Positions 1 through 64,000 of a DNA stretch of 64,000 nt are shown here, in pieces. The notes beneath the pieces were generated by a model, which searched no databases, had not been told where the DNA came from, and was given only the letters and a program-made list of their open reading frames with translations. How positions within the stretch are numbered: the first letter of the stretch is position 1; each line of letters begins with the position of its first letter. Origin of the DNA: Escherichia virus TH41. The DNA is taken from the sequence record MT446412.1. The stretch is one strand, 5' to 3'. The translations under genes were made by a program, and so were the position numbers.

Positions 1-144
1 GGTGTGTTTGATGATGAGAAGATTGCTCAACTCCTGGTTGCGCTTGGTCGCGAATCCCAAATTGGTTTGACCATGCCGCAAGTATTTGCCCCTGATGGAA
101 GTCATATTGGTGGCTTCGACCAACTGCGAGCTTATTTTAAATGA
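1..144 (+). CDS. nrdC: Thioredoxin/glutaredoxin NrdC, 3' end (5' partial)
   Basis: Frame-1 ORF open from window start; C-terminus ...PQVFAPDGSHIGGFDQLRAYFK is glutaredoxin-like and sits upstream of gene 49 as in T4. Confidence 0.6.
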   Translation, partial: GVFDDEKIAQLLVALGRESQIGLTMPQVFAPDGSHIGGFDQLRAYFK

Positions 145-308
145 TTGAATTATTGTTGGGTGTTTTGTATCTTATCATCGGTATTGGTTATGCTAAGACC
201 CTAGCTAAATTAGATGATTTCGGTGCAGGTGACTTTTGTTGGTGGCTGACGTCTATGATTTGTTGGCCTTTATTTCTGGTTGGTGCTTCATTCTGGAACT
301 TTAAATGA
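141..308 (+). CDS. Hypothetical small membrane protein (55 aa)
   Basis: ATG overlaps nrdC stop (ATGA); hydrophobic; ends in ATGA overlap with next ORF; below ORF-track size cutoff. Confidence 0.35.
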   Translation: MIELLLGVLYLIIGIGYAKTLAKLDDFGAGDFCWWLTSMICWPLFLVGASFWNFK

Positions 309-493
309 CCGAATTTGATATGGCTTATGAAACCTGCGCAAGAGAGTTCACAAGAGAGTTTGATACTCCTGCGCTTAGTAAAGAAACCGTATTGGCAAAT
401 CTCCCGGATTGGTTAAAAGAAGAAGCCAACAAATGGGGTTGGACTGATACTTGTGTACGCGACCAGCTATTTGAATTTATGGTGGAATTATGA
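305..493 (+). CDS. Hypothetical protein (62 aa)
   Basis: ORF track; stop-start overlap chain. Confidence 0.5.
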   Translation: MTEFDMAYETCAREFTREFDTPALSKETVLANLPDWLKEEANKWGWTDTCVRDQLFEFMVEL

Positions 494-798
494 GTGAATT
501 AGACGGACAAACAATTTATCTGGGTGACGGTAAAGAAGACGACCTGGAATATAAACTCTATGAATATATGGTAGCCTTGGCGAAAGAAGAAGGTATTGAC
601 TTTGCTGTGGCTAACCCGTATGGCGAGAACACTGTTGTAATCGGCGGCACTGCTTATGAAGTCCAATGGCAATATGTTGGACTTGAATCTGAAATATACG
701 AAGAAGATAAGCATGGCGATTGGCATCCGGTTGGTCCTTGGTACTGGGACGACGGCGAGCCTGATTTTGAAGTATCAAGCTATTGGAGTGACCAATGA
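490..798 (+). CDS. Hypothetical protein (102 aa)
   Basis: ORF track; ATGA overlap with neighbours. Confidence 0.55.
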   Translation: MSELDGQTIYLGDGKEDDLEYKLYEYMVALAKEEGIDFAVANPYGENTVVIGGTAYEVQWQYVGLESEIYEEDKHGDWHPVGPWYWDDGEPDFEVSSYWSDQ

Positions 799-1115
799 CT
801 ATTGAAAATGAATTAGATGTTGATGCTGTTTTAAGCGAAATCATTGAAGACCATGACGCGTTTACTGAATCATACGAGTTTGAATTTTCGGACTACCTGG
901 TTCCGGTTGAATTAGGCGAATGGACACAAACCGGCAAATACCAATATCGCCAGGCAATTTATTTCAGCAAAAAACATAATGTGCATGTGGCTGTAAACGA
1001 AACTCGTACCGGCTCTTATCATACTGACTGGGACCATACGGTCCCGACTGTTGAACTGGTTAAGCTCCAAGAACGTGTCGTAACCCAAACTATCAGAGAA
1101 TGGATTACGCTATAA
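795..1115 (+). CDS. Hypothetical protein (106 aa)
   Basis: ORF track; ATGA overlap. Confidence 0.55.
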   Translation: MTIENELDVDAVLSEIIEDHDAFTESYEFEFSDYLVPVELGEWTQTGKYQYRQAIYFSKKHNVHVAVNETRTGSYHTDWDHTVPTVELVKLQERVVTQTIREWITL

Positions 1116-1232
1116 AACCATGGTATACCGCTCGATGGGAAACTGTCGAGCCAGAGGAACCTGTTTACAACGATTCCGAAATAGATTATAATGAACCTTC
1201 AAACAATGATTTAATTGATATGGAGTTTGGAT

Positions 1233-1406
1233 ATGAGTACCAAAATTGAAGTTGGCCGTCATAAAGGCCGTCTGATTGAGCATTCGCTTTACGAATTGTC
1301 GGATTCTCGTAAGTTACCCGATGAAGAATCTGCTTTAATTTTTGCTGCAGCTGACTACATTCATTGGCTTGAAGCCCAACTCCGCTTTTCTGATGAGGCC
1401 TTTTAA
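1233..1406 (+). CDS. Hypothetical protein (57 aa)
   Basis: ATG at 1233 preceded by GGAG; track start at 1215 is TTG. Confidence 0.45.
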   Translation: MSTKIEVGRHKGRLIEHSLYELSDSRKLPDEESALIFAAADYIHWLEAQLRFSDEAF

Positions 1407-1678
1407 TGTTTTTAGAAATTGTTAATATTCATGCTGCGGCTCAATCAGGTTTTATGAAAGAGCTTCAAGACGCAGGATTTAAAAATGGCGATGTTATCCA
1501 GGCGTTAAGACAACGTTTTGACCCTGATGTTGAATGTAATGTTTGGGACGTTGTTGAAACAGATGAATACCTTTTTGATACCATAGAAATTGAAGGGTCA
1601 TGGACCTGTATCACTGAGTATATGATAATTGATAATGGTAACGTTGACTGCCATTATCCTTGTTTTAGGATTGTTTAA
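1406..1678 (+). CDS. Hypothetical protein (90 aa)
   Basis: ORF track; TAATG overlap with upstream ORF. Confidence 0.5.
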   Translation: MFLEIVNIHAAAQSGFMKELQDAGFKNGDVIQALRQRFDPDVECNVWDVVETDEYLFDTIEIEGSWTCITEYMIIDNGNVDCHYPCFRIV

Positions 1679-1854
1679 TGAAAACTGCATTAGTCTATAC
1701 CGAAAAGTTAAACGGTGACAAGGTCTGGAAACTTCTTATCAAAGGAAGTCCTACTGACCAGTTTATGGCCACCTGTGTGGGATTGTATACTCGTCCTACC
1801 AAAAAGATGATTCGTCAATTTAAACGGTTGCATCGTTCGTTCTATGGGGTCTGA
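1678..1854 (+). CDS. Hypothetical protein (58 aa)
   Basis: ATG overlapping previous stop (TAATG); same strand as neighbours; not in track (under 60 aa). Confidence 0.35.
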   Translation: MKTALVYTEKLNGDKVWKLLIKGSPTDQFMATCVGLYTRPTKKMIRQFKRLHRSFYGV

Positions 1855-1953
1855 TATGGATGCTCTTATTACGGTATTTTGGGCCGGAGTTGCTTTATTC
1901 GGATTGTTGTTAGTGCTAAGTTGCACTGCTAAACTATTAGGATATTAATAAAT

Positions 1954-1978
1954 ACCCTTATCTAATAATGGTAAGGGT
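1954..1978 (+). promoter_or_regulatory. Stem-loop (ACCCTTA / TAAGGGT, 11-nt loop) immediately upstream of gene 49 start
   Basis: Inverted repeat seen directly; ends 5 nt before ATG 1984. Confidence 0.4.
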
Positions 1979-1983
1979 TTATT

Positions 1984-2457
1984 ATGTTGTTGACTGGCAA
2001 ATTATACAAAGAAGAAAAACAAAAACTTTATGATGCACAAGCTGGTAAGTGTCCAATTTGCCACCGTGATTTGGACTCCGATGTTCAGGCCAACCATCTT
2101 GACCATGACCACGAATTGAACGGGCCAAAAGCTGGTAAGGTTCGCGGGTTACTATGCAATCTGTGCAATGGAACAGAAGGACAAATGAAGCATAAGTTCA
2201 GCCGTTCGGGTCTAAAAGGTCGCAATGTTGACTACCTGGAATGGTTAGAGAGTTTGCTTGTCTATCTGAAATCTGATTATACCGAAAACAATATTCACCC
2301 TAATTTTGTGGCAGACAAAGCCAAAGAGTTCGGTCGTCTGGGGAAAGAAGAAATGATTCGGGAAATGCTTTTGAACGGTATGACTTATAATGAATCTGAC
2401 ACAAAAACACAATTAATGGCTTCATTTAAGAAGCAGCTTAGAAAGAGTTTAAAATGA
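1984..2457 (+). CDS. 49: Endonuclease VII (Holliday junction resolvase), gp49
   Basis: 157 aa; MLLTGKLYKEEKQK..., Cys cluster CPICHR...CNLCN, near-identical layout to T4 endo VII. Confidence 0.92.
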   Translation: MLLTGKLYKEEKQKLYDAQAGKCPICHRDLDSDVQANHLDHDHELNGPKAGKVRGLLCNLCNGTEGQMKHKFSRSGLKGRNVDYLEWLESLLVYLKSDYTENNIHPNFVADKAKEFGRLGKEEMIREMLLNGMTYNESDTKTQLMASFKKQLRKSLK

Positions 2458-4271
2458 CAATTGAAAACGAAATTGAAGGATTGATTCATAAAACTAATAA
2501 AGACCTTTTAAACGAGAATGCTAATAAAGATTCTCGTGTTTTTCCAACTCAACGGGACCTTATGGCTGGTATTGTATCTAAACACATTGCCAAAAATATG
2601 GTCGCGTCTTTTATTATGAAAGCACATGAAAGCGGAATTATTCATTTCCATGATATTGATTATTCCCCTGCTCTTCCATTTACTAATTGCTGTTTAGTAG
2701 ATTTAAAAGGAATGCTTGAGAACGGGTTTAAGCTCGGTAATGCACAGATTGAAACTCCTAAATCAATCAGTGTTGCTACTGCAATTATGGCACAAATTAC
2801 TGCGCAGGTTGCTTCCCATCAATATGGCGGAACGACTTTTGCGAATGTAGATAAAGTACTTTCTCCTTATGTTAAACGTACCTATGCGAAACATATTGAG
2901 GACGCGGAAAAATGGCAAATCACTGATGCGTTGAATTATGCTCAATCTAAAACAGAAAAAGACGTATATGATGCATTCCAAGCTTATGAATATGAAGTAA
3001 ATACTCTCTTTAGTTCAAATGGTCAGACTCCTTTTGTGACAATTACATTTGGTACTGGAACTGACTGGACTGAACGAATGATTCAGAAAGCAATTCTGAA
3101 AAATCGTATTAAAGGTCTTGGTCGTGATGGGATAACTCCTATTTTCCCTAAACTTGTTATGTTTGTTGAAGAAGGTGTTAATCTTTATAAAGACGACCCG
3201 AACTATGATATTAAGCAGCTTGCTTTAGAGTGTGCAAGCAAAAGAATGTATCCTGATATCATTTCAGCTAAGAATAACAAAGCTATCACTGGTTCATTTA
3301 TTCCTGTTTCTCCAATGGGTTGCCGTAGTTTCTTGGGCGTATGGAAAGATTCGACTGGTAATGAAATTCTTGATGGACGTAATAATCTTGGTGTTGTAAC
3401 ACTGAATCTTCCTCGCATTGCATTAGATTCTTATATTGGAACACAGTTCAATGAACAGAAATTTACTGAATTGTTCAATGAGCGAATGGATTTATGTTTT
3501 GAAGCTTTGATGTGTAGAATTAGTTCCTTAAAAGGAGTTAAAGCGACTGTTGCTCCTATTCTTTATCAAGAAGGTGCATTCGGGGTTCGTCTTAAACCTG
3601 ATGACGATATAATTGAGTTATTTAAAAACGGTAGAAGTTCAGTATCCCTGGGATACATCGGTATTCACGAATTGAATATTCTTGTCGGTCGTGATATTGG
3701 GCAAGAAATTTTGACTAAAATGAATGCTCGTCTTAAGCAGTGGACTGAAAGAACCGGATTTGCTTTTAGCTTGTATTCTACACCTGCTGAAAACCTGTGT
3801 TATCGCTTCTGTAAACTCGATACCGAAAAATATGGAAGTGTAAAAGATGTTACTGATAAAGGCTGGTACACTAACAGTTTCCATGTTTCAGTAGAAGAAA
3901 ATATTACTCCGTTTGAAAAGATTTCTCGTGAAGCCCCATATCATTTCATTGCGACAGGCGGTCACATTTCTTATGTTGAACTTCCTGATATGAAAAATAA
4001 CTTAAAAGGTCTTGAGGCTGTATGGGATTATGCTGCACAGCATTTAGATTATTTTGGTGTTAATATGCCAGTGGATAAATGTTTTACATGTGGAAGTACC
4101 CATGAAATGACTCCTACTGAAAACGGATTTGTTTGTTCTATTTGTGGAGAAACTGACCCTAAAAAGATGAACACAATAAGAAGAACATGCGGCTATTTGG
4201 GAAATCCGAACGAACGCGGATTTAATCTCGGCAAAAATAAAGAAATCATGCATAGGGTTAAACACCAATGA
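2454..4271 (+). CDS. nrdD: Anaerobic ribonucleoside-triphosphate reductase NrdD (class III), uninterrupted
   Basis: 605 aa; C-terminal glycyl-radical motif RRTCGYLG and Cys cluster CFTCGS...CSICG. Confidence 0.95.
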   Translation: MTIENEIEGLIHKTNKDLLNENANKDSRVFPTQRDLMAGIVSKHIAKNMVASFIMKAHESGIIHFHDIDYSPALPFTNCCLVDLKGMLENGFKLGNAQIETPKSISVATAIMAQITAQVASHQYGGTTFANVDKVLSPYVKRTYAKHIEDAEKWQITDALNYAQSKTEKDVYDAFQAYEYEVNTLFSSNGQTPFVTITFGTGTDWTERMIQKAILKNRIKGLGRDGITPIFPKLVMFVEEGVNLYKDDPNYDIKQLALECASKRMYPDIISAKNNKAITGSFIPVSPMGCRSFLGVWKDSTGNEILDGRNNLGVVTLNLPRIALDSYIGTQFNEQKFTELFNERMDLCFEALMCRISSLKGVKATVAPILYQEGAFGVRLKPDDDIIELFKNGRSSVSLGYIGIHELNILVGRDIGQEILTKMNARLKQWTERTGFAFSLYSTPAENLCYRFCKLDTEKYGSVKDVTDKGWYTNSFHVSVEENITPFEKISREAPYHFIATGGHISYVELPDMKNNLKGLEAVWDYAAQHLDYFGVNMPVDKCFTCGSTHEMTPTENGFVCSICGETDPKKMNTIRRTCGYLGNPNERGFNLGKNKEIMHRVKHQ

Positions 4272-4738
4272 ATTATGATAGAATTTATCCTTGCGATTTT
4301 GTGAATGGCCCTGGTTGTAGGGTCGTTCTTTTCGTTACAGGTTGTTTGCATAAATGCGAAGGGTGTTATAATAAATCAACATGGAATGCTAGAAATGGTG
4401 TTCCATTCACTGGTGAAACACTAGAACAATTAATTGAATGTTTGAATAATGATTATATAGAAGGATTAACTATAACCGGAGGAGACCCTCTCTATCCTGA
4501 TAACCGAGATGTTATTCACTCTGTGGTTCAAACTATTAAAAATCTTTATCCCAATAAAAGCATTTGGATGTGGACAGGATATAAGTTTGAAGATATTAAA
4601 CAACTAGAAATGCTTAAATATGTTGATGTTATTATTGATGGGAAGTATGAGAAAAATCTTCCGACCAAAAAACTGTGGCGAGGGTCAGATAATCAGCGAC
4701 TTTGGTCAAATACCGATGGGGTGTGGAAACATGATTAA
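4268..4738 (+). CDS. nrdG: Anaerobic RNR activating protein NrdG (radical SAM)
   Basis: 156 aa; Cys cluster GCLHKCEGCYN; immediately downstream of nrdD with ATGA overlap. Confidence 0.9.
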   Translation: MNYDRIYPCDFVNGPGCRVVLFVTGCLHKCEGCYNKSTWNARNGVPFTGETLEQLIECLNNDYIEGLTITGGDPLYPDNRDVIHSVVQTIKNLYPNKSIWMWTGYKFEDIKQLEMLKYVDVIIDGKYEKNLPTKKLWRGSDNQRLWSNTDGVWKHD

Positions 4739-4852
4739 ATTGAATTACATTATGGGTACTATAAATGATATGATTTTTCATTTTGGTCCAGAATTTTATT
4801 CGCAGTATAGTTTAGTGCTTATCAATGCTTGGTTAATCAATTAAGGGTAAAT

Positions 4853-5068
4853 ATGGATAAATTTCGTAATGCTGCAGCAGATATTCTGGCAAACATAACG
4901 CTTGTGTTGTTCATCGTTTGCCTGCTTATTCTGGCTATTCCGTTTGGTTTGCTGTTTGTTATCATCGGTTGGTTAAGTACCAATCCTGGCCTCGAAAGCT
5001 CTGAATTCAACAAACGAATCCAGGCTATCCATAATACCATCGCAAAAATGATGAAGGTGAAAGAATGA
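4853..5068 (+). CDS. Hypothetical membrane protein (71 aa)
   Basis: ATG preceded by AAGGG; strongly hydrophobic core LVLFIVCLLILAIPFGLLFVIIGWL. Confidence 0.45.
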   Translation: MDKFRNAAADILANITLVLFIVCLLILAIPFGLLFVIIGWLSTNPGLESSEFNKRIQAIHNTIAKMMKVKE

Positions 5069-5364
5069 AACGTTTTGAAGAATATGTAACTACTAATTGG
5101 ACCGCGTGGGACAAGTTCGGTGATGAATGGTACTTCCACGACTGTGACCTGAACCCGGAATTCTTTGTCGATAAGGAAGAAGACCTTAAAGACATCTATG
5201 CTCTATCAGAGATTCACGGAATCAAACCGACGGTTTATTTCAGCTTCGACGATACCAGATTTCTTATTCGGATTTATGTTCCATACGAAACCGTTGATGA
5301 TGAAGAAGATATTACAACCTGGGACTACCAAGGAGTGATTTCCTGTGGACCAAAAGTTAACTAA
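5065..5364 (+). CDS. Hypothetical protein (99 aa)
   Basis: ORF track; ATGA overlap. Confidence 0.5.
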   Translation: MKRFEEYVTTNWTAWDKFGDEWYFHDCDLNPEFFVDKEEDLKDIYALSEIHGIKPTVYFSFDDTRFLIRIYVPYETVDDEEDITTWDYQGVISCGPKVN

Positions 5365-5662
5365 GATTGAAATCTATGGTATCCCCGAAGAAGTCGGTCG
5401 ATGCCCCGGTTGTATGCACGTCAGGAGCCTTCTGGGCTCCTTAAACCTTCCTTATACATTCTATTCAGTCCTTAACAAACAAGGCTCTGAAATCGCTTAT
5501 GACAGGCCTTTAATCGTGTCTTTGGCTAAGCGTGCTGGATATCCTACCCTTAACATTCGTTACCCAGTGATTTTTGTCAATGATGAAAAAATGACCAATA
5601 TTCCTGCCTTTAAAACAAAACTGATATCCCTGGGGTATGACCAGGACTTAATTGAAGATTAA
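5345..5662 (+). CDS. nrdH: Glutaredoxin-like protein (NrdH-like)
   Basis: KIEIYG...CPGC redox motif near N-terminus; GTG start after AAGGAG; position after nrdG as in T4. Confidence 0.55.
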   Translation: MDQKLTKIEIYGIPEEVGRCPGCMHVRSLLGSLNLPYTFYSVLNKQGSEIAYDRPLIVSLAKRAGYPTLNIRYPVIFVNDEKMTNIPAFKTKLISLGYDQDLIED

Positions 5663-5685
5663 AAAGGGGTGTACAAGCCCCTTTG
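5662..5685 (+). promoter_or_regulatory. Stem-loop AAAGGGG/CCCCTTT enclosing the -35 element of the next promoter
   Basis: Inverted repeat read directly; no T-run follows. Confidence 0.45.
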
Positions 5686-5698
5686 AATGATGTATCAT
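5669..5698 (+). promoter_or_regulatory. Early sigma70-type promoter (GTGTAC-N18-TATCAT), PeSL-like cassette
   Basis: Family consensus shared with at least 15 other sites; followed by conserved leader CCATCAACTACTGATGAGGA and ATG 5730. Confidence 0.6.
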
Positions 5699-5729
5699 TA
5701 TCCCATCAACTACTGATGAGGAGAACATT

Positions 5730-5906
5730 ATGACTATCCAAGATAAAGAAATTAAAGTCAACCAGTATTATTCAATCAACGGCAAAGCTGTTCTAGTAAC
5801 TGAAATATCTAGCCTGGATGTGTGGTATACCATAATTGACCTTAATATTAAAATGATTTGTGACCGTGGTGTATTTTGCTCGATAGCTAAGGAAATTAAA
5901 TTATGA
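5730..5906 (+). CDS. Hypothetical protein (58 aa)
   Basis: ATG 8 nt after GAGGAG in conserved leader; ATGA overlap with next ORF. Confidence 0.5.
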   Translation: MTIQDKEIKVNQYYSINGKAVLVTEISSLDVWYTIIDLNIKMICDRGVFCSIAKEIKL

Positions 5907-6157
5907 GCCTGAAATTACATTCAATGAAAAATGTCGCCACCCTTAATCTGGATGATGAGCGCCTAATTTTTATCACCGTCACTGATAAGAATATTGAAAT
6001 TGCAAATGGTCCTAAGACTTATTGTTGTCCAGTGAAGAATTGGAAACATGTAACCTTTTTGACCCTGGGTGACCGTCTGAAAGACCTTAAGTTGGATTTG
6101 GATGTCAAAGATATCCAGTACATTAAAAATCTTATTGGATACAAACTGCTGAGGTAA
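5903..6157 (+). CDS. Hypothetical protein (84 aa)
   Basis: ORF track. Confidence 0.5.
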   Translation: MSLKLHSMKNVATLNLDDERLIFITVTDKNIEIANGPKTYCCPVKNWKHVTFLTLGDRLKDLKLDLDVKDIQYIKNLIGYKLLR

Positions 6158-6159
6158 CT

Positions 6160-6453
6160 ATGGGTAAAACTATTCGTCGCAAAGAATTGTCTGTAAAAGA
6201 TTTTTATTATTCAGGGCGTCGTCAGGCGCCTGATGGTGTAAGTCAAGAACAAGTTGAAGAAAATATCTTCCGTTCAGACAAATGGAAGCGTATGCGTGGC
6301 GTTGATTCAGAAGTCAAGAATGAGATGAATCGTCAACTGCGTAAAGAAGTTCGTCAGTTGAAAAAAGATGTATACGTTGAGGATGATTTGGATTATAATA
6401 CTTCTCATCGTGTTGCAAAACGTAAATCAAACGAGTGTTATCGTTACAGCTGA
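6160..6453 (+). CDS. Hypothetical basic protein (97 aa)
   Basis: ORF track; GAGG upstream of ATG. Confidence 0.5.
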   Translation: MGKTIRRKELSVKDFYYSGRRQAPDGVSQEQVEENIFRSDKWKRMRGVDSEVKNEMNRQLRKEVRQLKKDVYVEDDLDYNTSHRVAKRKSNECYRYS

Positions 6454-6460
6454 GGAAAAT

Positions 6461-6658
6461 ATGAATCCACAATCTAAATTATCACAGCGAATTGCTGAAT
6501 CTCGTCGTCAGTTCTTTGAAAATATGATAGCTCAAGGTATTGATGACGAAGTTTTTCTAAACTGGTTTTGGAATCTCTATTATTCAAAATGTGCAGGAGC
6601 AATATTAATTTCTGCCGCGATGATGTATGAAGGTTGGAAAGGCGCAAAAGCGCAGTAA
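6461..6658 (+). CDS. Hypothetical protein (65 aa)
   Basis: ATG preceded by GAGGAAAAT; track start 6368 overlaps previous ORF and is less likely. Confidence 0.4.
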   Translation: MNPQSKLSQRIAESRRQFFENMIAQGIDDEVFLNWFWNLYYSKCAGAILISAAMMYEGWKGAKAQ

Positions 6659-6666
6659 AAACCAGC

Positions 6667-6688
6667 GGGGTCATGGTATAATGACCCC
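6667..6688 (+). promoter_or_regulatory. Perfect 8-bp inverted repeat GGGGTCAT/ATGACCCC enclosing TATAAT
   Basis: Read directly; same architecture as hairpins at 36894 and 47923. Confidence 0.45.
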
Positions 6689-6730
6689 AGGATAATAAAA
6701 TTTTAATTTAATGAGACTGAGGAATATATC

Positions 6731-7057
6731 ATGACTGCATCTATCACTAACACCATCGCTAATTTCGCATTTGCTAAAGTTAACACTCTGATGAAATCTG
6801 GTTTCGTTACCCCTGAGATTCTGGACCAGTGGGAAGGCGATGTACAGAAGCTGATTATTGCAGAAGGTCAGACAATGGGTAAAGCGCGTATTCGTGAAAG
6901 CCTTGTTCAGTATATCCTGAATGAATTTGATGTAGTAGCGTTTGGTCTGCCGCTTCCACGCGAAAACAAAGAAGTTTCTGACAAAGCCATCAAGCGCATG
7001 AACTCCCAACGTAAGAAAGGTTTTGTTGACCTGAAAATTATTAAGGGTGCGAAATGA
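6731..7057 (+). CDS. Hypothetical protein (108 aa)
   Basis: ORF track; GAGG 10 nt upstream. Confidence 0.55.
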   Translation: MTASITNTIANFAFAKVNTLMKSGFVTPEILDQWEGDVQKLIIAEGQTMGKARIRESLVQYILNEFDVVAFGLPLPRENKEVSDKAIKRMNSQRKKGFVDLKIIKGAK

Positions 7058-7317
7058 TGTGTCCTGCTATTGAATTACCTGAAGGTGTTGCGGTAATAGT
7101 ATCATACAAACATACGTATGCTAATGGAATTCGCCGAGCTCATAAAATTAGTCAAGGTTACTATTTACAAAGGACTTTAAATTATTTCATTTCAATGGGA
7201 TATGAATTCAGAATCTATCCTATGTGTACTAAAACCAAGTACACTAAAATCGATGCTTGGGAAGCTTGGGCGGAAGGCATGACATTAGACGAATTCCTGG
7301 ACTACTTAAATGATTAA
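7054..7317 (+). CDS. Hypothetical protein (87 aa)
   Basis: ORF track; ATGA overlap. Confidence 0.45.
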   Translation: MMCPAIELPEGVAVIVSYKHTYANGIRRAHKISQGYYLQRTLNYFISMGYEFRIYPMCTKTKYTKIDAWEAWAEGMTLDEFLDYLND

Positions 7318-7576
7318 AATAAAACTCTCTAATTACGATAAAAACTTGGAAATGATTACTATGAAAGAAGAACTCCTGAATGATGTTCGCTTTACGGGTT
7401 ATGCAGTTCAATTTAATGGTGATGGGGTTCTCCAGATTGAAGGTGACCACTTTATTATTGAATATGAATTCCACCAATATTGGTTGTATGCTAAAGATGA
7501 AGTTGGTGGGATTGATTATATTGACCAGTTTGATAAGCTTGATGATGTTTTAGAAGCTGCTCAATTGGTGTACTGA
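7310..7576 (+). CDS. Hypothetical protein (88 aa)
   Basis: ORF track; start overlaps previous stop. Confidence 0.45.
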   Translation: MIKIKLSNYDKNLEMITMKEELLNDVRFTGYAVQFNGDGVLQIEGDHFIIEYEFHQYWLYAKDEVGGIDYIDQFDKLDDVLEAAQLVY

Positions 7577-7842
7577 TGCACATCAATCATACAATGATAT
7601 CTATCCAGGACCTGGGAACGTTTTGGGTGGATGAATTCATGAAAATAACATTCTTCCCACACGCAGAAGGGTATGGCTCTTGGGAGTCTCATATCGGCAT
7701 GTTGAATGAAGGACAATACCGCAACGAGCATGACCGTCTGATGGAATTCATTAGTGATGCCGAGGTTATCCCTTATATTGACATCCATGAATTTAAGGCA
7801 ATTATGGAGAAGGTCTTCCAGGCTTACTGTTTACTTCGCTAA
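7576..7842 (+). CDS. Hypothetical protein (88 aa)
   Basis: ORF track; TGATG overlap. Confidence 0.45.
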   Translation: MHINHTMISIQDLGTFWVDEFMKITFFPHAEGYGSWESHIGMLNEGQYRNEHDRLMEFISDAEVIPYIDIHEFKAIMEKVFQAYCLLR

Positions 7843-7867
7843 TGCTTTGTATCAAGGATGATATAAT
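7843..7867 (+). promoter_or_regulatory. Candidate MotA-dependent middle promoter (TGCTT box, 14-nt gap, TATAAT) upstream of gene 55
   Basis: TGCTT 7843-7847 and TATAAT 7862-7867; same 14-nt gap as sites at 20200 and 38957. Confidence 0.4.
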
Positions 7868-7890
7868 ATTCATATACTAAGTGAGGCGAT

Positions 7891-8448
7891 ATGAACGAAA
7901 TTAAATTAACCAAGAATAACTATGTAAATAATAAAGAGCTTTTGAAAGCTATTTCGGAGTGGAAACAGAAGCTGAATGCGAACACCGACCCGAACAAAAT
8001 TATTCGCCAGAACGATGTTATTGGTCTGGCGATTATGCTTATAGCCGAAGGTCTTAGCAAACGTTTCAACTTCTCCGGATATACCCAATCCTGGAAGCAA
8101 GAAATGATTGCTGACGGTATTGAGGCCGCAATAAAAGGTCTTCACAACTTCGACGAAACAAAATACGATAATCCACATGCTTACATAACAATGGCTTGCT
8201 TCAATGCTTTCGTTCAGCGTATCAAAAAAGAACGTAAAGAAATGGCAAAGAAATATAGCTACTTCGTCCATAACGTATATGATTCACGTGACGACGATAT
8301 GGTGGCTCTGGCTGATGAAACATTTATCCAGGACATCTATGACAAAATGACACAGTACGAATCCTCTTTAGTTAAAGCGCCAGGGTCTGATAAGAGCGCC
8401 AAAGATAAAGAAGGTGATTTGGATTTTTTATATGGAACATCAATTTGA
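7891..8448 (+). CDS. 55: Late-transcription sigma factor gp55
   Basis: 185 aa (same length as T4 gp55); position between nrdH region and gene 47. Confidence 0.88.
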
Positions 8449-8665
8449 TATTACCGATTTTTTAGATAAAATCGAGGAAGACTTTACGGCTCTCCCATAT
8501 TTCATTAAACTTTATCTGCGAGACATAAAAGGTCTTCCAATTGATATCGACCCTTTAAACGTCCGGAATCTGGAATTTACTTCTCCGGACAATAACGTTG
8601 ATTACCGTTATCATGTGGATAATGCTAATCTATATTTTACAATTGAGTTAACTCCCAAGGATTAA
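8432..8665 (+). CDS. Hypothetical protein (77 aa)
   Basis: First ATG in track ORF; overlaps gp55 3' end. Confidence 0.4.
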
Positions 8666-8666
8666 T

Positions 8667-8978
8667 ATGCAAGCTCCAGATATTTCTCAACTGACCGATA
8701 AGCAGATTGAAGAAGCACAGGAACGTCTCGAAGAAGCGAACGCACTCGAAGCAACCAGTCAAGCAGCGAAGATTCTGAAAAAGAATGCTCGTGAAATTGC
8801 ACGACTGAATAAGCATGCTCAAGGCGCAGTGCTGGAAAACAATTTTGAAGCATACAAATACGCTTTAGTTAAACTGCGTGGGATTTACCGCCAACCCGTT
8901 ACGGAAGACCTGATTAAGTTGATGTGGGATTCTACTCGCAAACAAATTTGGGAAATCGTAAATGGCATTAGTAAATAA
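8667..8978 (+). CDS. Hypothetical protein (103 aa)
   Basis: ORF track; AAGGA upstream. Confidence 0.5.
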   Translation: MQAPDISQLTDKQIEEAQERLEEANALEATSQAAKILKKNAREIARLNKHAQGAVLENNFEAYKYALVKLRGIYRQPVTEDLIKLMWDSTRKQIWEIVNGISK

Positions 8979-9162
8979 ACCCTTTAAACGGCTTCTTATT
9001 GGAGCCGCTTTCAGACTTCGCTCATATGGTAATATCTGTATCAAGCAGACCGAAACCGAATACAAAATGATGGGCCAATATTCTGATGGTATTTTTAAGA
9101 TTGAGCCTGTAGCCAAGGTTTGGGTAGATTCTCATCAACTTAAGAAATGGTGGCAACGATGA
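8962..9162 (+). CDS. Hypothetical protein (66 aa)
   Basis: ORF track. Confidence 0.35.
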   Translation: MALVNKPFKRLLIGAAFRLRSYGNICIKQTETEYKMMGQYSDGIFKIEPVAKVWVDSHQLKKWWQR

Positions 9163-9220
9163 TAACATGGACAGGTGGCTAATGAACGACGAACATCCAG
9201 ATTTTTAAGAGGTCATATGA

Positions 9221-9394
9221 ATGACGAATTCGACGGATTTTGATAAGATTAAATCTGACAAAAACGAGATGATTCTTCAATTTGAAGCTGCTCGTATTAA
9301 AGCAGAAAATGAAGGTACTATTACCTATAAGCCTATCAAGTTCAGGTCTTCTCACGAACCTCTGTACGGTGTATTAATTGGAAAGGAAGCCTAG
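9221..9394 (+). CDS. Hypothetical protein (57 aa)
   Basis: ATG preceded by GAGG at 8-nt spacing; followed by terminator. Confidence 0.4.
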   Translation: MTNSTDFDKIKSDKNEMILQFEAARIKAENEGTITYKPIKFRSSHEPLYGVLIGKEA

Positions 9395-9407
9395 TGCTTC
9401 CTTTTTT
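9385..9407 (+). terminator. Rho-independent terminator (GGAAGC-CTAGT-GCTTCC + T6)
   Basis: Perfect 6-bp stem followed by TTTTTT. Confidence 0.7.
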
Positions 9408-9451
9408 GCTTTATATTCGGGATGATAAAATGAACCAACTGAGGAGAGTAT

Positions 9452-9595
9452 ATGGAATTATTTTTAGGATATGTCGTGTTATTCATGGCATTCTACACAT
9501 TCACAAGAGCTTGTTGGATAGGATTCTTTTCTACTCCTGACGGGTTCATTTCAGTAATTTTATTTTGCATTGCAATAACGGTGCTTGGCTTATGA
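9452..9595 (+). CDS. Hypothetical small membrane protein (47 aa)
   Basis: Strong SD GAGGAG 7 nt before ATG; hydrophobic; ATGA overlap with gene 47 start. Confidence 0.45.
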   Translation: MELFLGYVVLFMAFYTFTRACWIGFFSTPDGFISVILFCIAITVLGL

Positions 9596-10611
9596 AAATT
9601 TTAAATTTAGGTGATTGGCACTTAGGTGTCAAAGCTGACGACCCATGGGCTCAAAACATTCAACGCGATGGTATTTTACAGGCGATTGCATATTCCAAAG
9701 CGAATGGGATTAAAGTCTGGATTCAATATGGTGATATTTTTGACGTCCGTAAGGCCGTAACGCATAAGACGATGGAATTCAGCCGTGAGATTATGGAACT
9801 CCTTCGTGAAGCAGGAATTACTATGCACACGATAGTCGGGAACCATGACATGAATCTGAAGAATAAGATTCATCCTAATGCTATCACTGAGCTCCTGAAT
9901 AAGTATGACCATGTTAAAATCTATGATAAGCCAACGACTGTTGATTTTGACGGTTGTCAGATTGATATGATTCCATGGATGTGCGACGAGAACGCAACTG
10001 ACATTCATCAACACATCAAAACTTCTGGGGCTGAATATTGCATCGGTCACTGGGAATTAACCGGGTTTTATTTCTATAAAGGATTGAAATCCCACGGACT
10101 TGAGCCTGATTTCCTTAAGAAGTACAAGCAAGTTTGGTCTGGTCACTTTCACACAATTTCAGAAGCTGCAAACGTTAAGTACATCGGGACCCCATGGACA
10201 TTAACAGCAGGTGATGAGAACGACCCACGCGGGTTCTGGGAATTTGATACCGAAACCGAAGAGATGAAATTTATTCCGAATGAAACCACCTGGCATCGGA
10301 AGATTTTTTATCCAAACGAAACTATTAACTACGACGACTTCAAAGACTTATCAGTCCGTGTTATTGTAGAAAAAGTCGATAAAGACCTGACCAAGTTCGA
10401 ATCTGAATTAGAAAAGCGTGTACATGAATTGCGTGTTGTCAATAAGGTTGATAACAGTGTTGATACGACTGACTCCGAAGAAGAGTTAGACATAAAACGC
10501 TTAACTGATATGATGGCAGAATATATTGATGCATTACCTGACACCAATGAGAAAGAATCAAAAGCTCTTAAAGCATTGGCCAACAAATTATATCTTGAGG
10601 TGCAACCGTGA
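9592..10611 (+). CDS. 47: Recombination endonuclease subunit gp47 (Mre11/SbcD-like)
   Basis: MKILNLGDWHLG... phosphoesterase N-terminus, GNHD motif; 339 aa; precedes gp46. Confidence 0.92.
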   Translation: MKILNLGDWHLGVKADDPWAQNIQRDGILQAIAYSKANGIKVWIQYGDIFDVRKAVTHKTMEFSREIMELLREAGITMHTIVGNHDMNLKNKIHPNAITELLNKYDHVKIYDKPTTVDFDGCQIDMIPWMCDENATDIHQHIKTSGAEYCIGHWELTGFYFYKGLKSHGLEPDFLKKYKQVWSGHFHTISEAANVKYIGTPWTLTAGDENDPRGFWEFDTETEEMKFIPNETTWHRKIFYPNETINYDDFKDLSVRVIVEKVDKDLTKFESELEKRVHELRVVNKVDNSVDTTDSEEELDIKRLTDMMAEYIDALPDTNEKESKALKALANKLYLEVQP

Positions 10612-10871
10612 GACTTTATGATTTTAATGAAGCGGGGCTTGAACATATCCGCGAATGTGATGTGGTTGACGACGATAATCAACCGAATACTATTAAGTAT
10701 TGGTTTGAAGCTATCACTGACCGGGAAACTGGTCAACTTATCAAAGTCTATGTAGTCACCGATTGGGCCGTAGAATTTAGCTTTAATGTAATGGAAGATG
10801 ATACTCCAGAGACATTAATCCATATGGCTGAATCATGTATCAAGGATGCTTATTATGATGAAAATGTATAA
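10608..10871 (+). CDS. Hypothetical protein (87 aa)
   Basis: GTG start overlapping gp47 stop. Confidence 0.45.
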   Translation: MRLYDFNEAGLEHIRECDVVDDDNQPNTIKYWFEAITDRETGQLIKVYVVTDWAVEFSFNVMEDDTPETLIHMAESCIKDAYYDENV

Positions 10872-11070
10872 ACATGATTTTCATATTGGCGATGGCTGGT
10901 TCGGTAATGTAGAATGGGACGTGGATGGTTCTTGGTATACCGGAACTATGTATGTCACTTCTGAATATTCTGAAGGTGTTTCATGGGCCATGGAACTTGA
11001 CGACGTGTTTGCTTCTTCCGAAGAAATGCTAGAATATGCTGAACAAACAATTCGTGAGAACAATACATGA
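10858..11070 (+). CDS. Hypothetical protein (70 aa)
   Basis: ORF track frame; start uncertain among 10846/10858/10864. Confidence 0.4.
   Translation: MKMYKHDFHIGDGWFGNVEWDVDGSWYTGTMYVTSEYSEGVSWAMELDDVFASSEEMLEYAEQTIRENNT
11009..11035 (+). promoter_or_regulatory. Candidate middle promoter (TTTGCTTCT box, 15-nt gap, TAGAAT) upstream of gene 46
   Basis: TGCTT 11010-11014, TAGAAT 11030-11035; gap is 1 nt longer than the other three candidates. Confidence 0.25.
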
Positions 11071-12749
11071 AAACGTTTAAGTTAAAGAAAGTAACGTATA
11101 AAAATATTATGTCGGTAGGCCAGCAACCTATTACAATCCAACTTGATAAGGTCCAAAAGACCTTAGTCACCGGTAAAAATGGCGCTGGGAAATCTACGTT
11201 CCTTGAAGCTGTTACATTTGCTCTGTTTGGTAAGCCTTTTCGTGATGTTAAGAAAGGGCAATTAATTAACTCAAGTAACAAGAAAGACCTTTTGGTCGAA
11301 CTGTGGATGGAATATGATGGAAAAGAATACTATATCAAACGCGGGCAAAAACCCAATGTTTTTGAAATCTCTTGTGGCGGTAAACGTCTTGATGAATCTG
11401 CCAGCAGTAAAGACTTCCAAGCGGAATTTGAACAGCTCATCGGAATGTCCTATGCAAGCTTCAAACAAATTGTCGTACTCGGCACAGCTGGATATACCCC
11501 TTTTATGGGCCTATCCACTCCTGCAAGAAGAAAACTCGTCGAAGACCTTTTAGAGGTTTCTGTACTGGCCGATATGGATAAGCTGAACAAATCTCTTATC
11601 CGCGAAGTCAATAGTCAAATCCAGGTGCTGGATGTGCAGCATGATGGTATTGTTCAACAGATTAAAATCTATCAGGACAACGAAGACCGTCAAAGAAAAT
11701 TATCAGGTGATAATCTGTTGCGGCTGCAAACGATGTATGATGAACTTGCCACAGAAGCACGTGGAATCAAAACGACTATCGAAGAAGCAACGACAAGACT
11801 GACCGAGATAATCTTGGGAGAAGACCCTGAGCATGAACTCACGAAGTTAAAGCAAGAATCATTCCTGATTAAGTCGAAGATAGACGATTACCGAAAGGTT
11901 GTTGGTCTGTACGAGAAAGGTGGTTGTTGTCAGACTTGTGCCAGCCAGTTGCATCCAGGAGACCCTATTGTCGCCAGGATTGAGTCAAAGATTGAAGAAT
12001 GTAATGTATCAGCTGATAACCATAAAGCTCGCCAGAACGCTGTTCAGGAGCAATTTGATGCGTATTCTGCTGCAAGACAAAAACAACGTACAATAGCTCA
12101 AGACATTCAAACTAAGAAACAAACCTTAGTTCAGACTGTCGAAAAAGCTAAAAAGGTTAAAGCATTAATCGAGCAAGCTAAGTCAGAATTCATTGACCAT
12201 GCGGCAGACATTAAAATGCTTCAAGACCAGCTTGATAAAATAGTCAAACAGAAATCCGACCTTGTGATGGAAAAATATCAACGTGGTATCCTAACGGATA
12301 TGTTGAAAGATTCCGGTATCAAAGGTGCGATTATTAAGAAATATATTCCTATCTTTAATAAGCAGATAAATGCTTACCTTAAAGTTATGGAAGCTGATTA
12401 TAGTTTTACGTTAGATGAAGAGTTCAACGAAACGATTAAATCTCGTGGACGTGAAGACTTCAGCTATGCATCATTTAGCCAGGGTGAAAAAGCTCGTATC
12501 GATATTGCATTGCTGTTTACATGGCGTGATATTGCTGCGAAAGTATCTGGTGTTAATATTAACACCTTGATTCTGGACGAAGTTTTCGATTCAGCTACTG
12601 ATGTAGAGGGGGTTAAAGCAATTGCTACCATCCTGAACAAATTGGAAGACACCAACATCTTTATTATCAGTCACCGAGACCATGACCCGGAAGCATACGG
12701 GCAACATCTCCAGATGAAAAAAGTTGGTCGATTCACTGTTATGGAATAA
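11067..12749 (+). CDS. 46: Recombination endonuclease subunit gp46 (Rad50/SbcC-like ATPase)
   Basis: 560 aa (same as T4 gp46); Walker A GKNGAGKST; C-terminal LILDEVFD. Confidence 0.95.
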   Translation: MKTFKLKKVTYKNIMSVGQQPITIQLDKVQKTLVTGKNGAGKSTFLEAVTFALFGKPFRDVKKGQLINSSNKKDLLVELWMEYDGKEYYIKRGQKPNVFEISCGGKRLDESASSKDFQAEFEQLIGMSYASFKQIVVLGTAGYTPFMGLSTPARRKLVEDLLEVSVLADMDKLNKSLIREVNSQIQVLDVQHDGIVQQIKIYQDNEDRQRKLSGDNLLRLQTMYDELATEARGIKTTIEEATTRLTEIILGEDPEHELTKLKQESFLIKSKIDDYRKVVGLYEKGGCCQTCASQLHPGDPIVARIESKIEECNVSADNHKARQNAVQEQFDAYSAARQKQRTIAQDIQTKKQTLVQTVEKAKKVKALIEQAKSEFIDHAADIKMLQDQLDKIVKQKSDLVMEKYQRGILTDMLKDSGIKGAIIKKYIPIFNKQINAYLKVMEADYSFTLDEEFNETIKSRGREDFSYASFSQGEKARIDIALLFTWRDIAAKVSGVNINTLILDEVFDSATDVEGVKAIATILNKLEDTNIFIISHRDHDPEAYGQHLQMKKVGRFTVME

Positions 12750-12783
12750 TGCTTTAAACAAGGATGTTATAATAGAGGCTATT

Positions 12784-12975
12784 ATGGCTGACTTCTTAAC
12801 CGGGCAGCATTTACTGGCTGTCCCTGAAATTAAACGGTATGTGTTAGTTAATACCTTTTCGAAAGATGAACACCTTGTTACTGAACGTGACTTACAAAAC
12901 GCTTTCGGTGAAGAATATGTTAAAATAATCGCGAACAGACACAAAGCCTGGTTCGCATATGAATACTTTGATTAA
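12784..12975 (+). CDS. Hypothetical protein (63 aa)
   Basis: ATG preceded by GAGG at 7 nt; track start 12724 overlaps gp46. Confidence 0.4.
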   Translation: MADFLTGQHLLAVPEIKRYVLVNTFSKDEHLVTERDLQNAFGEEYVKIIANRHKAWFAYEYFD

Positions 12976-12999
12976 TTGATAATGAATAGAGAGAATATT

Positions 13000-13407
13000 A
13001 TGAACAACGTAACTGCTAAAGATATCCAAGTTAAAACCATCCGCACCGACGCCAACCCACATAACCAAAACCGCATCCGCAAATCCTGGGTCCTGGCATG
13101 TGATGAAGCATCTGCTACCCGTCTGCAGTCTCTGCCGCAAGAAATTAAATTCATGCTGTACGGTGTGATTGATACTGATGTATCTGATAAGTGGATTGAA
13201 CTGATGCGTAATCACTACAACGATTCACTGGCTGCTGGTGCTAAACTGGTTATCGACCGTGACGGTTCCGAACGTCTTGAAGATGATTATTGTGTTAACT
13301 CTGACGACCATCTGGTGCAAGCTGGTTCTATTATTGCTGCGCAACTTCCAGAGTATATTGAATCTCTTCCGGAAGCTATCCGCAAACAAATGGCAGTTGT
13401 TGCTTAA
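13000..13407 (+). CDS. rpbA: Putative RNA polymerase-binding protein RpbA (synteny-based)
   Basis: 135 aa ORF between genes 46 and 45 as in T4; no sequence-level recognition. Confidence 0.4.
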   Translation: MNNVTAKDIQVKTIRTDANPHNQNRIRKSWVLACDEASATRLQSLPQEIKFMLYGVIDTDVSDKWIELMRNHYNDSLAAGAKLVIDRDGSERLEDDYCVNSDDHLVQAGSIIAAQLPEYIESLPEAIRKQMAVVA

Positions 13408-13434
13408 TTTTTGATTTGAATAAAAGGTAATTAA

Positions 13435-14130
13435 ATGAAATTCTCTAAAGACACTATCGCAGTTCTGAAAAACTTCACCTCCATTTACTCTGGCATTATG
13501 CTTAAGCCGGGTAATACCATCCTGACTCGTTCTGTAACCGGAGCGTCATATGGTGAATCTGAAATCAATGATACAATCGACTTTGAAGCTGCAATTTATG
13601 ACCTGAACGGCTTCTTAAGTATCCTGGGTCTGGTAACTGACCAAGCTGAAGTATCTCTGGCTGAAGATGCATCGAATATCATTATCAAAGACCAACGTTC
13701 AACGATTCACTGGCCTGCAGCTGACCCGAGCACTATCGTGTTCCCTGCTAAGAAGATTCCTTTCCCGGTAGCTAAGGTTATCTTCGACCTGAAAGGTAGT
13801 GACCTGCAGCAGCTTCTGCGTGTGGCTGGTGGGTTGTCTCTGGATACTTTTGCAATCACCAACAAAGACGGTAAGATTGTTATCCATGGTTATAACCAGC
13901 TCGAAGATAAAGAATTAGCACGCCCATTGTATTCCCTGGTGTGTGGCGATTACGAAGGCGATGCAGCGTTTAAATTTATCATTAACAAACTGAACATGAA
14001 AATGATTCCGGCTGATTACCGTGTTATGCTTTGGGCGAAAGATGATAAATTTGCTACGAAGTTTGAAGGCACACAAGCAAGCTATGTGATTGCAATGGAA
14101 CAAGGCTCTAGCCACGAATTCCAAGATTAA
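13435..14130 (+). CDS. 45: Sliding clamp gp45
   Basis: 231 aa; MKFSKDTIAVLKNF... and IHWPAADPSTIVFP closely match remembered T4 gp45. Confidence 0.95.
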   Translation: MKFSKDTIAVLKNFTSIYSGIMLKPGNTILTRSVTGASYGESEINDTIDFEAAIYDLNGFLSILGLVTDQAEVSLAEDASNIIIKDQRSTIHWPAADPSTIVFPAKKIPFPVAKVIFDLKGSDLQQLLRVAGGLSLDTFAITNKDGKIVIHGYNQLEDKELARPLYSLVCGDYEGDAAFKFIINKLNMKMIPADYRVMLWAKDDKFATKFEGTQASYVIAMEQGSSHEFQD

Positions 14131-14135
14131 TAAAT

Positions 14136-14149
14136 GGGGCTTCGGCCCC
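14136..14149 (+). promoter_or_regulatory. UUCG-tetraloop hairpin (GGGGC-TTCG-GCCCC), no U-tract
   Basis: Perfect 5-bp stem with TTCG loop between genes 45 and 44. Confidence 0.6.
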
Positions 14150-14188
14150 ATGGAGTACAAAGTAGAAACTAATATGAGGAAAATAATA

Positions 14189-15166
14189 ATGGCAACAGTA
14201 ATTAACGGTTTGACAGTCAACGAATCCGACTTCATGTGGGAACAAAAATACCGCCCAGGTACATTATCAGAGTGTATTCTCCCGGCCCATGATAAAGAAA
14301 CATTAGAGGCGATTGTTAAAAAAGGTTTGATTCCTAACTTGATTCTGGTCAGTAGTTCCCCTGGTACTGGTAAGACAACAGTTGCAAAAGCTATGTGTGC
14401 AGATACGAATTCTGATATGCTGTTTGTTAACGGCTCCGATTGCCGAATTGACTTTGTGCGTAATGAATTGACTCGCTTTGCATCATCCAAATCAATCGAA
14501 GGTCGCCGCAAGGTAATCGTTATCGATGAGTTTGACCGTGCAGGTCTGGCTGAATCACAACGGCACCTCCGTAGCTTTATGGAAGCTTATTCGAGTAACT
14601 GTTCAATCATTATGACCGCGAACAATATTGATGGCATCATCACTCCGTTGCAGTCTCGTTGTCGCGTCATTAAGTTCGGTGAAGCAACTCCGGCTGACCA
14701 GACTACCATGATGAAAGAGATGATTCATCGTGCAGTTGCGGTATGTAAAAATGAAGGCGTTGAAATCGAAGACCTGAAAGTTGTTGCTGCTCTGGTTAAG
14801 CATAACTTCCCGGACCTGCGTAAGACAATTAACGAGCTTGACCGTTACTCTGCAAAGGGTGTTATCGATTCTGGTATTCTGAGTATCGTGACAAACAATC
14901 GCACGCCAATTGATGATGTGATTGATGCCCTTAAGGACCGTAATTTTAAAGTTCTCCGTGGTCTGGCTCCTAAGCATGCAAATGATTATTCAAGCTTCAT
15001 TGCAAAGCTGGCTGATGAAATGTATGGCAAACTGACTGGTGCAAGTATCATCCGCATGTATGAGATTGTAGGTGAGAATAATCAGTATCATGGCATTGCG
15101 GCCAATACCGAAGTTCACTTGACTTATCTGTTTGCTCAACTGGCTGGGGAAATGAAATGGCTGTAA
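14189..15166 (+). CDS. 44: Clamp loader large subunit gp44 (AAA+ ATPase)
   Basis: Walker A SSPGTGKTT, DEFDR, SRC motif; ATG 14189 preceded by GAGGAA; track start 14090 is upstream read-through. Confidence 0.92.
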   Translation: MATVINGLTVNESDFMWEQKYRPGTLSECILPAHDKETLEAIVKKGLIPNLILVSSSPGTGKTTVAKAMCADTNSDMLFVNGSDCRIDFVRNELTRFASSKSIEGRRKVIVIDEFDRAGLAESQRHLRSFMEAYSSNCSIIMTANNIDGIITPLQSRCRVIKFGEATPADQTTMMKEMIHRAVAVCKNEGVEIEDLKVVAALVKHNFPDLRKTINELDRYSAKGVIDSGILSIVTNNRTPIDDVIDALKDRNFKVLRGLAPKHANDYSSFIAKLADEMYGKLTGASIIRMYEIVGENNQYHGIAANTEVHLTYLFAQLAGEMKWL

Positions 15167-15735
15167 GTCTCTTTGATGATGACGTTCAATTAAACGAACA
15201 TGAGGTTGCGTGGAAATCACGCGACTTTAACAAAATTCAGGAATTGTCCGATTCATACAAAGAGAAAGCAGAAAATGAATTGTTCGCGATTCTTAACGAC
15301 ATAACCGTTAGCAAAAAACCACGGAACCTGATTCAATCGGAAAACTACAATAAATTCTGGCTGGATAACGCATTGAGTCAACATGTTGATTGCATCATGC
15401 AGGTGAACGTGATGAACTTAATCGGTTCCGGGTTAACAGACCAGCAGCATTATAATTATTTGCTGCATGCAGTTCCGCAAGGTAAGCGTTACGGCAAATG
15501 GGCGAAGGCTGAACCGGATGTAGTCAACGTCCAGCTTGTGCTCAAGCTTTTAATGAAATATTATACAATTAATGCAGATGATGCTTTGATGTATATGGAA
15601 ACATTGAAAGTCAAAGGTAGTCTTAAAGATGTTTTGAAAAAGACAAAAGGTCTGGTAACGGATGAATTCTTAAAGACCGTTACCAGTAATGTGAAAGAAC
15701 AAAAAGAAATTAAAAAACAAATATTGGAATGGTAA
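15157..15735 (+). CDS. 62: Clamp loader small subunit gp62
   Basis: 192 aa; overlaps gene 44 stop as in T4 operon 44-62-regA. Confidence 0.88.
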   Translation: MAVSLFDDDVQLNEHEVAWKSRDFNKIQELSDSYKEKAENELFAILNDITVSKKPRNLIQSENYNKFWLDNALSQHVDCIMQVNVMNLIGSGLTDQQHYNYLLHAVPQGKRYGKWAKAEPDVVNVQLVLKLLMKYYTINADDALMYMETLKVKGSLKDVLKKTKGLVTDEFLKTVTSNVKEQKEIKKQILEW

Positions 15736-15736
15736 A

Positions 15737-16105
15737 ATGATTGAAATTACATTAAAGCAACCTGAAGACTTCCTGAAAGTTAAAGAAACTCTGACCCGTA
15801 TGGGCATCGCAAATAATAAAGACCGTGTGCTGTACCAGAGCTGCCACATCCTCCAAAAGCAAGGTCGTTATTATATTGTTCACTTCAAAGAAATGCTGCG
15901 CATGGATGGTCGTCAGGTTGATATTGACGGTGAAGACTATCAGCGCCGTGATTCCATCGCCCAACTGCTTGAAGACTGGGGCTTAATCGCTATCAAAGAA
16001 GAAGAGCATAATGAATTGTTCGCAGTAACAAATAACTTCCGTGTTATTTCATTCAAACAAAAAGACGACTGGAAGCTCGTAGCCAAATATACAATTGGTA
16101 ATTGA
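15737..16105 (+). CDS. regA: Translational repressor RegA
   Basis: 122 aa (same as T4 RegA); immediately after gene 62. Confidence 0.88.
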   Translation: MIEITLKQPEDFLKVKETLTRMGIANNKDRVLYQSCHILQKQGRYYIVHFKEMLRMDGRQVDIDGEDYQRRDSIAQLLEDWGLIAIKEEEHNELFAVTNNFRVISFKQKDDWKLVAKYTIGN

Positions 16106-16106
16106 T

Positions 16107-16322
16107 ATGAAGCATGAAATTGAAACATGTGAACGCCTTAAAGAAGTATATGGACTTTCCCCAACTCAAACTATTTTTGACCTTTCCGAAGAACTTCAAA
16201 TAGAATTTCAAAAGGAACTCAATAAATTATTGCATCCTGGACAGAGAGTCTTCCAGGCTATGGTTAGAACTAAAGATGAAAATGGTAATCCGACCATCGA
16301 ACGTCGTACAATAGAAATTTAA
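16107..16322 (+). CDS. Hypothetical protein (71 aa)
   Basis: ATG 2 nt after regA stop; track start at 16095 is TTG. Confidence 0.45.
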   Translation: MKHEIETCERLKEVYGLSPTQTIFDLSEELQIEFQKELNKLLHPGQRVFQAMVRTKDENGNPTIERRTIEI

Positions 16323-16325
16323 AGC

Positions 16326-16346
16326 AAAGGGACTTCGGTCCCTTTT
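16326..16346 (+). terminator. Rho-independent terminator (GGGAC-TTCG-GTCCC + TTTT)
   Basis: UUCG tetraloop hairpin with T-run; TATAAT follows at 16351-16356. Confidence 0.7.
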
Positions 16347-16407
16347 GTAGTATAATAGCGTCAAGTCATAAAACAAAAGTCAATCACTCGACTATAAAGG
16401 AAATCAA

Positions 16408-19122
16408 ATGCAAGAATTTTATTTAACTATCGAACAAATCGGTGACAACCTACTCGAACGATATATTGACAAGAATGGTCATGAACGTGTTCGTGAAATC
16501 CCTTATGCTCCATGCTTGTTTATGCACGCCCGCGAAGACCAAGCTGCAAAGTATACAGACATCTATAATAAAGGTTGTGTGAAAAAAGAATTCGATTCCA
16601 TGCGTGATGCATCCCAGTGGATGAAGCGAATGAATGACATGGGTCTCGAAGCTATGGGTATGGACGACTTTAAACTCGCATACTTGTCCGACCGTTACCC
16701 ACACGAAATCAAATATGATTCAAGTAAAATCCGTGTTGCTAACTTCGATATCGAGGTGACATCTCCTGATGGGTTCCCTGAACCGTCTGAAGCACGTCAC
16801 CCTATTGACGCCCTGACGCACTATGATTCGGTAGACGATAAATTCTATGTCTTTGACCTTTTGGGCTCACCATACGCCACTGTGGAGCAATGGTCTATTG
16901 ATATTGCTGCTAAGCTGCAGGAAGACGGTGGTGATGAAGTCCCGGAAGAAATCCTGGAAAAAATTGTTTATATGGCTTTCGATTCAGAAGAAGAAATGCT
17001 CCAGCAGTATTTGGTATTCTGGAACGAGAAAACTCCGGTTATGTTAACTGGTTGGAACATCGAGAAGTTTGATATTCCATATATCTACAACCGCCTTAAA
17101 AATGTATTTGGTGAAGCTACAGCAAAACGTCTGAGCCCACATCGTCGTACAAAAGTTAAGGTCATTAACAACGGCTTTGGCGAAGAACAAGAAATCATTC
17201 AGATTCTGGGTATCTCTGTTCTGGATTATCTGGACCTGTATAAAAAGTTCAGCTTCACAAACCAACCGTCTTATTCGTTGGATTATGTTGCGGAATCTGA
17301 ACTGGGTGTTGGTAAACTCCCGTATGATGGCCCGATTTCTAAACTGCGCGAATCAAATCACCAGCGGTATATTTCTTATAACATCATCGACGTTTATCGT
17401 GTTGTGCAGATTGACCGTAAGCGACAGTTTATTAACCTGAGTCAGTCAATGGGTTATTACGCAAAAATGCAGATTCAGTCTGTATTCAGCCCAATCAAAA
17501 CTTGGGATGCGATTATCTTTAACAGCTTGAAGACTCAAAACAAAGTTATTCCGGAAACCAAATCGCATGTTCGCCAATCGTTCCCTGGTGCATTTGTTAA
17601 GGAACCTATTCCGAACGCATACAAATATGTAATGAGCTGTGACTTAACATCTCTGTATCCGAGCATCATCCGACAGATTAACATCAGTCCAGAAACGATT
17701 GCCGGGTCATTTGCGCCAGCCCAGATGTATGAATACATCGCAGGAACTGCTGACCGTCCATCTGATACATTTAGTTGTGCTCCAAATGGTATGATGTATT
17801 TTAAAGATGTTGCGGGTATTATTCCGACAGAAGTCACCAAGGTGTTTAATCAGCGTAAAGAGCACAAAGGCTATATGCTTGCGGCTCAACGTAATGGTGA
17901 ACTGATTAAGGAAGCTCTGCGTAATCCAGGAACTGGCACAACCGAACCAGAAGTTGATTATCGTCATGACTTTGATGACAATATGAAAACGGCCCTGCAT
18001 GGTCTGAATCAAACAGTCCTAAATGGTATGCTGTACAAAGCGCAGATGGAAGAAGTTGCAGGCATGACCGCACAGATTAACCGTAAACTGCTTATCAACA
18101 GTTGTTATGGCGCTCTGGGTAATATCTGGTTCCGTTACTTTGACCTGCGAAATGCAACCGCGATTACATCTTTCGGACAACTTGCACTGCAGTGGATTGA
18201 GCGTAAAGTTAACGAATACTTCGATAGTGTTTGTGGTACAAGCGGTGAAACTTATGTGTTCTATGGCGATACTGACTCCATTTATATCCAGTGCGATAAC
18301 CTGATTAAAAAGGTTGGTGGCGAATCTAAATTCCGCGATACAAACCACCTGGTTGACTTCATGGACAAGTTTGCGAAAGACCGTCTGGAACCGGCAATCG
18401 ATAAAGCTTTCCGTGAGCTGGCTGAATACATGAACAACAAACAGCACCTTATGTTTATGGACCGTGAGGCGATTGCATGTCCTCCGCTGGGTTCGAAGGG
18501 TGTGGGTGGATTCTGGACGGCGAAGAAGCGTTATGCGTTGAACGTGTACGATATGGAAGGCACACGTTATGCTGTTCCAAAATTGAAAATCATGGGTCTG
18601 GAAACTCAAAAGTCGAGTACTCCAAAGGCATGTCAGAAAGCTCTGAAAGAATGCATCCGCCGTATGCTGCAAGAAGGTGAAGAATCTCTGCAGACATACT
18701 TCAAGGAATTCAATAAGGAATTTAATGAGCTTAACTACATGACCATCGCAGGGGTATCATCGGTTAACAACATCCAGAAATATAATGAAGGTGGTTTCCC
18801 TGGATTTAAGTGCCCGGCTCATATCAAAGGTGTGCTTGCATATATGCGTGCAACTAAAGGTCTGAAGACTGTTCCGCAAATCATGGAAGGGGAAAAGGTG
18901 TATGTACTTCCTCTTAAAGTCGGCAACCCATTTGGTGAAACCGTGATTGCATGGCCATCAGGGATTGAACTCCCGATTGAAATTCGTGACCAAGTCTTGC
19001 AGTGGATGGACTACAACACACTGTTCCAGAAGACTTTTGTCAAACCGTTAACAGGTTTCTCTGAAGCTGCAAAGGTTGATTACGAAAAGAAAGCAACTCT
19101 TTTTGATATGTTTGACTTTTAA
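16408..19122 (+). CDS. 43: DNA polymerase gp43 (family B)
   Basis: 904 aa; exo motif FDIE, polymerase motifs DLTSLYPSII, KLLINSCYGALG, YGDTDS. Confidence 0.97.
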   Translation: MQEFYLTIEQIGDNLLERYIDKNGHERVREIPYAPCLFMHAREDQAAKYTDIYNKGCVKKEFDSMRDASQWMKRMNDMGLEAMGMDDFKLAYLSDRYPHEIKYDSSKIRVANFDIEVTSPDGFPEPSEARHPIDALTHYDSVDDKFYVFDLLGSPYATVEQWSIDIAAKLQEDGGDEVPEEILEKIVYMAFDSEEEMLQQYLVFWNEKTPVMLTGWNIEKFDIPYIYNRLKNVFGEATAKRLSPHRRTKVKVINNGFGEEQEIIQILGISVLDYLDLYKKFSFTNQPSYSLDYVAESELGVGKLPYDGPISKLRESNHQRYISYNIIDVYRVVQIDRKRQFINLSQSMGYYAKMQIQSVFSPIKTWDAIIFNSLKTQNKVIPETKSHVRQSFPGAFVKEPIPNAYKYVMSCDLTSLYPSIIRQINISPETIAGSFAPAQMYEYIAGTADRPSDTFSCAPNGMMYFKDVAGIIPTEVTKVFNQRKEHKGYMLAAQRNGELIKEALRNPGTGTTEPEVDYRHDFDDNMKTALHGLNQTVLNGMLYKAQMEEVAGMTAQINRKLLINSCYGALGNIWFRYFDLRNATAITSFGQLALQWIERKVNEYFDSVCGTSGETYVFYGDTDSIYIQCDNLIKKVGGESKFRDTNHLVDFMDKFAKDRLEPAIDKAFRELAEYMNNKQHLMFMDREAIACPPLGSKGVGGFWTAKKRYALNVYDMEGTRYAVPKLKIMGLETQKSSTPKACQKALKECIRRMLQEGEESLQTYFKEFNKEFNELNYMTIAGVSSVNNIQKYNEGGFPGFKCPAHIKGVLAYMRATKGLKTVPQIMEGEKVYVLPLKVGNPFGETVIAWPSGIELPIEIRDQVLQWMDYNTLFQKTFVKPLTGFSEAAKVDYEKKATLFDMFDF

Positions 19123-19124
19123 GT

Positions 19125-19154
19125 GTTTACAACGGCAATGGATTGCCGTATGAT
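19125..19154 (+). promoter_or_regulatory. Early-type promoter (GTTTAC-N18-TATGAT) with small internal hairpin
   Basis: Directly after gp43 stop; followed by CCCCATCAACTGATGAATAACTTGAGGA leader and ATG 19192. Confidence 0.5.
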
Positions 19155-19191
19155 TACCCCATCAACTGATGAATAACTTGAGGATATTAAA

Positions 19192-19434
19192 ATGGAAACA
19201 TTAATTGCGGGTACTGTTGTTCTTGGTGCAGGTTCTTTCTTCCTGGCTGCACTGGCATATTTTCTGCCGTGGATTATCGCGCTACTGCGTGGAACCAAAA
19301 GTAATTGCGGAATCTTCTTTGTTAACCTCCTGTTAGGTTGGACAATGGTCGGATGGTTTATTGCATTTATCTGGGCACTCGTTGCTGAACGTAAATCAAA
19401 CGCACAAGTAATTATCATCAAGGAATCAAAATGA
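19192..19434 (+). CDS. imm: Superinfection immunity protein Imm-like (two-TM membrane protein)
   Basis: 80 aa; two hydrophobic segments, motif NLLLGWTMVGWFIAFIWAL; adjacent to gene 43 as in T4. Confidence 0.55.
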   Translation: METLIAGTVVLGAGSFFLAALAYFLPWIIALLRGTKSNCGIFFVNLLLGWTMVGWFIAFIWALVAERKSNAQVIIIKESK

Positions 19435-19574
19435 AGATAATTACAATTATTGTATTGATTGCATTTTTTAGTATGTCAATCTATTGGGCAATAATGACTC
19501 CACATATGATTCCAACTTTAATTTTGGGTTGGGTATTTTTGGGGCTCCAAGCCCGCTATGAATGTTTTAATTAG
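19431..19574 (+). CDS. Hypothetical small membrane protein (47 aa)
   Basis: ATGA overlap with imm; hydrophobic; under 60 aa. Confidence 0.35.
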   Translation: MKIITIIVLIAFFSMSIYWAIMTPHMIPTLILGWVFLGLQARYECFN

Positions 19575-19582
19575 GAAGCAAA

Positions 19583-20086
19583 ATGAAAAAGTTAGCTATC
19601 GCAGCTGTTATGCTGCTATCTGGTTGTGCTTACCAGGGTGATGTTGTTAATGCCAACGAGATTGGTAAAGCGCGAATTGCTGCAGACCGTCAGGTGCATA
19701 ATGGTTCCTTTGATTTCAAAGGTGGTACTGGACTTATCTACAAACGCGACAACAATCAATGTGGAAACAACTGCGCGAAATATGCTCAACAAGAAATTGA
19801 GTACAAACGCGAGCAAGCTGCGAAGCATGACGAAATCATTGCCAAGCTGGAAGCAGAAACCAAGCGACAAAATGACCTGGACACTGTTAACCAGATTTCA
19901 CAGGTCTGCATGTCATACATCAATATGCAGATAAACATCATGCGCGCAGAAGCTTATCAGGCAGCGGAGATGGGTTCTCCAAAAGCTAATGAGTACCGCG
20001 ATATGTATCAGCGTTCTGCTCAAAACCGTCTGAGCTATATTAATAAATGTGTAGCTAAAGAGAAAGCACGCCAAGGTATTAACTGA
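19583..20086 (+). CDS. Putative lipoprotein (167 aa)
   Basis: Signal peptide MKKLAIAAVMLLSGC with lipobox LSGC; occupies slot where T4 has gene 42 and beta-gt. Confidence 0.6.
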   Translation: MKKLAIAAVMLLSGCAYQGDVVNANEIGKARIAADRQVHNGSFDFKGGTGLIYKRDNNQCGNNCAKYAQQEIEYKREQAAKHDEIIAKLEAETKRQNDLDTVNQISQVCMSYINMQINIMRAEAYQAAEMGSPKANEYRDMYQRSAQNRLSYINKCVAKEKARQGIN

Positions 20087-20197
20087 TGTTATTATTACTT
20101 CTGATTGTTGTAACAGTAATTGGTTTGCTGCTATTAGAAAAGCGTAATAAGCATTTGGCTGAAGAAAACTGGAAATGTGGTAACGTTTACTGAGTTA

Positions 20198-20224
20198 ATT
20201 GCTCTAAAAATACAGTGATATAAT
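20198..20224 (+). promoter_or_regulatory. Candidate MotA-dependent middle promoter upstream of uvsX (TTGCTC box, 14-nt gap, TATAAT)
   Basis: TGCTC 20200-20204, TATAAT 20219-20224; same gap as gene 39 and gene 55 candidates. Confidence 0.4.
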
Positions 20225-20277
20225 TATCCTATCTTAAACCTGTGAGAAAAATATAATGGTGCCTATGGAAAAAATGA

Positions 20278-21456
20278 ATGTCTATTGCAGATTTGAAATC
20301 CCGTTTGATTAAAGCTTCTACATCCAAAATGACTGCGACTCTTACCAAGTCCAAGTTCTTTAATGATAAAGATGTAGTTCGTACAAAAATCCCGATGCTG
20401 AACATTGCAATCAGCGGTGCACTAGATGGTGGTATGCAGTCAGGTTTGACTATTTTTGCTGGTCCGTCAAAACACTTTAAATCCAATATGGGTTTAACGA
20501 TGGTCTCTGCATATATGAACAAATACCCCGATGCAATCTGTTTGTTCTATGATTCAGAATTTGGTATCACAGAAGCATATCTTCGTGCAATGAAAGTTGA
20601 CCCGGAACGTGTTATCCATACACCAATCCAGTCGGTTGAACAATTGAAAGTTGATATGGTTAACCAGCTTGAAGCAATTGAGCGTGGTGAAAAAGTCATT
20701 ATCTTTATTGACTCAATCGGTAACATGGCGTCGAAAAAAGAAACAGAAGATGCGATGAACGAAAAAGTTGTTGGCGATATGACTCGTGCTAAATCCCTGA
20801 AATCTCTGTTCCGTATTGTTACCCCATATTTTAGTATCAAGGATATTCCTTGTGTCGCGGTTAACCATACAATTGAGACGATTGAGATGTACAGCAAAAC
20901 CGTTATGACCGGTGGCACAGGTGTTATGTATTCCGCAGACACCGTATTCATTATCGGCAAACGCCAGATTAAAGAAACTGGTAAAGAACTTGAAGGCTTC
21001 CAATTTGTTCTGAACGCCGAAAAATCTCGTATGGTCAAAGAGAAAAGTAAATTCTTCATTGATGTAAAATTCGATGGGGGTATTGACCCGTATTCTGGCC
21101 TGCTTGATATGGCAATGGAAATCGGATTTGTGGTGAAACCAAAAGTTGGTTGGTATAACCGTGAATATCTTGATGTTGAGACCGGCGAAATGGTCCGCGA
21201 AGAAAAATCATGGCGCGCAAAAGATACTAACTGCACCGAATTCTGGGGTCCGCTGTTCAAGCACGAACCTTTCCGTGATGCAATTAAACGCCATTACCAA
21301 CTGGGTGCAATCGATAGCAATGCTGTTGTTGATGCTGAAGTTGATGCGCTTATTGCCTCCAAGGTTGAAAAATACTCTGCTCCTGAAGGTAAGACAAAAC
21401 CGTCCGCTGCAGATATCGAAAACGATTTAGATATGATGGAAGACCTTGATGAATGA
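20278..21456 (+). CDS. uvsX: Recombinase UvsX (RecA-like)
   Basis: 392 aa; DLKSRLIKASTSK N-terminus, Walker A GPSKHFKS; very close to remembered T4 UvsX. Confidence 0.95.
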   Translation: MSIADLKSRLIKASTSKMTATLTKSKFFNDKDVVRTKIPMLNIAISGALDGGMQSGLTIFAGPSKHFKSNMGLTMVSAYMNKYPDAICLFYDSEFGITEAYLRAMKVDPERVIHTPIQSVEQLKVDMVNQLEAIERGEKVIIFIDSIGNMASKKETEDAMNEKVVGDMTRAKSLKSLFRIVTPYFSIKDIPCVAVNHTIETIEMYSKTVMTGGTGVMYSADTVFIIGKRQIKETGKELEGFQFVLNAEKSRMVKEKSKFFIDVKFDGGIDPYSGLLDMAMEIGFVVKPKVGWYNREYLDVETGEMVREEKSWRAKDTNCTEFWGPLFKHEPFRDAIKRHYQLGAIDSNAVVDAEVDALIASKVEKYSAPEGKTKPSAADIENDLDMMEDLDE

Positions 21457-21790
21457 TATCGATTTATCTGATTTAGATAATTTCGAGAAAGATGCGGAGG
21501 GAGCTAAGGCTCCTTCTGTACCTTACTACGAAAAAAGTTTGGAGATTATCCGGCAATCCATGGGAACCGTACGACAGGAAATTCTGTTATCACTCCCTGA
21601 TGGGTCCAGTCACATTGTGTACGTAACCGGAATTAAAATTGAACCATCTGGAAAAGTTTCAGTTGATTTCGGCACCCCTTCTGAAGACCGCAAAGCGGAG
21701 CTTGCAGTGCATGTAGAAAAGTGTGTTACAATGCAAATACAAGATGAAATTGATAAGATTAAAATGAAAAAGAGGTGGTGGAAGTGGTAG
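21449..21790 (+). CDS. Hypothetical protein (113 aa), syntenic with T4 gene 40
   Basis: Between uvsX and gene 41; basic/hydrophobic C-terminus KKRWWKW; no sequence-level recognition. Confidence 0.4.
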   Translation: MNDIDLSDLDNFEKDAEGAKAPSVPYYEKSLEIIRQSMGTVRQEILLSLPDGSSHIVYVTGIKIEPSGKVSVDFGTPSEDRKAELAVHVEKCVTMQIQDEIDKIKMKKRWWKW

Positions 21791-23214
21791 AAACTATTTT
21801 ATCCCAGCTACTCTTTAACAAGGAATATTTTGTTAAAGTCTGGCCATATCTGAATAACACATATTTTGAAAAGGGTCCAGCAAAGACCCTTTTTAATACG
21901 ATTAACGAACACGTAAAAGAATATCAAGCGGTACCAACTAAGACTGCACTTGATATCGCGCTCGACAGTTCTGACCTTTCTGAAGTCGAATATGAAGGCA
22001 CAAAGAAACTCTTAGGAGTCCTGGCCGATACTCCAGAAGACCAGGAATGGTTGGTTAAAGAAACCGAGAAGTATGTACAGAAGTCTGCGATGTTCAATGC
22101 CACATCCAGGATTATCGAAATCCAGAGCAATGCCGAACTTCCGAAAGATAAACGTGATAAACGAATCCCGGATATTGGTGCTATCCCTGACATCATGCGC
22201 GATGCATTGTCTATCTGTTTTGACTCTGCTCTGGGCCATGACTGGTTAAACGATTACGAAGCTCGATTCCAGACTTATCTGAACAAATCGAAGAAGGTTC
22301 CGTTCCGTATTAACATCCTGAATAAAATCACGAAGGGCGGGGTTGAGTACGGTACAGAGAACGTTTTACTGGCCGGGACGAACGTCGGCAAATCCCTTGG
22401 ACTTTGTTCGCTGGCGGCTGACTATCTTCAGACTGGTCATAATGTGCTTTATATAAGCATGGAAATGGCTGAAGAAGTATGTGCCAAACGTATTGATGCC
22501 AACTTGCTGGATGTGTCTCTGGATGATATTGATGAAGGTCATGTGTCATGGGCGGAATACAAAAGTAAGATGGAAAAATGGCGTGCAGCCGGGACCCTTG
22601 GGACTCTGAAGATAAAACAATATCCAACTGGCGGTGCTCATGCGGATACCTTCCGTGCATTGCTGAATGAATACAAACTGAAGCAAGGGTTTGTGCCGGA
22701 TGTGATTATTGTTGACTACCTGGCAATCTGTGCAAGCTCAAGACTGAAAACGTTTACCGAAAACAGTTACGGCCTGATTAAGATGGTTGCAGAAGAACTT
22801 CGTGGTCTGGCGGTCGAGAAAAATGTGGTCCTGTGGACTGCAGCGCAGACAACCAGGGGTGCGAACGTTGCAGCTGAGATTGATATGGCTGACATCGCTG
22901 AATCTTTTGGTATTGCTCACACGGCCGACTTTATGTTGGGTGTTGTTGAGACCGAAGAATTCGCTCAAATGGGACTACAGTTAATCAAACAGCTTAAGTC
23001 TCGTTACGGCGATAAGAACTACTATAATAAATTCAAGATGGGTGTTAAGAAAGGTAATCAGCGCTGGTACGAGGTTGATGATGATTCAGCTCCTAAACAA
23101 GGCCCTACGGTTAAAGAAGCCACTGGTGAGATGAATCGCCAGGCTGAAATGAATAGACAAACCAGGGTCAACAGGAGCGACCTGGACGACCTTGCTGCTC
23201 AAATGAAATTCTAA
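21784..23214 (+). CDS. 41: Replicative DNA helicase gp41 (DnaB-like)
   Basis: GTG start giving MVETILSQLLF (T4: MVEIILSHLIF); Walker A GTNVGKSLG; near-identical blocks to T4 gp41. Confidence 0.93.
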   Translation: MVETILSQLLFNKEYFVKVWPYLNNTYFEKGPAKTLFNTINEHVKEYQAVPTKTALDIALDSSDLSEVEYEGTKKLLGVLADTPEDQEWLVKETEKYVQKSAMFNATSRIIEIQSNAELPKDKRDKRIPDIGAIPDIMRDALSICFDSALGHDWLNDYEARFQTYLNKSKKVPFRINILNKITKGGVEYGTENVLLAGTNVGKSLGLCSLAADYLQTGHNVLYISMEMAEEVCAKRIDANLLDVSLDDIDEGHVSWAEYKSKMEKWRAAGTLGTLKIKQYPTGGAHADTFRALLNEYKLKQGFVPDVIIVDYLAICASSRLKTFTENSYGLIKMVAEELRGLAVEKNVVLWTAAQTTRGANVAAEIDMADIAESFGIAHTADFMLGVVETEEFAQMGLQLIKQLKSRYGDKNYYNKFKMGVKKGNQRWYEVDDDSAPKQGPTVKEATGEMNRQAEMNRQTRVNRSDLDDLAAQMKF

Positions 23215-23233
23215 AGACCTTCGGGTCTTTTTC
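23213..23233 (+). terminator. Rho-independent terminator (AAGACC-TTCG-GGTCTT + T-run)
   Basis: UUCG hairpin followed by TTTTTC directly after gp41 stop. Confidence 0.7.
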
Positions 23234-23241
23234 ATTTAGAG

Positions 23242-23274
23242 GTTTACAACACCATAAAAAGGGTGTACTATTAT
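23242..23274 (+). promoter_or_regulatory. Degenerate early promoter (GTTTAC ... TATTAT) with conserved leader
   Basis: Spacer about 21 nt (long); followed by TATCCCATCAACTACTGATGAGGATAATAAA-ATG 23303. Confidence 0.35.
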
Positions 23275-23302
23275 CCCATCAACTACTGATGAGGATAATA
23301 AA

Positions 23303-23551
23303 ATGTTATTAGTTAATGTGCAGTACCAGTTCAAATCTGAAGAAGCTCTCCAAAAGTATGCTGATATTTGTGAGCATAATAAAAGAACAGCTGCCATTGT
23401 TGGTCTGAAGCCTTTTAAAATTTTGGATTGCTCCTTGAACAGAGCAAGACGCTGGTGTAGTGTTGCCTGTCATGCTTCAGTTGAAGGGAATGATTATTTT
23501 TTCATTACTTTCAATGCACAAGATTTTCATTTAATTAATGAATTAAAATAG
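23303..23551 (+). CDS. Hypothetical protein (82 aa)
   Basis: ATG after conserved leader with GAGGA. Confidence 0.55.
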   Translation: MLLVNVQYQFKSEEALQKYADICEHNKRTAAIVGLKPFKILDCSLNRARRWCSVACHASVEGNDYFFITFNAQDFHLINELK

Positions 23552-23580
23552 TGTACAAGCCCCTTGTCTTAGGACATAAT
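23551..23580 (+). promoter_or_regulatory. Early promoter GTGTAC-N18-CATAAT (PeSL-like)
   Basis: Followed by conserved GATTCCATACTGAGTTACAC block; ATG 23630. Confidence 0.6.
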
Positions 23581-23629
23581 GATTCCATACTGAGTTACAC
23601 AATAAACCAACTGTTAAAAGGAAAACCAT

Positions 23630-23932
23630 ATGTTTAATCAAACCGATATGAACCGTTACTATTTTGGTCAGTTCGCTCGCCGTGATGAAAACTGTGCTGC
23701 TCTTATCGCATCAGGCATTCAAACTGGTAAATTAATAAAGCTCAAAAGCGATGTTCAACCTTCATCTGTTCGCAGCTCTCTTCGTGAGTATCTGCTTGCA
23801 GGCGGGGCAGTATATGTTATCGCTGAACCTTTTGTTAACGTGTGCGACGATTACACAATTAGTGTGACTGTTATGCACCCAACTACTGGGAAAATTCGTT
23901 GTCTGACTATGCACAACTATGAGTTGGCGTAA
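23630..23932 (+). CDS. Hypothetical protein (100 aa)
   Basis: ORF track. Confidence 0.55.
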   Translation: MFNQTDMNRYYFGQFARRDENCAALIASGIQTGKLIKLKSDVQPSSVRSSLREYLLAGGAVYVIAEPFVNVCDDYTISVTVMHPTTGKIRCLTMHNYELA

Positions 23933-23937
23933 GTGAA

Positions 23938-23961
23938 TAAAGGGGCTTACAGCCCCTTTTT
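23938..23961 (+). terminator. Rho-independent terminator (GGGGC-TTACA-GCCCC + T5) overlapping the next -35
   Basis: Stem plus TTTTT; loop CTTACA doubles as -35 of promoter 23946-23974. Confidence 0.65.
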
Positions 23962-23974
23962 CTTATGTTATAAT
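23946..23974 (+). promoter_or_regulatory. Early promoter CTTACA-N17-TATAAT
   Basis: TATAAT 23969-23974; leader CTATCAACTACTGGAGAATAAA then ATG 24001. Confidence 0.55.
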
Positions 23975-24000
23975 GACTCTATCAACTACTGGAGAATAAA

Positions 24001-24318
24001 ATGAAAACCATTGATTGCAAGGCAGAATACAAAGTTTATTATCATGGGTCAAGTTCTAATGCTGGAATCCAAAATATGCTTTGTCCTCCTGATGCAACTG
24101 GTGTTCTGTCAGAAGTTGGGCGTAAGAAAAATTTAGGGCGTGTGTTTTTTACTGAAGATATTGGTTTGGCGCGTATCTATGCAGGAAGAGCAGCTCGCTC
24201 ATATGGAGGAGAACCCCGTCTTTATCGTGTGATTGCACCTGTTGACGTGGTTTGTTTAAATGATACTAAAGGCGCAACAGTTTATCACGCTGACTGGGCC
24301 TTCTGTGAGGAAATCTAA
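24001..24318 (+). CDS. Hypothetical protein (105 aa); possible minimal ADP-ribosyltransferase-like fold
   Basis: Motif order YHGS ... FFTED ... LYRVIAP recalls small H-Y-E class ARTs; unverified. Confidence 0.55.
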   Translation: MKTIDCKAEYKVYYHGSSSNAGIQNMLCPPDATGVLSEVGRKKNLGRVFFTEDIGLARIYAGRAARSYGGEPRLYRVIAPVDVVCLNDTKGATVYHADWAFCEEI

Positions 24319-24522
24319 ATGTATAAATTAGAGAACGTAGTATTTATTGGTTGGTTTGAAAATGGTAATATGTTTACCAAAGAAACCGCGCTGGATGTCA
24401 GTGACAAAAATATGATTGAATGGGTTACAGTGCAGTATGCGGAAGTGAATAATGCGCTGGTTAAAGCCTTTGTTAATGACAATAAAGTTTTTGAATATGA
24501 TGCCCGCATTGAGGAAATCTAA
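24319..24522 (+). CDS. Hypothetical protein (67 aa), paralog of next ORF
   Basis: Shares segment WVTVQYAEVNNALVKAFVND with 24523..24864 (WYVQKTADNYNALVEAFVDG). Confidence 0.5.
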   Translation: MYKLENVVFIGWFENGNMFTKETALDVSDKNMIEWVTVQYAEVNNALVKAFVNDNKVFEYDARIEEI

Positions 24523-24864
24523 ATGACTTTTAATCCAGAAGACCGCGTAAAAGTAACAATCAAAGTGAGTGCCGTTGGCGTTCCATCTTTTGAGCGCTCA
24601 AGTATGTTCCATCCCGCAGGTATTCACTGGTATGTTCAGAAGACTGCTGATAACTATAATGCGCTTGTTGAAGCTTTTGTTGATGGCGAGCTAATCCATA
24701 AAGTAGACATGCGTAAGGGCACTGCATTGCGTAATCTTATCTTGACCGTTGAAGCTCAACTGGTAAATGAAGAAATCTGCCTTACTGATATTGAAGCAGC
24801 TCTTCATATTGCACGTGCTGAATATTACAAATTGACTGGTTTTTCAGTTGAAGGTGAAAAATAA
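24523..24864 (+). CDS. Hypothetical protein (113 aa), paralog of previous ORF
   Basis: ORF track; shared N-terminal block with 24319..24522. Confidence 0.5.
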   Translation: MTFNPEDRVKVTIKVSAVGVPSFERSSMFHPAGIHWYVQKTADNYNALVEAFVDGELIHKVDMRKGTALRNLILTVEAQLVNEEICLTDIEAALHIARAEYYKLTGFSVEGEK

Positions 24865-24894
24865 GTGTACATCAAAGGGGTAATGCAGTATATT
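24865..24894 (+). promoter_or_regulatory. Early promoter GTGTAC-N18-TATATT
   Basis: Leader ATCCCTATCAACTACTGAGGAGATTGAA then ATG 24923. Confidence 0.55.
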
Positions 24895-24922
24895 ATCCCT
24901 ATCAACTACTGAGGAGATTGAA

Positions 24923-25216
24923 ATGAAAAAGTTATTAATCGCAGCAATTCTTACCGTAGCATCATGTGGTACAGCCCCAGTTACTGCTGGGCTTGATAAA
25001 GACCTTTGTGAGTGGTCCATGACTGCGGACCAGACTGATGTTGAACACCAGATTTATGCTGACATCATGAACATTACTAAACGTGACCACCCAGATATGG
25101 TTAAAGAAGTATCTGACCAACTGGCTTCTGGTGACGTTATGCAGTATAACTATGTTCTGTATTGCGATGCTTCATTTGACAACAGCAAGATTGTTCAATG
25201 GGTTACAGGTGAATAA
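24923..25216 (+). CDS. Putative lipoprotein (97 aa)
   Basis: Signal peptide MKKLLIAAILTVASC with lipobox VASC. Confidence 0.55.
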   Translation: MKKLLIAAILTVASCGTAPVTAGLDKDLCEWSMTADQTDVEHQIYADIMNITKRDHPDMVKEVSDQLASGDVMQYNYVLYCDASFDNSKIVQWVTGE

Positions 25217-25217
25217 A

Positions 25218-25658
25218 ATGATTAACAGAAATTTAGTTATCAAAAAACTTCGTTGTAAAAATCAAAATGCACAAGCATACAGGATGTTTTGGAGCGACGA
25301 ACCCATTCAATACCTGGGTTATTTTCTTGTTGATAGTGATAATAGAATTACGTTTGCTCATAAACTTCTTAACAAAGAATTAAACCATTGGCAAGAACTT
25401 ATTGCGGTCAAGTCTAAATTATTTTCGCGCAATACAATGCACCAATTGGTTTATTTTTTCGCTGACGGTATTCCTGACAAGGTTGAGTTTGATGGGTTTG
25501 AATTTAAAGACATCACCCCTGATAATGAATTGAATGACAGTATTGTTAATATGGGTATCCCGGGTAAGTACATCAAAAACAGTCTTTTGAAACTTCTGGA
25601 AACCCCTGTATATTCAGTTGACGACCAGATTTTTAATGCCTTCATGAAGCGAGATTAG
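25218..25658 (+). CDS. Hypothetical protein (146 aa)
   Basis: ATG preceded by GGTGA; C-terminus DDQIFNAFMKRD shared with next ORF. Confidence 0.5.
   Translation: MINRNLVIKKLRCKNQNAQAYRMFWSDEPIQYLGYFLVDSDNRITFAHKLLNKELNHWQELIAVKSKLFSRNTMHQLVYFFADGIPDKVEFDGFEFKDITPDNELNDSIVNMGIPGKYIKNSLLKLLETPVYSVDDQIFNAFMKRD
25618..25653 (+). repeat. 36-bp direct repeat, copy 1 (TTGACGACCAGATTTTTAATGCCTTCATGAAGCGAG)
   Basis: 35/36 identical to 25979-26014; 3' end of gene 25218..25658. Confidence 0.85.
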
Positions 25659-25659
25659 T

Positions 25660-26019
25660 ATGAGTTATTATAATTTTCTGAATTTTGAACTGGCGAGCAA
25701 TAATGATGGTAATGCTCATTATGAATTTCGTGAGCCACGGTTTAATCAAGCGATTGGTTATATTATCGTCAAAGATGATGTTATCATAAAGGCTCGCTCA
25801 TTTATGGTAATGAATGGACCTTATGAAGATACTCGCGGCTATCCATTTGATAAAAAGAATGTGCGCGATTGTGCAGCATGGATAACCGGAAACCCCGAAA
25901 TTGGGGTCATGATATCTACTGAAGCGAATGACATTCTGGAAGGGGTTTGGGCCAAAGCTCAAGAATCGTCTATTGCTATTGACGACCAGATTTTTAATGC
26001 CTTCATGAAACGAGGTTAA
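25660..26019 (+). CDS. Hypothetical protein (119 aa) flanked by 36-bp direct repeats
   Basis: ORF track; C-terminus DDQIFNAFMKRG. Confidence 0.5.
   Translation: MSYYNFLNFELASNNDGNAHYEFREPRFNQAIGYIIVKDDVIIKARSFMVMNGPYEDTRGYPFDKKNVRDCAAWITGNPEIGVMISTEANDILEGVWAKAQESSIAIDDQIFNAFMKRG
25979..26014 (+). repeat. 36-bp direct repeat, copy 2
   Basis: 35/36 identical to 25618-25653. Confidence 0.85.
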
Positions 26020-26020
26020 T

Positions 26021-26242
26021 ATGTTTGTTTTAACTCAATTTTCTAAAGCAACATATAGCTACTCTTGTCAATGGGAAGTCTTCATTGATACACCGTCTCC
26101 CAAGTATGGAGTTTTCGGACGAGTAACTACACAAGCTTATGTTGCGCGACCAACCAAACGTCAGATTCGTAAGCTTAAAAAGGCGCATCGCCAACTGATT
26201 AAAAGAAGGGAACAATATGAGTGCAATGTGTACGGGCTCTAA
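26021..26242 (+). CDS. Hypothetical basic protein (73 aa)
   Basis: ORF track. Confidence 0.45.
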   Translation: MFVLTQFSKATYSYSCQWEVFIDTPSPKYGVFGRVTTQAYVARPTKRQIRKLKKAHRQLIKRREQYECNVYGL

Positions 26243-26408
26243 GATTTCCGTATTCGAGATTTTTGAAGAATATGAAATCGTGTCGCAAGACCAAGAAGCA
26301 ATCCATGTTATCGCTGATGATGGTGTTACCTGGATTATTCCGTTGTATCATGAAGACACTTATGAAGTGACTGATGCAAATGGTGATAAAGCTGTCTTCG
26401 TTGTATAA
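26217..26408 (+). CDS. Hypothetical protein (63 aa)
   Basis: ORF track. Confidence 0.45.
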   Translation: MSAMCTGSKISVFEIFEEYEIVSQDQEAIHVIADDGVTWIIPLYHEDTYEVTDANGDKAVFVV

Positions 26409-26427
26409 ATAGCGGAAAGGGGGTGTT

Positions 26428-26595
26428 ATGAAAACATTCAAAGATTTTATCAACGAAAATATGGTTGCCGGTGATGCAGGTGGAAATCCAACTAATATCG
26501 CAACAGGTACCACTTCCGGGGCAGTTGTCAATAAAGGCCCTGAACAAATCCCATCAAAAAAGCGTAAGAACAAAGACGATAAACCTACAGTATAA
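26428..26595 (+). CDS. Hypothetical protein (55 aa)
   Basis: ATG preceded by GGAAAGGGGG; under track cutoff. Confidence 0.4.
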   Translation: MKTFKDFINENMVAGDAGGNPTNIATGTTSGAVVNKGPEQIPSKKRKNKDDKPTV

Positions 26596-26627
26596 TGGTC
26601 CTCCGGGGCCATTGAAATGAGGAAACT

Positions 26628-27656
26628 ATGTCATATATTGATAAAGAATTTGCGGTTAGAGCTTTATCGTATCAACCACGTTATAGAGAAGTCACCGGGA
26701 GCACATTTAAAGCAAACTGTCGTTGCAAGGTTTGTGGGGACTCCCAGAAAGATTCACACAAGGCTCGATTCTGGGCGTATACTAATCCGGCTGATGGCGC
26801 GGTTTACGTGAAATGTTTTAACTGTGACTACTCCACGCATATAAGCAAATACATAAAAGAGTTTGAGCCGGATTTACACTGGGAATATATGGTTGAGAAG
26901 TATAAGGAGAATGCCTTTGGCAGACAACGTAATGAAGTTGCCGAAACTCCGAAAGAACCAGAAAAAACTCCGGTTATCGAAGAGCTTGCTTTTTGTGAAA
27001 GACTCGATACTTTACCAGAAGCGCATCCTATAATTAAGTATGTAAAAAGTCGGTGTATTCCTAGCAATGTTTGGAACCGGTTATGGTTTACAAACAAATG
27101 GCCTGCATTAGTTAACTCCGTTAATCCTGGGACGTATAAGAATGAAACGAATGAACCACGCTTGGTTATTCCTATCTTCAACGGCAAAAAAGAAATCGAA
27201 TCTTTCCAAGGACGAGCTCTTCGCAAAGATGCACCACAAAAATATATCACAATCAAAGCTCACCCAGAAGCTTCCAAAGTCTATGGTGTAGACAAGATTG
27301 ATGAGCGCAAGCGCGTGTGGGTAATGGAAGGTCCGATTGATAGTTTGTTTATCCCTAACAGCATTGCGATAACTGGTGGAACATTGTCATTGGAAGCCGT
27401 TCCTTATCCAGAAACCAGAGTATGGGTAATGGACAACGAACCAAGACATCCGGATACGATTAAACGTATGAAGAAGCTCGTTGAAGCTGGCGAAGCTGTT
27501 ATGTTCTGGGACAATGCACCATGGCATACGAAAGACATAAATGAGATGGTTAAATCAGAAGGAGCAACCCCTGAACAAATCGAATCATATATGGCTGATA
27601 ACGTTGCCCAAGGATTGATGGCGAGAATGCGACTTTCGAAGTACGCAAAAGTTTAG
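26628..27656 (+). CDS. 61: DNA primase gp61
   Basis: 342 aa (same as T4 gp61); N-terminal zinc ribbon CRCKVCGD...CFNCDY. Confidence 0.9.
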   Translation: MSYIDKEFAVRALSYQPRYREVTGSTFKANCRCKVCGDSQKDSHKARFWAYTNPADGAVYVKCFNCDYSTHISKYIKEFEPDLHWEYMVEKYKENAFGRQRNEVAETPKEPEKTPVIEELAFCERLDTLPEAHPIIKYVKSRCIPSNVWNRLWFTNKWPALVNSVNPGTYKNETNEPRLVIPIFNGKKEIESFQGRALRKDAPQKYITIKAHPEASKVYGVDKIDERKRVWVMEGPIDSLFIPNSIAITGGTLSLEAVPYPETRVWVMDNEPRHPDTIKRMKKLVEAGEAVMFWDNAPWHTKDINEMVKSEGATPEQIESYMADNVAQGLMARMRLSKYAKV

Positions 27657-27853
27657 GAAGGGATTCCGGTAAAGTAACCAATAATAGAATGGATATGTTC
27701 CATTGTGACCTGAGGTAAGTGCACCCCTTGTGTTGCGGCGATGGGTACAACCAGTAAGTTCCACAGGAAAACATCAAGAGCTAAAAAGCCCATGATGAGC
27801 TTCTTGTCTTTCTTACTGGTTAATTTCCAAATCTGATAGAATAATGTTCCCAT
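27653..27853 (-). CDS. Small membrane protein (66 aa), paralog of 27862..28059
   Basis: Opposite strand to all neighbours; single hydrophobic helix; GGTGG SD. Confidence 0.5.
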   Translation of the reverse strand: MGTLFYQIWKLTSKKDKKLIMGFLALDVFLWNLLVVPIAATQGVHLPQVTMEHIHSIIGYFTGIPS

Positions 27854-27861
27854 AGTTCCAC

Positions 27862-28059
27862 CTATATAAGGCCGATTAATGCCAGTGAAACATCTACAAC
27901 TGATTCGAGCGCGACGACTGGTAATATAACACCATGTGCCAATGCAATAGGGGCAACAATGAAATTCCAGAGTAGAACTAAACAGAGTACCGAAAGGACC
28001 AGAATCGTTCGCTTACGACTGCCTTTGATGGCTTGAATTAGACTAGATAGTTTTAGCAT
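27862..28059 (-). CDS. Small membrane protein (65 aa), paralog of 27653..27853
   Basis: Strong SD AAAGGAGG 4 nt before ATG; ATAAATA late-promoter-like motif upstream. Confidence 0.55.
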   Translation of the reverse strand: MLKLSSLIQAIKGSRKRTILVLSVLCLVLLWNFIVAPIALAHGVILPVVALESVVDVSLALIGLI

Positions 28060-28075
28060 ACATCCTCCTTTCTTG

Positions 28076-28082
28076 TATTTAT
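28076..28082 (-). promoter_or_regulatory. Late-promoter-like motif (cATAAATA, 7/8 of TATAAATA) upstream of the minus-strand pair
   Basis: Read on minus strand about 17 nt upstream of ATG 28059. Confidence 0.3.
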
Positions 28083-28143
28083 GCTTTAAACCAATACGAT
28101 ATAATTAACATACAAACAACATGAATTGATAAGGAAAAATATA

Positions 28144-28662
28144 ATGGCACATTTTAACGAATGTTCTCAACTGATTGCTGGTGTTGATAAAGCTCAAGGC
28201 GCTTATGATAATGCAATTTTTGAAGGCACTGACCCACTGCAAATTATGCTTGATATGCAGAAATCGTTGCAGGTTCGTCTGGCTAAAGAAAAACCAGAAT
28301 ATAACGAACATCCTGATAACCTGGCGACTGCTGGTGAAGTTGTTACCTGGCTCCGCAACCAGAAAGATTATATTGATGATGAATTCCGTGAACTGATTAC
28401 TGCATTAGGTGGCATGTCCAATGGCGAGAAAGCTGCCTCGGCCGTATGGAAGCCTTGGAAAGCACAACATGGCGAAATGCAGCAAACCCTAATTAATGAT
28501 TTATCTCCTGAAGACCAGCTCGAAATTAAATTTGAGATGATTGATATCCTGCACTTTGTTCTGAATATGTTCCATGGCCTTGGACTGACTGCAGAAGAAA
28601 TCTTTAAATTGTATTACCTGAAAAATGCTGAGAACTTTGCTCGTCAAGACCGAGGTTATTAA
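28144..28662 (+). CDS. 56: dCTP pyrophosphatase gp56 (MazG-like dCTPase/dUTPase)
   Basis: MAHFNEC N-terminus and EIFKLYYLKNAENFARQDRGY C-terminus match remembered T4 gp56. Confidence 0.85.
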   Translation: MAHFNECSQLIAGVDKAQGAYDNAIFEGTDPLQIMLDMQKSLQVRLAKEKPEYNEHPDNLATAGEVVTWLRNQKDYIDDEFRELITALGGMSNGEKAASAVWKPWKAQHGEMQQTLINDLSPEDQLEIKFEMIDILHFVLNMFHGLGLTAEEIFKLYYLKNAENFARQDRGY

Positions 28663-28943
28663 TGGCTCGTTTAAATAAACGTCAGCTTAAGAAAGCTCGC
28701 AAGAAATATATTAACGATATAATTGAAAATGTTAATACCGAAATCTTCGTAGAACTCTTATCTAATCAACTAAAACATTTATCTAAACATGAAATTGATA
28801 TGAATACTGAAAATGCTAAAAATGTAATTGAAACTCATAATGCTTTTGCTAATGCAACAGCAGAATGGATGGCGAATCCTACTGCTGAAAATCTAGCTAA
28901 AATGACTGAAGCCAATAAAGCAGTTCAAGCCATCAAATTGTAA
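28662..28943 (+). CDS. Hypothetical protein (93 aa)
   Basis: ORF track; TAATG overlap with gene 56. Confidence 0.5.
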   Translation: MARLNKRQLKKARKKYINDIIENVNTEIFVELLSNQLKHLSKHEIDMNTENAKNVIETHNAFANATAEWMANPTAENLAKMTEANKAVQAIKL

Positions 28944-28945
28944 GT

Positions 28946-28953
28946 TATAAATA
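28946..28953 (+). promoter_or_regulatory. Late promoter TATAAATA upstream of soc
   Basis: Exact TATAAATA 31 nt before soc ATG. Confidence 0.6.
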
Positions 28954-28984
28954 CACCTGTAATTAAACAACAAAGGAGTTAATT

Positions 28985-29218
28985 ATGGGTGGTTTCGTTA
29001 ATATCAAAACCTTTACGCATCCAGCTGGTGAAGGTAAAGAAGTTAAAGGTGTTGAAGTATCTGTTCCGTTTGAAATCTATTCAAATGAGCACCGTATTGC
29101 CAATGCTCATTATCAGACTTTTCCTTCCGAAAAGGCCGCTTATGTCACCGTAGCGTCTAGTGCAGCTGATTGGCGAACTAAGAACGCGGCGATGTTTACG
29201 CCTACCCCAGTAGTTTAA
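28985..29218 (+). CDS. soc: Small outer capsid protein Soc
   Basis: 77 aa; VNIKTF and AHYQTFPSEKAAY blocks match remembered T4 Soc. Confidence 0.8.
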   Translation: MGGFVNIKTFTHPAGEGKEVKGVEVSVPFEIYSNEHRIANAHYQTFPSEKAAYVTVASSAADWRTKNAAMFTPTPVV

Positions 29219-29223
29219 TTATA

Positions 29224-29246
29224 GGGAACCTTCGGGTTCCCTTTTT
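29224..29246 (+). terminator. Rho-independent terminator (GGGAACC-TTCG-GGTTCCC + T5)
   Basis: 7-bp stem, UUCG loop, T-run, directly after soc. Confidence 0.75.
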
Positions 29247-29294
29247 GCTTTTAATAGAAGCGGTATAATTATTTCAATTACAGAGGAGAATACT

Positions 29295-29492
29295 ATGTTA
29301 AACCGTTGGATTAAACCAAATAAAACTTTAGATGAAGTTATTGCCCATGATGTCCATTTTAAGTATGGTCTGGGTGTGTTTGATGAGGTTGTCGTACATT
29401 CATTCATGATGCACGATGATGATTCTTTAGAATTCAATATTGAAATCCGTTGTGATGATGGTAAAGTTGAATTTAAACGAGGTTTTCTATGA
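29295..29492 (+). CDS. Hypothetical protein (65 aa)
   Basis: ATG preceded by GAGGAG; TATAAT at 29264-29269. Confidence 0.5.
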   Translation: MLNRWIKPNKTLDEVIAHDVHFKYGLGVFDEVVVHSFMMHDDDSLEFNIEIRCDDGKVEFKRGFL

Positions 29493-29830
29493 TTAGTTGG
29501 CTCAAGAATTTATTCAAGACCAAACCGAATGAAGGTGTGGTTCCCGTTAGCCTACCGGATGTTAAGCTAAGAGAATATGTTTACATGGGCGATGGCATGA
29601 TGGAAGAAGTGGTCAAATCAAAATCAAAAGACCTATATTCTACAATGTCAGAAGAAGACTTACAAAAACGTTTAACTCGACTGCAAGAACAAAGAGCTCA
29701 AGCCCAAAGCAGTATCGATACTACTTCGATTGTGGTTACCGCTGCTGCAGTTAGTTCGTGGACTGGTGATTCGTCTTATTCCTCCTATGATTCAGGAAGC
29801 TGCGATTCGTCTTCCAGCTCGTGTGATTAA
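29489..29830 (+). CDS. Hypothetical protein (113 aa), Ser/Cys-rich C-terminus
   Basis: ORF track; ATGA overlap. Confidence 0.5.
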   Translation: MISWLKNLFKTKPNEGVVPVSLPDVKLREYVYMGDGMMEEVVKSKSKDLYSTMSEEDLQKRLTRLQEQRAQAQSSIDTTSIVVTAAAVSSWTGDSSYSSYDSGSCDSSSSSCD

Positions 29831-30025
29831 ATGAGAATTACAAGTTGGCTTAAAGATTGGTTGGTTACTCCAGGGATTGATGATTCCTGGGTGGCCAGAG
29901 CCGAGGAAGAAATGCAGCGCGAAGCTGAAGAATGGGCTGCTACAGGGCTTAAAGCTATGCAGGAAAAGAAGACCGAACGAGCTGCGCTTAAACTGATGCG
30001 TGATATCTACGGAGATAAATCATGA
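29831..30025 (+). CDS. Hypothetical protein (64 aa)
   Basis: ORF track. Confidence 0.45.
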
Positions 30026-30171
30026 CACAAGAAGAAGCTGAACGCCGGGCAAAAGAAGCACTGGATTTGCTTTTGAAAATTGGCAGTAAAATGATGGAAG
30101 AAAATGAAAAGTACATCAAGGAAAATAAAGTTCCTGATGGTCCATTAGTTGGTAAGAGGAAAACATTATGA
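30022..30171 (+). CDS. Hypothetical protein (49 aa)
   Basis: ATGA overlaps on both sides; under track cutoff. Confidence 0.35.
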
Positions 30172-30656
30172 AAGTATATGAATTAGAATTCTATGTCCGT
30201 GATTCTGCTGGGCAAACACGACCTTACGATGCAACAGCCTGTCTTATCTTTGCATATAATGGCATGGATTCGGTTACTGAGTTGGAAACAAAATTAATGA
30301 ACCTGACGATGCCAGAAAACGTTATGCTGAAGGTATTTCATAGAAAAAACGTTAATGTGGCTGAAGGGTGTCCGTTTACTGTTTCCGAAGCTCTGCATAT
30401 CAAAGGCTATCGTCACCCGGACCCATATGCAGAAGGTACTGCGGATATTTTCTATAAAGATAGAGATAAAATGGCCACTGAACGTCTCCAAGGTCGCACA
30501 TATCTGATTTCCACTACCGACGACCTTGCTGAAGTTGAACGTCAGATTTGGAAGCACTTTGATATCGGCTTGCGCTTTACTTTAACAGAAGAAGCTATTC
30601 AAGATACTAAAATGCGTGCTCGTATGTATGGTTACGGTCCTATCGGTGGCTACTAA
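30168..30656 (+). CDS. Hypothetical protein (162 aa); size and position correspond to T4 mrh
   Basis: ORF track; synteny only. Confidence 0.55.
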
Positions 30657-30835
30657 TGGATTTATTTGAACTTTTTGAAGAGCCTAAAGCTCCTACGGAA
30701 GCCCGTGTGGACCTAGTTGACGAACTTGATGCGATTATACAGAAGCATGGTTTTAGTCTCCCAATGGAAGTTCTACGCGACCTGGCCTCATATTACGACG
30801 ACCCACCTCCATGGGCACCATGGGTGAAACGATGA
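30656..30835 (+). CDS. Hypothetical protein (59 aa)
   Basis: TAATG overlap upstream, ATGA overlap downstream. Confidence 0.4.
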   Translation: MDLFELFEEPKAPTEARVDLVDELDAIIQKHGFSLPMEVLRDLASYYDDPPPWAPWVKR

Positions 30836-31065
30836 ACTGGTTAACAAATATCCCCACATCGGCGCTGGATATCGACCGTAAACACGCTCATAAGGAAATT
30901 GAGCAACAAAAAATTAATCGCTTACAAAGGATTAAGACTGAATCCAAGACAATTAAAGCCGAACGCCCGACAGAATCGAAAAGTTCTTACTCATCATATC
31001 AATCTCCGATTGGCATGGCCGCAGACATTGCAGTCTTTGGCGTCCCACTTGGAGTATTTAAGTAG
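30832..31065 (+). CDS. Hypothetical protein (77 aa)
   Basis: ATG within track ORF 30811..31065. Confidence 0.45.
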   Translation: MNWLTNIPTSALDIDRKHAHKEIEQQKINRLQRIKTESKTIKAERPTESKSSYSSYQSPIGMAADIAVFGVPLGVFK

Positions 31066-31121
31066 TTTACTTACTCCCCTCCTAATGACATAATGGTCTT
31101 TCTTACAACAGAGAGGCCATT

Positions 31122-31682
31122 ATGAACATCATCAAATCTGATACCGAACCCAACCAGTTAAAATTTAATGAAATGGAGATAGCTTCATTATTTGAATGCC
31201 GCGCATCAAAGGTTGATAAGACCTTACATTCAAACATCAACTCAATCATCAAGTCAAGGTTGTCTATACCTGATACAGTCTTGTATCGTGGGGTAACCCA
31301 GCAAGAGATTGATTTGTTAGATGAAGCAAAAGAATCAATGCAACCTTTTGAATTTGGAAGGATAACCTCCTTTACAGAAGACTATGGTATTGCCAGGGAT
31401 TTTGCTGCAATGGAATATGTGTCAAGGACTATCATCAGATTGAATCATACAAAAGCTTTTTGTTATCATGATGCGATGCGCAAAATCGCGCTTGACGTTC
31501 CACTGGAATTCTTCAATACAGCCTCTGGTTCCGAACAGGCAGCAACGTTAAGGCGTGAAGAATACATGGACATGATTGATTCTGAGCTTGAATGGTTTGT
31601 TCCAGTTGACCAGAAATTCGTGATAGTTGATGCTGGATTTGTTGATGATTATTATGTTCTTGACTGTGTACAAGAGCAATAA
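31122..31682 (+). CDS. modA: ADP-ribosyltransferase, ModA-like
   Basis: 186 aa; R-S-E triad candidates LYRG, ITSFTED, ELEWFVP; adjacent paralog; syntenic with T4 modA/modB. Confidence 0.6.
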   Translation: MNIIKSDTEPNQLKFNEMEIASLFECRASKVDKTLHSNINSIIKSRLSIPDTVLYRGVTQQEIDLLDEAKESMQPFEFGRITSFTEDYGIARDFAAMEYVSRTIIRLNHTKAFCYHDAMRKIALDVPLEFFNTASGSEQAATLRREEYMDMIDSELEWFVPVDQKFVIVDAGFVDDYYVLDCVQEQ

Positions 31683-31695
31683 GACACGTTAAGAT
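31666..31695 (+). promoter_or_regulatory. Early promoter GTGTAC-N18-TAAGAT inside 3' end of modA-like gene
   Basis: Followed by leader TCCTATCAACTACTGATGAGGATAATAAA and ATG 31727. Confidence 0.5.
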
Positions 31696-31726
31696 GTTCC
31701 TATCAACTACTGATGAGGATAATAAA

Positions 31727-32341
31727 ATGCTGTACACTGATGACGTTTTGAATGGAATTATTGACATTGCCGCTTCTAGTGAGTCTTTTCGTAACCAATG
31801 TCAAGCGGAGATTGATGCTCTTTATACAGATAATGAACAATCAGTACTCTGGCAGTGTATGGAAAATAAACCCGACCTGATTCAAGAAGACTTAACCAGG
31901 ATTATCCGCAACAATCTGAATACTGCACCACCTGCGGCATTGTTCCGTGGTATATCAAAGAAAACTATGGAATACCTGGAAGATTTCAGATATGTTGGTG
32001 CAACGATTGAGTTCAATCGTGTGATGAGTTTTTCCAGGGACTGGCAGGTTGCAAGAAATTTCGCATCATACAGTTTCTATGGCACAAGGAATATTTTCTG
32101 CATAAACAATGCACCATATGCGTATAACTATCAGGAAGCAATCTTTAAAATGATTTGTGGCGCTCCTCCTGAAGAGTTCAATGGTGCATATCCAGAAGCA
32201 ACCAGGAAGTCAAACTTACACCTGGTTAATGATGAGGATGAGTTTATGTTTCCCGCTGGGACTACGCTTCGCGTAGACTTGATTGAGACACACCCATTGA
32301 ATAACCTTTATACTGTTTGGCATTTGACTGTTTTGAACTAA
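31727..32341 (+). CDS. modB: ADP-ribosyltransferase, ModB-like
   Basis: 204 aa; LFRG, MSFSRD, EDEFMFP motifs; ATG follows conserved leader (track start 31694 is upstream). Confidence 0.6.
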   Translation: MLYTDDVLNGIIDIAASSESFRNQCQAEIDALYTDNEQSVLWQCMENKPDLIQEDLTRIIRNNLNTAPPAALFRGISKKTMEYLEDFRYVGATIEFNRVMSFSRDWQVARNFASYSFYGTRNIFCINNAPYAYNYQEAIFKMICGAPPEEFNGAYPEATRKSNLHLVNDEDEFMFPAGTTLRVDLIETHPLNNLYTVWHLTVLN

Positions 32342-32400
32342 CTAAAGACCTTAGAACCATTATACACAGTAAAAATAAAAGCGTTAAAGGCGAAAAAGTA

Positions 32401-32429
32401 GTGTACACACCCAATGGATGGTGTATAAT
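32401..32429 (+). promoter_or_regulatory. Early promoter GTGTAC-N17-TATAAT
   Basis: Preceded by AAAAGTA; followed by GAATCCATACTGAGTT block; ATG 32477. Confidence 0.6.
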
Positions 32430-32476
32430 GAATCCATACTGAGTTGCCAAATCGTCCGTAAGATGAGAAAAATATC

Positions 32477-33223
32477 ATGACTTTATCAAAAACCAAAACG
32501 TTGAAAGTTAAACGTCGTCTGGAACACACTCAAGCTTCCGCTAAACGCCGCGGTAAAGACTTTAACCTGGATTTTGATTATCTGGTTAATATTCTTGACC
32601 AAAAAGTTTGTGCTTATTCTGGTGAGACATTTAATAACTCTATTGAAGGTGAGAAGTTATCATTAGAGCGTTTTAACAATGATATTGGTTATATCAAGGG
32701 TAATGTTATTCCTGTTAAAAAGAAATACAATACCATGCGTTCTGATTGGTCCTTGGATGAGCTTAAACAACGTCGCGATGATGTTGCTGTAAAAATTGCT
32801 CGCCCCTCTGCCAAGAAGATTGAAAAGTTAAATCTGACTTCAGAGAAATGGGAACAGATTAAAAAGTCATATACTCATATCAAGAACATCCAGCACAAAC
32901 GTGATAATCGCGTTAAGCATTATGCTCAAATGAGTAAATCAGAGCAGTCCAAAGAAAACCAATTAAAAATGGTTGCTCTGAAGGCTCGCATTGATGGTTC
33001 CCGTGTTGCGGAAGGACATGAGCTTACTAAATTGAATGTCCTGCTCAAAGGTAATGACTGGAAAGTTACCAAGAAATTAACTGATGCTGAAACGCTTTTT
33101 GATTGCTATGATAAAATCATTCAAGGTCTTGAGCGTTTTGAGAAGATTGGTTTTATTGGTAAATTAAAACTGAAACGTGGTCTGCCTTTGAACGCGTCAA
33201 TTTTTAAACTGATTAGAGGTTAA
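32477..33223 (+). CDS. Hypothetical basic protein (248 aa); position corresponds to T4 srd
   Basis: ORF track; synteny only. Confidence 0.55.
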   Translation: MTLSKTKTLKVKRRLEHTQASAKRRGKDFNLDFDYLVNILDQKVCAYSGETFNNSIEGEKLSLERFNNDIGYIKGNVIPVKKKYNTMRSDWSLDELKQRRDDVAVKIARPSAKKIEKLNLTSEKWEQIKKSYTHIKNIQHKRDNRVKHYAQMSKSEQSKENQLKMVALKARIDGSRVAEGHELTKLNVLLKGNDWKVTKKLTDAETLFDCYDKIIQGLERFEKIGFIGKLKLKRGLPLNASIFKLIRG

Positions 33224-33227
33224 TGTG

Positions 33228-33524
33228 ATGTACTACGCATATGTGCTGGTTCACAAAGATAAAGATGGTTTTGAACGCCCATTGGAGTATGATGGAAAGG
33301 TTACCTTATACACCACAAAACCGGGCGCAGAGTATGAACTTGCCAACTATTTATATACTACAAACCGCTATTTACGCATGGGACGTATTGAAACACGGTA
33401 TACTCCCAGAAAATGGTGGTTTGATAAGCGGGAAACAAAAACTGTTTTTCCTACTGAAGAACACGCACGAGAATTGAAATTAGTTTTAGATACTTTATAT
33501 GTTAAGCGAGTAAAATTGGCATGA
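33228..33524 (+). CDS. Hypothetical protein (98 aa)
   Basis: ATG preceded by GAGG; track start 33225 is GTG. Confidence 0.45.
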   Translation: MYYAYVLVHKDKDGFERPLEYDGKVTLYTTKPGAEYELANYLYTTNRYLRMGRIETRYTPRKWWFDKRETKTVFPTEEHARELKLVLDTLYVKRVKLA

Positions 33525-34849
33525 TTAAATTTGAAGACTTGAACACAGGACAAAAAGAAGCTTTTGATTATATCACTGAAGCTATTCAGCGACGTTCAGG
33601 GGAATGTATCACTCTGAATGGTCCAGCTGGTACAGGTAAGACCACTCTGACAAAATTTGTCATTGACCATCTAGTGCGTAATGGAGTTATGGGAATTGTG
33701 CTTGCTGCGCCAACTCACCAGGCGAAAAAAGTTTTATCTAAATTGTCTGGTCAAACCGCGAATACAATCCATAGTATCCTGAAGATTAACCCGACCACAT
33801 ATGAAGACCAAAACGTTTTTGAACAACGCGAAATGCCTGACATGTCAAAATGCAATGTTCTGGTTTGTGATGAAGCAAGTATGTATGACGGGTCTCTGTT
33901 TAAGATTATTCTTAACTCTGTTCCTGAATGGTGTACTATTCTTGGGATTGGTGATATGCACCAGCTGCAGCCAGTTGACCCAGGAAGCACACAACAAAAG
34001 ATAAGCCCATTCTTTACGCATCCTAAGTTCAAACAGATTCATCTGACTGAGGTCATGCGAAGCAATGCTCCTATCATTGAAGTGGCGACAGAAATTCGTA
34101 ATGGTGGTTGGTTCCGTGACTGTATGTATGATGGTCATGGTGTACAGGGTTTCACCTCACAAACCGCTTTAAAGGATTTCATGATAAACTATTTCAGTAT
34201 TGTAAAAGATGCTGATATGTTGATGGAAAACAGGATGTATGCGTACACGAATAAATCAGTTGAAAAACTGAACAATATTATTCGTCGCAAGCTCTATGAA
34301 ACGGATAAAGCATTTTTACCGTATGAAGTCCTGGTTATGCAAGAGCCACACATGAAAGAGCTGGAATTTGAAGGCAAGAAATTCAGCGAAACCATTTTTA
34401 ATAATGGTCAGTTGGTTCGCATCAAGGATTGCAAATACACTTCCACCATTCTCCGTTGTAAAGGCGAATCGCACCAGTTAGTGATTAATTACTGGGACCT
34501 GGAAGTTGAGTCAATTGATGAAGATGAAGAATATCAGGTTGACCGCATTAAAGTTTTACCAGAAGACCAGCAACCAAAATTCCAGGCATATCTGGCTAAA
34601 GTTGCTGACACATACAAACAGATGAAAGCCGCTGGTAAACGTCCGGAGTGGAAAGACTTCTGGAAAGCTCGCCGGACCTTCTTGAAAGTTCGTGCTCTTC
34701 CGGTCAGTACAATTCACAAGGCCCAGGGCGTTTCAGTGGACAAAGCATTCATCTATACTCCATGCATCCATATGGCCGAAGCTTCATTAGCGAGCCAGTT
34801 GGCTTATGTAGGAATCACACGAGCGAGGTACGACGCATATTATGTATAA
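33521..34849 (+). CDS. dda: DNA helicase Dda (SF1)
   Basis: 442 aa; Walker A GPAGTGKTT, blocks AAPTHQAKK, LKINP, FHKAQG, YVGITRAR match T4 Dda. Confidence 0.93.
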   Translation: MIKFEDLNTGQKEAFDYITEAIQRRSGECITLNGPAGTGKTTLTKFVIDHLVRNGVMGIVLAAPTHQAKKVLSKLSGQTANTIHSILKINPTTYEDQNVFEQREMPDMSKCNVLVCDEASMYDGSLFKIILNSVPEWCTILGIGDMHQLQPVDPGSTQQKISPFFTHPKFKQIHLTEVMRSNAPIIEVATEIRNGGWFRDCMYDGHGVQGFTSQTALKDFMINYFSIVKDADMLMENRMYAYTNKSVEKLNNIIRRKLYETDKAFLPYEVLVMQEPHMKELEFEGKKFSETIFNNGQLVRIKDCKYTSTILRCKGESHQLVINYWDLEVESIDEDEEYQVDRIKVLPEDQQPKFQAYLAKVADTYKQMKAAGKRPEWKDFWKARRTFLKVRALPVSTIHKAQGVSVDKAFIYTPCIHMAEASLASQLAYVGITRARYDAYYV

Positions 34850-35087
34850 AGTACATAAAGAAGATTTAGATACTCTTATCTATGGTATTCAGGACGCGGT
34901 TGAATTTTTCGAAGATAATCCGACTATCGTCGTGCAGGGTAATTACGTTTTACTGGAACTGAATCTTATTCGGAAACGTATGGCCGCGATTGAATATTTT
35001 AACAATGAAGAGCCAGGGATTTTTATCTCCGACTATGTTGCTGGTGAAATTCAGAAATTAAAAGAGATGTGCGATGGTTGCTGGTGA
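34842..35087 (+). CDS. Hypothetical protein (81 aa); 3' end lies in 40-bp tandem duplication
   Basis: ORF track. Confidence 0.45.
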   Translation: MYKVHKEDLDTLIYGIQDAVEFFEDNPTIVVQGNYVLLELNLIRKRMAAIEYFNNEEPGIFISDYVAGEIQKLKEMCDGCW

Positions 35088-35116
35088 AATTCAAAAATTA
35101 AAAGAGATGTGCGATG
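35037..35116 (+). repeat. Tandem duplication, 2 x 40 bp (one mismatch) spanning the dexA start
   Basis: Units 35037-35076 and 35077-35116; unit 2 ends with the dexA ATG. Confidence 0.9.
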
Positions 35117-35797
35117 ATTGATGCTATTATTGACTTTGAAACTCTGGGAAACGGCTCGAAGGGAGCCGTTATTGACCTGGCTCTGATTACATTCGAATCT
35201 GACCCTGCTATTGTGGAATCATTCGAAACCCTGGTTAATCGCGGCAAACGTATCAAGTTTAGCCTTGAATACCAAAAAGGTAAGCGTCTGTTCGATACAA
35301 CAACCATGAGTTGGTGGAAAAAGCAATCAGCAGAAGCCCGTGTTAACTTGGCTCCTTCTGCGCAAGATGTTGATACTCTGACCGGTATCCAACAGGCAAT
35401 TGATTATCTGAATGGTAATGGAATTAACAAATACGAAAGCCTTATGTGGTGTCGTGGAATGTCTTTTGACTTCCCGTTGTTTGTTGACCTTATCCGTGAC
35501 CTACAGCGCAATGAGGGTATTCCCGAGCGTGAATTGAATACATATGGCCTGGAGCCGGTTGTATTCTGGAACCAGCGAGATATCAGGACAGCAATCGAAG
35601 CCCTATCACTCGTCCGTAAGATGTGTGAAACTCCATTACCAAAGGGGGCTTTAGATGGATTTGTGGCGCATGATTCGGTGCATGACTGCGCGAAAGATAT
35701 TTTGATGCTTAAGTATGCCCAGCGCTATGCTCTTGGTTTGGATGAAGTTCCTTCCGAAGAAGATGCAGACCCGTTATCTTTACCGAAAAAACGATAA
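35114..35797 (+). CDS. dexA: Exonuclease A (DexA, DEDD 3'-5' exonuclease)
   Basis: 227 aa (same as T4 DexA); N-terminal IDFETLG motif. Confidence 0.85.
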   Translation: MIDAIIDFETLGNGSKGAVIDLALITFESDPAIVESFETLVNRGKRIKFSLEYQKGKRLFDTTTMSWWKKQSAEARVNLAPSAQDVDTLTGIQQAIDYLNGNGINKYESLMWCRGMSFDFPLFVDLIRDLQRNEGIPERELNTYGLEPVVFWNQRDIRTAIEALSLVRKMCETPLPKGALDGFVAHDSVHDCAKDILMLKYAQRYALGLDEVPSEEDADPLSLPKKR

Positions 35798-35803
35798 AAA
35801 GTA

Positions 35804-35833
35804 GTGTACAAGGCCAATGGAAAGAGACATAAT
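35804..35833 (+). promoter_or_regulatory. Early promoter GTGTAC-N18-CATAAT
   Basis: Preceded by AAAAAGTA; leader CATCTCATCAACTACTGATGAGGATAACAAA; ATG 35865. Confidence 0.6.
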
Positions 35834-35864
35834 CATCTCATCAACTACTGATGAGGATAACAAA

Positions 35865-36122
35865 ATGATTACTTCTTTTGAAATTGGCCAACAATATGAA
35901 ATGTCTGCTTTTCAAGCTGCTGAAGCAGGTCTGACTGAAGCGTTTGAATGTGCATTTACAAATATTCGTGGTAAAATCTTTACTGTCAATAAAATTGCGG
36001 TATATGATAAAGAAACAGACATGAACAAAGGCATCTACTTGAACGTGTCAAACGCAAAAGGCCGTCGTGAAATTATGGTTGTACAACCTAACCAACTGGC
36101 GATGTTCAATAAGGTTACATAA
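35865..36122 (+). CDS. Hypothetical protein (85 aa)
   Basis: ATG after conserved leader; in frame with track ORF 35817..36122. Confidence 0.5.
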   Translation: MITSFEIGQQYEMSAFQAAEAGLTEAFECAFTNIRGKIFTVNKIAVYDKETDMNKGIYLNVSNAKGRREIMVVQPNQLAMFNKVT

Positions 36123-36877
36123 TGAAACCAGAATTTATTGACTTTGATGTTGTAAGCATGTATGTTCGCCCAATTAAACCATTAAAACTTGAGAAACAAA
36201 ATATGACTATTGAAATTAACAAAACTTATCAACTGATTGAACCTATTATTCAAAACGCAGCTATGGTTTCTGGGTATAATACTCTGACTGATGCTTTAGG
36301 CGAAGGTGAATTTATTGTTGAAACTTTTGTAAAAAGTAACTGGTTTGATAAAGCATATATTTTGCATGCACGTCGCCTTGATACAAATGAAGTAGAAAAA
36401 ATTATGGTTTATGAAGCTGAGATTGAACTCTTCAAAGAAGTTGAAGAAACTCCCATCAAAGTTGGTAAAACCTATCAGCTTATTGAAGATGCCAGTCAGT
36501 TTGGAAAGACTGTTGCAATGCATGCCGGGTGGCGGGTACTGAAAGGTATTTTTGGATTTGCTCCATTTACCGTTAAAACAGTTAAGTACCACAATCACCA
36601 AAGCATCTTTGAATTTACTGCGGTCAATGAATCAGGTGACAATCTTGAAGCTATCCTTTATCCGCGTGAATCTGTACTGCTGGAAGAAGTTAGCGAGCTT
36701 GGCGACCCTATTGACTTGCTATGTAAACCAGTTCAAATCAAACGCCCATTTAACAGTTCCATTTGTGGTTGGGTAACAGACCAGTGGATTGAAGATGGTG
36801 TTGAACTCCTGAACGTTGTTCATTGTGGTAGTTTTACTGTTGTACCACGTTCCATGGTTGTTGAAATTTTTAATTAA
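36122..36877 (+). CDS. Hypothetical protein (251 aa), C-terminal domain paralogous to next ORF
   Basis: C-terminus GWVTDQWIEDGVELLNVVHCGSFTVVPRSMVVE vs GYITDQWVEEGVKLYNIVFLGTFKVVPESFIVE. Confidence 0.55.
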   Translation: MKPEFIDFDVVSMYVRPIKPLKLEKQNMTIEINKTYQLIEPIIQNAAMVSGYNTLTDALGEGEFIVETFVKSNWFDKAYILHARRLDTNEVEKIMVYEAEIELFKEVEETPIKVGKTYQLIEDASQFGKTVAMHAGWRVLKGIFGFAPFTVKTVKYHNHQSIFEFTAVNESGDNLEAILYPRESVLLEEVSELGDPIDLLCKPVQIKRPFNSSICGWVTDQWIEDGVELLNVVHCGSFTVVPRSMVVEIFN

Positions 36878-36881
36878 ATTT

Positions 36882-36911
36882 GTGTACAAACTCGTGGGGC
36901 CAGAGTATAAT
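36882..36911 (+). promoter_or_regulatory. Early promoter GTGTAC-N18-TATAAT with -10 inside inverted repeat GTGGGGCC/GGTCCCAC
   Basis: Read directly; ATG 36954. Confidence 0.6.
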
Positions 36912-36953
36912 GGTCCCACTGGAGAATAAACTTATTAATCAAGAGAGAAAATT

Positions 36954-37445
36954 ATGAAAGTTGAAGCTGGTGATATTGTACGCGTTTCTAAAGAATCTCG
37001 TTCTAAAGCTGCTGGTCGTTTTGTTGAGGTTGTGGGTCTTCGCACTAATTTAGTAGGTGGAATTAAAGAAGTTAAAGTGCGTATTATTCCTAAAAATGGC
37101 CAGACTGAAACTCAATTGGCTTATGTACATCCTAAATTCCTGGAATCAACTGAATTTACTGGATATATCGCTCCTGTGGTTGAAGAAGTTGAAACCATTG
37201 ACCAGTCTCATGTTGGGGTTGATTTTAAATGGAAATTAGGTAAAGGTGTCTTTTTCGTTTCACCTAAACCGTTTGAATACAATTGCAAGTATGGTCCGAC
37301 TTATGAAACCACTAGCATGTCTGGTTATATCACAGACCAGTGGGTTGAAGAAGGGGTTAAACTGTATAATATTGTGTTCCTTGGAACCTTTAAGGTTGTT
37401 CCTGAAAGTTTTATCGTTGAGTATGCTGATATTCATTTTGCCTAA
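36954..37445 (+). CDS. Hypothetical protein (163 aa); size and position resemble T4 motB
   Basis: ORF track; paralogous C-terminus with 36122..36877. Confidence 0.55.
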   Translation: MKVEAGDIVRVSKESRSKAAGRFVEVVGLRTNLVGGIKEVKVRIIPKNGQTETQLAYVHPKFLESTEFTGYIAPVVEEVETIDQSHVGVDFKWKLGKGVFFVSPKPFEYNCKYGPTYETTSMSGYITDQWVEEGVKLYNIVFLGTFKVVPESFIVEYADIHFA

Positions 37446-37495
37446 ATTATAAAATAATGATAGGGTAATTTTGCCCTATCAATGAGGAGAATATT

Positions 37496-37726
37496 ATGTT
37501 TAATGAAGATTGCGTGACCACTTCCCTGACCGCTGAAGAGTTCTGGGAAACCGCTGAAAGTGATAAAGTGATTGTTAAGAAAAACATCAATGAATTTCTT
37601 TGCACCACTGATATCATTTATGTGTATGCGTATGAAGGCGCGGAATTACCTAGCTATGCACTGTTCCGTGAAGAATCAGAAGATGGCACAGATTTTTGGA
37701 AGGAGACTTATCATGTTGAAATTTGA
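37496..37726 (+). CDS. Hypothetical protein (76 aa)
   Basis: ATG preceded by GAGGAG. Confidence 0.5.
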   Translation: MFNEDCVTTSLTAEEFWETAESDKVIVKKNINEFLCTTDIIYVYAYEGAELPSYALFREESEDGTDFWKETYHVEI

Positions 37727-38087
37727 AACTGATAAATGGTATTATTTTAAAGATAATGTTGCTGAAAGCAGATTTCGTTTGTTATGCTCTGATAATGATA
37801 ATATAGCTGATGCTATAATCAATGGTGAAGGATTTAGACCAGTCGGAATTGAAGGTGGTGATGTATATCGGATAGAATTTTCGACCGGTGGAATAGAGAG
37901 AATATTCATAAAGGAAGATGAGCGTCGTTTCTTTGAAGAAGAAAAAGATGACGATACTGAAGACGAATGCGAAGACGCTGATGAAGCATTTGAACCAAGC
38001 GAATTCCCTTTGACTAAAATCACCATTTCTAATAACTCTGAAGCCTGGACCGTTTACCAGATGTTGAAAGCACACTTTAAGGAATAA
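37713..38087 (+). CDS. Hypothetical acidic protein (124 aa)
   Basis: ATG preceded by AAGGAG; track start 37572 is upstream read-through. Confidence 0.5.
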   Translation: MLKFETDKWYYFKDNVAESRFRLLCSDNDNIADAIINGEGFRPVGIEGGDVYRIEFSTGGIERIFIKEDERRFFEEEKDDDTEDECEDADEAFEPSEFPLTKITISNNSEAWTVYQMLKAHFKE

Positions 38088-38088
38088 C

Positions 38089-38265
38089 ATGCCACTTTAT
38101 GATTACAAATGCCAATCCAATGACTGCGCGAAAGAATACGAAAAAATCAAGAAAATCTCTGAAAGAGATAATGATGTTTGCCCTGATTGCCATCGGCTGG
38201 CTGTTCGGTTAGTCTCGGCTCCTAAACATGTTAATGGCGGTTTTTACGACCTGCTGACTAAGTGA
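38089..38265 (+). CDS. Zinc-ribbon protein (FmdB-like CxxC...CxxC, 58 aa)
   Basis: MPLYDYKCQSNDCAKEYE...CPDCH pattern; ATG preceded by AGGA; under track cutoff. Confidence 0.5.
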   Translation: MPLYDYKCQSNDCAKEYEKIKKISERDNDVCPDCHRLAVRLVSAPKHVNGGFYDLLTK

Positions 38266-38271
38266 GGAATT

Positions 38272-38532
38272 ATGAAATACATTAATCGTTCTATTGCAGC
38301 ACTGGTACTGGCGGTTTCATTGGCTGGTTGTACTGATGCAGATAATGCCATTCGTGTATTAGATGCAAACGGCTATGAGCAAATCCAAATCACCGGATAT
38401 AATTGGTTCTCTTGCGGTAAAGATGATTTTCAACACACAGGTTTTACAGCCGTGGGCCCAACTGGTAAGAAAGTTGAAGGAACCGTTTGTTCTGGATTGC
38501 TGTTTAAGAATTCAACCATCCGATTCGAATGA
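38272..38532 (+). CDS. Putative lipoprotein (86 aa)
   Basis: Signal peptide with lipobox LAGC. Confidence 0.5.
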   Translation: MKYINRSIAALVLAVSLAGCTDADNAIRVLDANGYEQIQITGYNWFSCGKDDFQHTGFTAVGPTGKKVEGTVCSGLLFKNSTIRFE

Positions 38533-38539
38533 GGATATT

Positions 38540-38938
38540 ATGTTTAAAATTGGAAAGAGTTATTGCATTAAAGATTTAGATGGCTTCCTTAAACATGTCG
38601 GTATGCCTGGTAGCATTTTGAACCAACAAGGAACCTCTATCATTGATTTGGTTACTACCAAAGAGTTTTCAGTCACTAAGATGGAAGCAAATGTTGTTAC
38701 GGAATTTAGTACTATAGATGGAACTGGATTTTCTTTCCATAGTCGTAATGGAACCGGTCTTATTTTTGGTGATGAATTTAAATATTTTGAAGAAGTCCCG
38801 GAATGTGATTCTGAAATAACCGAACAGGAATCAAAAGAGGATATCGTTGTTACCGGCGGCGATGTTATTATTACGGTTAAAACTGAAGCCGGCCGTCTAC
38901 AAGCTATTAAAATGTTAGAGCAGCTTCGATTCAAATAA
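38540..38938 (+). CDS. Hypothetical protein (132 aa)
   Basis: ATG preceded by GAGGA; track start 38363 is in-frame read-through. Confidence 0.5.
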   Translation: MFKIGKSYCIKDLDGFLKHVGMPGSILNQQGTSIIDLVTTKEFSVTKMEANVVTEFSTIDGTGFSFHSRNGTGLIFGDEFKYFEEVPECDSEITEQESKEDIVVTGGDVIITVKTEAGRLQAIKMLEQLRFK

Positions 38939-38957
38939 AAGGCCTTCGGGCCTTTTT
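38937..38957 (+). terminator. Rho-independent terminator (GGCC-TTCG-GGCC + T5)
   Basis: UUCG hairpin with T-run directly after stop. Confidence 0.65.
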
Positions 38958-38981
38958 GCTTTAAAATATGTGACTTATAAT
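38955..38981 (+). promoter_or_regulatory. Candidate MotA-dependent middle promoter upstream of gene 39 (TTTGCTTTA box, 14-nt gap, TATAAT)
   Basis: Exact match to remembered MotA-box consensus; TATAAT 38976-38981. Confidence 0.5.
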
Positions 38982-39006
38982 ACCTCCATACACAAGAGGA
39001 AAGATG

Positions 39007-40836
39007 ATGATTAATAATGAAATTAAAGTACTCTCGGACGTCGAGCATATCAAAAAACGTTCCGGGATGTATATTGGTTCCAGTTCAAATGAAGCGCATG
39101 AGCGATTCTTGTTTGGTGAATATAAGTCTGTAAGCTATGTTCCTGGTATTGTAAAACTGATTGATGAAATTATCGATAACTCTGTTGATGAAGCAATTCG
39201 CACCAGTTTTAAATTTGCCAATAAAATTGATGTTCAAATTAAAGATAATCAGATTTCGGTTTCTGATAATGGTCGTGGTATTCCTCAAGCAATGGTTACA
39301 GACCAAAACGGTGAACAAATCCCTGGCCCTGTTGCAGCATGGACTATTCCAAAAGCCGGTGGCAACTTCGGTGATGATGCTGAACGTAAAACTGGCGGGA
39401 TGAATGGTGTCGGGTCTTCTCTGACCAATATTTTCTCTGTATTGTTCACCGGGATTACCTCTGATGGAGCAAACGAAATTACTGTTAACTGCTCCAACGG
39501 TATGGAAAACAAAGGTTGGTCCACCAAGAAATCTAAGGGCAAAGGTACAACTGTTATATTTGTTCCAGATTTTAGTCACTTTGAAGAAAATAGTCTGTCC
39601 CAGATTTATCTGGATATTACATTGGACCGTTTACAGACTCTCGCGGTTGTTTATCCGGATATTCAGTTCACCTTTAATGGTAAAAAGGTTGATGGTAATT
39701 TCAAGAAGTTCTCCAAGCAATTCGGAACCGAAGTTGTTATCCAGGAAACTGATACAGTATCAATGGCTTTTACGACCAGCCCGGATGGTTTCCGTCAGTT
39801 GACTTATGTCAACAACATTCATACAAAGAATGGCGGACACCACGTTGAATGTGTTATGGATGATATCTGTGAACACCTTCAGCCTGCGATTAAGCGCAAA
39901 TATAAAGGCATCGAGGTGACCAAGGCACGAGTTAAAGAATGCCTCACCATGCTTATGTTCATCCGCGATATGAGCAACATGCGATTTGATTCCCAGACCA
40001 AGGAGCGATTGACTTCTCCGGCTGGTGAAATTCGAAATCACATTAAGATTGATGCTAAGAAAATCGCACAAGCTATTCTGAAAAATGAACCGCTGATTAT
40101 GCCGATTGTTGAAGCTGCATTGGCTCGTAAATTGGCTGCAGAGAAAGCAGCAGAGACCAAGGCGAATAAGAAAGCTTCGAAGGCCAAGGTGCAGAAACAC
40201 ATCAAGGCAAACGAATGGGGCAATGATAAGCTGGAAACGACTCTATTCCTGACCGAAGGGGATTCTGCAACTGGTCCATTTATCAAGGTTCGCGACCGTG
40301 AATTGCAAGGTGCTTATCCATTACGTGGTAAGTTTAAAAACACATGGGGTCTGAAAGCTGTTGAAGTTATGAAGAACGCTGAAGCCTTTGATGTGTGTGC
40401 AATTACTGGGTTAACGATTGGACAACCGGCCGAGAATATGAATTACCGAAACATTGCTATCATGACAGATGCGGATGTGGATGGTGTCGGTAGTATCTAT
40501 CCATCGTTATTGGCGTTTTTCAGTAACTGGCCAGAGTTGTTCCATGAAGGACGAATTCGCTTTGTGAAAACACCTGTTATTATTGCACAGCTCAAAGATA
40601 AACAAGAATGGTTCTATTCTCTTCCTGACTATGAAGAAGCTAAGGATAAACTTCCGAAGCACACCATCCGATATATCAAGGGGCTTGGTTCTCTGGAAGA
40701 TTCCGAGTACAAACGCGTATTGCTCGAACCGGTATTCGAAGTTGTTCAATTGCCCGACAACTGGAAAGAACTGTTCGAAATGCTATTCGGTAAAGATTCC
40801 CAGCAGCGTAAAGACTGGATGAATGCGACGCTATAA
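39007..40836 (+). CDS. 39: DNA topoisomerase II large subunit (GyrB-like), continuous equivalent of T4 gp39 + gp60
   Basis: 609 aa from second ATG; GHKL ATPase motifs; T4 gp39 is shorter and completed by gp60, here one uninterrupted ORF. Confidence 0.9.
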   Translation: MINNEIKVLSDVEHIKKRSGMYIGSSSNEAHERFLFGEYKSVSYVPGIVKLIDEIIDNSVDEAIRTSFKFANKIDVQIKDNQISVSDNGRGIPQAMVTDQNGEQIPGPVAAWTIPKAGGNFGDDAERKTGGMNGVGSSLTNIFSVLFTGITSDGANEITVNCSNGMENKGWSTKKSKGKGTTVIFVPDFSHFEENSLSQIYLDITLDRLQTLAVVYPDIQFTFNGKKVDGNFKKFSKQFGTEVVIQETDTVSMAFTTSPDGFRQLTYVNNIHTKNGGHHVECVMDDICEHLQPAIKRKYKGIEVTKARVKECLTMLMFIRDMSNMRFDSQTKERLTSPAGEIRNHIKIDAKKIAQAILKNEPLIMPIVEAALARKLAAEKAAETKANKKASKAKVQKHIKANEWGNDKLETTLFLTEGDSATGPFIKVRDRELQGAYPLRGKFKNTWGLKAVEVMKNAEAFDVCAITGLTIGQPAENMNYRNIAIMTDADVDGVGSIYPSLLAFFSNWPELFHEGRIRFVKTPVIIAQLKDKQEWFYSLPDYEEAKDKLPKHTIRYIKGLGSLEDSEYKRVLLEPVFEVVQLPDNWKELFEMLFGKDSQQRKDWMNATL

Positions 40837-40839
40837 ATA
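40832..40839 (+). promoter_or_regulatory. TATAAATA late-promoter motif overlapping gene 39 stop
   Basis: Exact TATAAATA; followed by 10-bp palindrome ACGGGAGAAT/ATTCTCCCGT and SD-ATG 40879. Confidence 0.3.
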
Positions 40840-40878
40840 GATACGGGAGAATATTCTCCCGTCTTATAGGAGAAGTCC

Positions 40879-41031
40879 ATGAAAAAGTGGTGGGTTACGT
40901 TGTCAAATGGCGAATACGGTTATCTGTGGGCCGATACTAAACCCCTGTTTGCATCCTTTGTCACCATTATGTGCGAGACCTGGGATGGTGAATACTATAC
41001 CGCGTATGGGCAAGTCTATAAAGTTGAGTAG
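40879..41031 (+). CDS. Hypothetical protein (50 aa)
   Basis: ATG preceded by AGGAGAAG; followed by terminator; under track cutoff. Confidence 0.4.
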   Translation: MKKWWVTLSNGEYGYLWADTKPLFASFVTIMCETWDGEYYTAYGQVYKVE

Positions 41032-41033
41032 CC

Positions 41034-41057
41034 AAAAGGACCTTCGGGTCCTTTTTT
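41034..41057 (+). terminator. Rho-independent terminator (GGACC-TTCG-GGTCC + T6)
   Basis: UUCG hairpin plus TTTTTT. Confidence 0.75.
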
Positions 41058-41060
41058 ATT

Positions 41061-41090
41061 ATGTACAAGCCATAAAAATTGCGTTAAGAT
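41061..41090 (+). promoter_or_regulatory. Early promoter ATGTAC-N18-TAAGAT
   Basis: Same architecture as GTGTAC family; ATG 41108 after GAGGTGAAAAT. Confidence 0.45.
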
Positions 41091-41107
41091 GTCCTTGAGG
41101 TGAAAAT

Positions 41108-41392
41108 ATGATTATGTCTGACGGAAGTTTAGTTAATCTACAGAATGTTGCTCGTTGTATTATGGAAGCAGGCCTGAGGAAGGTGCAGGAGCTCCCAGAT
41201 AGCGACAGGAAGCGAAGTTACTTGTTGGCTGTAAGAGCATCAGCCATGAGCATTAAGGCTGGCCAGAAGGTTCCTGAGGAGCGAATTGAAGCACTCCTTG
41301 CATTGATATACCATGGCCAAGAACATAAAGCTACCATGCGTAGTATGAGAAAAATATTACAGGAGATTGGAAATGACGAACTTCAAAGTTAA
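41108..41392 (+). CDS. Hypothetical protein (94 aa)
   Basis: ORF track. Confidence 0.5.
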   Translation: MIMSDGSLVNLQNVARCIMEAGLRKVQELPDSDRKRSYLLAVRASAMSIKAGQKVPEERIEALLALIYHGQEHKATMRSMRKILQEIGNDELQS

Positions 41393-41576
41393 TATGGAAC
41401 TGTTTGATAAGGCTATCCATAAAGAGTACCGTGTTATCCAACGATTTTTTGATATAAGAGAAGCTGAAGAGTTTAAAGAACGCTTCAAAGAAATCCGTAT
41501 TAAAATAGCTTCAGACACCGCAACAAAGGATGAACTTCTTGAAGTTGCAGAATTAATCAAACGTAACATAAAGTGA
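41370..41576 (+). CDS. Hypothetical protein (68 aa)
   Basis: ATG preceded by GGAG; track start 41367 is TTG. Confidence 0.45.
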   Translation, partial: EMTNFKVNMELFDKAIHKEYRVIQRFFDIREAEEFKERFKEIRIKIASDTATKDELLEVAELIKRNIK

Positions 41577-41583
41577 GAAAAAC

Positions 41584-43818
41584 ATGATTTTAGAAACTGA
41601 AAAGGAAACAATCCTTGGTAATGGTGCCAAGGCATCAGCATTCACAATCCAGGCATCTCCAAAGGTGTTTAAGATTCTGACCAGCGACCTTTATACAAAC
41701 AAGGTGCGTGCGGTTGTTCGTGAGCTGATTACCAATATGATTGATGCTCATATGCTCAATGGTTGTCAGGATAAATTCATTGTGCAAGCTCCTGGTGAAC
41801 TGGACCCACGTTTTGTATGCCGTGACTTTGGTCCGGGTATGAGTGATTTCCAGATTCGTGGTGATGAAAATACCCCAGGTCTGTATAACAGTTTCTTTGC
41901 ATCATCCAAGGCTGAATCCAACGATTTTATTGGCGGCTTTGGTCTGGGCTCTAAATCTCCGTTCAGTTATACAGAGACGTTTAGCCTGATTTCATATCAC
42001 GATGGTCAAGTTAATGGTTATGTCGCTTATATGGACGGCGATGGCCCACAGATTAAACCAACCTTTAGCGAACCAATGAAACCTGGTGACCGCACGGGGA
42101 TTGAAGTTGTTGTCCCGGTTGATAGTAATGATTTTGGTAAGTTCCGCTACGAGATTGCATATATCATGCGTCCATTTGCTGGACTGGCTGAAGTGCAAGG
42201 CGTAAGCGAAATTGAATACTTCCCGGAATTTGATGATTATTATGCTCCAGAGCGTATTAATTATAGCAGCCCAGAACGTTATGGTCTTTATGCAATTTAC
42301 GGTGGAATTGTTTATCCAATTGCCGACGGTTATACAAAGAAAACCTGGATGACTGCCAAAAACGATGTTGTCTTTATTAAGTTCCCGATGGGTTCGTTGG
42401 ATATTGCACCTTCTCGCGAAGCATTATCACTGGATAAACGTACGGTCGCAAATATCGTTGAACGTATTGAATCCCTTGATAAGAAAGTCATGGAAGATGA
42501 TTGTAAGAAATGGCAGGAATCAGAATGTATCCGCCACACGTATCGCGAATTACAGAGTCTGAGTTATGAAGCTCGTAATTTTCTGAAAGCTCGTAATGCT
42601 GAAACGAAATTTACGAAATCGCAATTGACCTTTAACCAGATGTATGAAATGTTCGAGCTGGACAAAGACCTTATTAATGCCGGGGTTGTCTATGATATCT
42701 ATAGCACTACCCGTCTGAAACGTCTGCGTAACTCAAGCTCGAACACGAATACTGCAAGTCTGACGAGCATGTTTGGTATTCAGAATAATACCTTGAACAT
42801 TGTTATTGACGATGCTAAAGGGCGAATTGCGATGATTCGTGGTATCAGTTCAATGCTATATGACACCAGCGCGAAAGCCAAAAAGCTCAAAGCATCTGGT
42901 AAAGTCCCGACTGTACAAGGTAGTAGTCTATTGTTCGTTGACCCAACCAGCGAAATTCAAACACGTCTGATGGTTCAACTTCAAGAACGATTTAAAGGCG
43001 ATACAGTTAATATCTATCGTACGTCTGAACTGACCGCCCTTGTAAAAGACTGGATTCCGGTTGCTGACCCGAAAGCGCGCGTTAAGTCAAAGACTCCATC
43101 ATTGATTCGTTGGACTAAAACTAATGGCAAATGGCAGTCTGTTGAAGAATTTACATGTGCAGCTGATGCAGAGGAAATCGATGGTTATGCTGTATTCATT
43201 AACCGCAGTAGCATTTCCCCGTTGAATCAAGAATATGGCACCACGACCTTCGGGACCCAGACATTGTGTAAACTGGCAAACCTGTTGGAAATCAATGAAT
43301 TCTGTGTTATTCGTCCACAGCTTCAGAAAAAGATTACCAAGCTGGCGCAGTGTGATTGTCTGATTGAAGCTGCAGTCAATCGTTATGTGGAATTGATTGA
43401 TGCGGTTGATGCGGACCAGTACATTGCCGCTTCAAGCCGTTCGCGTTATTATATTCCTATCCTGTCTGAATATGCAGAACTGAATTTTATGTTCAAGTAT
43501 TTTTATGCAAAAGATGTTCAGAAAGATGTGAATACTGACTATGCCGAATTAATGCAGTTCAATAAGTTCTTTGCTTATAACGCATATAACAGTGGAACAG
43601 TTGATAAGACCATGCAGGAAACTCTGGTCCTTTGTAATAAGATTTATGACGACCTGACCAAAAACGCTTCGGTAACAAGCGATAAAATGGTTTTTGAATT
43701 TGAAAAGAATCACCCGATTGTTTCACACTTTTTATATAACCGTAACGCCATGTCAACTGAACAAGTACAGAACGTTGCTCAAATCATGAAGGCCGTGGAA
43801 GCGGCCAATAAGGAATAA
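41584..43818 (+). CDS. rIIA: rIIA protein (membrane-associated, GHKL ATPase-like N-terminal domain)
   Basis: 744 aa; N-terminal HATPase-like motifs; follows gene 39 and precedes rIIB as in T4. Confidence 0.85.
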   Translation: MILETEKETILGNGAKASAFTIQASPKVFKILTSDLYTNKVRAVVRELITNMIDAHMLNGCQDKFIVQAPGELDPRFVCRDFGPGMSDFQIRGDENTPGLYNSFFASSKAESNDFIGGFGLGSKSPFSYTETFSLISYHDGQVNGYVAYMDGDGPQIKPTFSEPMKPGDRTGIEVVVPVDSNDFGKFRYEIAYIMRPFAGLAEVQGVSEIEYFPEFDDYYAPERINYSSPERYGLYAIYGGIVYPIADGYTKKTWMTAKNDVVFIKFPMGSLDIAPSREALSLDKRTVANIVERIESLDKKVMEDDCKKWQESECIRHTYRELQSLSYEARNFLKARNAETKFTKSQLTFNQMYEMFELDKDLINAGVVYDIYSTTRLKRLRNSSSNTNTASLTSMFGIQNNTLNIVIDDAKGRIAMIRGISSMLYDTSAKAKKLKASGKVPTVQGSSLLFVDPTSEIQTRLMVQLQERFKGDTVNIYRTSELTALVKDWIPVADPKARVKSKTPSLIRWTKTNGKWQSVEEFTCAADAEEIDGYAVFINRSSISPLNQEYGTTTFGTQTLCKLANLLEINEFCVIRPQLQKKITKLAQCDCLIEAAVNRYVELIDAVDADQYIAASSRSRYYIPILSEYAELNFMFKYFYAKDVQKDVNTDYAELMQFNKFFAYNAYNSGTVDKTMQETLVLCNKIYDDLTKNASVTSDKMVFEFEKNHPIVSHFLYNRNAMSTEQVQNVAQIMKAVEAANKE

Positions 43819-43819
43819 T

Positions 43820-44794
43820 ATGTTTAATATCAAATGTATGTCTAAAGCCGAACAAGCTGATGTGGTCCAGATGTATTCAACGGGCAATTATACCCAGCCT
43901 GAATTGGCAGAATATTTTGCTGTGTCCGTTGACACCATTCGTCGCGTTTTGAAAAATGATAAAGAATCAAAATTAGCTAAAACCATTTCTGCATCACTGA
44001 AAGCCGCTGTCGGGGTGGCGATTAATGCTCCGGTGACAGTAACGGTTGAAGTCCCGGTTGTTGAAGATACAATCGGCGGTAGCCGTCCAGAAATCGTATG
44101 GAACGCCTCAAGCAAATTCGTTTCCATCACTGAAGGTCGTACAGTCTGGAACGCAACAAAAGACCATAAACACTTTGATGATATTATTCAGGCACTCAAA
44201 GAATCTCGTTTTGATGATGCTATCGAGTTTATCTCAATCAAAGCTGCAGTACAAAAATATGTGAAAGGTGATGTGCGTATTGAAGGTGGTAGTTTGTTCT
44301 ATCAGGGAATTGAACTGCGCTCTGGCCTGGTTACTCGTATCATTGATTCAATGCAAAATGGCGAAGACTTTGAATTCTATCTACCGTTCCTTGAGAATCT
44401 CCTTGAGAACCCGAGTGAGAAAGCCGTACAGCGTTTGTTTGACTTCCTGGTTGCGAACGATATCGAAATCACCGAAGACGGCCATTTCATCGCATGGAAA
44501 ATGGTTCGTGCAACTTACAAAGATTGTCACTCAAACACATTCGACAACAGCCCTGGTCAATATGTTAAAATGCCGCGCTCTCGTGTGAATGATAATGACG
44601 AACAGACCTGTTCAACCGGGTTGCATGTTTGCTCTAAAGGCTATATCGGAAGTGGTTTTGGTCATGGTGATGGACGCATCGTATCCTGTAAAGTTCACCC
44701 GCGTGATGTTGTAAGTATCCCGGTTGATTATAACGATTCCAAAATGCGGGTCTGTGGTTACCTGGTTCTTGATGATGTAACTGAACAATTCTAA
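43820..44794 (+). CDS. rIIB: rIIB protein
   Basis: 324 aa; N-terminus MFNIKCMSKAEQADVVQMYSTGNYTQPELAEYFAVSVDTIRRVLKN matches remembered T4 rIIB. Confidence 0.85.
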   Translation: MFNIKCMSKAEQADVVQMYSTGNYTQPELAEYFAVSVDTIRRVLKNDKESKLAKTISASLKAAVGVAINAPVTVTVEVPVVEDTIGGSRPEIVWNASSKFVSITEGRTVWNATKDHKHFDDIIQALKESRFDDAIEFISIKAAVQKYVKGDVRIEGGSLFYQGIELRSGLVTRIIDSMQNGEDFEFYLPFLENLLENPSEKAVQRLFDFLVANDIEITEDGHFIAWKMVRATYKDCHSNTFDNSPGQYVKMPRSRVNDNDEQTCSTGLHVCSKGYIGSGFGHGDGRIVSCKVHPRDVVSIPVDYNDSKMRVCGYLVLDDVTEQF

Positions 44795-44801
44795 ATTAAT
44801 C

Positions 44802-44815
44802 GGGGCTTCGGCCCC
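44802..44815 (+). promoter_or_regulatory. UUCG-tetraloop hairpin (GGGGC-TTCG-GCCCC), no U-tract
   Basis: Identical hairpin sequence to 14136-14149. Confidence 0.55.
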
Positions 44816-44827
44816 TAATGAGGCTTT

Positions 44828-45025
44828 ATGTTAGGTTTCCAAGCACGTGTAGTTGAAGAACATGACCAGCTGGTTTTGAAAATCAATGCTCTTGAAGAAT
44901 TTATTAAGGGCGGTGTTTTTGAAACTCTCGATGCTCGTCAACAAGGTCTTTTGATTGCCCAGTTAGATGCGATGGGCGCATATGCTCATATTCTGGCAAC
45001 TCGTATCTCTTATTTTGGTGAATAA
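44828..45025 (+). CDS. Hypothetical protein (65 aa)
   Basis: ATG preceded by GAGG. Confidence 0.5.
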   Translation: MLGFQARVVEEHDQLVLKINALEEFIKGGVFETLDARQQGLLIAQLDAMGAYAHILATRISYFGE

Positions 45026-45028
45026 ATT

Positions 45029-45349
45029 ATGATTAACTATATGAACGTTGGCGATGAATCTATTAATGAAATTCGGTTGCATGGTAATCATGTTGCGGAT
45101 ATTGTTTATTGTGTTGATTGTCATTATGCTTCTACAAAGTCAACTGGCCGGTTATATGCGAGAGACATCATTCTTGCAACGAAAGAAGAACTTCGTAGTC
45201 TGGACCATTCTACTCTAGCCGAAAGTGCCAGAATTTATTATGGCGTCGTTCATGTAGACAAAGTTTATATTGGCAGTGATTATCAAGAGCAAGCTGAGCA
45301 AAATTCTTTGGATATTGTCGAAAAATCCGATATGTATTTTAAAGGATGA
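45029..45349 (+). CDS. Hypothetical protein (106 aa)
   Basis: ORF track. Confidence 0.5.
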   Translation: MINYMNVGDESINEIRLHGNHVADIVYCVDCHYASTKSTGRLYARDIILATKEELRSLDHSTLAESARIYYGVVHVDKVYIGSDYQEQAEQNSLDIVEKSDMYFKG

Positions 45350-45353
45350 GCTG

Positions 45354-45947
45354 ATGATTCAGAAGAGTAAAACATGGGAGCATCTGAAAAAGATGCCCTC
45401 CTTTCTTTATACAAAGGAAGACTTAACCCCCGAATCCCTGCAAAAGATTGTAGATACAGCCAGGTATTCATTGCGTAAAGACCCGGGTCAGGACCGTGAG
45501 CAAGTCATGCAAAGATGTATGGTGGCTACAATGGCTGAACAAGCTATTGCTAAATGGACTTCAGGTTTTTTATGTGGCGGTGATGAAGATTACGATAATC
45601 CTTATTCCTTTGCATTTGATGTAGTTTCGAAGGAAGGGGTAAGAATCGAAGTCAAGACTCATCAGTCTGGTTCCAAATGGATATCCGTACATACTGGTCA
45701 CCAGGGTGATTATCCACATGGTTACGGGGTTAATCTTGGCCCTTTTATGCAGCACAAGCTTGCTGACCTTATGATTATGTTTAATGTAAAAGAGACTCTC
45801 AAAGGTTATAGATTTAAACCAAAATTCCTTGCTGGGCCTGGTGCTTTCGTTCCTGAGTCTGGTCTTGTGCAGAAATCACAAGGGGATGGCTGGTACCTCC
45901 GTTCTTGTTCAGAAGAAAAATTTCCCTATCACCGGTTTACAAGCTGA
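45354..45947 (+). CDS. Hypothetical protein (197 aa); size and position compatible with T4 denB
   Basis: ATG preceded by GGATGAG; no sequence-level recognition. Confidence 0.5.
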   Translation: MIQKSKTWEHLKKMPSFLYTKEDLTPESLQKIVDTARYSLRKDPGQDREQVMQRCMVATMAEQAIAKWTSGFLCGGDEDYDNPYSFAFDVVSKEGVRIEVKTHQSGSKWISVHTGHQGDYPHGYGVNLGPFMQHKLADLMIMFNVKETLKGYRFKPKFLAGPGAFVPESGLVQKSQGDGWYLRSCSEEKFPYHRFTS

Positions 45948-45964
45948 ACCAACTGTGTAATAAT
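45935..45964 (+). promoter_or_regulatory. Early promoter GTTTAC-N17-TAATAAT
   Basis: Inside 3' end of previous ORF; followed by RBS-containing hairpin. Confidence 0.4.
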
Positions 45965-45991
45965 GTCCTCATACCAACAAATGAGGACATT
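45962..45991 (+). promoter_or_regulatory. Perfect 11-bp stem-loop (AATGTCCTCAT/ATGAGGACATT) with the SD GAGGA in its 3' arm
   Basis: Read directly; ATG 45995 is 3 nt after the stem. Confidence 0.6.
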
Positions 45992-45994
45992 ATC

Positions 45995-46270
45995 ATGGAA
46001 CACGTTACTACTCACAACATCAAACAAATTCTTATCCAAGCACTCAAAAACAACAACATCAATTTTCCAACCCATGAAATTTTTGATGTAGCATTCAACG
46101 AAGTCCAGGGTCAAGTTGCATATTATGACGTTATCGTTTATCTTTCAGAATTTGAAGTCTACCACCTGACTGAAATTGCTTTCTATCTCTATCGTGGGAC
46201 TGCAGATTTTACTGGGGTCGTGAATGCAGTTGGCGCATATAAAGAAGTTAAAGAACAAATGCACAATTAA
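45995..46270 (+). CDS. Hypothetical protein (91 aa)
   Basis: ATG in frame within track ORF 45905..46270. Confidence 0.5.
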   Translation: MEHVTTHNIKQILIQALKNNNINFPTHEIFDVAFNEVQGQVAYYDVIVYLSEFEVYHLTEIAFYLYRGTADFTGVVNAVGAYKEVKEQMHN

Positions 46271-46280
46271 TTAAAAAGTA

Positions 46281-46310
46281 GTGTACATCAGTATGGAGTC
46301 TATGTATAAT
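46281..46310 (+). promoter_or_regulatory. Early promoter GTGTAC-N18-TATAAT
   Basis: Preceded by AAAAAGTA; followed by GATTCCATACTGAGTTACC; ATG 46345. Confidence 0.6.
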
Positions 46311-46344
46311 GATTCCATACTGAGTTACCAAACTGGAGAATAAA

Positions 46345-46500
46345 ATGAAACCTGCTCAATATGCAATGACTTTATACCTTGAAGTTAATGGCGATATTAC
46401 TGAATTTTTTAAATTAATGCAACAGCGCGGAAAAAGTTTTGCAGTTACTGAGCGTCAATTTTACGCTTGCCGTAAAAATACATACAATCGTTATGCGTGA
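46345..46500 (+). CDS. Hypothetical protein (51 aa)
   Basis: ATG after promoter and GGAGAATAAA; under track cutoff. Confidence 0.4.
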   Translation: MKPAQYAMTLYLEVNGDITEFFKLMQQRGKSFAVTERQFYACRKNTYNRYA

Positions 46501-46510
46501 GGAAAACAGA

Positions 46511-46777
46511 ATGGATATTAAATTATACTACGCCAAACACAAAGTTACAGGTATGGTTGTTGCTGCTATGTATGATGCGTCAGGTGATGGTGATGATATT
46601 ACTACAGAATTGTCTCTTTCTGAATGTAAATTTCTTCGCCCGCTAGTTGCCTCAAAGCGTGATTTAAAAAAGCTTATTGATGGAAAACTGGATAATGTTG
46701 ATGGCATAGATATTCTTTATGACCTTCGCACCGCATTGCACAGGGGTCTGATTGAAATAAAAGAGGTGATATTTTGA
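46511..46777 (+). CDS. Hypothetical protein (88 aa)
   Basis: ATG preceded by GAGGAAAACAGA; track start 46439 is upstream. Confidence 0.5.
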   Translation: MDIKLYYAKHKVTGMVVAAMYDASGDGDDITTELSLSECKFLRPLVASKRDLKKLIDGKLDNVDGIDILYDLRTALHRGLIEIKEVIF

Positions 46778-46867
46778 GCAGCAAAACCTGGTGTCTTATC
46801 TGGATGTTGTGTATCCCAGTAATTTGCGTTTGTTTTAGTTTATTATTAATGAAACTTGCATAAAAGA

Positions 46868-46896
46868 GTGTACATCTCCGGTGGTTGTAGTATAAT
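46868..46896 (+). promoter_or_regulatory. Early promoter GTGTAC-N17-TATAAT
   Basis: Leader CTATCAACTACTGGAGATGATT; ATG 46923. Confidence 0.55.
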
Positions 46897-46922
46897 GAAC
46901 CTATCAACTACTGGAGATGATT

Positions 46923-47039
46923 ATGAAAAAGTTACTTAAAGCCATTTGGAACATGTTTGTACTGTTTGTTGTCCTGAGCATTTTCCCAATTGTTTTTATG
47001 ATTGACCATGTACGCGTTTACTTTAACTATTTCTTTTGA
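46923..47039 (+). CDS. Hypothetical small membrane peptide (38 aa)
   Basis: Follows promoter and GGAG; hydrophobic; very short. Confidence 0.3.
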   Translation: MKKLLKAIWNMFVLFVVLSIFPIVFMIDHVRVYFNYFF

Positions 47040-47049
47040 GGATAATATT

Positions 47050-47256
47050 ATGAATTACAATTCACAATTTCAGAAATCTAATCGTCGCTTTGACTTTATG
47101 TTCAAGTTTATTGTGGCAATGATTATCCTGATTTTCATTGGTGCCATTGCAATGATTGGTTTCCAGCTCTGGATTGCTGCTGAAGTGTTCACACAAATCC
47201 AGGATAATGGTTTGAAGTCTGTTGTTGATGTAATTTGGAATGGTGCTAAGCAATGA
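47050..47256 (+). CDS. Hypothetical membrane protein (68 aa)
   Basis: ATG preceded by GAGGATAATATT; hydrophobic core. Confidence 0.45.
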   Translation: MNYNSQFQKSNRRFDFMFKFIVAMIILIFIGAIAMIGFQLWIAAEVFTQIQDNGLKSVVDVIWNGAKQ

Positions 47257-47498
47257 AACTTTTTAAAGACATTGCAGTTGGTGAAAAATTTGTCCTGGGT
47301 AATGGTCAACAACTGATTCGCATTTCGCCTTTAATGGATAACAGTGAGCGCCCTGTGCGTACTGAAAACTGTTTGGATTATCCTTTTTATCAGAAACGTT
47401 TTGCAATTGAAAATAATACTGAGTGCTTCACAGTTGATGAACTGATGGAATCATCAGAAGAAGTTGACTTGTGGGATGGCGCGGTAGATGTAGAATAG
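47253..47498 (+). CDS. Hypothetical protein (81 aa)
   Basis: ORF track; ATGA overlap. Confidence 0.5.
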   Translation: MKLFKDIAVGEKFVLGNGQQLIRISPLMDNSERPVRTENCLDYPFYQKRFAIENNTECFTVDELMESSEEVDLWDGAVDVE

Positions 47499-47527
47499 TG
47501 TACAAACTCATGGGAGCAGAGTATAAT
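47498..47527 (+). promoter_or_regulatory. Early promoter GTGTAC-N18-TATAAT with -10 flanked by imperfect inverted repeat
   Basis: Near-identical to cassettes at 36882 and 47910; ATG 47566. Confidence 0.6.
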
Positions 47528-47565
47528 GTTCCCGTGGATAATAAAATTTAATTGAGGAAAATATT

Positions 47566-47910
47566 ATGTCTAAAGTATTTTTTGGTAATCGCAACATTAT
47601 GTTCTTTAAACAGATTAGCATATCAGAAGCATTTGATTTAAGTTATTCAGGTGGTACAAAAGCTGTTAACCTTAAAAATTTGATGTCTGCAGAATTTGCA
47701 TTCTATCAGGACCCTGAAACTGGTTTCTATAAATTTATTAAGTTCCGCATGACTATGGACCGCGATTATCGCGATGTTTATTATACAAGTTATGAAAGTG
47801 TTGTGAATGCAATTCGTGAAGCTTATGGGTTGGATTCGTTGTCTCTTGACCGTCTGTATAATGCAAGCCTTTACACCAGTGGATTTATTTTAGAACAACT
47901 ACAAAAATAG
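47566..47910 (+). CDS. Hypothetical protein (114 aa)
   Basis: ATG preceded by GAGGAAAATATT. Confidence 0.55.
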   Translation: MSKVFFGNRNIMFFKQISISEAFDLSYSGGTKAVNLKNLMSAEFAFYQDPETGFYKFIKFRMTMDRDYRDVYYTSYESVVNAIREAYGLDSLSLDRLYNASLYTSGFILEQLQK

Positions 47911-47939
47911 TGTACAAACTCTTGGGGTCAGAGTATAAT
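47910..47939 (+). promoter_or_regulatory. Early promoter GTGTAC-N18-TATAAT with -10 inside perfect 8-bp inverted repeat TGGGGTCA/TGACCCCA
   Basis: Read directly; ATG 47984. Confidence 0.6.
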
Positions 47940-47983
47940 GACCCCACTGGAGCACAAAACTTTAACTTACTGAGGAAATTAAT

Positions 47984-48433
47984 ATGACTACTTACATGAC
48001 CCGTCGTGACGTACTGAATGCTGGTGCTACCACTGTTGCTTATATCCATAATGGTAATTATGTTGCCGGTCGCCCAACTAAAGAAGCTATCGCTCAACCA
48101 GGTTTTTATTTCGTGGTTAAAGGTGAAGGCGAATCACGTATTGTTGCTGCACGTTTTTATGTTGGTAACCAACGTTCACAACAAGGGTTTGACACTGTAT
48201 TAAGTCACATCCGCAAACAACGTTCACAATTGTCTCGCACAATGGCGAACAATGGTGTTATCTATGAAGTCCTGTTTGTTCCAGTTTCTAAAATGAAACC
48301 CCTGACAACTGGTTATGGTAAAGGTCAAATTGCGATGGCGTTCACTCGCTCACATAGTTCTGATTGCCAGACCCTTTCAGAAATGAATCGCATGCTTGCT
48401 GATAACTTTAAATTCATTCTGCAGAGCTATTAA
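47984..48433 (+). CDS. ndd: Nucleoid disruption protein Ndd
   Basis: 149 aa; blocks [52 protein letters not shown] match remembered T4 Ndd. Confidence 0.82.
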
Positions 48434-48434
48434 T

Positions 48435-48608
48435 ATGAGACATTTCTTTACAATGGGTTACCTATTTGTTTTAGCCCTATTTGTTATTACAGGAGCCTTT
48501 ATAGCCTTTGGTGCTCCATTTAATGATAAAGTTGCTGTTACTATGTGCTTTAGTGGTGGGTATATCTGTTTTGAACGCTTATGCAAAATGTGTGGTATAT
48601 ATGAGTAA
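48435..48608 (+). CDS. Hypothetical small membrane protein (57 aa)
   Basis: ATG 2 nt after ndd stop; hydrophobic. Confidence 0.35.
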
Positions 48609-48688
48609 TTTCCATAACGAACATGTGATGCAATGGCATCGTCATAATCTGAAATTAACCGGCGTCTTCGGACGTCCTTGAGGAAAAT

Positions 48689-48844
48689 ATGAATAAATTT
48701 GTTCATGGTGTAGCTTTTTTCTGCTGGTCATTTTTATTTGTTGGAACATTAATAACTGGTGAAACTTCAGTATTTCTGCAGTCAACAGCTCAAGGTGTAT
48801 TAGCAGTTTTATCACTATTTAAATTATTGGATAAAAATGATTAA
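48689..48844 (+). CDS. Small membrane protein (51 aa), Ac-like by size and position
   Basis: ATG preceded by GAGGAAAAT; hydrophobic; upstream of gene 52 where T4 has ac. Confidence 0.35.
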   Translation: MNKFVHGVAFFCWSFLFVGTLITGETSVFLQSTAQGVLAVLSLFKLLDKND

Positions 48845-48977
48845 GAAAATCCTGGGCTACTCGTTAGCCCTTGCTGCCTTATTGGTGGCGCTGTATTATG
48901 GAGTTGTATTTGCATTAGTGCAGGTTGTGCTTTTTATTTCTGATGCTATAATGGCAGTACATTCGTTAATCTGGTAA
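48837..48977 (+). CDS. Hypothetical small membrane peptide (46 aa)
   Basis: Overlapping start; hydrophobic; directly upstream of gene 52. Confidence 0.3.
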   Translation: MIKKILGYSLALAALLVALYYGVVFALVQVVLFISDAIMAVHSLIW

Positions 48978-48985
48978 GGTGATAT

Positions 48986-50365
48986 ATGTCTGACGTTTTA
49001 AGTATGATGTCCAAACAGTTCAGTGATTCTATGGGGACCCTTAACCCACGCAGTCTAAAAGACATTATTGACGTGGAAGCATTGTCATATGCTATCTACA
49101 CTGTGGAAGGTCGTGCCATTCCAAACATGATTGATGGTTTTAAACCAGTTCACAGATTTGTTATGGCGAGAGCATTAGACCTGGCTCGTGGTGATAAGAA
49201 TAAATTCCATAAGGTTGCATCCATTGCAGGTGGCGTAGCTGATTATGGTTATCACCATGGCGAAGCATCAGCGGAAGAAGCAACTTCTGGTTTGGTCGCA
49301 ACATATAAAAATGAATATCCTATGTTTGATGGGCAAGGTAACTTTGGTTCCAGAATGGTTCCAGAAGCATCATCAGCTCGTTATGTATTCGCAAGGGTTT
49401 CAAAGAACTTTTACAACTTGTTTAAGGATACAGAATATGCTCCGGTCCATCCTGATGAAGAACATAAGCCTCCTGCTTTTTATCTTCCTGTTATTCCTAC
49501 TGTATTACTTAACGCCACTTCTGGGATTGCTGTTGGCTTCGCTACTGATATCCTTCCTCATTCGTTCCAGGACGTCAAGGAAGCTGTTAAAGCTATCGTG
49601 GAAGGTCGTGAGCCGGTTGCTCCGAAAGTAAAATATCCAGAATTCCGTGGTAAAGTTGTTGAGCTGGAAGAGCCTGGTAAGTATGAACTTCACGGCACAT
49701 ACAAAATGACCTCAAGGACTCAAATGGAAATTACTGAAATCCCGGTCCAATGGAACCTGGAAAAATATACAAGTAAAATCCTGGACCCACTGGAAGAGAA
49801 AGGTTTTATCACCTGGAAAGATAACTGCGGCGAGCATGGTTTTGGGTTTAAGATTAAATTCCGCAAAGAATACAAGTTGGATGGCACTGAAGAAGAGAAT
49901 CATGAGAAAATCATGAAAGACTTTGGTCTGATTGAGAAACTCTCCCAGAACTTAACTGTGCTTAATCACAAAGGCAAATTAGCTGAATACACCAACACGC
50001 TTGACCTGATTCGCGATTTCGTTGATGTCCGTAAGACCTATGTTCAAGTGCGAATTGACAGTAAGATTAAAGAAACTGAAGCGGCATTTAAACTGGCCCG
50101 GGCAAAAGTCTTCTTTATTAAAGAAGTGATTGATGGTAAGGTTGTTATCCAGGGGAAACCTCGTAAGAAGTTGATTGAGGAACTCCAGGCGAGTGAAATA
50201 TATGGCGATTATGCAGAGAAGTTAGTGGCGATGAACATCTACCATATGACCTCTGATGAAGCCAAGAAGCTTGCAGACGAAGCAAAGGCTAAGAAAGCTG
50301 AGCATGAGTACTGGAAGACAACTGATGTTAAAACTGAATACCTTAATGATTTGGAGGCTCTATGA
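48986..50365 (+). CDS. 52: DNA topoisomerase II medium subunit gp52 (GyrA-like)
   Basis: 459 aa; RAIPNMIDGFKPVHRFVM breakage-reunion motif. Confidence 0.92.
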   Translation: MSDVLSMMSKQFSDSMGTLNPRSLKDIIDVEALSYAIYTVEGRAIPNMIDGFKPVHRFVMARALDLARGDKNKFHKVASIAGGVADYGYHHGEASAEEATSGLVATYKNEYPMFDGQGNFGSRMVPEASSARYVFARVSKNFYNLFKDTEYAPVHPDEEHKPPAFYLPVIPTVLLNATSGIAVGFATDILPHSFQDVKEAVKAIVEGREPVAPKVKYPEFRGKVVELEEPGKYELHGTYKMTSRTQMEITEIPVQWNLEKYTSKILDPLEEKGFITWKDNCGEHGFGFKIKFRKEYKLDGTEEENHEKIMKDFGLIEKLSQNLTVLNHKGKLAEYTNTLDLIRDFVDVRKTYVQVRIDSKIKETEAAFKLARAKVFFIKEVIDGKVVIQGKPRKKLIEELQASEIYGDYAEKLVAMNIYHMTSDEAKKLADEAKAKKAEHEYWKTTDVKTEYLNDLEAL

Positions 50366-50457
50366 GTTTTGGAGTTGAGTTTGCATTGCTTTGTATTTTT
50401 GCGGCAATCGCAGGTGTGATTGTTGGTATGTTTATTGGCAATAAGATAGATAAAGAC

Positions 50458-50480
50458 TAGGACCCTTCGGGGTCCTTTTT
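50458..50480 (+). terminator. Rho-independent terminator (GGACCC-TTCG-GGGTCC + T5)
   Basis: 6-bp stem, UUCG loop, T-run. Confidence 0.75.
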
Positions 50481-50494
50481 ATTTTAAAAAAGTA

Positions 50495-50524
50495 GTGTAC
50501 AAGTCCCTTGACCTGATGCATAAT
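50495..50524 (+). promoter_or_regulatory. Early promoter GTGTAC-N18-CATAAT
   Basis: Preceded by AAAAAAGTA; followed by GATTCCATACTGAGTTACAC; ATG 50574. Confidence 0.6.
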
Positions 50525-50573
50525 GATTCCATACTGAGTTACACAATGAATCACAAAAACTTTGGAGAATAAA

Positions 50574-50789
50574 ATGTTTACTGCACAACAGAATGAAGGT
50601 CAAGAATACATTAACGCTAAATTCAAATCTAATAAAGAAGCTTGCTATTACTACTTTGACATGTTCAAACTGGCAAACTCTAAAGAAGAACGTAAACAAG
50701 CGATTGATGTGATTGTTTCTACTTCCCATATGAAACGTACTGTGGTACAATCATATGCATCAAATTATATGAAATCTATTAAGGGATAA
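50574..50789 (+). CDS. Hypothetical protein (71 aa)
   Basis: ATG preceded by GGAGAATAAA. Confidence 0.5.
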   Translation: MFTAQQNEGQEYINAKFKSNKEACYYYFDMFKLANSKEERKQAIDVIVSTSHMKRTVVQSYASNYMKSIKG

Positions 50790-50791
50790 TT

Positions 50792-51400
50792 GTGAACAAG
50801 TTAAATTATATCGTTAAATGCTCCCAGAATGCTCTACATGAGACTGATGTTAATGCTCTGGTGTTTGTATACAAAAACAACTTCGTGCGTCCTGAGGTTG
50901 TTTTAGGCCAGCAGAACACGTCAATTGATAGCGTGCAGACATTGTTGAATAACAACTATGTTGAAGCTTCTGGTGATGGTTTGATGGTTACAGAAAAAGG
51001 TGTTGACCTTATTCTGGATGCAGCTGAACTTTGGGCAAATGAAAATAATCCTGACCTTCTGGAAGTGAAGAAGACAAGAACAAAACGCGGTGTGACTGAT
51101 GAAATGGAAGCGACTGCAGAATATATCAAAGAGCAATTGTTGTCTATTGGTATTGACTTTAAGAGCATTTCAGAAGACCGCAGCAATCTGATTGTGAAGT
51201 TCAAGCGTGTCAAGACATTAAAACAGATTGATGTTCGTCGTGATGGTCAGATTCGCGTGCATGCGTATAATACTGAACAAAAGATAGTAAAACAGTTTAC
51301 AGACGTGGGATTTAGCGTTAAAGTAGGTGGATTGAATACCTACATTGACAATCATATGTCAACTGAAAACATTCAACATGTTATTAACATCTTAAAGTGA
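50792..51400 (+). CDS. motA: Middle transcription activator MotA
   Basis: 202 aa, GTG start; blocks SGDGLMVTEKGVDLI and KQFTDVGFSVKV match remembered T4 MotA. Confidence 0.75.
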   Translation: MNKLNYIVKCSQNALHETDVNALVFVYKNNFVRPEVVLGQQNTSIDSVQTLLNNNYVEASGDGLMVTEKGVDLILDAAELWANENNPDLLEVKKTRTKRGVTDEMEATAEYIKEQLLSIGIDFKSISEDRSNLIVKFKRVKTLKQIDVRRDGQIRVHAYNTEQKIVKQFTDVGFSVKVGGLNTYIDNHMSTENIQHVINILK

Positions 51401-51407
51401 GGAAATT

Positions 51408-51740
51408 ATGAATAAGCTGAATATTGTTAATGAATTGCGTGCTTGTGTAGAACCCACTCAAGAGGGTTGGGATGTTTGGTATCATGGCGCTTACCTTGGG
51501 ACTATTGTCAAGGTCAAAGCTGGTCAGTATCTTATCCATCGCCAGGATGATGCAGTAGCTCCATTTGGTGCTCGCAAGAACTTCATGGCGGCGATTGGTG
51601 CCTTTGTTCCAGCAGCATATGAAGTCTATAAAGCTGACTATAAAGAATACCTGGAATCACAACCAGTTATTCGCTCAATTGGTGTTAATAAAGCTCAACA
51701 GAAAAGTCTGTGGCAACGTGTTAAAGGTTGGTTCAAATGA
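51408..51740 (+). CDS. Hypothetical protein (110 aa)
   Basis: ATG preceded by GTGAGGAAATT. Confidence 0.5.
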   Translation: MNKLNIVNELRACVEPTQEGWDVWYHGAYLGTIVKVKAGQYLIHRQDDAVAPFGARKNFMAAIGAFVPAAYEVYKADYKEYLESQPVIRSIGVNKAQQKSLWQRVKGWFK

Positions 51741-52075
51741 TTCCTATGGAACTAAATTGGGATGGCGAAGGTCATTCCCTTAAATTGATTGAAGAACAAC
51801 GTAACGCTTGGGATGAGCGCTGTGCCCTGGTGAATGGTATTAAGAAAACTTATCAACTTAACCTCCAGATTGATAATGTTACTCTTGAATTTGGTATGCA
51901 GCTATTGCGATTTCTTGAGCTTATTTTTACGGAAAAAGTGAATATAACTTCGTATGGCGAAGGCAAAACAGTTGATATTAAATTATCATCCTATTATAAA
52001 GGTGATTTAATTGAAACCGCCGCTAAAATTCAAGAATTCGCTAAAGATAACGGTTATAAGGTGATTTTCAAATGA
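51737..52075 (+). CDS. Hypothetical protein (112 aa)
   Basis: ATGA overlap; track start 51728 is TTG. Confidence 0.5.
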
Positions 52076-52683
52076 ATCCATTAAAAGGTAAAGCGTTATC
52101 CTTTAAAGACCGTATGGCCTTGTTAGATAAAGCTCTTTCTCGGGAGACTCCTGAAAGTCTCGCTGCTAAATTACATGCATACGGTGATTACACCGAATAT
52201 AATGAAGAAGGTAATTGTGAAATGAATCCGTTTATCACTCGTTTAGAAATGTTACCAGCACCAGAATCGCGTGAAACCCCCAAAAGCCTCGCTGAAAAAT
52301 TTAAAGCACATGGATACACATGCGATGAAAAAGATATTCTGGAAGAAGTCCCAGAAATCTGTTGGCAGATTGCACATTGGAATAACAATGAAAAATATCA
52401 GCGACGGATTGTATGTGCCGCCAACCGATTTAAGTTAAAAGATGGTGGGACTCTGGTTATTCCTGGTGCCAGACATTATTCCAAGGATATGGCAGAAGTG
52501 CTTGACCAAGTAAGTGATAAACTTGTGTCAGACCATGTTTGTGGTGTTAATCAAGGATTCATTGACCAGTACAGCAATTACTGGACCCGCGAAGAAGCAA
52601 TGATTATTGCGACTTATGCAAATCAAGTGCGTATTGAACGTGGCGGTAGTGAAAAAGAACTTTATTCAGAGGACCTTTATTAA
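52072..52683 (+). CDS. Hypothetical protein (203 aa) with internal tandem sequence repeat
   Basis: Repeat [15 protein letters not shown] / [15 protein letters not shown]; ATGA overlap. Confidence 0.55.
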
Positions 52684-52961
52684 TGAACCTTAAACAACTC
52701 CAGATTGATGCAATCGAAACCCATATCAATCATATCAAACGTCTGAACACTATGATGGAAGACAACTGGGGAACTTATGTTAACCAGCCGGCTTGGGATG
52801 CTTTAGACCATGAATATATAAAGGATATTAGTGATAACACGTATAGAGTTAGAGAAGGTCTGAAACCCTTCCTACGTGATATGTATATTGCAACTAATAA
52901 AGAAATTATCAGTTCTCTTGAATATCAATTAAGGAAATTGCATGAACAATCTGGTAGCTAA
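52683..52961 (+). CDS. Hypothetical protein (92 aa); size and position compatible with T4 arn
   Basis: ORF track; synteny only. Confidence 0.5.
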   Translation: MNLKQLQIDAIETHINHIKRLNTMMEDNWGTYVNQPAWDALDHEYIKDISDNTYRVREGLKPFLRDMYIATNKEIISSLEYQLRKLHEQSGS

Positions 52962-53050
52962 GCACGATTTCAATAAGGCGTCTGTCCATAAGGACAAGAA
53001 GAAAACCAAAATGCAGTCCAAACGTAAGCAGAAGCACAAAGGGAATCATT

Positions 53051-53215
53051 ATGAGCCATAACTTAGAGAACACCATCACCGGTCAACGTACGCACGAGCA
53101 GGCTTGCTTTGAGGAATTCCTTGGAGCTGATTTTAAGTTCCAGGAACCAGTTGAACAGATGTATCAGGAATATGTTGTACAGATGGAAAATCATGTGTAC
53201 AACCCAGAGGAATAA
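53051..53215 (+). CDS. Hypothetical protein (54 aa)
   Basis: ATG preceded by GGGAATCATT; under track cutoff. Confidence 0.35.
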   Translation: MSHNLENTITGQRTHEQACFEEFLGADFKFQEPVEQMYQEYVVQMENHVYNPEE

Positions 53216-53273
53216 TAGTATAATACCCTTACTGAATAATTGAATGTCTTATTGAATACTTGAGTAAATTAAA

Positions 53274-53549
53274 ATGACTAAATTTGAAATCGTTTCTGAA
53301 ATTGTTACTATAACTTCAATTTTGATTAAAACCGACCGGGAAGATATTACGATGAAGCGCGATGTGTTTATCGCGTTTTTGAATGAGTTGGGATTGAGAA
53401 ATGAGAATGGGAATGAGTTAAACAATGTATCGTTTAACAAGTTGTTTAAAAGTTTATCTGAAGATGAAATTGAACAAATTATTGAACAATTTAACGAAGG
53501 ATTCGAAGATATACACCGTTATCTTATGATGTATACCTCCGGATTCTAA
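53274..53549 (+). CDS. asiA: Anti-sigma70 factor AsiA
   Basis: 91 aa; blocks ILIK..REDI, FIAFLNE.G, NEGFE..+RYL.MYT match remembered T4 AsiA; convergent with holin t. Confidence 0.8.
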   Translation: MTKFEIVSEIVTITSILIKTDREDITMKRDVFIAFLNELGLRNENGNELNNVSFNKLFKSLSEDEIEQIIEQFNEGFEDIHRYLMMYTSGF

Positions 53550-54199
53550 CGTGTACGCCCAAGCGTACGACCTGCTTGTCCACACATAGAAGAAAGCCTA
53601 TCAAAACCAAGGTCGGGTTTTTGCTTATACCAGTACAGTGAGACTGTGCCTGCATAAACGTTTTCCAAATTAAAGAATGGGCAGCTGAACATATATGTGA
53701 AGCTGCTTTTTTTCTTTGTTGGTAAGAATACAGATTCCACACTGGATTCAAAATAATTACCATTAACCCCCGCCAAATATTCCGCTGAAGTCTTATCTAT
53801 TGGAAACCCACCTAAATTTTTTTCGTCGACTGTATCAGGCAATATCCCCTCGTAACCCACCATATCCACAAAGTAGTTAAGGTTAGTTGGCCTAAAAGAA
53901 TATATTGCTGTAAAGTCTGCCCCACTTGACGAGTGGACTATCTGGATTTGCTCGATAGCTGCAATTTTAAATCTGTTATCCTGGTCTTGCCTTATCATTT
54001 CAGTGTATGAGGCATATGAAGCATCCCTGTACGCATCTAAAAGTGCATCACCTTTATACCAGATTACCGCCATTAAAAATAATAGAACAATAACTAGTAC
54101 CCGGGAAAAAACAACTTTCCCGGTCGCATTATCTTTAAAAATTCTATCAAGAAGTCCAAAAAGTAGGTCGGGTATTGATATTCCTACTTTTGGTTCCAT
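53546..54199 (-). CDS. t: Holin T
   Basis: 217 aa; single N-terminal TM then large domain; last gene of late block next to asiA as in T4. Confidence 0.75.
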   Translation of the reverse strand: MEPKVGISIPDLLFGLLDRIFKDNATGKVVFSRVLVIVLLFLMAVIWYKGDALLDAYRDASYASYTEMIRQDQDNRFKIAAIEQIQIVHSSSGADFTAIYSFRPTNLNYFVDMVGYEGILPDTVDEKNLGGFPIDKTSAEYLAGVNGNYFESSVESVFLPTKKKSSFTYMFSCPFFNLENVYAGTVSLYWYKQKPDLGFDRLSSMCGQAGRTLGRTR

Positions 54200-54217
54200 A
54201 CTTTTCTCCTTTAAAGA

Positions 54218-54225
54218 TATTTATA
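54218..54225 (-). promoter_or_regulatory. Late promoter TATAAATA upstream of holin t
   Basis: Exact TATAAATA on minus strand about 18 nt upstream of SD AAAGGAG and the ATG. Confidence 0.6.
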
Positions 54226-54236
54226 GCGCTTATGTA

Positions 54237-55016
54237 CTATAACCATGAGCCGTAAATTGTGCCTGTAGCACCCCATGATGGGGAGGAACCGAATACTGCT
54301 CTACCAGGAGCACCACCACCCGACCTGGATAAGTTATTACCCCATCCATTGCCACCAGCGCCTCCAGCATCACCGCCATTGCCACCGCCAAATTGGCTTG
54401 CATTACCACCGCCACCTGGACCATCATAACTAGCATTGCCGCCTGGCCAATTAACACCACCGCCGCCGAGACCAAATGGTCTGCCGCCACCGCCACCTGC
54501 TGTAGCATTTGCAGGCCAACTATTCTGTAATGATGCGGCACCGCCGCCACCACCACCGGAGGCTATCACACCATAATTCCAAATGCGAAGTCGTCCACCA
54601 ATATCATTTTGGATTACGTCACCACCATTAGTGCCCGGGCTTCCATTTACTGTACCGTTGCCACCTCGGCCCCACATATGAACACCACCATGAATATTCA
54701 AAGTAACATATTCGTTAGGGGTATCACCGTACATAAAGAACAACGGAACATCTTTAGTATATGATACTAAGTTGCCTGTGATATTAAACACTATAGGAGC
54801 ACCGCCGGCTTCAAAGCAACGGTCTCTAAACCATTGCCCGTTAAAGTTGTGGTCCGCACCAAGTGTGTGAATAATCTCACGGGACCGACCAGCAAATTGC
54901 GACATTGATACCGGTAGTCCCAATCTTAACTGTCCAGCCGCTGCAGACATCCATCGCTGGCCTGTTTCAGCCACTGCTGATGTTCCAATCCAACCAGGAA
55001 TTCCTACTACTGCCAT
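54237..55016 (-). CDS. 38: Tail fibre adhesin gp38 (T2-type, glycine-rich motifs)
   Basis: 259 aa; N-terminus [24 protein letters not shown], poly-Gly blocks; follows gene 37. Confidence 0.85.
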
Positions 55017-55027
55017 AAAAACCTCCA

Positions 55028-55041
55028 GGGCCCGAAGGCCC
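55028..55041 (-). promoter_or_regulatory. UUCG-tetraloop hairpin (GGGCC-UUCG-GGCCC) between genes 37 and 38
   Basis: Read on minus strand; followed by SD GGAGG and gene 38 ATG, no U-tract. Confidence 0.55.
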
Positions 55042-55045
55042 TTTC

Positions 55046-58000
55046 TTATAATAATGATTTAATTAATGCTTTCAACTCAGCAATTTCAGATTTCAATTCC
55101 TTGATTTCGTCAGTATGCTCGTTGATAGTAGCAGTATTTAAACCGATAATACCGTTATAGTTTAAACGAAGTAAGCCGGTCTCTTTATCTTCAGTCACAA
55201 GTTCAGGCAATACTTCTTGAACTTCCTGAGCAATTAAACCAGCAGACGGTTTAACTTCATCTGTGACAGAGTTTTTAAGCAGATAAGTATAACCGCCTAA
55301 GAGTTTAGATTTCTCTTGGGCATTTTCTATAAGCTTAATTTCTGACTTACAGCGAATATCAGAACGGATATAAACGTCGTTAACATCGATGTTGTCACGA
55401 ACATACATACCGGCGTTAACGTTTAGAAACTTATTTTGCTCGGTCGTAATACCGCCAGCTTCCCAGAAAAATACACTCTGCGCATTAGCATACGCGCCTA
55501 GACTACCATCACCTCTAGTAGCAAGACCTGTATCGTTATCGCCAATAGCAATAGAAGCATTTGGTAATGAACATGATGTACCAATGCCCATTCGAGACGC
55601 AGCATTCAAAGCATTAGGGGCGGTTAAGGTGCCGTCGGCGCCAAAAACGTATATCGCATTAGGATGGCTTGCATCGCCGCTTTCAGCAGAACCCACACGA
55701 ATAACAGCAGAACCCCAGGTAGCCGCTCCACCTAATCGAATAATACCGAAGTCTGCTTTAGTAGAATATCCTTCAGTAGCTAGAGTGCTTTTTCCTTTGA
55801 TAATTGGCATATAACTATCTTTAGGAACGGATTCACCAAAGTCAACGAAATAAGGAGCTTCTGTTTGCCATTGGTTTCCGTAACCATGACCTTGAGTATT
55901 AACCCATGCTCGACCGTTAACATACATGCGATAATAATTCATTTGCATTGCCAGACCAGCACCAGAAAGGTCTACGTTGAATTCACCGTTATTGGTGATA
56001 TACAGGCCACAGTTAGTAGCATAGCTGTAAAGGCCTATTCCATTATCGCTGCCACCTTTACCGACATACCAGTTGCCGGTACCATTTACATCAGAACGGA
56101 TATGTGAACTATTACCTGTAGTTGTTCTTAATACTAAAGCATCACCAGGGGCTTCTATTGTCAGCTTGCCTGTCATTGTATCGCCTTCTTTAGCAACACG
56201 AGTAGCAATGGCATCGCGAATATTAGTTACATCGCCTGCTGAAGTAAACGTTTTCCAAATATCGGACCAGATATTACCATTTCGGGCAATAGTAGCTTCA
56301 CCACCACCAACCTGCACGTTATCGGGGAAGTTAACTGTACCATCGGCATTAAATCTTGAGGTATGACCTTCGGTCCCGTCTTCTTTAAGATGGTGTAAAA
56401 CAAAAGTCCCGGAATTAATTTCAGTACCTAAAGACCAAACAGCTTTTCCTTGTAAGAATTTCTGCTTAACAATAGGATAATATTTACTTACTGCGGCATC
56501 ATCAATTTCTTGGAAAATAGGAGCTGCTTGTGCATATTGAATATCGTAACCGCCTGCACCAGCCCCATGACCAACAAATTTAATATAGCCGTTTGCTGCG
56601 AACGTATTGTAACTTGATTGTAAATCTGGAATAGTAACTTTACCAGTATCTAAAGCCATACTAAATGGGCGAAGTGGACCGATATCACCGCCCTGTCCTT
56701 CACCAAACGCTGTAGGAATAATATGAAGACTTCCTTCTGAGCGACGGAAAATAGCACCGTAATCGTCGTTCCAAATTCTAAGGGCATTAACAGCATTACC
56801 TGCAATTTCACCATGTGCGCTGATTGTACCATCAAATGTAGCATTTTTTACTACGGTCAGGTTTTCATTAACAATCTGGGAGCCATTTAGAACCGATTCG
56901 ACTTTACCAGCAGTTGTTCGTTGAATATATTGCATCCAGCTAGTAGCATCAGATATTTCCATTACGTTTTTGCGAGTACCGTCTACAGTGGTAAAAGTAT
57001 CGCCCCAAACGCGTATATTCATATTATCGACAGAGCTTTGACCAGACGTATAGCTACTAAACAGTAAGGTTGAAGCATTACTGCGGCCGTCGATATTAAT
57101 TAAACCGCCAATCACATCGATATTACCCGGAGTAACCAACAAACCACCCGTGGTGTTAATGTTTGTAGTGCCTTTACCACGAAAATAGTGGTGATATGCT
57201 CCACCTTGATAATATCCTAAAAGAGTTTGTCCATCACCGAAGGCATTATTATCATGATAAGTAACAACGGTACCAAGCGCATAGTTTTCTGTCGGCGGCG
57301 TAGTTAAATCGTTACCGTTTACAGAATAACCCATGACCATTTTTCTAAGGCTTACAGTTGATTCAGGGCTGTAAAGGAAAGTTCTCGTACCATTGTTTAC
57401 TGCATAGAAATAACCATCTTGGTACCATTTTAACCCGGTGTCATTATCACCAAGAGCAATAGAACCCTTACCTAAGGCTGAATATGTCATAGGCCCTGAT
57501 TCCATACCCACTGCAATCGAATGTCCAGCTTGAAAACCACCTGAATAAGCAAAAGATAACATATAATCAGTAGGGGTTGAACCAGAATACCAACTGATAC
57601 CGTTATTTTCACAAATTTCATGGAGCATTGCGGCGGCTGCATCAGTACGCACAACACGTAAATTATTTTTATCTGTGTTAGAATTATTATTTGCTAATGA
57701 ATAGATATCATAATCACCAGCTTTCTTACCATTTGTAATAACTTTATCAGTCAGAATTTGTGGGGATGAAATAGATTTCCATGCTGATACTTCAGGTGAA
57801 GTAAATTGACCATTGCCTGAAAACGCGTAAGTGCTTTCGCTACCAGCGGCATAATCTTGCACTCGTATATTAACTACCTGAGTTGTCAAACCCGCATTGT
57901 TAGGAGAAAAGATAATACCGCGTTCGCGTGATGCACCATCAAAAAAACGAAGATGCGAAGTCGATGCACTCTTAGAAATAAGTTCACCACCTTCAGTCAT

Positions 58001-58312
58001 TATCTGACCCGCGGCAATAATATCGCGAGCTACACGAGCAATGCCGGTTAAATTAAAATCACCAGTTTGGGTAAAAGTACCATTCAGGGTATAATCACCA
58101 GTTTGATTGTAATTACCGTTATGAATAACATTACCATCAATATTACCGCCTTTGGCAAAACCAAGGTCGATAATGGCGCCGGTGTCATCTTTAGTAAAAA
58201 GTAAGCGGTCTTTCAGGTTGATAGCCAGTTCACCTTCAGCAAGAACTGTTGGCGCCGGACGAACGCCGGCAACCTTACTTCTTTTAAATTGTATTTGTTT
58301 TAAAGTAGCCAT
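55046..58312 (-). CDS. 37: Long tail fibre distal subunit gp37
   Basis: 1088 aa; N-terminus [36 protein letters not shown] matches remembered T4 gp37; C-terminus differs. Confidence 0.93.
55049..55363 (-). other. C-terminal intramolecular chaperone / autoproteolysis domain (peptidase S74-like) of gp37
   Basis: Motifs [11 protein letters not shown] and [15 protein letters not shown] in last 105 residues. Confidence 0.6.
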
Positions 58313-58320
58313 AATGCCTC

Positions 58321-58968
58321 TTAATAATATCCAAAATCTTGTACGGAGTCTTTAAGAACGATTTGGTCAAAACGAGGCACATGGGCCGGGTCTGATGCTG
58401 GGTTCCTAGAGAAGAAATTAGGTGCTGACAAGTTACCTGTCATTGTTTGCAATGTACTATTATTTAGTTCTACCTGTTGCTGGTTAGTTACATTACCAAG
58501 ACCAACTTGAGCTTTTGACGGAGTATTCCCTGGAGAAAATACACGACCTGTTTCATCATAAATTTGTCGAGCTAACGTATCACCCATAACAGTAAGACGT
58601 TTTGCTCCTGTCGTAGTATCAGGGTCAAAAATAACAAATGGTGTTCCCGTTTCAGTCTCAAATCCGAATGGTCCTTTAATACGGAAAGATGCTGTAAATG
58701 GTGTTCCGCCTGTTCTTGCTCCTAACTTAATCCCGTAACCATTTGAATCGTTAAATGTCAGACCCTGTTCGAAATACACATTTGCTTTATAATTACCACC
58801 CAGAGCTTTAGAAACAAAATCGTTATCGACTGCTTGTGGCTTGTTATATTCGGAATAAATTTTATAAGTTTTGAAATATAAGTCATTACTGACTGGTGTT
58901 AATGGGAAATTACCCTGGTGCCAGAGGACCGAACCTCCGGCTGTTGAGCCTAGTTTTAAATCTGCCAT
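58321..58968 (-). CDS. 36: Long tail fibre distal connector gp36
   Basis: 215 aa; N-terminus MADLKLGSTAGGSVLWHQGNFPL and C-terminus PRFDQIVLKDSVQDFGYY match remembered T4 gp36. Confidence 0.92.
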   Translation of the reverse strand: MADLKLGSTAGGSVLWHQGNFPLTPVSNDLYFKTYKIYSEYNKPQAVDNDFVSKALGGNYKANVYFEQGLTFNDSNGYGIKLGARTGGTPFTASFRIKGPFGFETETGTPFVIFDPDTTTGAKRLTVMGDTLARQIYDETGRVFSPGNTPSKAQVGLGNVTNQQQVELNNSTLQTMTGNLSAPNFFSRNPASDPAHVPRFDQIVLKDSVQDFGYY

Positions 58969-59003
58969 TTATAAGTCCTCTTCAACCGGCATATGATATT
59001 TTG

Positions 59004-59011
59004 TATTTATA
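59004..59011 (-). promoter_or_regulatory. Late promoter TATAAATA upstream of gene 36
   Basis: Exact TATAAATA on minus strand about 35 nt upstream of gene 36 ATG. Confidence 0.6.
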
Positions 59012-59014
59012 ACG

Positions 59015-59036
59015 AAAAAAGGACTCCGAAGAGTCC
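59015..59036 (-). terminator. Rho-independent terminator after gene 35 (GGACUC-UUCG-GAGUCC + U6)
   Basis: Read on minus strand; hairpin plus U-run. Confidence 0.7.
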
Positions 59037-60166
59037 TATTGTTTTTCTCGTAGTTCGGCTGCGTATATCTTGCCGGCTCTTGGAGCTTGCGCATCCGGGA
59101 ATGTTACAATTGTATTGCCTGTATTTGTTGCATCGTTTGCATATGACATCCTTATGCCGTTGACACCAAATTCAGCCGGTTTGAACGCAGAGTCACCTCT
59201 GGTTATCTCACCAATAACAATATTGCGTATTGACCCAGTTCCGGTAGCTACAGTTCTTGATGTTACTACTGTAAAGCCATCAGCTCCTGGCGGAATCTCG
59301 ACATATCTTTCGAAACTCGCCCAAGCCCCGGCAGGAATGTTTGCTGCGATATCGATGTTTGTATTTGATATCGGCGAAGTGCTGGGGCTTTTAAAGAATC
59401 GAACCGAAGTCCTTACGGTCCCCGCAGCTTTCAGTGCAGCGTCAAATGACATCTGAAACTTCAAGTAAAGCACATCCAAAGGTAAAAGGTTATAGGTGTC
59501 CATAGGAGTCACCAGGTCCTCTGTGGGGAACCTTTTAATTGTGGTTGATGTTCCATCACCTGTTGATGAATACGTGCTCTCGTCTTCCGTTATGCGTACA
59601 GGATAGCCTGTTGCTCCTATATCACTAAAGGTATCATAAATGACTTCAAGCGGAGTCGAAACATCCTCAACTAACTTCCCGTCATTATACTTAACATGCT
59701 CCGAAACAATTACATTCCGGCCGGTTATGTAAAAAGCCGAGTACGATGTATCAACTTTATCAATCAGCCATTTATCTGGGAATGCTCTTGAACCACATTT
59801 ACGGAACCAATCAATTAATGGCTGTGATGCGTTTAGTTTCCCTGAAGAAATAAAAGCAATCAATCTTCCGGCTGGAACAGATTCCACAAAGGTGATTAAT
59901 GCCTGACTGATTGCATCATGTGTGCTAGTTAATGAATAGTTTTTCGTGTTAACAATTTTATTCGTAGTTGTATCAATTTCCAATAGAGTCAGACCATTAC
60001 CAAAAGTAGTTGGTCCAATTCGTTCATCCTGAAATTTGATATACGATTTCACCGTGGAAAGAGTACAGCTCCCTGCTATACTCATTTTAAATTTAACGGC
60101 ATTATTTTCTGATATAACTGGCGTTTGGACGTATCCTTGTCCAAACTCTGCCATAAATTTTTCCAT
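59036..60166 (-). CDS. 35: Long tail fibre hinge connector gp35
   Basis: 376 aa; N-terminus MEKFMAEFGQGYVQTP and KPAEFGVNGIR block match remembered T4 gp35. Confidence 0.92.
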   Translation of the reverse strand: MEKFMAEFGQGYVQTPVISENNAVKFKMSIAGSCTLSTVKSYIKFQDERIGPTTFGNGLTLLEIDTTTNKIVNTKNYSLTSTHDAISQALITFVESVPAGRLIAFISSGKLNASQPLIDWFRKCGSRAFPDKWLIDKVDTSYSAFYITGRNVIVSEHVKYNDGKLVEDVSTPLEVIYDTFSDIGATGYPVRITEDESTYSSTGDGTSTTIKRFPTEDLVTPMDTYNLLPLDVLYLKFQMSFDAALKAAGTVRTSVRFFKSPSTSPISNTNIDIAANIPAGAWASFERYVEIPPGADGFTVVTSRTVATGTGSIRNIVIGEITRGDSAFKPAEFGVNGIRMSYANDATNTGNTIVTFPDAQAPRAGKIYAAELREKQ

Positions 60167-60174
60167 ATTACCTC

Positions 60175-63100
60175 TTATTCAATCCATTCAAACTTAACGG
60201 ATTTAGTGGTCGGGTCTGGGATGATACGCACGTTACCGATACGCAACCAATCAAGAATGGTTAAGTTCCCCATCGTTGTGTTGTCAGCCGGTAATGCGCC
60301 AACATCCTCTGCAGACGGAGGGTTATCCGCGGTATAAACCATTGCGAAAGTCGTCCATGCTGATTTATTTTTCTGCCATGTACGAGTATAACGAATAGTA
60401 CCACCGTTCAATCCAGTTGGATAACAAACCCAATCTTGATAGCACGAATCCAGCGTATTACCAAACTGAGTCAATGTACCAGGATATTTAATTTGTTTAT
60501 CACGAACTGAATAGTCAAACCAGGTTCCGCGCAGTTTCTGTCCGGAGCTACCTAATACTTCATCACCGAGTGTACCATCATCAGTACGATAACGAATAGC
60601 GGGCGAGGCAAAAGTTCCGTTTTCAGTTAACCAACCAGAAGCATTCCAAACTTCATCAGTTACCCCAGCAGGTTTAGTTTGAACCGTATCAATGTTTACT
60701 TGACGTTTTAACTTCATTGTCCAATAACCAGGGAACTGGCTATAAGTCGGTTCATCATTGATATCGACAGACCAGAAACCAACAGTATCCGCAGTCGGAG
60801 CTTGTGCGATAAGACTTGGTTTCGTACCGAATACACGGACCGGAGCATTCACACGGAGCACACCAGACATTGTATCACCGGCTTGGTTAACAAAGTTTCT
60901 ATCTACAATCTCAACAGCGTTTTTCTCGGTCAGGACTTTAAATGCGCCGCCACCATTTGCTATGATATTGCCAGCATCAAGAGTTTTAAGCACTAAATTC
61001 TGCGAGTTATCACCCAGAGCCAGAGTTGCACCAGAAGCTTCACCCGTTGTGGTTGCGATAGTACGACCATTTAGAACGTAATTATTTTTGGCTTGAACAT
61101 CATTTCCGGCGCTAAGGTTGTTCAATACAGCAGCATTACCCGAGGCGGTGTTTAATGTCAATACGTTAGTCGTATCGCCAATAGTCATTGTCGTTCCGGT
61201 GGAAGGAGCGGTGATTTTCCACTTGTTAGTTCCGTTAACAACATTCACAGTTCCGAACGTCGAAGTGCCAGCCGTTACATCAGTAAACACTGCAGTGCTC
61301 GTCGATACAACCGGAGCAGATATATTTGTCTGTTTAGTAAGAGTTAACACACCTTCAACAGTCTGAGCAATATCACGACGAATAAACTGGGTCGAATCAA
61401 GGTTATCCAGTTTTTCAGCATTAACAGCCATCGCATTTATCGGTAAGAAGTTTTGCAATACGCGGTTTAATTCGTAAGGCGAAACTGCATAACCAGATTT
61501 TGAATAGCTAACCAGTTTACTTGGGTCCGGAGTATACACACCATTTGCATATGTAAATCCTGCACCAGTCGTTGTAGTTGCGGCCGAAGTAGCTGTACCA
61601 GAAGATAAACGAACAAATCCACGTAGGGTTTCAGATGCTTCCCAGGTTGTTTCCGTTTGGGCAATATATTTCAGCGCCGACGGACTGATGGCCAAGACTT
61701 TTGATGTGCCTGCTGTTGCTTCTGCGTTTGTCGCGATGCGAACAATACCTTCGGCATTTTCAGTGGCTTTTTTCGACATCAATTTAAGCGGAGTAACGAT
61801 TGTTTTATCGTCAGTGCCGGTATTGACTTCACCCTGAGTTGCTAATCTTGCCGTACCACGTTGAGTCTCATTTGCTTCAAGAATATTCAGGCTATAATGG
61901 TCCCAGAGCGTCCCTGTTTCTACTAAACCACTTAATGCATTAACAGAAGTGCGAGCAGTATTATTAAATCTAGTTTTAATTTTTAATGGAGTTGAGATAC
62001 GAGTATCATCAGTTCCAGTATCAAATTCTGATTGCGTAGCAATCTCGGCTATGCCGGTTAACGTTTCTGATGCTTTACGGTCATTTAACGTTTTAGGAGT
62101 CACAGCTCTGGTATAATCAGTTCCTGCATCTGTTTCCACCTGAGTAGCAATCTCGATTAAACCGATACGGGAATCAAGAGCAGTTTTGCGATGCAACATT
62201 TCTGGAGTAACGACTGCGTTTGCCCATCCAGATTGAGAAGTACCAGCAATTACTTCACTTTCAACCGCAAGAATAACCGCACCTTGTTGGGTGTAAGTAG
62301 CTTTATACTGGTCAAGAGCTTTCGGAGAAACAACCAGATTAACCGTATTTTTATTATAAACGTTTGTACCATTTAATTCACGCGAAGCAGCAGGAGTTGT
62401 ACCGGTTGTTGAAACGTAAGTTACAATACCAGATAGCGATTCTGAGCCCTGGCGCGCTTGCAGTTTCTTCGGAGTGATAATTGTGGTATCATCTACACCT
62501 GCATCAGTTTCTTGCTGTGTGGCGAGTTCTGCGAGCCCACGTCTCGTTTCTGTTGCCGTACGTTCATTGAGTTTTTTCGGAGAAATAATTACATCATCAA
62601 CAAATGCAAAATCACTGTTCTGATTTACTTGAGCAGTCGTTGCGATTCTGGCAATACCTCGTTGGTTCTCTTTAGCAACACGGTTGGCCAAAGTCTGAGG
62701 GGTAATTGCAAGTTCTTTCTCTGGGTTATTTTCATGGTCAACGTTTGCCTGAGTCTGGTTTGCCAGAGCAATAACACCAAGACGTGCGCGCGTGGAATCA
62801 TTTAATGAGTCAACTCGTTCAACAGTCGGAACGTTTTGAGCAACAACCCAATAACTTGTTCCAGACACTGTATCTTCTGCATATGATAATTCAATAACCG
62901 GAGTATAACTGATGTTGCCATTAAAGGTCAATGAATCAACCAACACCCAAGTTGTATCCGGTGGATACTCGGAACGTTTAGGGAATTGTAGCAATTTAAT
63001 GTCAGATGCAATCTTATCGCCAACAGCAGCTCTTATATTAACAGTCTGCGATTTACGGAGATAGTTCAATGCAATTTTAACAATATCACCTTGTAAAACA

Positions 63101-64000
63101 TTAGTTGGTAAATCGATATTAATCGTTGCTGGAGTTGAGTTATCTTCACCAAATACAATGATACTTTCGTTTGGTAAAAGTTTAACGCTGTCACGAATAA
63201 CGCGCAGACGAGTTTTAAAATCGCCATCCCAAACATACCAGAGTTTTTCGGCAGCATTATAAACGAAGAAACCATCACCTGTAGTACGGAATTCCATTTG
63301 ATGCTGACCAGCTTTACCAAGACTAGAACTGGTGTCAAAGGTTTCAACCATCAGGTGGAACGTTGGTCCCATGCCATCGATATCAACAGATTTGACAATA
63401 TCACCCTGGTTTGCATACTTAGGAAGAATGAAAGTAATCGGTGCACCAGTTGTATAACGACGCATAATAAAGTCGCCAGCTTGTGCATGGAAACGACCTG
63501 TCGATGGTTCTACTCTGATGCCACGTTCTTCGTTGCCAGCTTCCCAAAATTGCCATAAGCGGTTTGAAAAGATAAGCATGTTATAAGAGAATGGTTTGGT
63601 AATTAAAATTTCCGGATACTGATTACCAAAGCGAACAATCTTTTGGTTACCTGCCCCTGGTACGTTGCTTGACTGGATTTTAATTTCATTGTAACCAACA
63701 TTCCCACCGATATCTTTAATAACGATGGTATCACCATCAACCGGGTTTGGAGGCAATGTAAATGTGGTAAAGCTTGCAGCAGAGTCGACGGCGATAAATT
63801 CGCCCGAGTTAAGCTGACGAGTTGGAGATGCAACAGTTTCCCATTTAGGGTCAGTACGAGTTGCTAACCAATACTGAGGGGTAAATTCTCCGGCAGGAGC
63901 CGCGATATCACGTTGAGCAACCCAAATACGGTTATCGTTAATAACTACAAAGTTCTTTTTGTATCCGCGTGTTGCATCATATTGTTGAACTGTGTTTTCT
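60175..64000 (-). CDS. 34: Long tail fibre proximal subunit gp34 (N-terminus beyond window end)
   Basis: Frame open to position 64000; long identical blocks to remembered T4 gp34 incl. C-terminal GNVRIIPDP..KFEWIE. Confidence 0.93.
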   Translation of the reverse strand, partial: ENTVQQYDATRGYKKNFVVINDNRIWVAQRDIAAPAGEFTPQYWLATRTDPKWETVASPTRQLNSGEFIAVDSAASFTTFTLPPNPVDGDTIVIKDIGGNVGYNEIKIQSSNVPGAGNQKIVRFGNQYPEILITKPFSYNMLIFSNRLWQFWEAGNEERGIRVEPSTGRFHAQAGDFIMRRYTTGAPITFILPKYANQGDIVKSVDIDGMGPTFHLMVETFDTSSSLGKAGQHQMEFRTTGDGFFVYNAAEKLWYVWDGDFKTRLRVIRDSVKLLPNESIIVFGEDNSTPATINIDLPTNVLQGDIVKIALNYLRKSQTVNIRAAVGDKIASDIKLLQFPKRSEYPPDTTWVLVDSLTFNGNISYTPVIELSYAEDTVSGTSYWVVAQNVPTVERVDSLNDSTRARLGVIALANQTQANVDHENNPEKELAITPQTLANRVAKENQRGIARIATTAQVNQNSDFAFVDDVIISPKKLNERTATETRRGLAELATQQETDAGVDDTTIITPKKLQARQGSESLSGIVTYVSTTGTTPAASRELNGTNVYNKNTVNLVVSPKALDQYKATYTQQGAVILAVESEVIAGTSQSGWANAVVTPEMLHRKTALDSRIGLIEIATQVETDAGTDYTRAVTPKTLNDRKASETLTGIAEIATQSEFDTGTDDTRISTPLKIKTRFNNTARTSVNALSGLVETGTLWDHYSLNILEANETQRGTARLATQGEVNTGTDDKTIVTPLKLMSKKATENAEGIVRIATNAEATAGTSKVLAISPSALKYIAQTETTWEASETLRGFVRLSSGTATSAATTTTGAGFTYANGVYTPDPSKLVSYSKSGYAVSPYELNRVLQNFLPINAMAVNAEKLDNLDSTQFIRRDIAQTVEGVLTLTKQTNISAPVVSTSTAVFTDVTAGTSTFGTVNVVNGTNKWKITAPSTGTTMTIGDTTNVLTLNTASGNAAVLNNLSAGNDVQAKNNYVLNGRTIATTTGEASGATLALGDNSQNLVLKTLDAGNIIANGGGAFKVLTEKNAVEIVDRNFVNQAGDTMSGVLRVNAPVRVFGTKPSLIAQAPTADTVGFWSVDINDEPTYSQFPGYWTMKLKRQVNIDTVQTKPAGVTDEVWNASGWLTENGTFASPAIRYRTDDGTLGDEVLGSSGQKLRGTWFDYSVRDKQIKYPGTLTQFGNTLDSCYQDWVCYPTGLNGGTIRYTRTWQKNKSAWTTFAMVYTADNPPSAEDVGALPADNTTMGNLTILDWLRIGNVRIIPDPTTKSVKFEWIE

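Follow-up and report, generated by a model that had tools for sequence, protein, structure and literature searches.

The 64,000-nt stretch of DNA analyzed here (the window) belongs to Escherichia virus TH41 (record MT446412.1), a T4-type coliphage of the genus Gaprivervirus. The element described below lies within the rIIB-to-gene-52 hyperplastic region, between denB and a gene for a 91-aa ORFan that is restricted to the genus (Table 1). The only family to which the ORFan could be assigned was phrog_17571, a PHROG of unknown function; searches of Pfam, NCBIfam, and PDB gave no match. In a search of 5.8 billion proteins it formed a single 90%-identity cluster, and tblastn detected homologues in 34 Gaprivervirus records and in none outside this genus. 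The labels "MafI" and "HNH", given to the ORFan in two public records, were not reproduced in our searches.

Table 1. Features of the denB–ORFan intergenic cassette and of related cassettes (window coordinates).
Feature	Position	Strand	Basis or remarks
Class-B cassette before goF-like gene	23243..23305	+	ddG 10.0, z 3.8
Class-B cassette, near twin (cATAATGGTCTTTCT-TACAAC-AGAGAGGCCATTATg), before ModA/ModB-like ADP-ribosyltransferase gene	31066..31124	+	ddG 16.2, z 6.1
Class-B cassette before 85-aa ORF	35805..35867	+	ddG 15.0, z 4.0
A/T tract AAAAATTT, UP-element-like, about -55 to -48, inside denB coding sequence	45916..45923	+	Sequence; function inferred
Weak stem-loop with a 6-bp stem, GGUUUA-CAAGC-UGAACC; overlaps -35 box and denB stop	45934..45950	+	Predicted fold
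-35 hexamer TTTACA, in final denB codons	45936..45941	+	Sequence; invariant in 12 relatives
denB stop codon TGA	45945..45947	+	Sequence and denB annotation in relatives
Outer helix, 5' strand, CUGUG (CCAUG in some relatives), pairing with CAUGG over the start codon	45953..45957	+	Folding
Extended -10, TG-t-AATAAT (hexamer 45959-45964)	45956..45964	+	Sequence
Main stem, 5' arm AUAAUGUCCUCAU	45960..45972	+	Folding; has 5 of 6 -10 hexamer bases and anti-SD CCUC
Predicted transcription start, A, 7 nt past -10, C at -1	45971	+	Inferred from sigma-70 geometry
Loop, 8 nt, ACCAACAA	45973..45980	+	Folding
Main stem, 3' arm AUGAGGACAUUAU, with SD GAGGA at 45983-45987	45981..45993	+	Folding; invariant in 12 relatives
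Outer helix, 3' strand CAUGG, including start codon 45995-45997	45994..45998	+	Folding
91-aa ORFan gene, VR7 gp288-like; proposed to be under cassette control	45995..46270	+	ORF and homologues in relatives
C-rich, G-poor tract (24 C / 3 G), 5' end of ORF	46001..46080	+	Composition scan
Next PeSL cassette, class A, 13-bp stem around -10; closes the ORFan cassette on its 3' side	46282..46347	+	Folding
Class-B cassette before ndd.4-like 38-aa ORF; anti-SD CATCTCC in promoter spacer	46869..46925	+	ddG 13.9, z 6.0

A promoter-like site spans the end of denB, with the stop codon of this gene located between the -35 and -10 hexamers. The hexamers are separated by 17 nt and agree with the Escherichia coli consensus at 10 of 12 positions, with a TGn element in addition. 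At -12 the T of the consensus is missing from the -10 hexamer (AATAAT), a deficit that the TGn might make up for. The -35 hexamer TTTACA agrees with the TTTACW consensus of the promoter-early stem-loop (PeSL) cassettes of T4/PST (PMC4122927), and TGTGTAATAAT (45954-45964) is in register with TGTG(A/G)TA(C/T)(A/T)AT, the early -10 motif that a dRNA-seq preprint on T4 reports. T4 early promoters have been described as being of the UP/-35/TGn/-10 type (PMC2988021), and an A/T tract resembling an UP element lies upstream of the -35 box. The region 41000-46000 contained no further promoter motif of the early, middle, or late type: neither TGCTT-N12-15-TAnnnT (middle), a strict pattern that may miss weak MotA boxes, nor TATAAATA (late) occurred there. 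The late motif did not occur on the + strand of 41000-47000 either, and the cassette promoter is of the early sigma-70 type. We infer that this site is active as a promoter.

A preliminary description of this DNA had reported a perfect 11-bp stem formed by AATGTCCTCAT (45962-45972) and ATGAGGACATT (45981-45991) around an 8-nt loop, with the SD in its 3' arm and the ATG 3' of it, and all of these features were found as described. The main stem is longer than reported, comprising 13 perfect pairs, and beyond a 2-nt bulge an outer 5-bp helix containing wobble pairs engages the AUG as well. The main stem is AT-rich (G-C pairs, 4 of 13). It belongs to the sole perfect hairpin of at least 10 bp (loop of 3-12 nt) in the window, while first-order Markov sequences yielded on average 0.27 chance stems of at least 11 bp and 0 of at least 13 bp. 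The RNA fold has an energy of -20.2 kcal/mol (z = -4.2), a stability reached by none of 200 dinucleotide shuffles.

The preliminary description depicted a promoter followed by a hairpin. The promoter-like site is indeed present, but the order is not, as the -10 box belongs to the 5' arm of the stem. With the start of transcription predicted at about 45971, 2 of the 13 bases of the 5' arm would be left in the transcript. Because of this overlap and the position of the predicted start, RNA from the cassette promoter is predicted to be unable to form the hairpin, which would act only on RNA reading through from denB. Calculations of the accessibility of the initiation region are consistent with two such states. 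Opening this region costs 19.9 kcal/mol in read-through RNA vs 3.9 kcal/mol in RNA starting at +1, and the predicted probability of the SD being paired is 1.0 vs 0.48. These results were stable for start sites at 45969-45973 and for varying lengths of upstream RNA, and the short RNA folds with only -2.0 kcal/mol (z = 0.44). The earlier suggestion of a translational attenuator is thus supported insofar as the stem buries the SD, and the outer helix the AUG, so that only very poor translation is predicted for any RNA carrying both arms. It is not supported for a simple leader attenuator, since the start is predicted inside the 5' arm. As a positive control, T4 gene e gave a ddG of 11.3-13.9 kcal/mol in the identical calculation vs 16 kcal/mol for the cassette, and its translational block has been reported to be about 100-fold (review PMC3014915). 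The control with soc gave a ddG of only 3.0 with a guessed late start site, probably because this assumed start was imprecise, and the method is therefore sensitive to the assignment of +1. No Rfam model matched the window at the gathering score or at E <= 1, and sub-threshold matches in 45000-47200 involved only unrelated eukaryotic or sRNA models. A curated leader RNA (riboswitch, thermometer, or leader) was rejected as an identity for the element, given that it matched no Rfam family and that the structure straddles the predicted +1.

The same design recurs in the window, where more than a dozen cassettes occur on the + strand. Among the 13 early-type promoters that could be tested, five showed a ddG of 10-16 kcal/mol (z of 3.8-6.1 vs shuffled upstream segments) and eight a ddG of -1.2 to 2.7. 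The former, in which the SD would be hidden, are here referred to as class B. In T4, five of 24 promoters fall into the same class (motB.2, denV, regB, nrdC.8, and ndd.4), with a ddG of 10-19 kcal/mol and z of 4.6-8.1 vs shuffled upstream segments, and the regB promoter is an experimentally established early promoter. In these T4 cases, as in the cassette, the anti-SD lies upstream of the predicted +1 and would pair with the SD only in read-through RNA. In the T4 promoters the anti-SD is located in the spacer between -35 and -10; the anti-SD of the cassette, like that of its near twin (31066), overlaps with both the -10 box and the discriminator. The arm sequences vary between class-B cassettes while each arm is complementary to its own SD, and the ndd.4 cassettes of T4 and of the window phage are both class B with different arm pairs. 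Two-sided covariation was observed in the sister stems: 93.7% of cells were paired vs 83.0 ± 2.7 in shuffles, a value reached by 0 of 500 shuffles. Stem-loops before denV and neighboring ORFs were reportedly noted by Valerie et al. in 1986, and an interpretation of these T4 stems as translational insulation was not found in the accessible literature. A canonical terminator within 120 nt upstream was absent at four of the five class-B cassettes of the window. Considering this, and the location of the next strong early-type promoter about 9 kb upstream of the cassette, read-through from denB is plausible. The cassette at 23243 directly follows a canonical terminator, and insulation there would seem redundant.

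Comparison among relatives lends weak support to the helix. The 34 phage records that contain this region share at least 92.6% identity, which makes conservation uninformative. Among 12 relatives, 14 of the 18 helix pairs were invariant and two-sided compensatory changes amounted to 0. Every one-sided substitution in the helix keeps the pairing, either via G.U or Watson-Crick pairs; a TG/CA polymorphism in the outer helix, for example, turns U.G and G.U into C-G and A-U. The fold energy across all alleles ranged from -17.7 to -21 kcal/mol, and the loop-closing pair was open in seven of nine distinct sequences. In phage fDHCT2 the ORF is frameshifted and the hairpin is still there. Scans of IMG/VR and metagenomes added one more allele, which was identical, and one 20-mer that probably represents a chance match.

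In its composition the element fits the PeSL cassettes described in T4-type phages (Arbiol et al. 2010, PMC2839356; Comeau et al. 2014, PMC4122927): an early promoter of the sigma-70 type, a stem-loop that is stable, and an SD-ATG are brought together within a single short intergenic unit. Five positions of the stem-loop have been described for PeSLs, and the published subclasses include stem-loops overlapping the -10 box; the cassette stem starts at the second base of the -10 hexamer. The genomic setting is also similar, with a hyperplastic region, a flanking ORFan, many genomic repeats, and, at 46282-46347, a neighboring cassette that forms a modular gene-content junction followed by three different genes among relatives. 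The fit is not complete. Compared with the T4/PST consensus TTTACW N17 TAYWAT, the -35 hexamer agrees and the -10 hexamer is off by one position. PeSLs have the stop codon in an AT-rich region upstream of -35, while here the A/T tract is found at about -55 to -48 and the denB stop between the two hexamers. PeSL stems are of the G(n)-loop-C(n) or AGNA-loop-TCNT type, whereas the cassette stem is AT-rich. In addition, the cassette differs from PeSLs in that the SD itself is part of the 3' arm and the stem reaches the AUG. The PeSL papers treat only termination and recombination, and never translation; neither of the strings "translat" and "ribosome" appears in the 2010 paper (0 occurrences each). 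PeSLs have been described in RB49/phi1, T4/PST, and KVP40/nt-1. They have, to our knowledge, not been described before in Gaprivervirus.

The second close parallel is found in T4 itself, where gene e (lysozyme), soc, 49, and I-TevI have a promoter within a hairpin that sequesters the ribosome-binding site (PMC3014915). In gene e, the SD and AUG are buried in the long RNA, and the promoter box lies in the 5' arm, so that promoter-proximal RNA lacks this arm and can be translated. The promoter box of gene e pairs with the bases just 5' of the AUG, an architecture shared by the cassette, and the layouts match closely (AUAAAUACCUUC...GGAGGUAUUAU(G) in gene e vs AUAAUGUCCUCAU...AUGAGGACAUUAU in the cassette). 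The calculated penalty is likewise comparable (11-14 kcal/mol in gene e vs 16 in the cassette). The internal promoter of gene e is of the late gp55 type (TATAAATA) and that of the cassette of the early sigma-70 type, pointing to the same mechanism in another regulatory class. Since the internal promoter is early and not late, the timing would be inverted: while gene e is silenced early and released late, translation from the cassette would be immediate-early and silenced in later read-through RNA. The cassette is a variation on regulatory designs known in T4.

Considering these findings, we think it probable that the element is a composite early-promoter/stem-loop (PeSL) cassette that provides translational insulation of the ORFan. 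In the mechanism we propose, the stem-loop ties the -10/discriminator region of the promoter to the SD and AUG of the ORFan. Initiation by the E. coli sigma-70 RNA polymerase would take place in the 3' end of the 5' arm (about 45971) and yield an immediate-early mRNA that has an unstructured 24-nt leader with a free SD and would be translated. Delayed-early or middle RNA coming from denB would contain both arms and form an approximately 18-bp helix (about -20 kcal/mol) in which the SD and AUG are buried, so that the ORFan would not be translated from it. The net effect would be expression only from the gene's own early promoter, during the first minutes before early-promoter shut-off, whatever enters from upstream. 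This follows the logic of T4 e, soc, 49, and I-TevI, with an early sigma-70 instead of a late promoter in the 5' arm. A further effect of the stem may be a slowing or attenuation of read-through transcription, in line with the proposal of the PeSL authors.

A role in transcription had also been put forward in the preliminary description, namely that of a terminator of the upstream gene. The element shares with intrinsic terminators a stable hairpin right after a stop codon (13 nt past the denB TGA), and differs from them in having no U-tract and an AT-rich stem that overlaps the promoter and ribosome-binding site of the next gene. With the tail CATGGAACACG devoid of a U-run, only 4 of 13 G-C pairs, and the site unflagged in the terminator scan, an intrinsic terminator of the canonical type was rejected, while the stem may act as an attenuator of a non-canonical kind, the function that has been claimed for the stem-loops of PeSLs. 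It is conceivable that the stem-loop acts mainly in this way, as a PeSL-type terminator or attenuator or as a stabilizer of the 3' end of denB RNA, with the SD included incidentally, but we consider this unlikely. The PeSL authors reported that one RB49 stem-loop lowered lacZ expression to an extent similar to that of the rrnB T1 terminator, and they attribute to all such stem-loops a terminator/attenuator role, besides one in recombination, and not one in translation. Moreover, denB has no other terminator-like signal, and the class-A sister stems cannot affect translation, yet they are conserved with covariation. On the other hand, the AT-rich stem without a U-tract is unlike the stem-loop assayed, which was of the G(n)-loop-C(n) type, and the bimodal ddG together with exact complementarity to the own SD, at ten promoters in two phages, is hard to regard as incidental. 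A variant of the transcriptional reading invokes Rho-dependent polarity, with the block of translation exposing the C-rich tract at the 5' end of the ORF, which ranks second for C over G among non-overlapping 80-nt windows of the + strand (0.08% of windows score as high). We can only speculate that this tract represents a Rho-loading (rut) site on untranslated read-through RNA; it was picked out post hoc, lies inside coding sequence, and is not common to the other class-B genes, which argues against the variant. A transcriptional role and translational insulation are not mutually exclusive.

The palindrome could also function at the level of DNA, as an operator for a dimeric protein over -10 to +22 (half-sites 21 bp apart, center to center), as a cruciform or single-stranded DNA hairpin, or as a favored recombination site in the shuffling of cassettes. 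The perfect 13-bp inverted repeat is centered on the start region of the promoter, it folds as single-stranded DNA with -12.4 kcal/mol (z = -4.2), and T4 early-promoter shut-off is still without an established mechanism. Recombination has been proposed to occur at PeSLs, and a demonstrable gene-content junction lies at the next cassette. However, substitutions (C to U in fDHCT2, the TG/CA polymorphism in the outer helix, and three in the neighboring stem of SP18) keep the RNA pairing via G.U while breaking the DNA symmetry, and the outer helix contains wobble pairs. Besides, the class-B arms have no common sequence for one protein, each fitting its own SD, and we know of no sequence-specific repressor of early promoters in T4-type phages. 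A function at the DNA level thus appears very unlikely. We regard it as slightly more improbable still that the hairpin has no selected function and is a by-product of cassette history, such as a duplicated or inverted -10 segment, in a young and nearly clonal genus. The high identity of the 34 records and the persistence of the hairpin in fDHCT2 despite its frameshifted ORF would fit such an origin, while the singularity of a perfect stem of this size in 64 kb, and the same outcome reached with unrelated arms in four more cassettes of the window and five of T4, do not. Least of all do we expect a hairpin in the leader of the gene's own transcript, attenuating translation either constitutively or until opened (by temperature or as a protein- or ribosome-operated switch). 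The SD is fully paired in any RNA with both arms, and if the predicted promoter were inactive, all ORFan RNA would come from upstream and carry the hairpin. Nevertheless, the sole promoter-like site, with no other promoter motif in 41000-46000, has its -10 box in the 5' arm, and transcripts from about 45971 cannot form the stem. The recurrence of this overlap in other cassettes and in T4 gene e, as well as the lack of an Rfam match, also argue against this explanation.

Returning to translational insulation, we tentatively propose that it may extend beyond this locus. A substantial fraction of the early cassettes of T4-type phages (5 of 13 in the window and, with regB and denV among them, 5 of 24 in T4) might carry a translational insulator based on an anti-SD that is never transcribed from the own promoter, being located in the spacer, the -10 box, or the discriminator, which would leave the gene silent in read-through RNA. 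In the cassette studied here, the block might also expose the C-rich tract to Rho and thereby cause transcriptional attenuation.

If the model is right, the hairpin would be an insulator and not a brake on the gene's own mRNA. This would add a translational function to PeSLs, so far discussed only as promoter/terminator and recombination units, and widen the paradigm of T4 lysozyme, which concerns late promoters, to early ones; the gain is incremental, since both parent concepts are already established. At middle times, the presence of such genes in RNA-seq data would be no sign of protein synthesis, and those engineering payloads into the hyperplastic regions of T4-type phages could exploit, or must avoid, such cassettes. 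For the phage, the ORFan cassette would be a mobile unit decoupled from upstream transcription, with its output tied to the short life of the early promoter. Should the broader proposal be true as well, PeSL and ORFan together would form autonomous plug-and-play units whose expression is independent of the landing site, and T4-type phages would possess an added level of post-transcriptional control by which certain dose-sensitive early proteins (nucleases, ADP-ribosyltransferases, and the ORFan) are restricted to the first minutes of infection.

The sequence between denB and the following 91-aa ORFan (45935-45997; GGTTTACAAGCTGAACCAACTGTGTAATAATGTCCTCATACCAACAAATGAGGACATTATCATG) contains the only perfect hairpin of at least 10 bp in the 64-kb window. 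The 11-bp stem of the preliminary description is correct, and perfect pairing in fact covers 13 bp (45960-45972 with 45981-45993) around an 8-nt loop, and an outer 5-bp helix (45953-45957 with 45994-45998), set off by a 2-nt bulge, pairs the start codon too. Markov-chain sequences gave a chance expectation of 0.27 stems of at least 11 bp and 0 of at least 13 bp, and the RNA fold of -20.2 kcal/mol (z = -4.2) was equalled in stability by none of 200 dinucleotide shuffles. Rfam returned no match at the gathering score over the whole window, and the sub-threshold matches near the hairpin were unrelated ones only. The proposal that the hairpin terminates the upstream gene was not borne out for a canonical terminator: the stem is followed by CATGGAACACG, a U-tract is absent, and the terminator scan made no call here.

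The promoter scan detected TTTACA (45936-45941), a 17-nt spacer and AATAAT (45959-45964) with a TG ahead of the -10, and TGTGTAATAAT is in register with the T4 early -10 motif TGTG(A/G)TA(C/T)(A/T)AT obtained by T4 dRNA-seq. The -35 box lies within the last denB codons, the denB stop codon falls within the spacer, and the first bases of the hairpin 5' arm are the -10 hexamer. Hence, the promoter-like site described previously is present, but the hairpin does not lie downstream of it, the -10 being inside the 5' arm. Standard sigma-70 geometry predicts +1 at A45971, with C at -1 and 2 nt short of the 5' arm end, so that RNA from this promoter would be unable to form the hairpin. A start inside the 5' arm is what the preliminary description had named as speaking against a hairpin in the gene's own transcript, and that part of it is not retained; in this model, the hairpin is possible only in RNA entering from denB. 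On the opposite strand, a promoter-like site (TTGTGA-17-GATAAT, 9/12; 46017-45989, minus strand) owes its -10 to the palindrome, whose 3' arm it simply mirrors. This site is probably non-functional and, if functional, would be antisense to denB.

In read-through RNA, the SD is predicted to be paired with a probability of 1.0 and opening the initiation region costs 19.9 kcal/mol, versus 0.48 (through a weak alternative of -2.6 kcal/mol) and 3.9 kcal/mol in RNA from +1. These values held whether read-through RNA was begun 60 or 150 nt upstream and when the start was moved within 45969-45973, and the short RNA, i.e., 40-nt leader plus start region, folded at -2.0 kcal/mol (z = 0.44), no better than shuffles. 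The earlier suggestion of a translational attenuator thus holds in part, since SD and AUG would be hidden in read-through RNA, while own-promoter RNA would escape the hairpin. T4 gene e, submitted to the identical calculation, served as positive control. Its long early RNAs sequester the initiation region, with lysozyme synthesis down about 100-fold, and its late-promoter RNAs lack the 5' strand of the helix (PMC3014915). The difference was 11.3-13.9 kcal/mol for gene e versus 16 for the cassette at 45936, and the layout is similar, as the promoter box pairs with bases directly 5' of the AUG both in gene e (AUAAAUACCUUC...GGAGGUAUUAU(G)) and here (AUAAUGUCCUCAU...AUGAGGACAUUAU).

The + strand was also scanned for T4-type early promoters. 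Thirteen of them had an SD and start that could be recognised downstream, and for these the energy needed to open the initiation region was compared between RNA from the predicted +1 and RNA begun 60 nt further upstream, with dinucleotide-shuffled upstream segments as control. The difference between both RNAs (ddG) is bimodal. In five cassettes (23243, 31066, 35805, 45936, and 46869), the initiation region is predicted to be occluded in read-through RNA only, with ddG of 10.0-16.2 kcal/mol, z of 3.8-6.1, and leaders of 20-25 nt; the other eight lack occlusion (ddG -1.2 to 2.7), their stem merely flanking the -10 box. Stems bracketing the -10 are present in read-through RNA only and leave the SD untouched. 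The 31066 cassette is almost a twin of the one at 45936 (cATAATGGTCTTTCT-TACAAC-AGAGAGGCCATTATg). Among the genes following the occluding five are one for a goF-like mRNA modulator and one for a ModA/ModB-like ADP-ribosyltransferase. A canonical terminator (23214-23233; AAAGACC-TTCG-GGTCTTT, then TTCATTT) lies directly 5' of the cassette at 23243, which thus unites terminator, spacer stem, and SD-occluding stem.

In T4, 24 early-type promoters were amenable to the same test, and five of them have the occluding design (ddG 10-19 kcal/mol, z 4.6-8.1), with the promoter before e.8 being borderline (ddG 8.6, z 2.9). The anti-SD is positioned in the -35/-10 spacer and pairs with the downstream SD in read-through RNA only. 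At least one T4 promoter of this class is experimentally real, that of regB being an established early promoter. At ndd.4, the SD is occluded in T4 as well as in this phage, but the pairing arms differ (GTTCTTCC/GGAGGAAC and CATCTCC/GGAGATG, respectively). The annotated T4 ndd.4 start (NC_000866, 166764) lacks an SD and an in-frame ATG 15 nt downstream (166749) follows GGAGGAACAGAAA, so the gene may have been annotated with 5 codons too many. In the T4 cassette between denB and ndd.6 (minus strand, about 3520-3495 of the T4 region compared), the strong SD-ATG (GGAGAATAAAATG) begins a mini-ORF of just 8 codons; the stop of this mini-ORF and the start of ndd.6 overlap (ATGA). Stem-loops ahead of denV and its neighbours were reportedly remarked upon in the 1986 sequencing of that region.

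The window, to which many isolates are 95-98% identical, derives from a T4-type coliphage of the genus Gaprivervirus (VR7/VR26/SP18 group). After denB, T4 has one promoter cassette and then ndd.6, and a counterpart of the 91-aa ORF is absent from it. This ORF is restricted to 34 Gaprivervirus records in the phage collection, forms one 90%-identity cluster among 5.8 billion proteins searched, and its product had no match in Pfam, NCBIfam, or PDB. In Escherichia phage fDHCT2 (496-780), it is unannotated and carries a 16-nt deletion, with a frameshift and a stop after 26 codons; promoter and hairpin are kept, a single C-to-U change giving a G.U pair. Between rIIB and the denB.1-like ORF, a hairpin (44802-44815; GGGGC-UUCG-GCCCC) lacks a U-tract on the + strand. 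It carries the C(UUCG)G tetraloop, which is highly stable, and hairpins of this type are known from intercistronic regions of T4 (PMC1702504).

Coordinates of genes, of cassettes with a stem bracketing the -10, and of T4 occluding promoters (predicted starts, approximate)
Feature	Position	Strand	Remark
rIIA	41584-43818	+	
rIIB	43820-44794	+	
denB.1-like ORF		+	after rIIB
DUF7418 ORF		+	after denB.1-like ORF, before denB
denB	45354-45947	+	
91-aa ORF	45995-46270	+	
Small ndd-region ORFs		+	run from 91-aa ORF to gene 52
-10-bracketing cassettes	32402, 36883, 46282, 47499, 47911	+	stem 7-13 bp, loop GAGUAUAA or longer
T4 motB.2	8182	-	NC_000866
T4 nrdC.8	53907	-	NC_000866
T4 regB	62761	-	NC_000866
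T4 denV	65378	-	NC_000866
T4 ndd.4	166771	-	NC_000866

Comparison of 12 sequences (9 distinct) lends weak support to the helix at 45936 itself. Of its 18 pairs, 14 are invariant, three vary one-sidedly with pairing kept (U.G to C-G, G.U to A-U, and C-G to U.G), the loop-closing pair is open in seven of the nine distinct sequences, and no two-sided change occurs among them; every allele has a fold energy between -17.7 and -21 kcal/mol. For the sister stems flanking the -10, 93.7% of cells are paired across seven paralogous or orthologous copies, versus 83.0 +/- 2.7 in shuffles (0/500 reach 93.7%) and 33-49% with slid partners, and three pairs show two-sided compensatory changes. In SP18, three substitutions in the 3' arm of one such stem are all still paired by G.U or G-C. 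Such reliance on G.U pairing points to an RNA structure of the + strand rather than to a site in double-stranded DNA. The contig IMGVR_UViG_3300032215_000296 matches GGTTTACAAGCTGAACCAAC over 20 nt without mismatch (2681-2700), but its flanks are unrelated on both sides and the match is probably due to chance.

The cassette fits the description of promoter-early stem-loop (PeSL) cassettes from hyperplastic regions of T4-type genomes, which comprise an AT-rich tract, sigma-70 -35/-10 boxes, and a stable stem-loop in any of five positions, overlap with the -10 included, followed by SD and ATG (Arbiol et al. 2010; Comeau et al. 2014). These authors proposed that they act as terminator/attenuators and as recombination sites shuffling ORFans; the T4/PST promoter consensus is TTTACW N17 TAYWAT, and the ndd.4/ndd.5 exchange, in the same genome region, is among the examples (PMC4122927). 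In agreement with this, the 91-aa ORFan has a cassette on each side, at 45936 and 46282, and the latter is a gene-content junction with its break at the ATG. Behind the promoter-stem-SD-ATG unit at 46282, the window and EAWsc9 carry a 51-aa ORF (46345-46500), VR7, SP18, ph212, and fDHCT2 directly carry a different gene, and VR26 carries yet another. A degraded cassette at 46460-46495 (TTTACG-17-TACAAT), with a stem across its -35, is embedded in the terminal part of this 51-aa ORF. Translation is unmentioned in the PeSL papers ('ribosome' and 'translat' both occur 0 times in the 2010 text).

A stem of this kind could also act on transcription, as a PeSL-type attenuator or 3'-end stabiliser, which is compatible with a translational role. 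The beginning of the 91-aa ORF (46001-46080) resembles a Rho-loading site and hints at a variant based on Rho: its 24 C and 3 G place it second for C-over-G among 80-nt windows of the + strand (0.08% score equally high), and it is preserved in relatives (C 21-25, G 2-3) except fDHCT2, with its deletion (C 18, G 7). However, the tract was spotted post hoc, lies within coding sequence, where amino-acid composition could alone explain it, and is missing from the other occluding cassettes. The evidence speaks against an operator or cruciform acting at the DNA level, as the observed substitutions preserve wobble pairing and the cassettes lack a common arm sequence.

A canonical terminator within 120 nt upstream is absent for four of the five occluding cassettes, including that at 45936, and the closest strong early-type promoter upstream on the + strand, at 36883, is ~9 kb off; RNA from denB would therefore be delayed-early or middle. 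Such RNA is described as arising by extension of early transcripts, a process that goes on past early-promoter shut-off (PMC2988021). The parent concepts are established, namely PeSL cassettes and the promoter-in-hairpin control of T4 e, soc, 49, and I-TevI, and in the accessible literature we found no paper stating promoter-in-hairpin translational control for early promoters. Unlike in those T4 genes, the 5' arm here holds an early sigma-70 promoter, and the timing logic would thus be inverted, with translation confined to the early phase instead of being released late. The helix, its overlap with the promoter, the energetic contrast, and the repeated use of the design are read from the sequence; promoter activity, the +1, read-through, and the translational block are inferred. 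The best-supported reading is that the cassette limits translation to immediate-early RNA, i.e., the ORFan would be translated from its own immediate-early transcripts alone, and read-through RNA would be silenced.

Follow-up and report, generated by a model that had tools for sequence, protein, structure and literature searches.

The stretch of DNA analysed here (the window) comprises 64,000 nt of Escherichia virus TH41, a T4-like coliphage belonging to the genus Gaprivervirus. Five small genes are found around its topoisomerase gene 52, four between ndd and gene 52 and one directly behind the latter, and the gene order ndd, ORF57, stp, ac, 52.1, 52, orf32, all on the plus strand, is preceded by a promoter and followed by an intrinsic terminator:

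47910..47939, plus strand: early-type promoter, GTGTACAA ... TATAAT, a 10/12 match to the sigma-70 consensus
47984..48433, plus strand: ndd, nucleoid disruption protein, 149 aa (PF06591, 230.8 bits; phrog_1102, E 2e-59)
48435..48608, plus strand: ORF57, 57-aa predicted membrane protein (phrog_5941, E 1e-22 over residues 1-57 of 57)
48601..48681, plus strand: stp, 26-aa soluble peptide, orthologue of T4 Stp (PF08133, 52.5 bits, cut-off 25; phrog_6763, E 2e-18)
48689..48844, plus strand: ac, 51-aa orthologue of T4 Ac (phrog_2501, E 2.9e-23 over residues 1-49 of 51)
48837..48977, plus strand: 52.1, 46-aa hydrophobic protein, orthologue of T4 gp52.1 (DUF7396; PF24129, 71.8 bits, cut-off 27, E 5e-20, over residues 1-46 of 46; phrog_3595, E 2e-23)
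48986..50365, plus strand: gene 52, topoisomerase II medium subunit, 459 aa (PF00521, 260 bits; phrog_551, E 9e-202)
50362..50460, plus strand: orf32, 32-aa predicted single-helix membrane peptide (phrog_16377, E 2e-9)
50459..50484, plus strand: intrinsic terminator by sequence match, hairpin AGGACCC-TTCG-GGGTCCT (50459-50476) followed by TTTTTATTTT

Neighbouring genes either overlap or are spaced by 1-8 nt (junctions TAAtATG, ATGAGTAA, ATGATTAA, and ATGA). The initial annotation had listed the ORFs of 57, 51, and 46 aa as a run of three directly upstream of gene 52, together with the 32-aa ORF behind it, and the ORF list and the sequence confirm all four at the positions given above. The run, however, consists of four genes, and the apparent 80-nt gap between the first two ORFs holds stp. 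In T4 the order is ndd-stp-ac-52.1-52-motA.1-motA, so the comparison with the T4 ac and stp position that had been made for the three ORFs named the right neighbourhood, and the second ORF is ac, but none of the three is stp and T4 52.1 had not been mentioned. The flanking genes are clear T4 orthologues as well, with Ndd identical to T4 Ndd at 92 of 148 positions and gp52 identical to T4 gp52 at 307 of 441.

The 801 bases around the locus are 99.1% identical to those of Escherichia phages UPEC01 (MW233709; classified in Gaprivervirus) and ECML-359, both of which are T4-like. Of the 231 records that match, only 12 extend over 80% or more of this stretch, and most Gaprivervirus genomes, namely VR7, VR20, VR25, VR26, and SP18, match it over 54-64%, indicating that the interval is mosaic even inside the genus.

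Since this AT-rich locus is crowded with chance ORFs, numerous on both strands in the range of 20-80 aa, the existence of an ORF alone is no proof of a gene. It could thus be argued that the small ORFs arose by chance between genes in AT-rich DNA and owe their conservation to regulatory RNA or DNA signals, and their T4 orthologues, too, lack peptide detection: the protein class of T4 52.1, Ac, Stp, and MotA.1 is given as NA (PMC9697503 supplementary file 4), which we take to mean that mass spectrometry did not detect them. We regard this explanation as extremely improbable. Purifying selection was found in every annotated frame (pN/pS 0.12-0.6), synonymous differences exceeding non-synonymous ones there and not in the alternative frames; in the 57-aa family, amino acids are conserved from end to end even where identity falls to 32%, and the length of 57 aa is preserved; and genetics has defined protein phenotypes for T4 ac and stp. 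Moreover, the minus-strand ORFs at 48458-48706, 48642-48815, and 48946-49065 match no PHROG family, and an Rfam scan of 45000-52000 returned no family above the gathering threshold. Hence, the suspicion of the initial annotation that real small peptide genes lie here is well founded: judging from full-length matches to phage families and from pN<pS in the annotated frames but not the alternative ones, the 57-, 51-, 46-, and 32-aa ORFs are genes rather than chance ORFs, and all five small genes are under purifying selection.

The products of these four ORFs are hydrophobic, as had been noted (GRAVY 0.8-1.8). A single helix for each, which had also been claimed, agrees with the AlphaFold2 model of gp52.1, a 44-residue helix (residues 2-45, pLDDT 96), whereas ORF57 is modelled as a helical hairpin (H2-24 and H31-52, turn at a conserved G-x-P, mean pLDDT 81, 21-sequence alignment) and T4 Ac was predicted to form two short helices joined at D26-A27 (bioRxiv 10.1101/2025.06.30.662393). 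The gp52.1 helix exceeds the thickness of a bilayer, so the monomer model does not settle topology, and these monomer models, built from alignments of 9 and 21 sequences, do not distinguish a long single helix from a bilayer hairpin; membrane insertion and topology are accordingly given as predictions throughout. As for the Shine-Dalgarno (SD) sequences, described earlier as good, strong ones precede only ac (GAGGA) and orf32 (GGAGG). Those of ORF57, stp, and 52.1 are weak, and each of these genes starts 1 nt after the preceding stop codon or overlaps it; weak SDs in three of the five small genes together with this stop/start contact make translational coupling to the upstream gene likely.

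The gene ORF57, whose ATG lies 1 nt past the ndd stop codon, has full-length (1-57) tblastn matches in 221 phage records, with identities from 100% down to 32%, which belong to T4-like phages of Escherichia, Shigella, Klebsiella, Raoultella, Serratia, Pectobacterium, Erwinia, and Citrobacter. In all 11 relatives that were read, the homologue (57-61 aa) lies at most 2 nt from the ndd stop or overlaps it, and ndd also adjoins the homologue in many of the listed annotations among the tblastn records. ORF57 occupies the same post-ndd slot as phrog_5941, a family of unnamed 57-aa proteins from T4-like phages of Klebsiella, Serratia, Pectobacterium, and Citrobacter and from some coliphages, and it shares the conserved elements of that family, the GxP turn and the F-E-R ... 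G-V motif; it is a family member and nothing beyond. Across the family, G26, E47, R48, and G54 are conserved, and M7, Y9, G20, P28, and F46 nearly so. A metal-binding or disulfide motif formed by the tail cysteines C38, C45, C50, and C53 was considered and dropped, because these cysteines vary across the family.

When 1.84 billion cluster representatives were searched exhaustively with HMMER, only 16 matched the ORF57 family, 15 of them of 47-61 aa, while the last match is weak, fragmentary, and inside a 922-aa protein. Word-indexed protein searches had given 4 and then 21 matches, and since the exhaustive search added only about nine clusters, the family is truly small and, as far as these searches reach, lineage-restricted. 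No model for ORF57 is present in Pfam or NCBIfam, a profile search found no relative in the PDB, and a Foldseek search of BFVD with the ORF57 model returned only family members at probability 1.00 (ranks 1-3; E 6e-4 to 4e-2). ORF57 was also compared with the small T4 proteins from which it might have diverged (ndd.1-ndd.6, ac, 52.1, and motA.1), but local alignment scores of just 13-30 led us to reject such a descent, and ORF57 has no T4 counterpart.

The reading frame of ORF57 has to be defended against a different gene model in the closest GenBank record. UPEC01 is annotated with a 159-nt CDS of 52 aa in the stp frame, corresponding to window 48523-48681, and if this were correct, ORF57 would be no gene and the real product would be a longer, membrane-anchored form of Stp with extra N-terminal residues, 52-57 aa in all (from 48523 or 48508 to 48681). 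In the window the stp frame does stay open as far upstream as 48508, and the added residues are hydrophobic, but by our own estimate 26 codons in a row are free of stops with a probability of about 0.3, so the open frame is unremarkable, and no SD is evident in the sequence before 48523. In dhaeg, Solly, and IME341, stop codons interrupt this frame between the 48523-type ATG and the stp ATG; the Stp profile matches only residues 27-51, i.e., the last 25, of the extended CDS; and VR7 has an identical 26-aa Stp directly after ndd, starting 1 nt past the ndd stop and free of any extension. Selection decides the same way. All pairs of 12 sequences gave a mean pN/pS of 0.34/0.70 (ratio 0.49) in the ORF57 frame, while the two alternative frames over the same 12 sequences gave 0.43/0.40 and 0.45/0.34 (ratios 1.06 and 1.32), the extended-Stp frame being the one at about 1.06. 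The extended Stp was therefore rejected as very improbable, the 52-aa CDS of UPEC01 being an annotation error, as shown by the upstream stops in relatives, the partial Stp match, and the position of Stp in VR7. Likewise, the minus-strand CDS annotated in CkP1 over its ORF57 homologue is contradicted by the pN/pS pattern.

With ORF57 taken as the coding frame, alignment of the window with VR7, Solly, and T4 shows it to be a module of exactly 166 nt, either present or absent, that separates the ndd stop from the stp ATG. At the module edges the window reads ...GCTATTAAT|ATGAGACAT...GGTATAT|ATGAGTAATTTCC, and VR7, which has no ORF57 module, reads ...GCTATTAAT|ATGAGTAATTTCC at the same site; these edges indicate an indel bounded by a repeated ATGAG. 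ORF57 and stp occur together in the window, dhaeg, Solly, and IME341; ORF57 is found without stp in the Klebsiella, Serratia, Pectobacterium, and Citrobacter phages and in EcS1, and stp without ORF57 in T4 and VR7. Because each occurs without the other, the two are independent genes.

The constant vicinity of ndd raises the question of whether ORF57, instead of acting on the envelope independently, works specifically with Ndd, for example as a membrane anchor or a modulator of the Ndd-driven move of the nucleoid to the cell periphery. That ORF57 starts no more than 2 nt from the ndd stop, or overlaps it, in the window and in 11/11 relatives fits translational coupling, and the T4 record carries a note on ndd that it binds host DNA to the membrane. 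However, ndd occurs without ORF57 in T4 and VR7, from which it follows that Ndd does not need ORF57, and within a single genus the ORF57 module is gained and lost on its own, with ndd staying nearly identical. A partnership with Ndd was thus considered unlikely.

The gene stp encodes a peptide of 26 aa, as in T4, and its ATG overlaps the ORF57 stop (ATGAGTAA; 8-nt overlap between the genes). It lies downstream of ndd in both phages, but T4 stp overlaps the ndd stop, whereas the window stp is set apart from ndd by ORF57. T4 Stp has been reported to inhibit type Ic restriction enzymes (EcoprrI and EcoR124I), which in prr+ hosts unmasks the PrrC tRNA-Lys anticodon nuclease, the damage being repaired by T4 Pnk and Rnl1, and the N-proximal 18 residues of Stp have been implicated in EcoprrI interaction and activity (PMC3014915). 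The window Stp is identical to T4 Stp at 20 of 26 positions, with the first 11 residues all kept and 15 of the 18 N-proximal residues as in T4 (F12W, Y13H, and N15H differ). Compared with T4 Stp it carries W12, H13, H15, L19, T20, and P26, all in common with VR7, whose Stp is the same protein (4 synonymous and 0 non-synonymous differences). Against T4, pN is 0.145 and pS 0.48 (ratio 0.30).

The comparison with T4 Ac, which the initial annotation had proposed, identifies the second ORF as the orthologue of this protein, annotated in T4 as an acridine resistance protein and likewise of 51 aa (BLASTP E 3e-8, 38% identity; 22/53 in the alignment; about 38-45% overall). According to previous studies, loss of Ac renders T4 resistant to acriflavine, and E. 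coli becomes more sensitive to acriflavine and ampicillin when it expresses Ac, an effect abolished by G38R (bioRxiv 10.1101/2025.06.30.662393; PMC13250531); the G38R change in T4 Ac in turn confers acriflavine resistance (bioRxiv 10.1101/2025.06.30.662393). Blockage of AcrAB-TolC efflux by Ac is a proposal made by the authors of a single preprint (bioRxiv 10.1101/2025.06.30.662393). The slot of ac between stp and 52.1, with an 8-nt overlap with 52.1, is the same in the window and in T4 (ac at 165342-165497, 52.1 ending at 165349), and an SVFxQxxAQG core is common to both proteins; AQG is kept in the window (G36, the equivalent of T4 G38), T4, Solly, KP179, KMI13, and EcS1. Versus five homologues, pN is about 0.38 and pS about 0.65 (ratio about 0.58). 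The N-terminal helix has strongly diverged from that of T4 Ac, and at roughly 40% identity the acriflavine phenotype could differ. E. coli AcrZ, a 49-aa AcrB-binding small membrane protein, offers a functional analogy only, that of an inner-membrane peptide of about 50 aa with an action on AcrAB-TolC, as suggested for Ac. AcrZ supports efflux and Ac is proposed to block it, and a comparison of the window Ac with AcrZ gives no detectable sequence similarity.

The third ORF of the run, 52.1, is essentially no different from its T4 counterpart, having the same 46 aa in the same slot with 40/46 residues identical (87%), and a 46-aa ORF immediately upstream of gene 52 was found in the window, in T4, and across the 10 phages compared. 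It is the slowest-evolving gene of the stretch: pN is 0.067 and pS 0.54 against T4 (ratio 0.12), compared with ratios of 0.27 for gp52 (70% identity) and 0.34 for Ndd (62%). For Ac, Stp, and gp52.1, no NCBIfam models were found.

The gene orf32, whose ATG overlaps the gene 52 stop (ATGA), was found in 81 phage records of Gaprivervirus and Dhakavirus. In JS98 and VR5 it follows gene 52 immediately, and most of the rows listed place it beneath the gene 52 annotation or beside it; its pN/pS is 0.24/0.78 against JS98 and 0.23/0.92 against VR5 (both Dhakavirus; ratios 0.25-0.31). In the window, JS98, and VR5 alike, the ATG sits on the gene 52 stop and a hairpin with a T-run follows directly. T4 motA.1 (49 aa) has the same layout, an ATGA overlap with the gene 52 stop and then a terminator, yet MotA.1 belongs to phrog_3487 rather than phrog_16377 and is 49 rather than 32 aa long. 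Homology to MotA.1 was rejected given the different PHROG and 10/49 identical residues in a global alignment; orf32 is thus, by position and sequence comparison, a positional analogue of T4 motA.1 that is unrelated to it in sequence.

These genes share a set of transcription signals, which are consensus matches. The -10 element of the promoter at 47910-47939 lies inside an inverted repeat (GGGGTC...GACCCC) just upstream of ndd, and the extended promoter pattern occurs 4 times in the 64,000-nt window against 0.01 expected. This promoter is likely the start of the ndd-to-orf32 transcription unit. At the other end, the terminator and the orf32 stop codon have 2 nt in common, and a small ORF followed by a hairpin and a T-run was also found in JS98, VR5, and T4 (after motA.1). 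The transcripts of T4 52.1, ac, stp, and motA.1 were classed as early (PMC9697503 supplementary file 4). The locus is therefore very probably the tail of a T4-type early transcription unit, from the promoter to the hairpin at 50459-50476 and comprising ndd, ORF57, stp, ac, 52.1, 52, and orf32.

Functions are known or have been proposed for only two of the five small proteins, Stp and Ac, both from work on T4. As we infer in part from the T4 literature, ORF57, Ac, gp52.1, and orf32 would enter the inner membrane of the host in the first minutes after infection and there serve as small proteins that modify those of the host envelope. If the window proteins behave as in T4, Ac would make infected cells accumulate acridines, possibly through the proposed block of AcrAB-TolC efflux, and soluble Stp would inhibit type Ic restriction and thereby unmask PrrC in prr+ hosts. 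As a working guess, ORF57, gp52.1, and orf32 might each dock helix-to-helix onto a host inner-membrane complex, similar to what was proposed for Ac. The T4 deletion from gp52.1 to rIIB (GT7-type) is viable (PMC9712115), which suggests that the small genes are accessory, contributing to host range or fitness, and not essential.

A more specific reading is speculative, and we think it doubtful. ORF57 could be a two-helix inner-membrane effector, coupled to ndd in translation and aimed at a specific host membrane complex or a membrane-linked defence, and gp52.1 could have a conserved, truly important host target despite being dispensable in the laboratory. If this were true of ORF57, host-range selection would lie behind the repeated appearance and disappearance of the exact 166-nt module in a single genus.

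The gene neighbourhood is of the T4 type, ordinary and described before except for the uncharacterised 57-aa family, and it is mostly of little consequence, being the textbook ndd-stp-ac-52.1-52 arrangement of T4 in a sequenced relative. The remark that such peptides are easily missed by annotation was borne out, since ORF57 is absent from the annotation of ECML-359 and replaced by the 52-aa stp-frame CDS in UPEC01, stp is unannotated in dhaeg and IME341, and the 32-aa ORF is unannotated in SP18, VR20, and VR25. The annotation of the closest public genomes is thus wrong or incomplete here, and pipelines for T4-like phages should add ORF57, stp, and orf32. Besides this need for correction, what goes beyond the ordinary are three conserved small predicted membrane proteins, ORF57, gp52.1, and orf32, which are uncharacterised, gp52.1 being under unusually strong constraint; as they adjoin Ac and Stp, two proteins engaged in interplay with the host envelope and host defence, they would be reasonable and inexpensive targets for a deletion and host-range screen.

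The gene content between stp and 52.1 is polymorphic among phages, which was seen when the window was compared with the loci of VR7, dhaeg, and EcS1 over the following regions:

48689-48844, stp-52.1 slot in the window
L014:1422-1589, the slot in the VR7 locus
L003:1455-1619, the slot in the dhaeg locus
L008:1371-1669, the slot in the EcS1 locus

Ac (phrog_2501) occupies this slot in the window, T4, Solly, and KP179, while phrog_9347, a membrane protein of 46-55 aa that is unrelated to Ac, is found there in VR7, dhaeg, IME341, Klebsiella phage EI, and Serratia phage CHI14, and EcS1 carries both together. As well, the 799-nt query matched Escherichia virus TH40 (MT446411.1, 40509-41569) as two pieces across 1061 nt; therefore, about 260 extra bases are present somewhere within its ndd-52 interval, which possibly represent another small-gene module.

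The adjacent gp52.1 (48837-48977) has a pN/pS of 0.12 and 87% identity to T4, and is thus more constrained than either the neighbouring gene 52 (0.27 and 70%) or ndd (0.34 and 62%). Despite this constraint, a viable T4 deletion spans 52.1.

Another run of small hydrophobic ORFs, the counterpart of the T4 ndd.x cluster, lies upstream of ndd (46774-47498):

46774-46863, ndd.6-like ORF, TTG start
46917-47039, ndd.4-like ORF, phrog_3098
47050-47256, ndd.2a-like ORF, phrog_2401
47253-47498, ndd.1-like ORF

These ORFs and the run at 48435-48977, noticed in the initial annotation, belong to one larger membrane-protein gene cluster, of which the latter run forms the downstream end. Further downstream, an ORF is located between the terminator that follows orf32 and motA (50792-51400), and no gene between motA.1 and motA was found in the T4 annotation table:

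50574-50789, 71-aa ORF, phrog_17275 (E 8e-53)

Several public calls at ORF57 (the phrog_5941 gene after ndd) and stp are annotation errors. In UPEC01 (L001:2724-2882), a 52-aa CDS called in the stp frame replaces both genes, and in CkP1 (L010:1182-1379, minus strand) the annotated CDS covers the ORF57 homologue, while stp is left without annotation in dhaeg (L003) and IME341 (L013), around 1367-1444.

Finally, a pattern search of the window for GTGTACAA-N-TATAAT, an early-promoter cassette, returned four exact matches against 0.01 expected, and looser copies occur near 46282, 46869, and 50496:

36882-36911, exact match
47498-47527, exact match
47910-47939, exact match
53195-53224, exact match

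In the 47910 cassette, the copy whose sequence was read, an inverted repeat encloses the -10 element, and the spacer is largely common to the copies at 36882 and 47498. These cassettes resemble the promoter-plus-stem-loop cassettes of T4-type phages, which are thought to drive modular shuffling.

Follow-up and report, generated by a model that had tools for sequence, protein, structure and literature searches.

The receptor-recognition end of the long tail fibre of Escherichia virus TH41: a gp38 adhesin and the predicted self-cleaving chaperone tail of gp37

Described tail-fibre tips and the TH41 locus

In T4, the adhesin is the C-terminal domain of gp37, whereas gp38 is a chaperone and not a structural protein (PMC3157838, PMC6851490). 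The gp37 proteins of T2 and T6 are processed by proteolysis and then capped by gp38 (PMC3157838, where the C-terminal processing of T2 gp37 is cited), and T2 depends on FadL (PMC8594841). In S16, the last 113 residues of gp37 are autocleaved at DLNVS^SDRRIK (PMC7917993), gp38 plugs into gp37 through three 'highly conserved' tryptophans that top its attachment helices, and it has 10 GRMs and 5 distal loops (PMC6851490). The biology of the gp37-gp38 tip module is already known, and sequences nearly identical to those described here are found in public phage genomes.

The window analysed (the whole stretch of DNA, 64,000 nucleotides of Escherichia virus TH41, record MT446412.1) contains the fibre genes on the minus strand, where g36 (58321-58968) is followed by:

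55046..58312, minus strand: g37, distal long-tail-fibre subunit, 1088 aa, precursor of 116.5 kDa (open reading frame; phrog_1699)
54237..55016, minus strand: g38, tail-fibre tip adhesin, 259 aa, 25.8 kDa (open reading frame, Pfam, PHROG, PDB, AlphaFold2)
53546..54199, minus strand: t, holin of 217 aa, which as downstream neighbour establishes the order 36-37-38-t (Pfam Phage_holin_T, E 1.8e-66)

The sequence-only reading had placed a receptor-recognition module at 54237-55363, and both of its parts were found there, namely the 259-aa open reading frame and the C-terminus of gp37 up to 55363; what it had stated about the sequence itself proved correct throughout. This interval is the receptor-recognition end of a T-even long tail fibre, consisting of the gp38 adhesin and the chaperone tail of gp37, which is predicted to cleave itself. 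We read the region as a whole, with a probability of roughly 0.85, as a T-even (Straboviridae, Gaprivervirus) receptor-recognition cassette in which gp37 cleaves itself, gp38 caps the tip, OmpF is the primary receptor and the cassette is mobile.

T4 has g37 and g38 at the same genomic position, between g36 and t, but the window shows neither a chaperone-type gp38 nor a gp37 C-terminal adhesin. T2 shares with TH41 the gene order, the glycine motifs and a gp37 C-terminus of the cleavable kind, with SDIRLK in T2. The core of T2 gp38 is only 36% identical and its specificity domain 56%; the earlier label 'T2-type' thus holds only in the broad sense and not for the specificity domain, which is 90-92% identical to the RB51/Bas47/FL33 allele. 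The S16 tip (PDB 6F45) resembles that of TH41, the latter known from sequence and model, in having a cleavable S74 chaperone and a monomeric gp38 composed of a three-helix domain, a beta-helix and a polyglycine sandwich. The differences are that S16 gp38 is ~46% identical over the structural alignment, has other loops and carries the third Trp, and that the scissile bond is preceded by Ser in S16 and by Arg in TH41. S16 reportedly uses OmpC. The closest solved structure is the receptor-binding domain of PP01 gp38 (PDB 9V85, 63% identity); PP01 differs in using OmpC, and its loops are 35% identical (PP01-like wV7 allele).

The C-terminal chaperone domain of gp37

The g37 product matched phrog_1699 ('long tail fiber protein distal subunit') over its full length with an E-value of 0, and Pfam gave matches to Gp34_trimer and Peptidase_S74. 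The latter (PF13884) covered aa 984-1040 of the 1088 residues and profile positions 1-58 of 58 (E 3.9e-12; 46.7 bits, with a curated cut-off of 22 bits).

55049..55363, minus strand: gp37 Peptidase_S74 intramolecular chaperone, aa 984-1088, 105 aa, 11.6 kDa (Pfam PF13884)
55361..55366, minus strand: predicted autocleavage site R983/S984, DVYIR^SDIRCK (alignment to the S16 and fPS sites)

The motif SDIRCK begins at aa 984, and the codon of S984 (55363-55361) supplies the upper coordinate of the interval as originally drawn. DVYIR^SDIRCK aligned with the S16 site and with the fPS site DVYIR^SDGRLK, which is described in PMC7917993. The S, D, R and K of S-D-x-R-x-K, S984 and K989 included, were invariant in six gp37 C-termini. 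The C-terminus of gp37 is, as first read, an S74 intramolecular chaperone; its Ser-x4-Lys pair does not vary in the relatives compared and lines up with the S16 cleavage site, which was mapped by experiment. We predict that S984 and K989 form the catalytic pair; this assignment combines the present alignments with the Ser911/Lys916 dyad of endosialidase. The predicted mature gp37 would comprise aa 1-983, with a calculated mass of 104.8 kDa.

A profile built from six homologues of the chaperone domain matched S16 gp37 (6f45_A, 3e-29), the MYRF domain (7dc3, 1.5e-10), a tail fibre (8jov, 1.9e-7) and the GA-1 neck appendage domain (3gud, 4e-3), the last of which has a chain starting at the Ser equivalent to S984. 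When the C-terminal 299 aa of gp37 were compared with the PDB, the S16 gp37 tip was the sole match (6f45_A, 2e-34). A T4-type arrangement was rejected, since the gp37 C-terminus matched S16 gp37 and no T4-type needle in the PDB and gp38 carries a complete glycine-rich domain; the earlier statement that gp38 is not of T4 type was correct.

According to the mechanism that we propose, gp37 would trimerise into a beta-helical fibre, with its own C-terminal 105 residues nucleating the folding of the distal end. After folding of the trimer, K989 would activate S984 to cut the R983-S984 bond, and release of the chaperone would expose a flat trimeric gp37 tip ending in ...DVYIR. The production of T2/S16-type fibres reportedly also needs the general chaperone gp57A. 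The description of gp37 as 'self-chaperoning' is therefore overstated, and the locus accounts for the assembly pathway in part.

Domains, fold and variable loops of gp38

The g38 frame starts with ATG, 5 nt downstream of a GGAGG Shine-Dalgarno sequence. Its product matched two Pfam families, each with a curated cut-off of 25 bits: GP38 (PF05268) on aa 47-259 (E 8.8e-82, 274.6 bits, profile positions 1-218 of 218) and Gp38_N (PF21721) on aa 1-42 (E 1.4e-17, 63.8 bits, profile positions 1-40 of 40). E-values as low as those of the gp38 and gp37 domains rule out a chance match. The best-fitting PHROG family was phrog_2056 ('tail fiber protein; host specificity', 1.4e-106), and sequence comparison with the PDB retrieved PP01 gp38 (9v85, 4e-73) and S16 gp38 (6f45_D, 2e-48). 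The AlphaFold2 model (pLDDT 87.5, pTM 0.81) was superimposed by Foldseek on 9v85_C (TM 0.91, rmsd 1.5 Å) and 6f45_D (TM 0.80-0.84), with no further fold in the PDB below E = 1. Model and Foldseek matches agree on a three-domain fold with a helical attachment domain, a beta-helix and a polyglycine (PGII) sandwich.

54879..55016, minus strand: N-terminal attachment domain of three short helices, aa 1-46 (Gp38_N; model)
54672..54878, minus strand: conserved beta-helix core, aa 47-115 (identity, low column entropy, modelled strands)
54303..54671, minus strand: specificity domain, aa 116-238, polyglycine sandwich with ~10 glycine-rich motifs alternating with variable loops (Gly runs, entropy, structure match)

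The helices of the attachment domain span residues 11-17, 20-29 and 38-41 in the model. The core is 88-100% identical to that of all E. coli-phage gp38 proteins compared, T2 being the exception. Glycine accounts for 68 residues of gp38 (26%), and 49 of the 68 lie in aa 116-238 in runs from G2 to G6, in keeping with the poly-glycine blocks that had been noticed initially. A search for tandem DNA repeats beneath the glycine blocks found none. Open reading frames on the plus strand that overlap g38 (e.g. 54259..54429) were rejected as genes; rich in proline, they only mirror the Gly codons.

An entropy profile was calculated from 91 gp38 homologues (cluster representatives). Glycines G116-G121, G131/132, G154-159, G174-178, G182 and G185 were invariant across the 91 sequences and the entropy peaked between them, so that the segments separating the glycine blocks, proposed earlier as host-range determinants, are indeed where the variability is concentrated.

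54627..54653, minus strand: variable segment 1, aa 122-130, TVNGSPGTN (smoothed entropy 1.3-1.9 bits)
54498..54539, minus strand: variable segment 2, aa 160-173 (entropy reaching 2.6 bits, the highest)
54384..54461, minus strand: variable segment 3, aa 186-211, two loops, including Q208 (entropy 1.4-2.6 bits)
54315..54353, minus strand: variable segment 4, aa 222-234 (entropy 1.7-2.4 bits)

Segment 1 carried insertions in 25 of the 91 sequences, and the pLDDT of the model dropped to 66 at segment 2. The domain and fold assignments and this distribution of variability are established by the present analysis. In the assembled fibre, one gp38 monomer would cap the gp37 tip via its three-helix attachment domain, and the C-terminal polyglycine sandwich would display the variable loops toward the cell surface. 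We infer cleavage, capping, stoichiometry and OmpF specificity for TH41 from its homologues.

Several GenBank records name gp38 homologues 'assembly catalyst' or 'chaperone', and the first 60 residues of TH41 gp38 have a match in another PHROG family as well, the shorter phrog_1121. The possibility exists, therefore, that gp38 is merely an assembly chaperone as in T4, located outside the virion, and that gp37 itself binds the receptor. We consider this almost certainly wrong, as gp38 matches the adhesin family over its full length and also two solved adhesin structures, the gp37 C-terminus matches the cleavable S16 tip and has no T4-type receptor-binding needle, and gp38 swaps redirect receptor use in close relatives (bioRxiv 10.64898/2026.04.02.716166). 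A relic S74 domain that no longer cleaves, leaving virion gp37 with its C-terminus, is just as improbable: the Ser/Lys pair is intact together with its surrounding motif, two viable phages carry the chaperone domain at 100% (NC-G) and 96% (AlbertHofmann) identity, and the docking surface for gp38 in S16 is the one uncovered by cleavage (PMC6851490, PMC7917993). A cleaved gp37 capped by a gp38 adhesin is the reading that we retain.

Of the anchoring tryptophans, W9 and W22 are present in TH41 gp38, and the third position is occupied by Ser37 (codon TCA at 54906-54908). Among the 91 homologues this column contained W in 73, Y in 11, S in 5 and N in 2 sequences, which means that the third Trp is not strictly family-defining. 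The substitution is part of a small patch of recombinant origin in the attachment domain, is lineage-specific and is common to TH41 and ECML-359. A one-base error was rejected as its cause, because the codons compared are TCA and TGG, adjacent codons differ too and ECML-359 has the same residue. We also rejected co-variation of the patch with the distal gp37 allele, as VR5 and ABTNLsp5 share the distal gp37 (~90%) yet keep Trp37. With Ser at the third anchoring position, docking on gp37 may differ in detail from that of S16, and W37S is a small curiosity for those working on gp37-gp38 docking.

Predicted receptor, mobile cassette and flanking elements

The specificity domain of TH41 gp38 is 90-92% identical (loops 80-85%) to those of AlbertHofmann (Bas47), FL33, fPS-2 and RB51, four independent OmpF-dependent phages from three studies. 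The corresponding values were 47-56% (loops 20-43%) against T2 (FadL), T6 (Tsx), M1/FL08 (OmpA) and wV7/PP01-like (OmpC) proteins; the receptor assignments are those of PMC8594841, PMC12032242, PMC7917993 and bioRxiv 10.64898/2026.04.02.716166. All glycine motifs and the C-terminal ...IYGSW(L/I) are shared with the four OmpF-dependent phages, which differ from TH41 in keeping the third Trp; in RB51 the attachment domain is, moreover, only 54% identical. In RB51 gp38, the substitution Q206L switches OmpF use to OmpW (bioRxiv 10.64898/2026.04.02.716166). The equivalent residue of TH41, Q208 (codon 54393-54395), is kept (...NASQFGGG, compared with ...YTSQFGGG in RB51). The loops thus represent the OmpF-binding allele, and the porin OmpF is most likely the reversible primary receptor, which would be bound by the variable loops of gp38. 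A search of the published literature found no receptor for the closest gp38 relatives (ECML-359, NC-G, UGJNEcP3/4 and VR5).

With the same architecture, the loops might bind a receptor other than OmpF, e.g. OmpW, only a strain-specific variant of OmpF, or the LPS core in addition. Approximately 11-14 loop differences separate TH41 gp38 from the validated OmpF binders, three of them adjoining Q208 (GGGGNASQF vs GGAGYTSQF), and the Q206L switch of RB51 shows that a single substitution can suffice. Furthermore, fPS-2 and fPS-90, of the same allele class, need the LPS core as well (PMC7917993), and a minor effect of TolC is seen in FL33-type phages (PMC12032242). We nevertheless find such a deviation unlikely, given that the decisive glutamine is kept, that loop identity to other receptor classes does not exceed 43%, and that closely related gp38 proteins have the same receptor according to published phylogenies. 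We give slightly less credit still to the idea that W37S, together with the roughly dozen loop substitutions near the OmpF/OmpW-determining Gln, marks a functionally distinct sub-allele with two-Trp docking or with specificity for a different porin, or for a porin variant that is not K-12 OmpF. The OmpF prediction is testable and bears on host range and on resistance via ompF loss or ompR mutation.

Identity profiles revealed a sharp junction within g37:

55400..55430, minus strand: recombination junction, ~13-22 codons before the cleavage site (30-nt and 150-nt identity profiles)

Nucleotide identity to NC-G and AlbertHofmann rose from 0.37-0.67 upstream of the junction to 0.9 or more downstream, and that to NC-G stayed at 0.9-1.0 from ~55430 through the end of g38. 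The aligned proteins were identical from one 18-residue stretch onward. The chaperone domain and gp38 are 90-100% identical to those of Dhakavirus and Mosigvirus phages, and the same allele was present in Gaprivervirus, Dhakavirus, Mosigvirus and Tequatrovirus records. These allele relationships and mosaic boundaries were observed directly; they indicate that the gp37 chaperone domain and gp38 travel jointly as a recombination cassette between Tevenvirinae genera. The locus raises no new question, but it is a clean case of two published observations: the chaperone and gp38 form one mobile Tevenvirinae cassette, and crossover takes place a short way upstream of the site of cleavage.

The closest sequenced member is ECML-359 (OL631482, Gaprivervirus), which is included in a phage cocktail against E. 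coli (PMC6219645). It is 99.8% identical at the nucleotide level over 53500-58400 (g37-g38-t); its gp37 is 100% identical to that of TH41 over the part compared (aa 690-965), and its gp38 has a single amino-acid difference, A in place of N223 in variable segment 4. The window is not ECML-359 itself, since identity over 20 kb is 98.1% and the divergence is uneven, being concentrated outside 51.5-60.8 kb. The GenBank record of ECML-359 has no annotation of g37 and g38, and the main use of the present results is to provide these missing calls for the lineage.

Around the cassette, no tRNA genes or Rfam matches were found across the window. The following minor elements were noted:

55022..55041, minus strand: g37-g38 intergenic region, a GGGCC-UUCG-GGCCC hairpin (55028-55041) and then a GGAGG ribosome-binding site (55022-55026) (sequence; fold)
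54218..54225, minus strand: consensus TATAAATA of a T4-type late promoter, between g38 and t (same place as the predicted late promoter of fPS-2)
59004..59011, minus strand: late-promoter consensus TATAAATA, upstream of g36 (fPS-2 has a predicted late promoter at this position)

The UUCG hairpin had a folding energy of -14.4 kcal/mol and a z of -1.7, and 9 of 200 shuffles folded at least as well; given this z value, we do not claim it as a functional element. The consensus TATAAATA occurred six times in the window where 4.8 occurrences were expected, so the count alone is no evidence, and only the positions before t and before g36 match annotated relatives. The late transcript of g36-g37-g38 is likely to start at the TATAAATA upstream of g36.

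Organization of the fibre-tip genes

The tail-fibre genes and t fill the minus strand from 53.5 to 59 kb of the window, as follows.

53546–54199, minus strand: t (holin gene), ORF
54218–54225, minus strand: T4 late-promoter consensus TATAAATA, before t
54237–55016, minus strand: g38, ORF, 259 aa
5′ of g38, minus strand: ribosome-binding site GGAGG, from the sequence
55028–55041, minus strand: hairpin GGGCC-UUCG-GGCCC (tetraloop), after the g37 stop codon and ahead of the g38 ribosome-binding site
55046–58312, minus strand: g37, ORF, 1088 aa
58321–58968, minus strand: g36, ORF
59004–59011, minus strand: T4 late-promoter consensus TATAAATA, before g36

The segment 54237–55363 consists of exactly g38, the final 105 codons of g37 and the 29 nt that separate them, and gp37 residue 984 (codon 55363–55361) is the first residue of 'SDIRCK'. 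The bounds and the gp38 length of 259 aa given in the sequence-only reading thus hold, and the poly-glycine blocks that it described were found as runs of two to six glycines across residues 116–238, which contain 49 of the 68 glycines (26% of gp38). Because of this glycine richness, the local GC content is 55%, as against 40% for the window. The overlapping ORFs 54259–54429 (+), 54275–54433 (+) and 54230–54556 (−) were rejected as artefacts of the GGN-rich g38 coding sequence; off-frame ORFs over g38 are proline-rich, His-rich or Val/Ala-rich, and the g38 glycine codons account for the spurious proline-rich ones on the opposite strand.

The two TATAAATA sites lie at the positions where late promoters are annotated in fPS-2, suggesting late co-transcription of g36, g37 and g38. 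The stability of the intergenic UUCG hairpin is unremarkable (z −1.7, not significant versus shuffles); the hairpin is conserved in NC-G (Dhakavirus). The entire 64-kb window (1–64000) contains no tRNA genes and no match to any Rfam family at the gathering threshold.

The gp38 adhesin and the gp37 chaperone domain

Gp38 matched the Pfam families GP38 (8.8e-82, over the full profile) and Gp38_N (1.4e-17), as well as PHROG 2056 'tail fiber protein; host specificity' (1.4e-106). Its sequence also matched both adhesins of solved structure: 9V85, the receptor-binding domain of PP01 gp38 (4e-73), and 6F45_D, which is S16 gp38 (2e-48). The AlphaFold2 model (91 homologues; pLDDT 87.5, pTM 0.81) superposed on 9V85 with a TM score of 0.91 and an rmsd of 1.5 Å and on 6F45_D with TM 0.80–0.84, and the structure search returned no other PDB fold below E = 1. 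Thus, gp38 is of the adhesin type and not the T4 chaperone type, in agreement with the earlier assignment to the T2/T6-type adhesins.

[quoted passage not shown] Its four maxima (aa 122–130, 160–173, 186–211 and 222–234), where insertions and deletions also fall, lie between these blocks, where the sequence-only reading had placed the likely host-range determinants. The pattern agrees with the published GRM/HVS scheme, comprising four HVS according to Trojet et al.; the S16 gp38 structure has ten GRMs and five distal loops (PMC6851490).

The S74-like domain proposed to begin at SDIRCK was recovered as Pfam Peptidase_S74, matched over its whole profile at gp37 aa 984–1040 (3.9e-12), and the C-terminal 173 residues could be aligned to the part of S16 gp37 that was co-crystallised with gp38 (2e-34). 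S16 gp37 autocleaves at DLNVS^SDRRIKK, losing its last 113 residues, and the corresponding sequence is DVYIR^SDGRLK in the fPS phages (PMC7917993) and DVYIR|SDIRCK here. Within this motif, S, D, R and K are invariant in all six gp37 C-termini compared, T2 and RB51 included. Searching with a profile of these six retrieved 7dc3, the auto-processing domain of MYRF (1.5e-10), 8jov, a further phage fibre, and 3gud, the GA-1 neck-appendage chaperone in its released form; the 3gud chain starts at the equivalent serine. We infer that gp37 of this phage is autocleaved between R and S of DVYIR^SDIRCK, with predicted products of 983 aa (mature, 104.8 kDa) and 11.6 kDa (chaperone fragment). It has long been known that gp37 is processed and capped by gp38 in T2 and T6 (Drexler et al. 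1986, cited in PMC3157838).

The sequence-only observation is confirmed and its interpretation supported: the module is a receptor-recognition cassette of the textbook T2/T6/S16 type. It is nearly identical to deposited genomes, and structural and genetic work has already documented how such cassettes function; what the present analysis adds is the prediction of OmpF, exact boundaries for the cleavage and the cassette, and the W37S observation.

Cassette boundaries and relation to ECML-359

Nucleotide identity to NC-G and AlbertHofmann (Mosigvirus) is 0.37–0.67 in the distal g37 shaft, rises to at least 0.9 at approximately 55400–55430, 13–22 codons upstream of the predicted cleavage site, and stays at 0.9–1.0 through the chaperone domain and g38. 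The chaperone domain and g38 thus form a cassette common to at least four genera, with the crossover at this jump; the same tight junction was described in fPS phages by Salem et al. (PMC7917993). The shaft allele just upstream (gp37 aa 690–965; 55418–56245, −) is rarer than the cassette: identity exceeds 80% only in ECML-359, ABTNLsp5, VR5 (two records) and EAWsc9, followed by UP19 (78%) and PSD2001 (73%); eight records from seven phages exceed 70% and the other 460 of 468 matched records lie below 60%. Modularity also shows within gp38 itself, as RB51 gp38 has 54% identity to the window protein in the attachment domain versus 91% in the specificity domain.

The best public match was Escherichia phage ECML-359 (Gaprivervirus; 99.8% over 53500–58400), with one amino-acid difference in gp38. 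Its record, OL631482.1, has only 170 features and leaves g34, g35, g37 and g38 unannotated despite intact ORFs. That the window is the ECML-359 genome was ruled out by 98.1% identity over 20 kb. Divergence between window 43820–64000 and OL631482 is highly uneven, at approximately 3% per kb at 43.8–51.5 kb, 0.2% at 51.5–60.8 kb and 4.7% in g34 (60.8–64 kb), and it looks as if two Gaprivervirus genomes that are distinct elsewhere have recently come to share the distal tail-fibre block. The low-divergence stretch carries arn/asiA, t, g38, g37, g36 and g35. Of the nine differences in the 5.4-kb g36–t region, six fall in the last 115 nt of g38, at 54255–54350 (−): four synonymous third-position changes lie within 16 nt (54255, 54258, 54267 and 54270), and N223, Ala in ECML-359, results from a two-base change in a variable loop. 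This cluster looks like a small gene-conversion patch.

Predicted receptor and the W37S substitution

AlbertHofmann/Bas47 (PMC8594841), FL33 (PMC12032242), fPS-2 (PMC7917993) and RB51 (bioRxiv 10.64898/2026.04.02.716166), all experimentally shown to depend on OmpF, carry the same gp38 specificity-domain allele as the window. Identity to these four over residues 116–259 is 90–92% (loops alone 80–85%), versus 47–56% (loops 20–43%) to T2 (FadL), T6 (Tsx), M1 and FL08 (OmpA) and the PP01-like wV7 (OmpC). The Gln whose change to Leu converts RB51 gp38 from OmpF to OmpW use (bioRxiv 10.64898/2026.04.02.716166) is kept as Q208. On the basis of the shared allele and Q208, we predict OmpF as the receptor, with a probability of roughly three in four; the loops differ from those of the OmpF-dependent phages at about a dozen positions, and such adhesins can be retargeted by single substitutions.

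Docking of S16 gp38 occurs through three tryptophans, which sit at the apices of its three N-terminal helices (PMC6851490). In the window gp38, W9 and W22 are kept, whereas the third is Ser37 (TCA, 54906–54908), a column holding W in 73, Y in 11, S in 5 and N in 2 of the 91 sequences. Ser37 lies inside a 60-nt patch (54891–54950, −; codons 23–42) with 63% identity to NC-G, as against 97–100% for the rest of the gene; the patch protein sequence is closer to the Tequatrovirus type than to the Dhakavirus type. Comparison with VR5 and ABTNLsp5 revealed no compensating gp37 change, since both share the distal gp37 allele and yet keep the Trp. ECML-359 also has W37S, and the substitution is evidently tolerated, since ECML-359, a component of a phage cocktail, is a functional lytic phage (PMC6219645).
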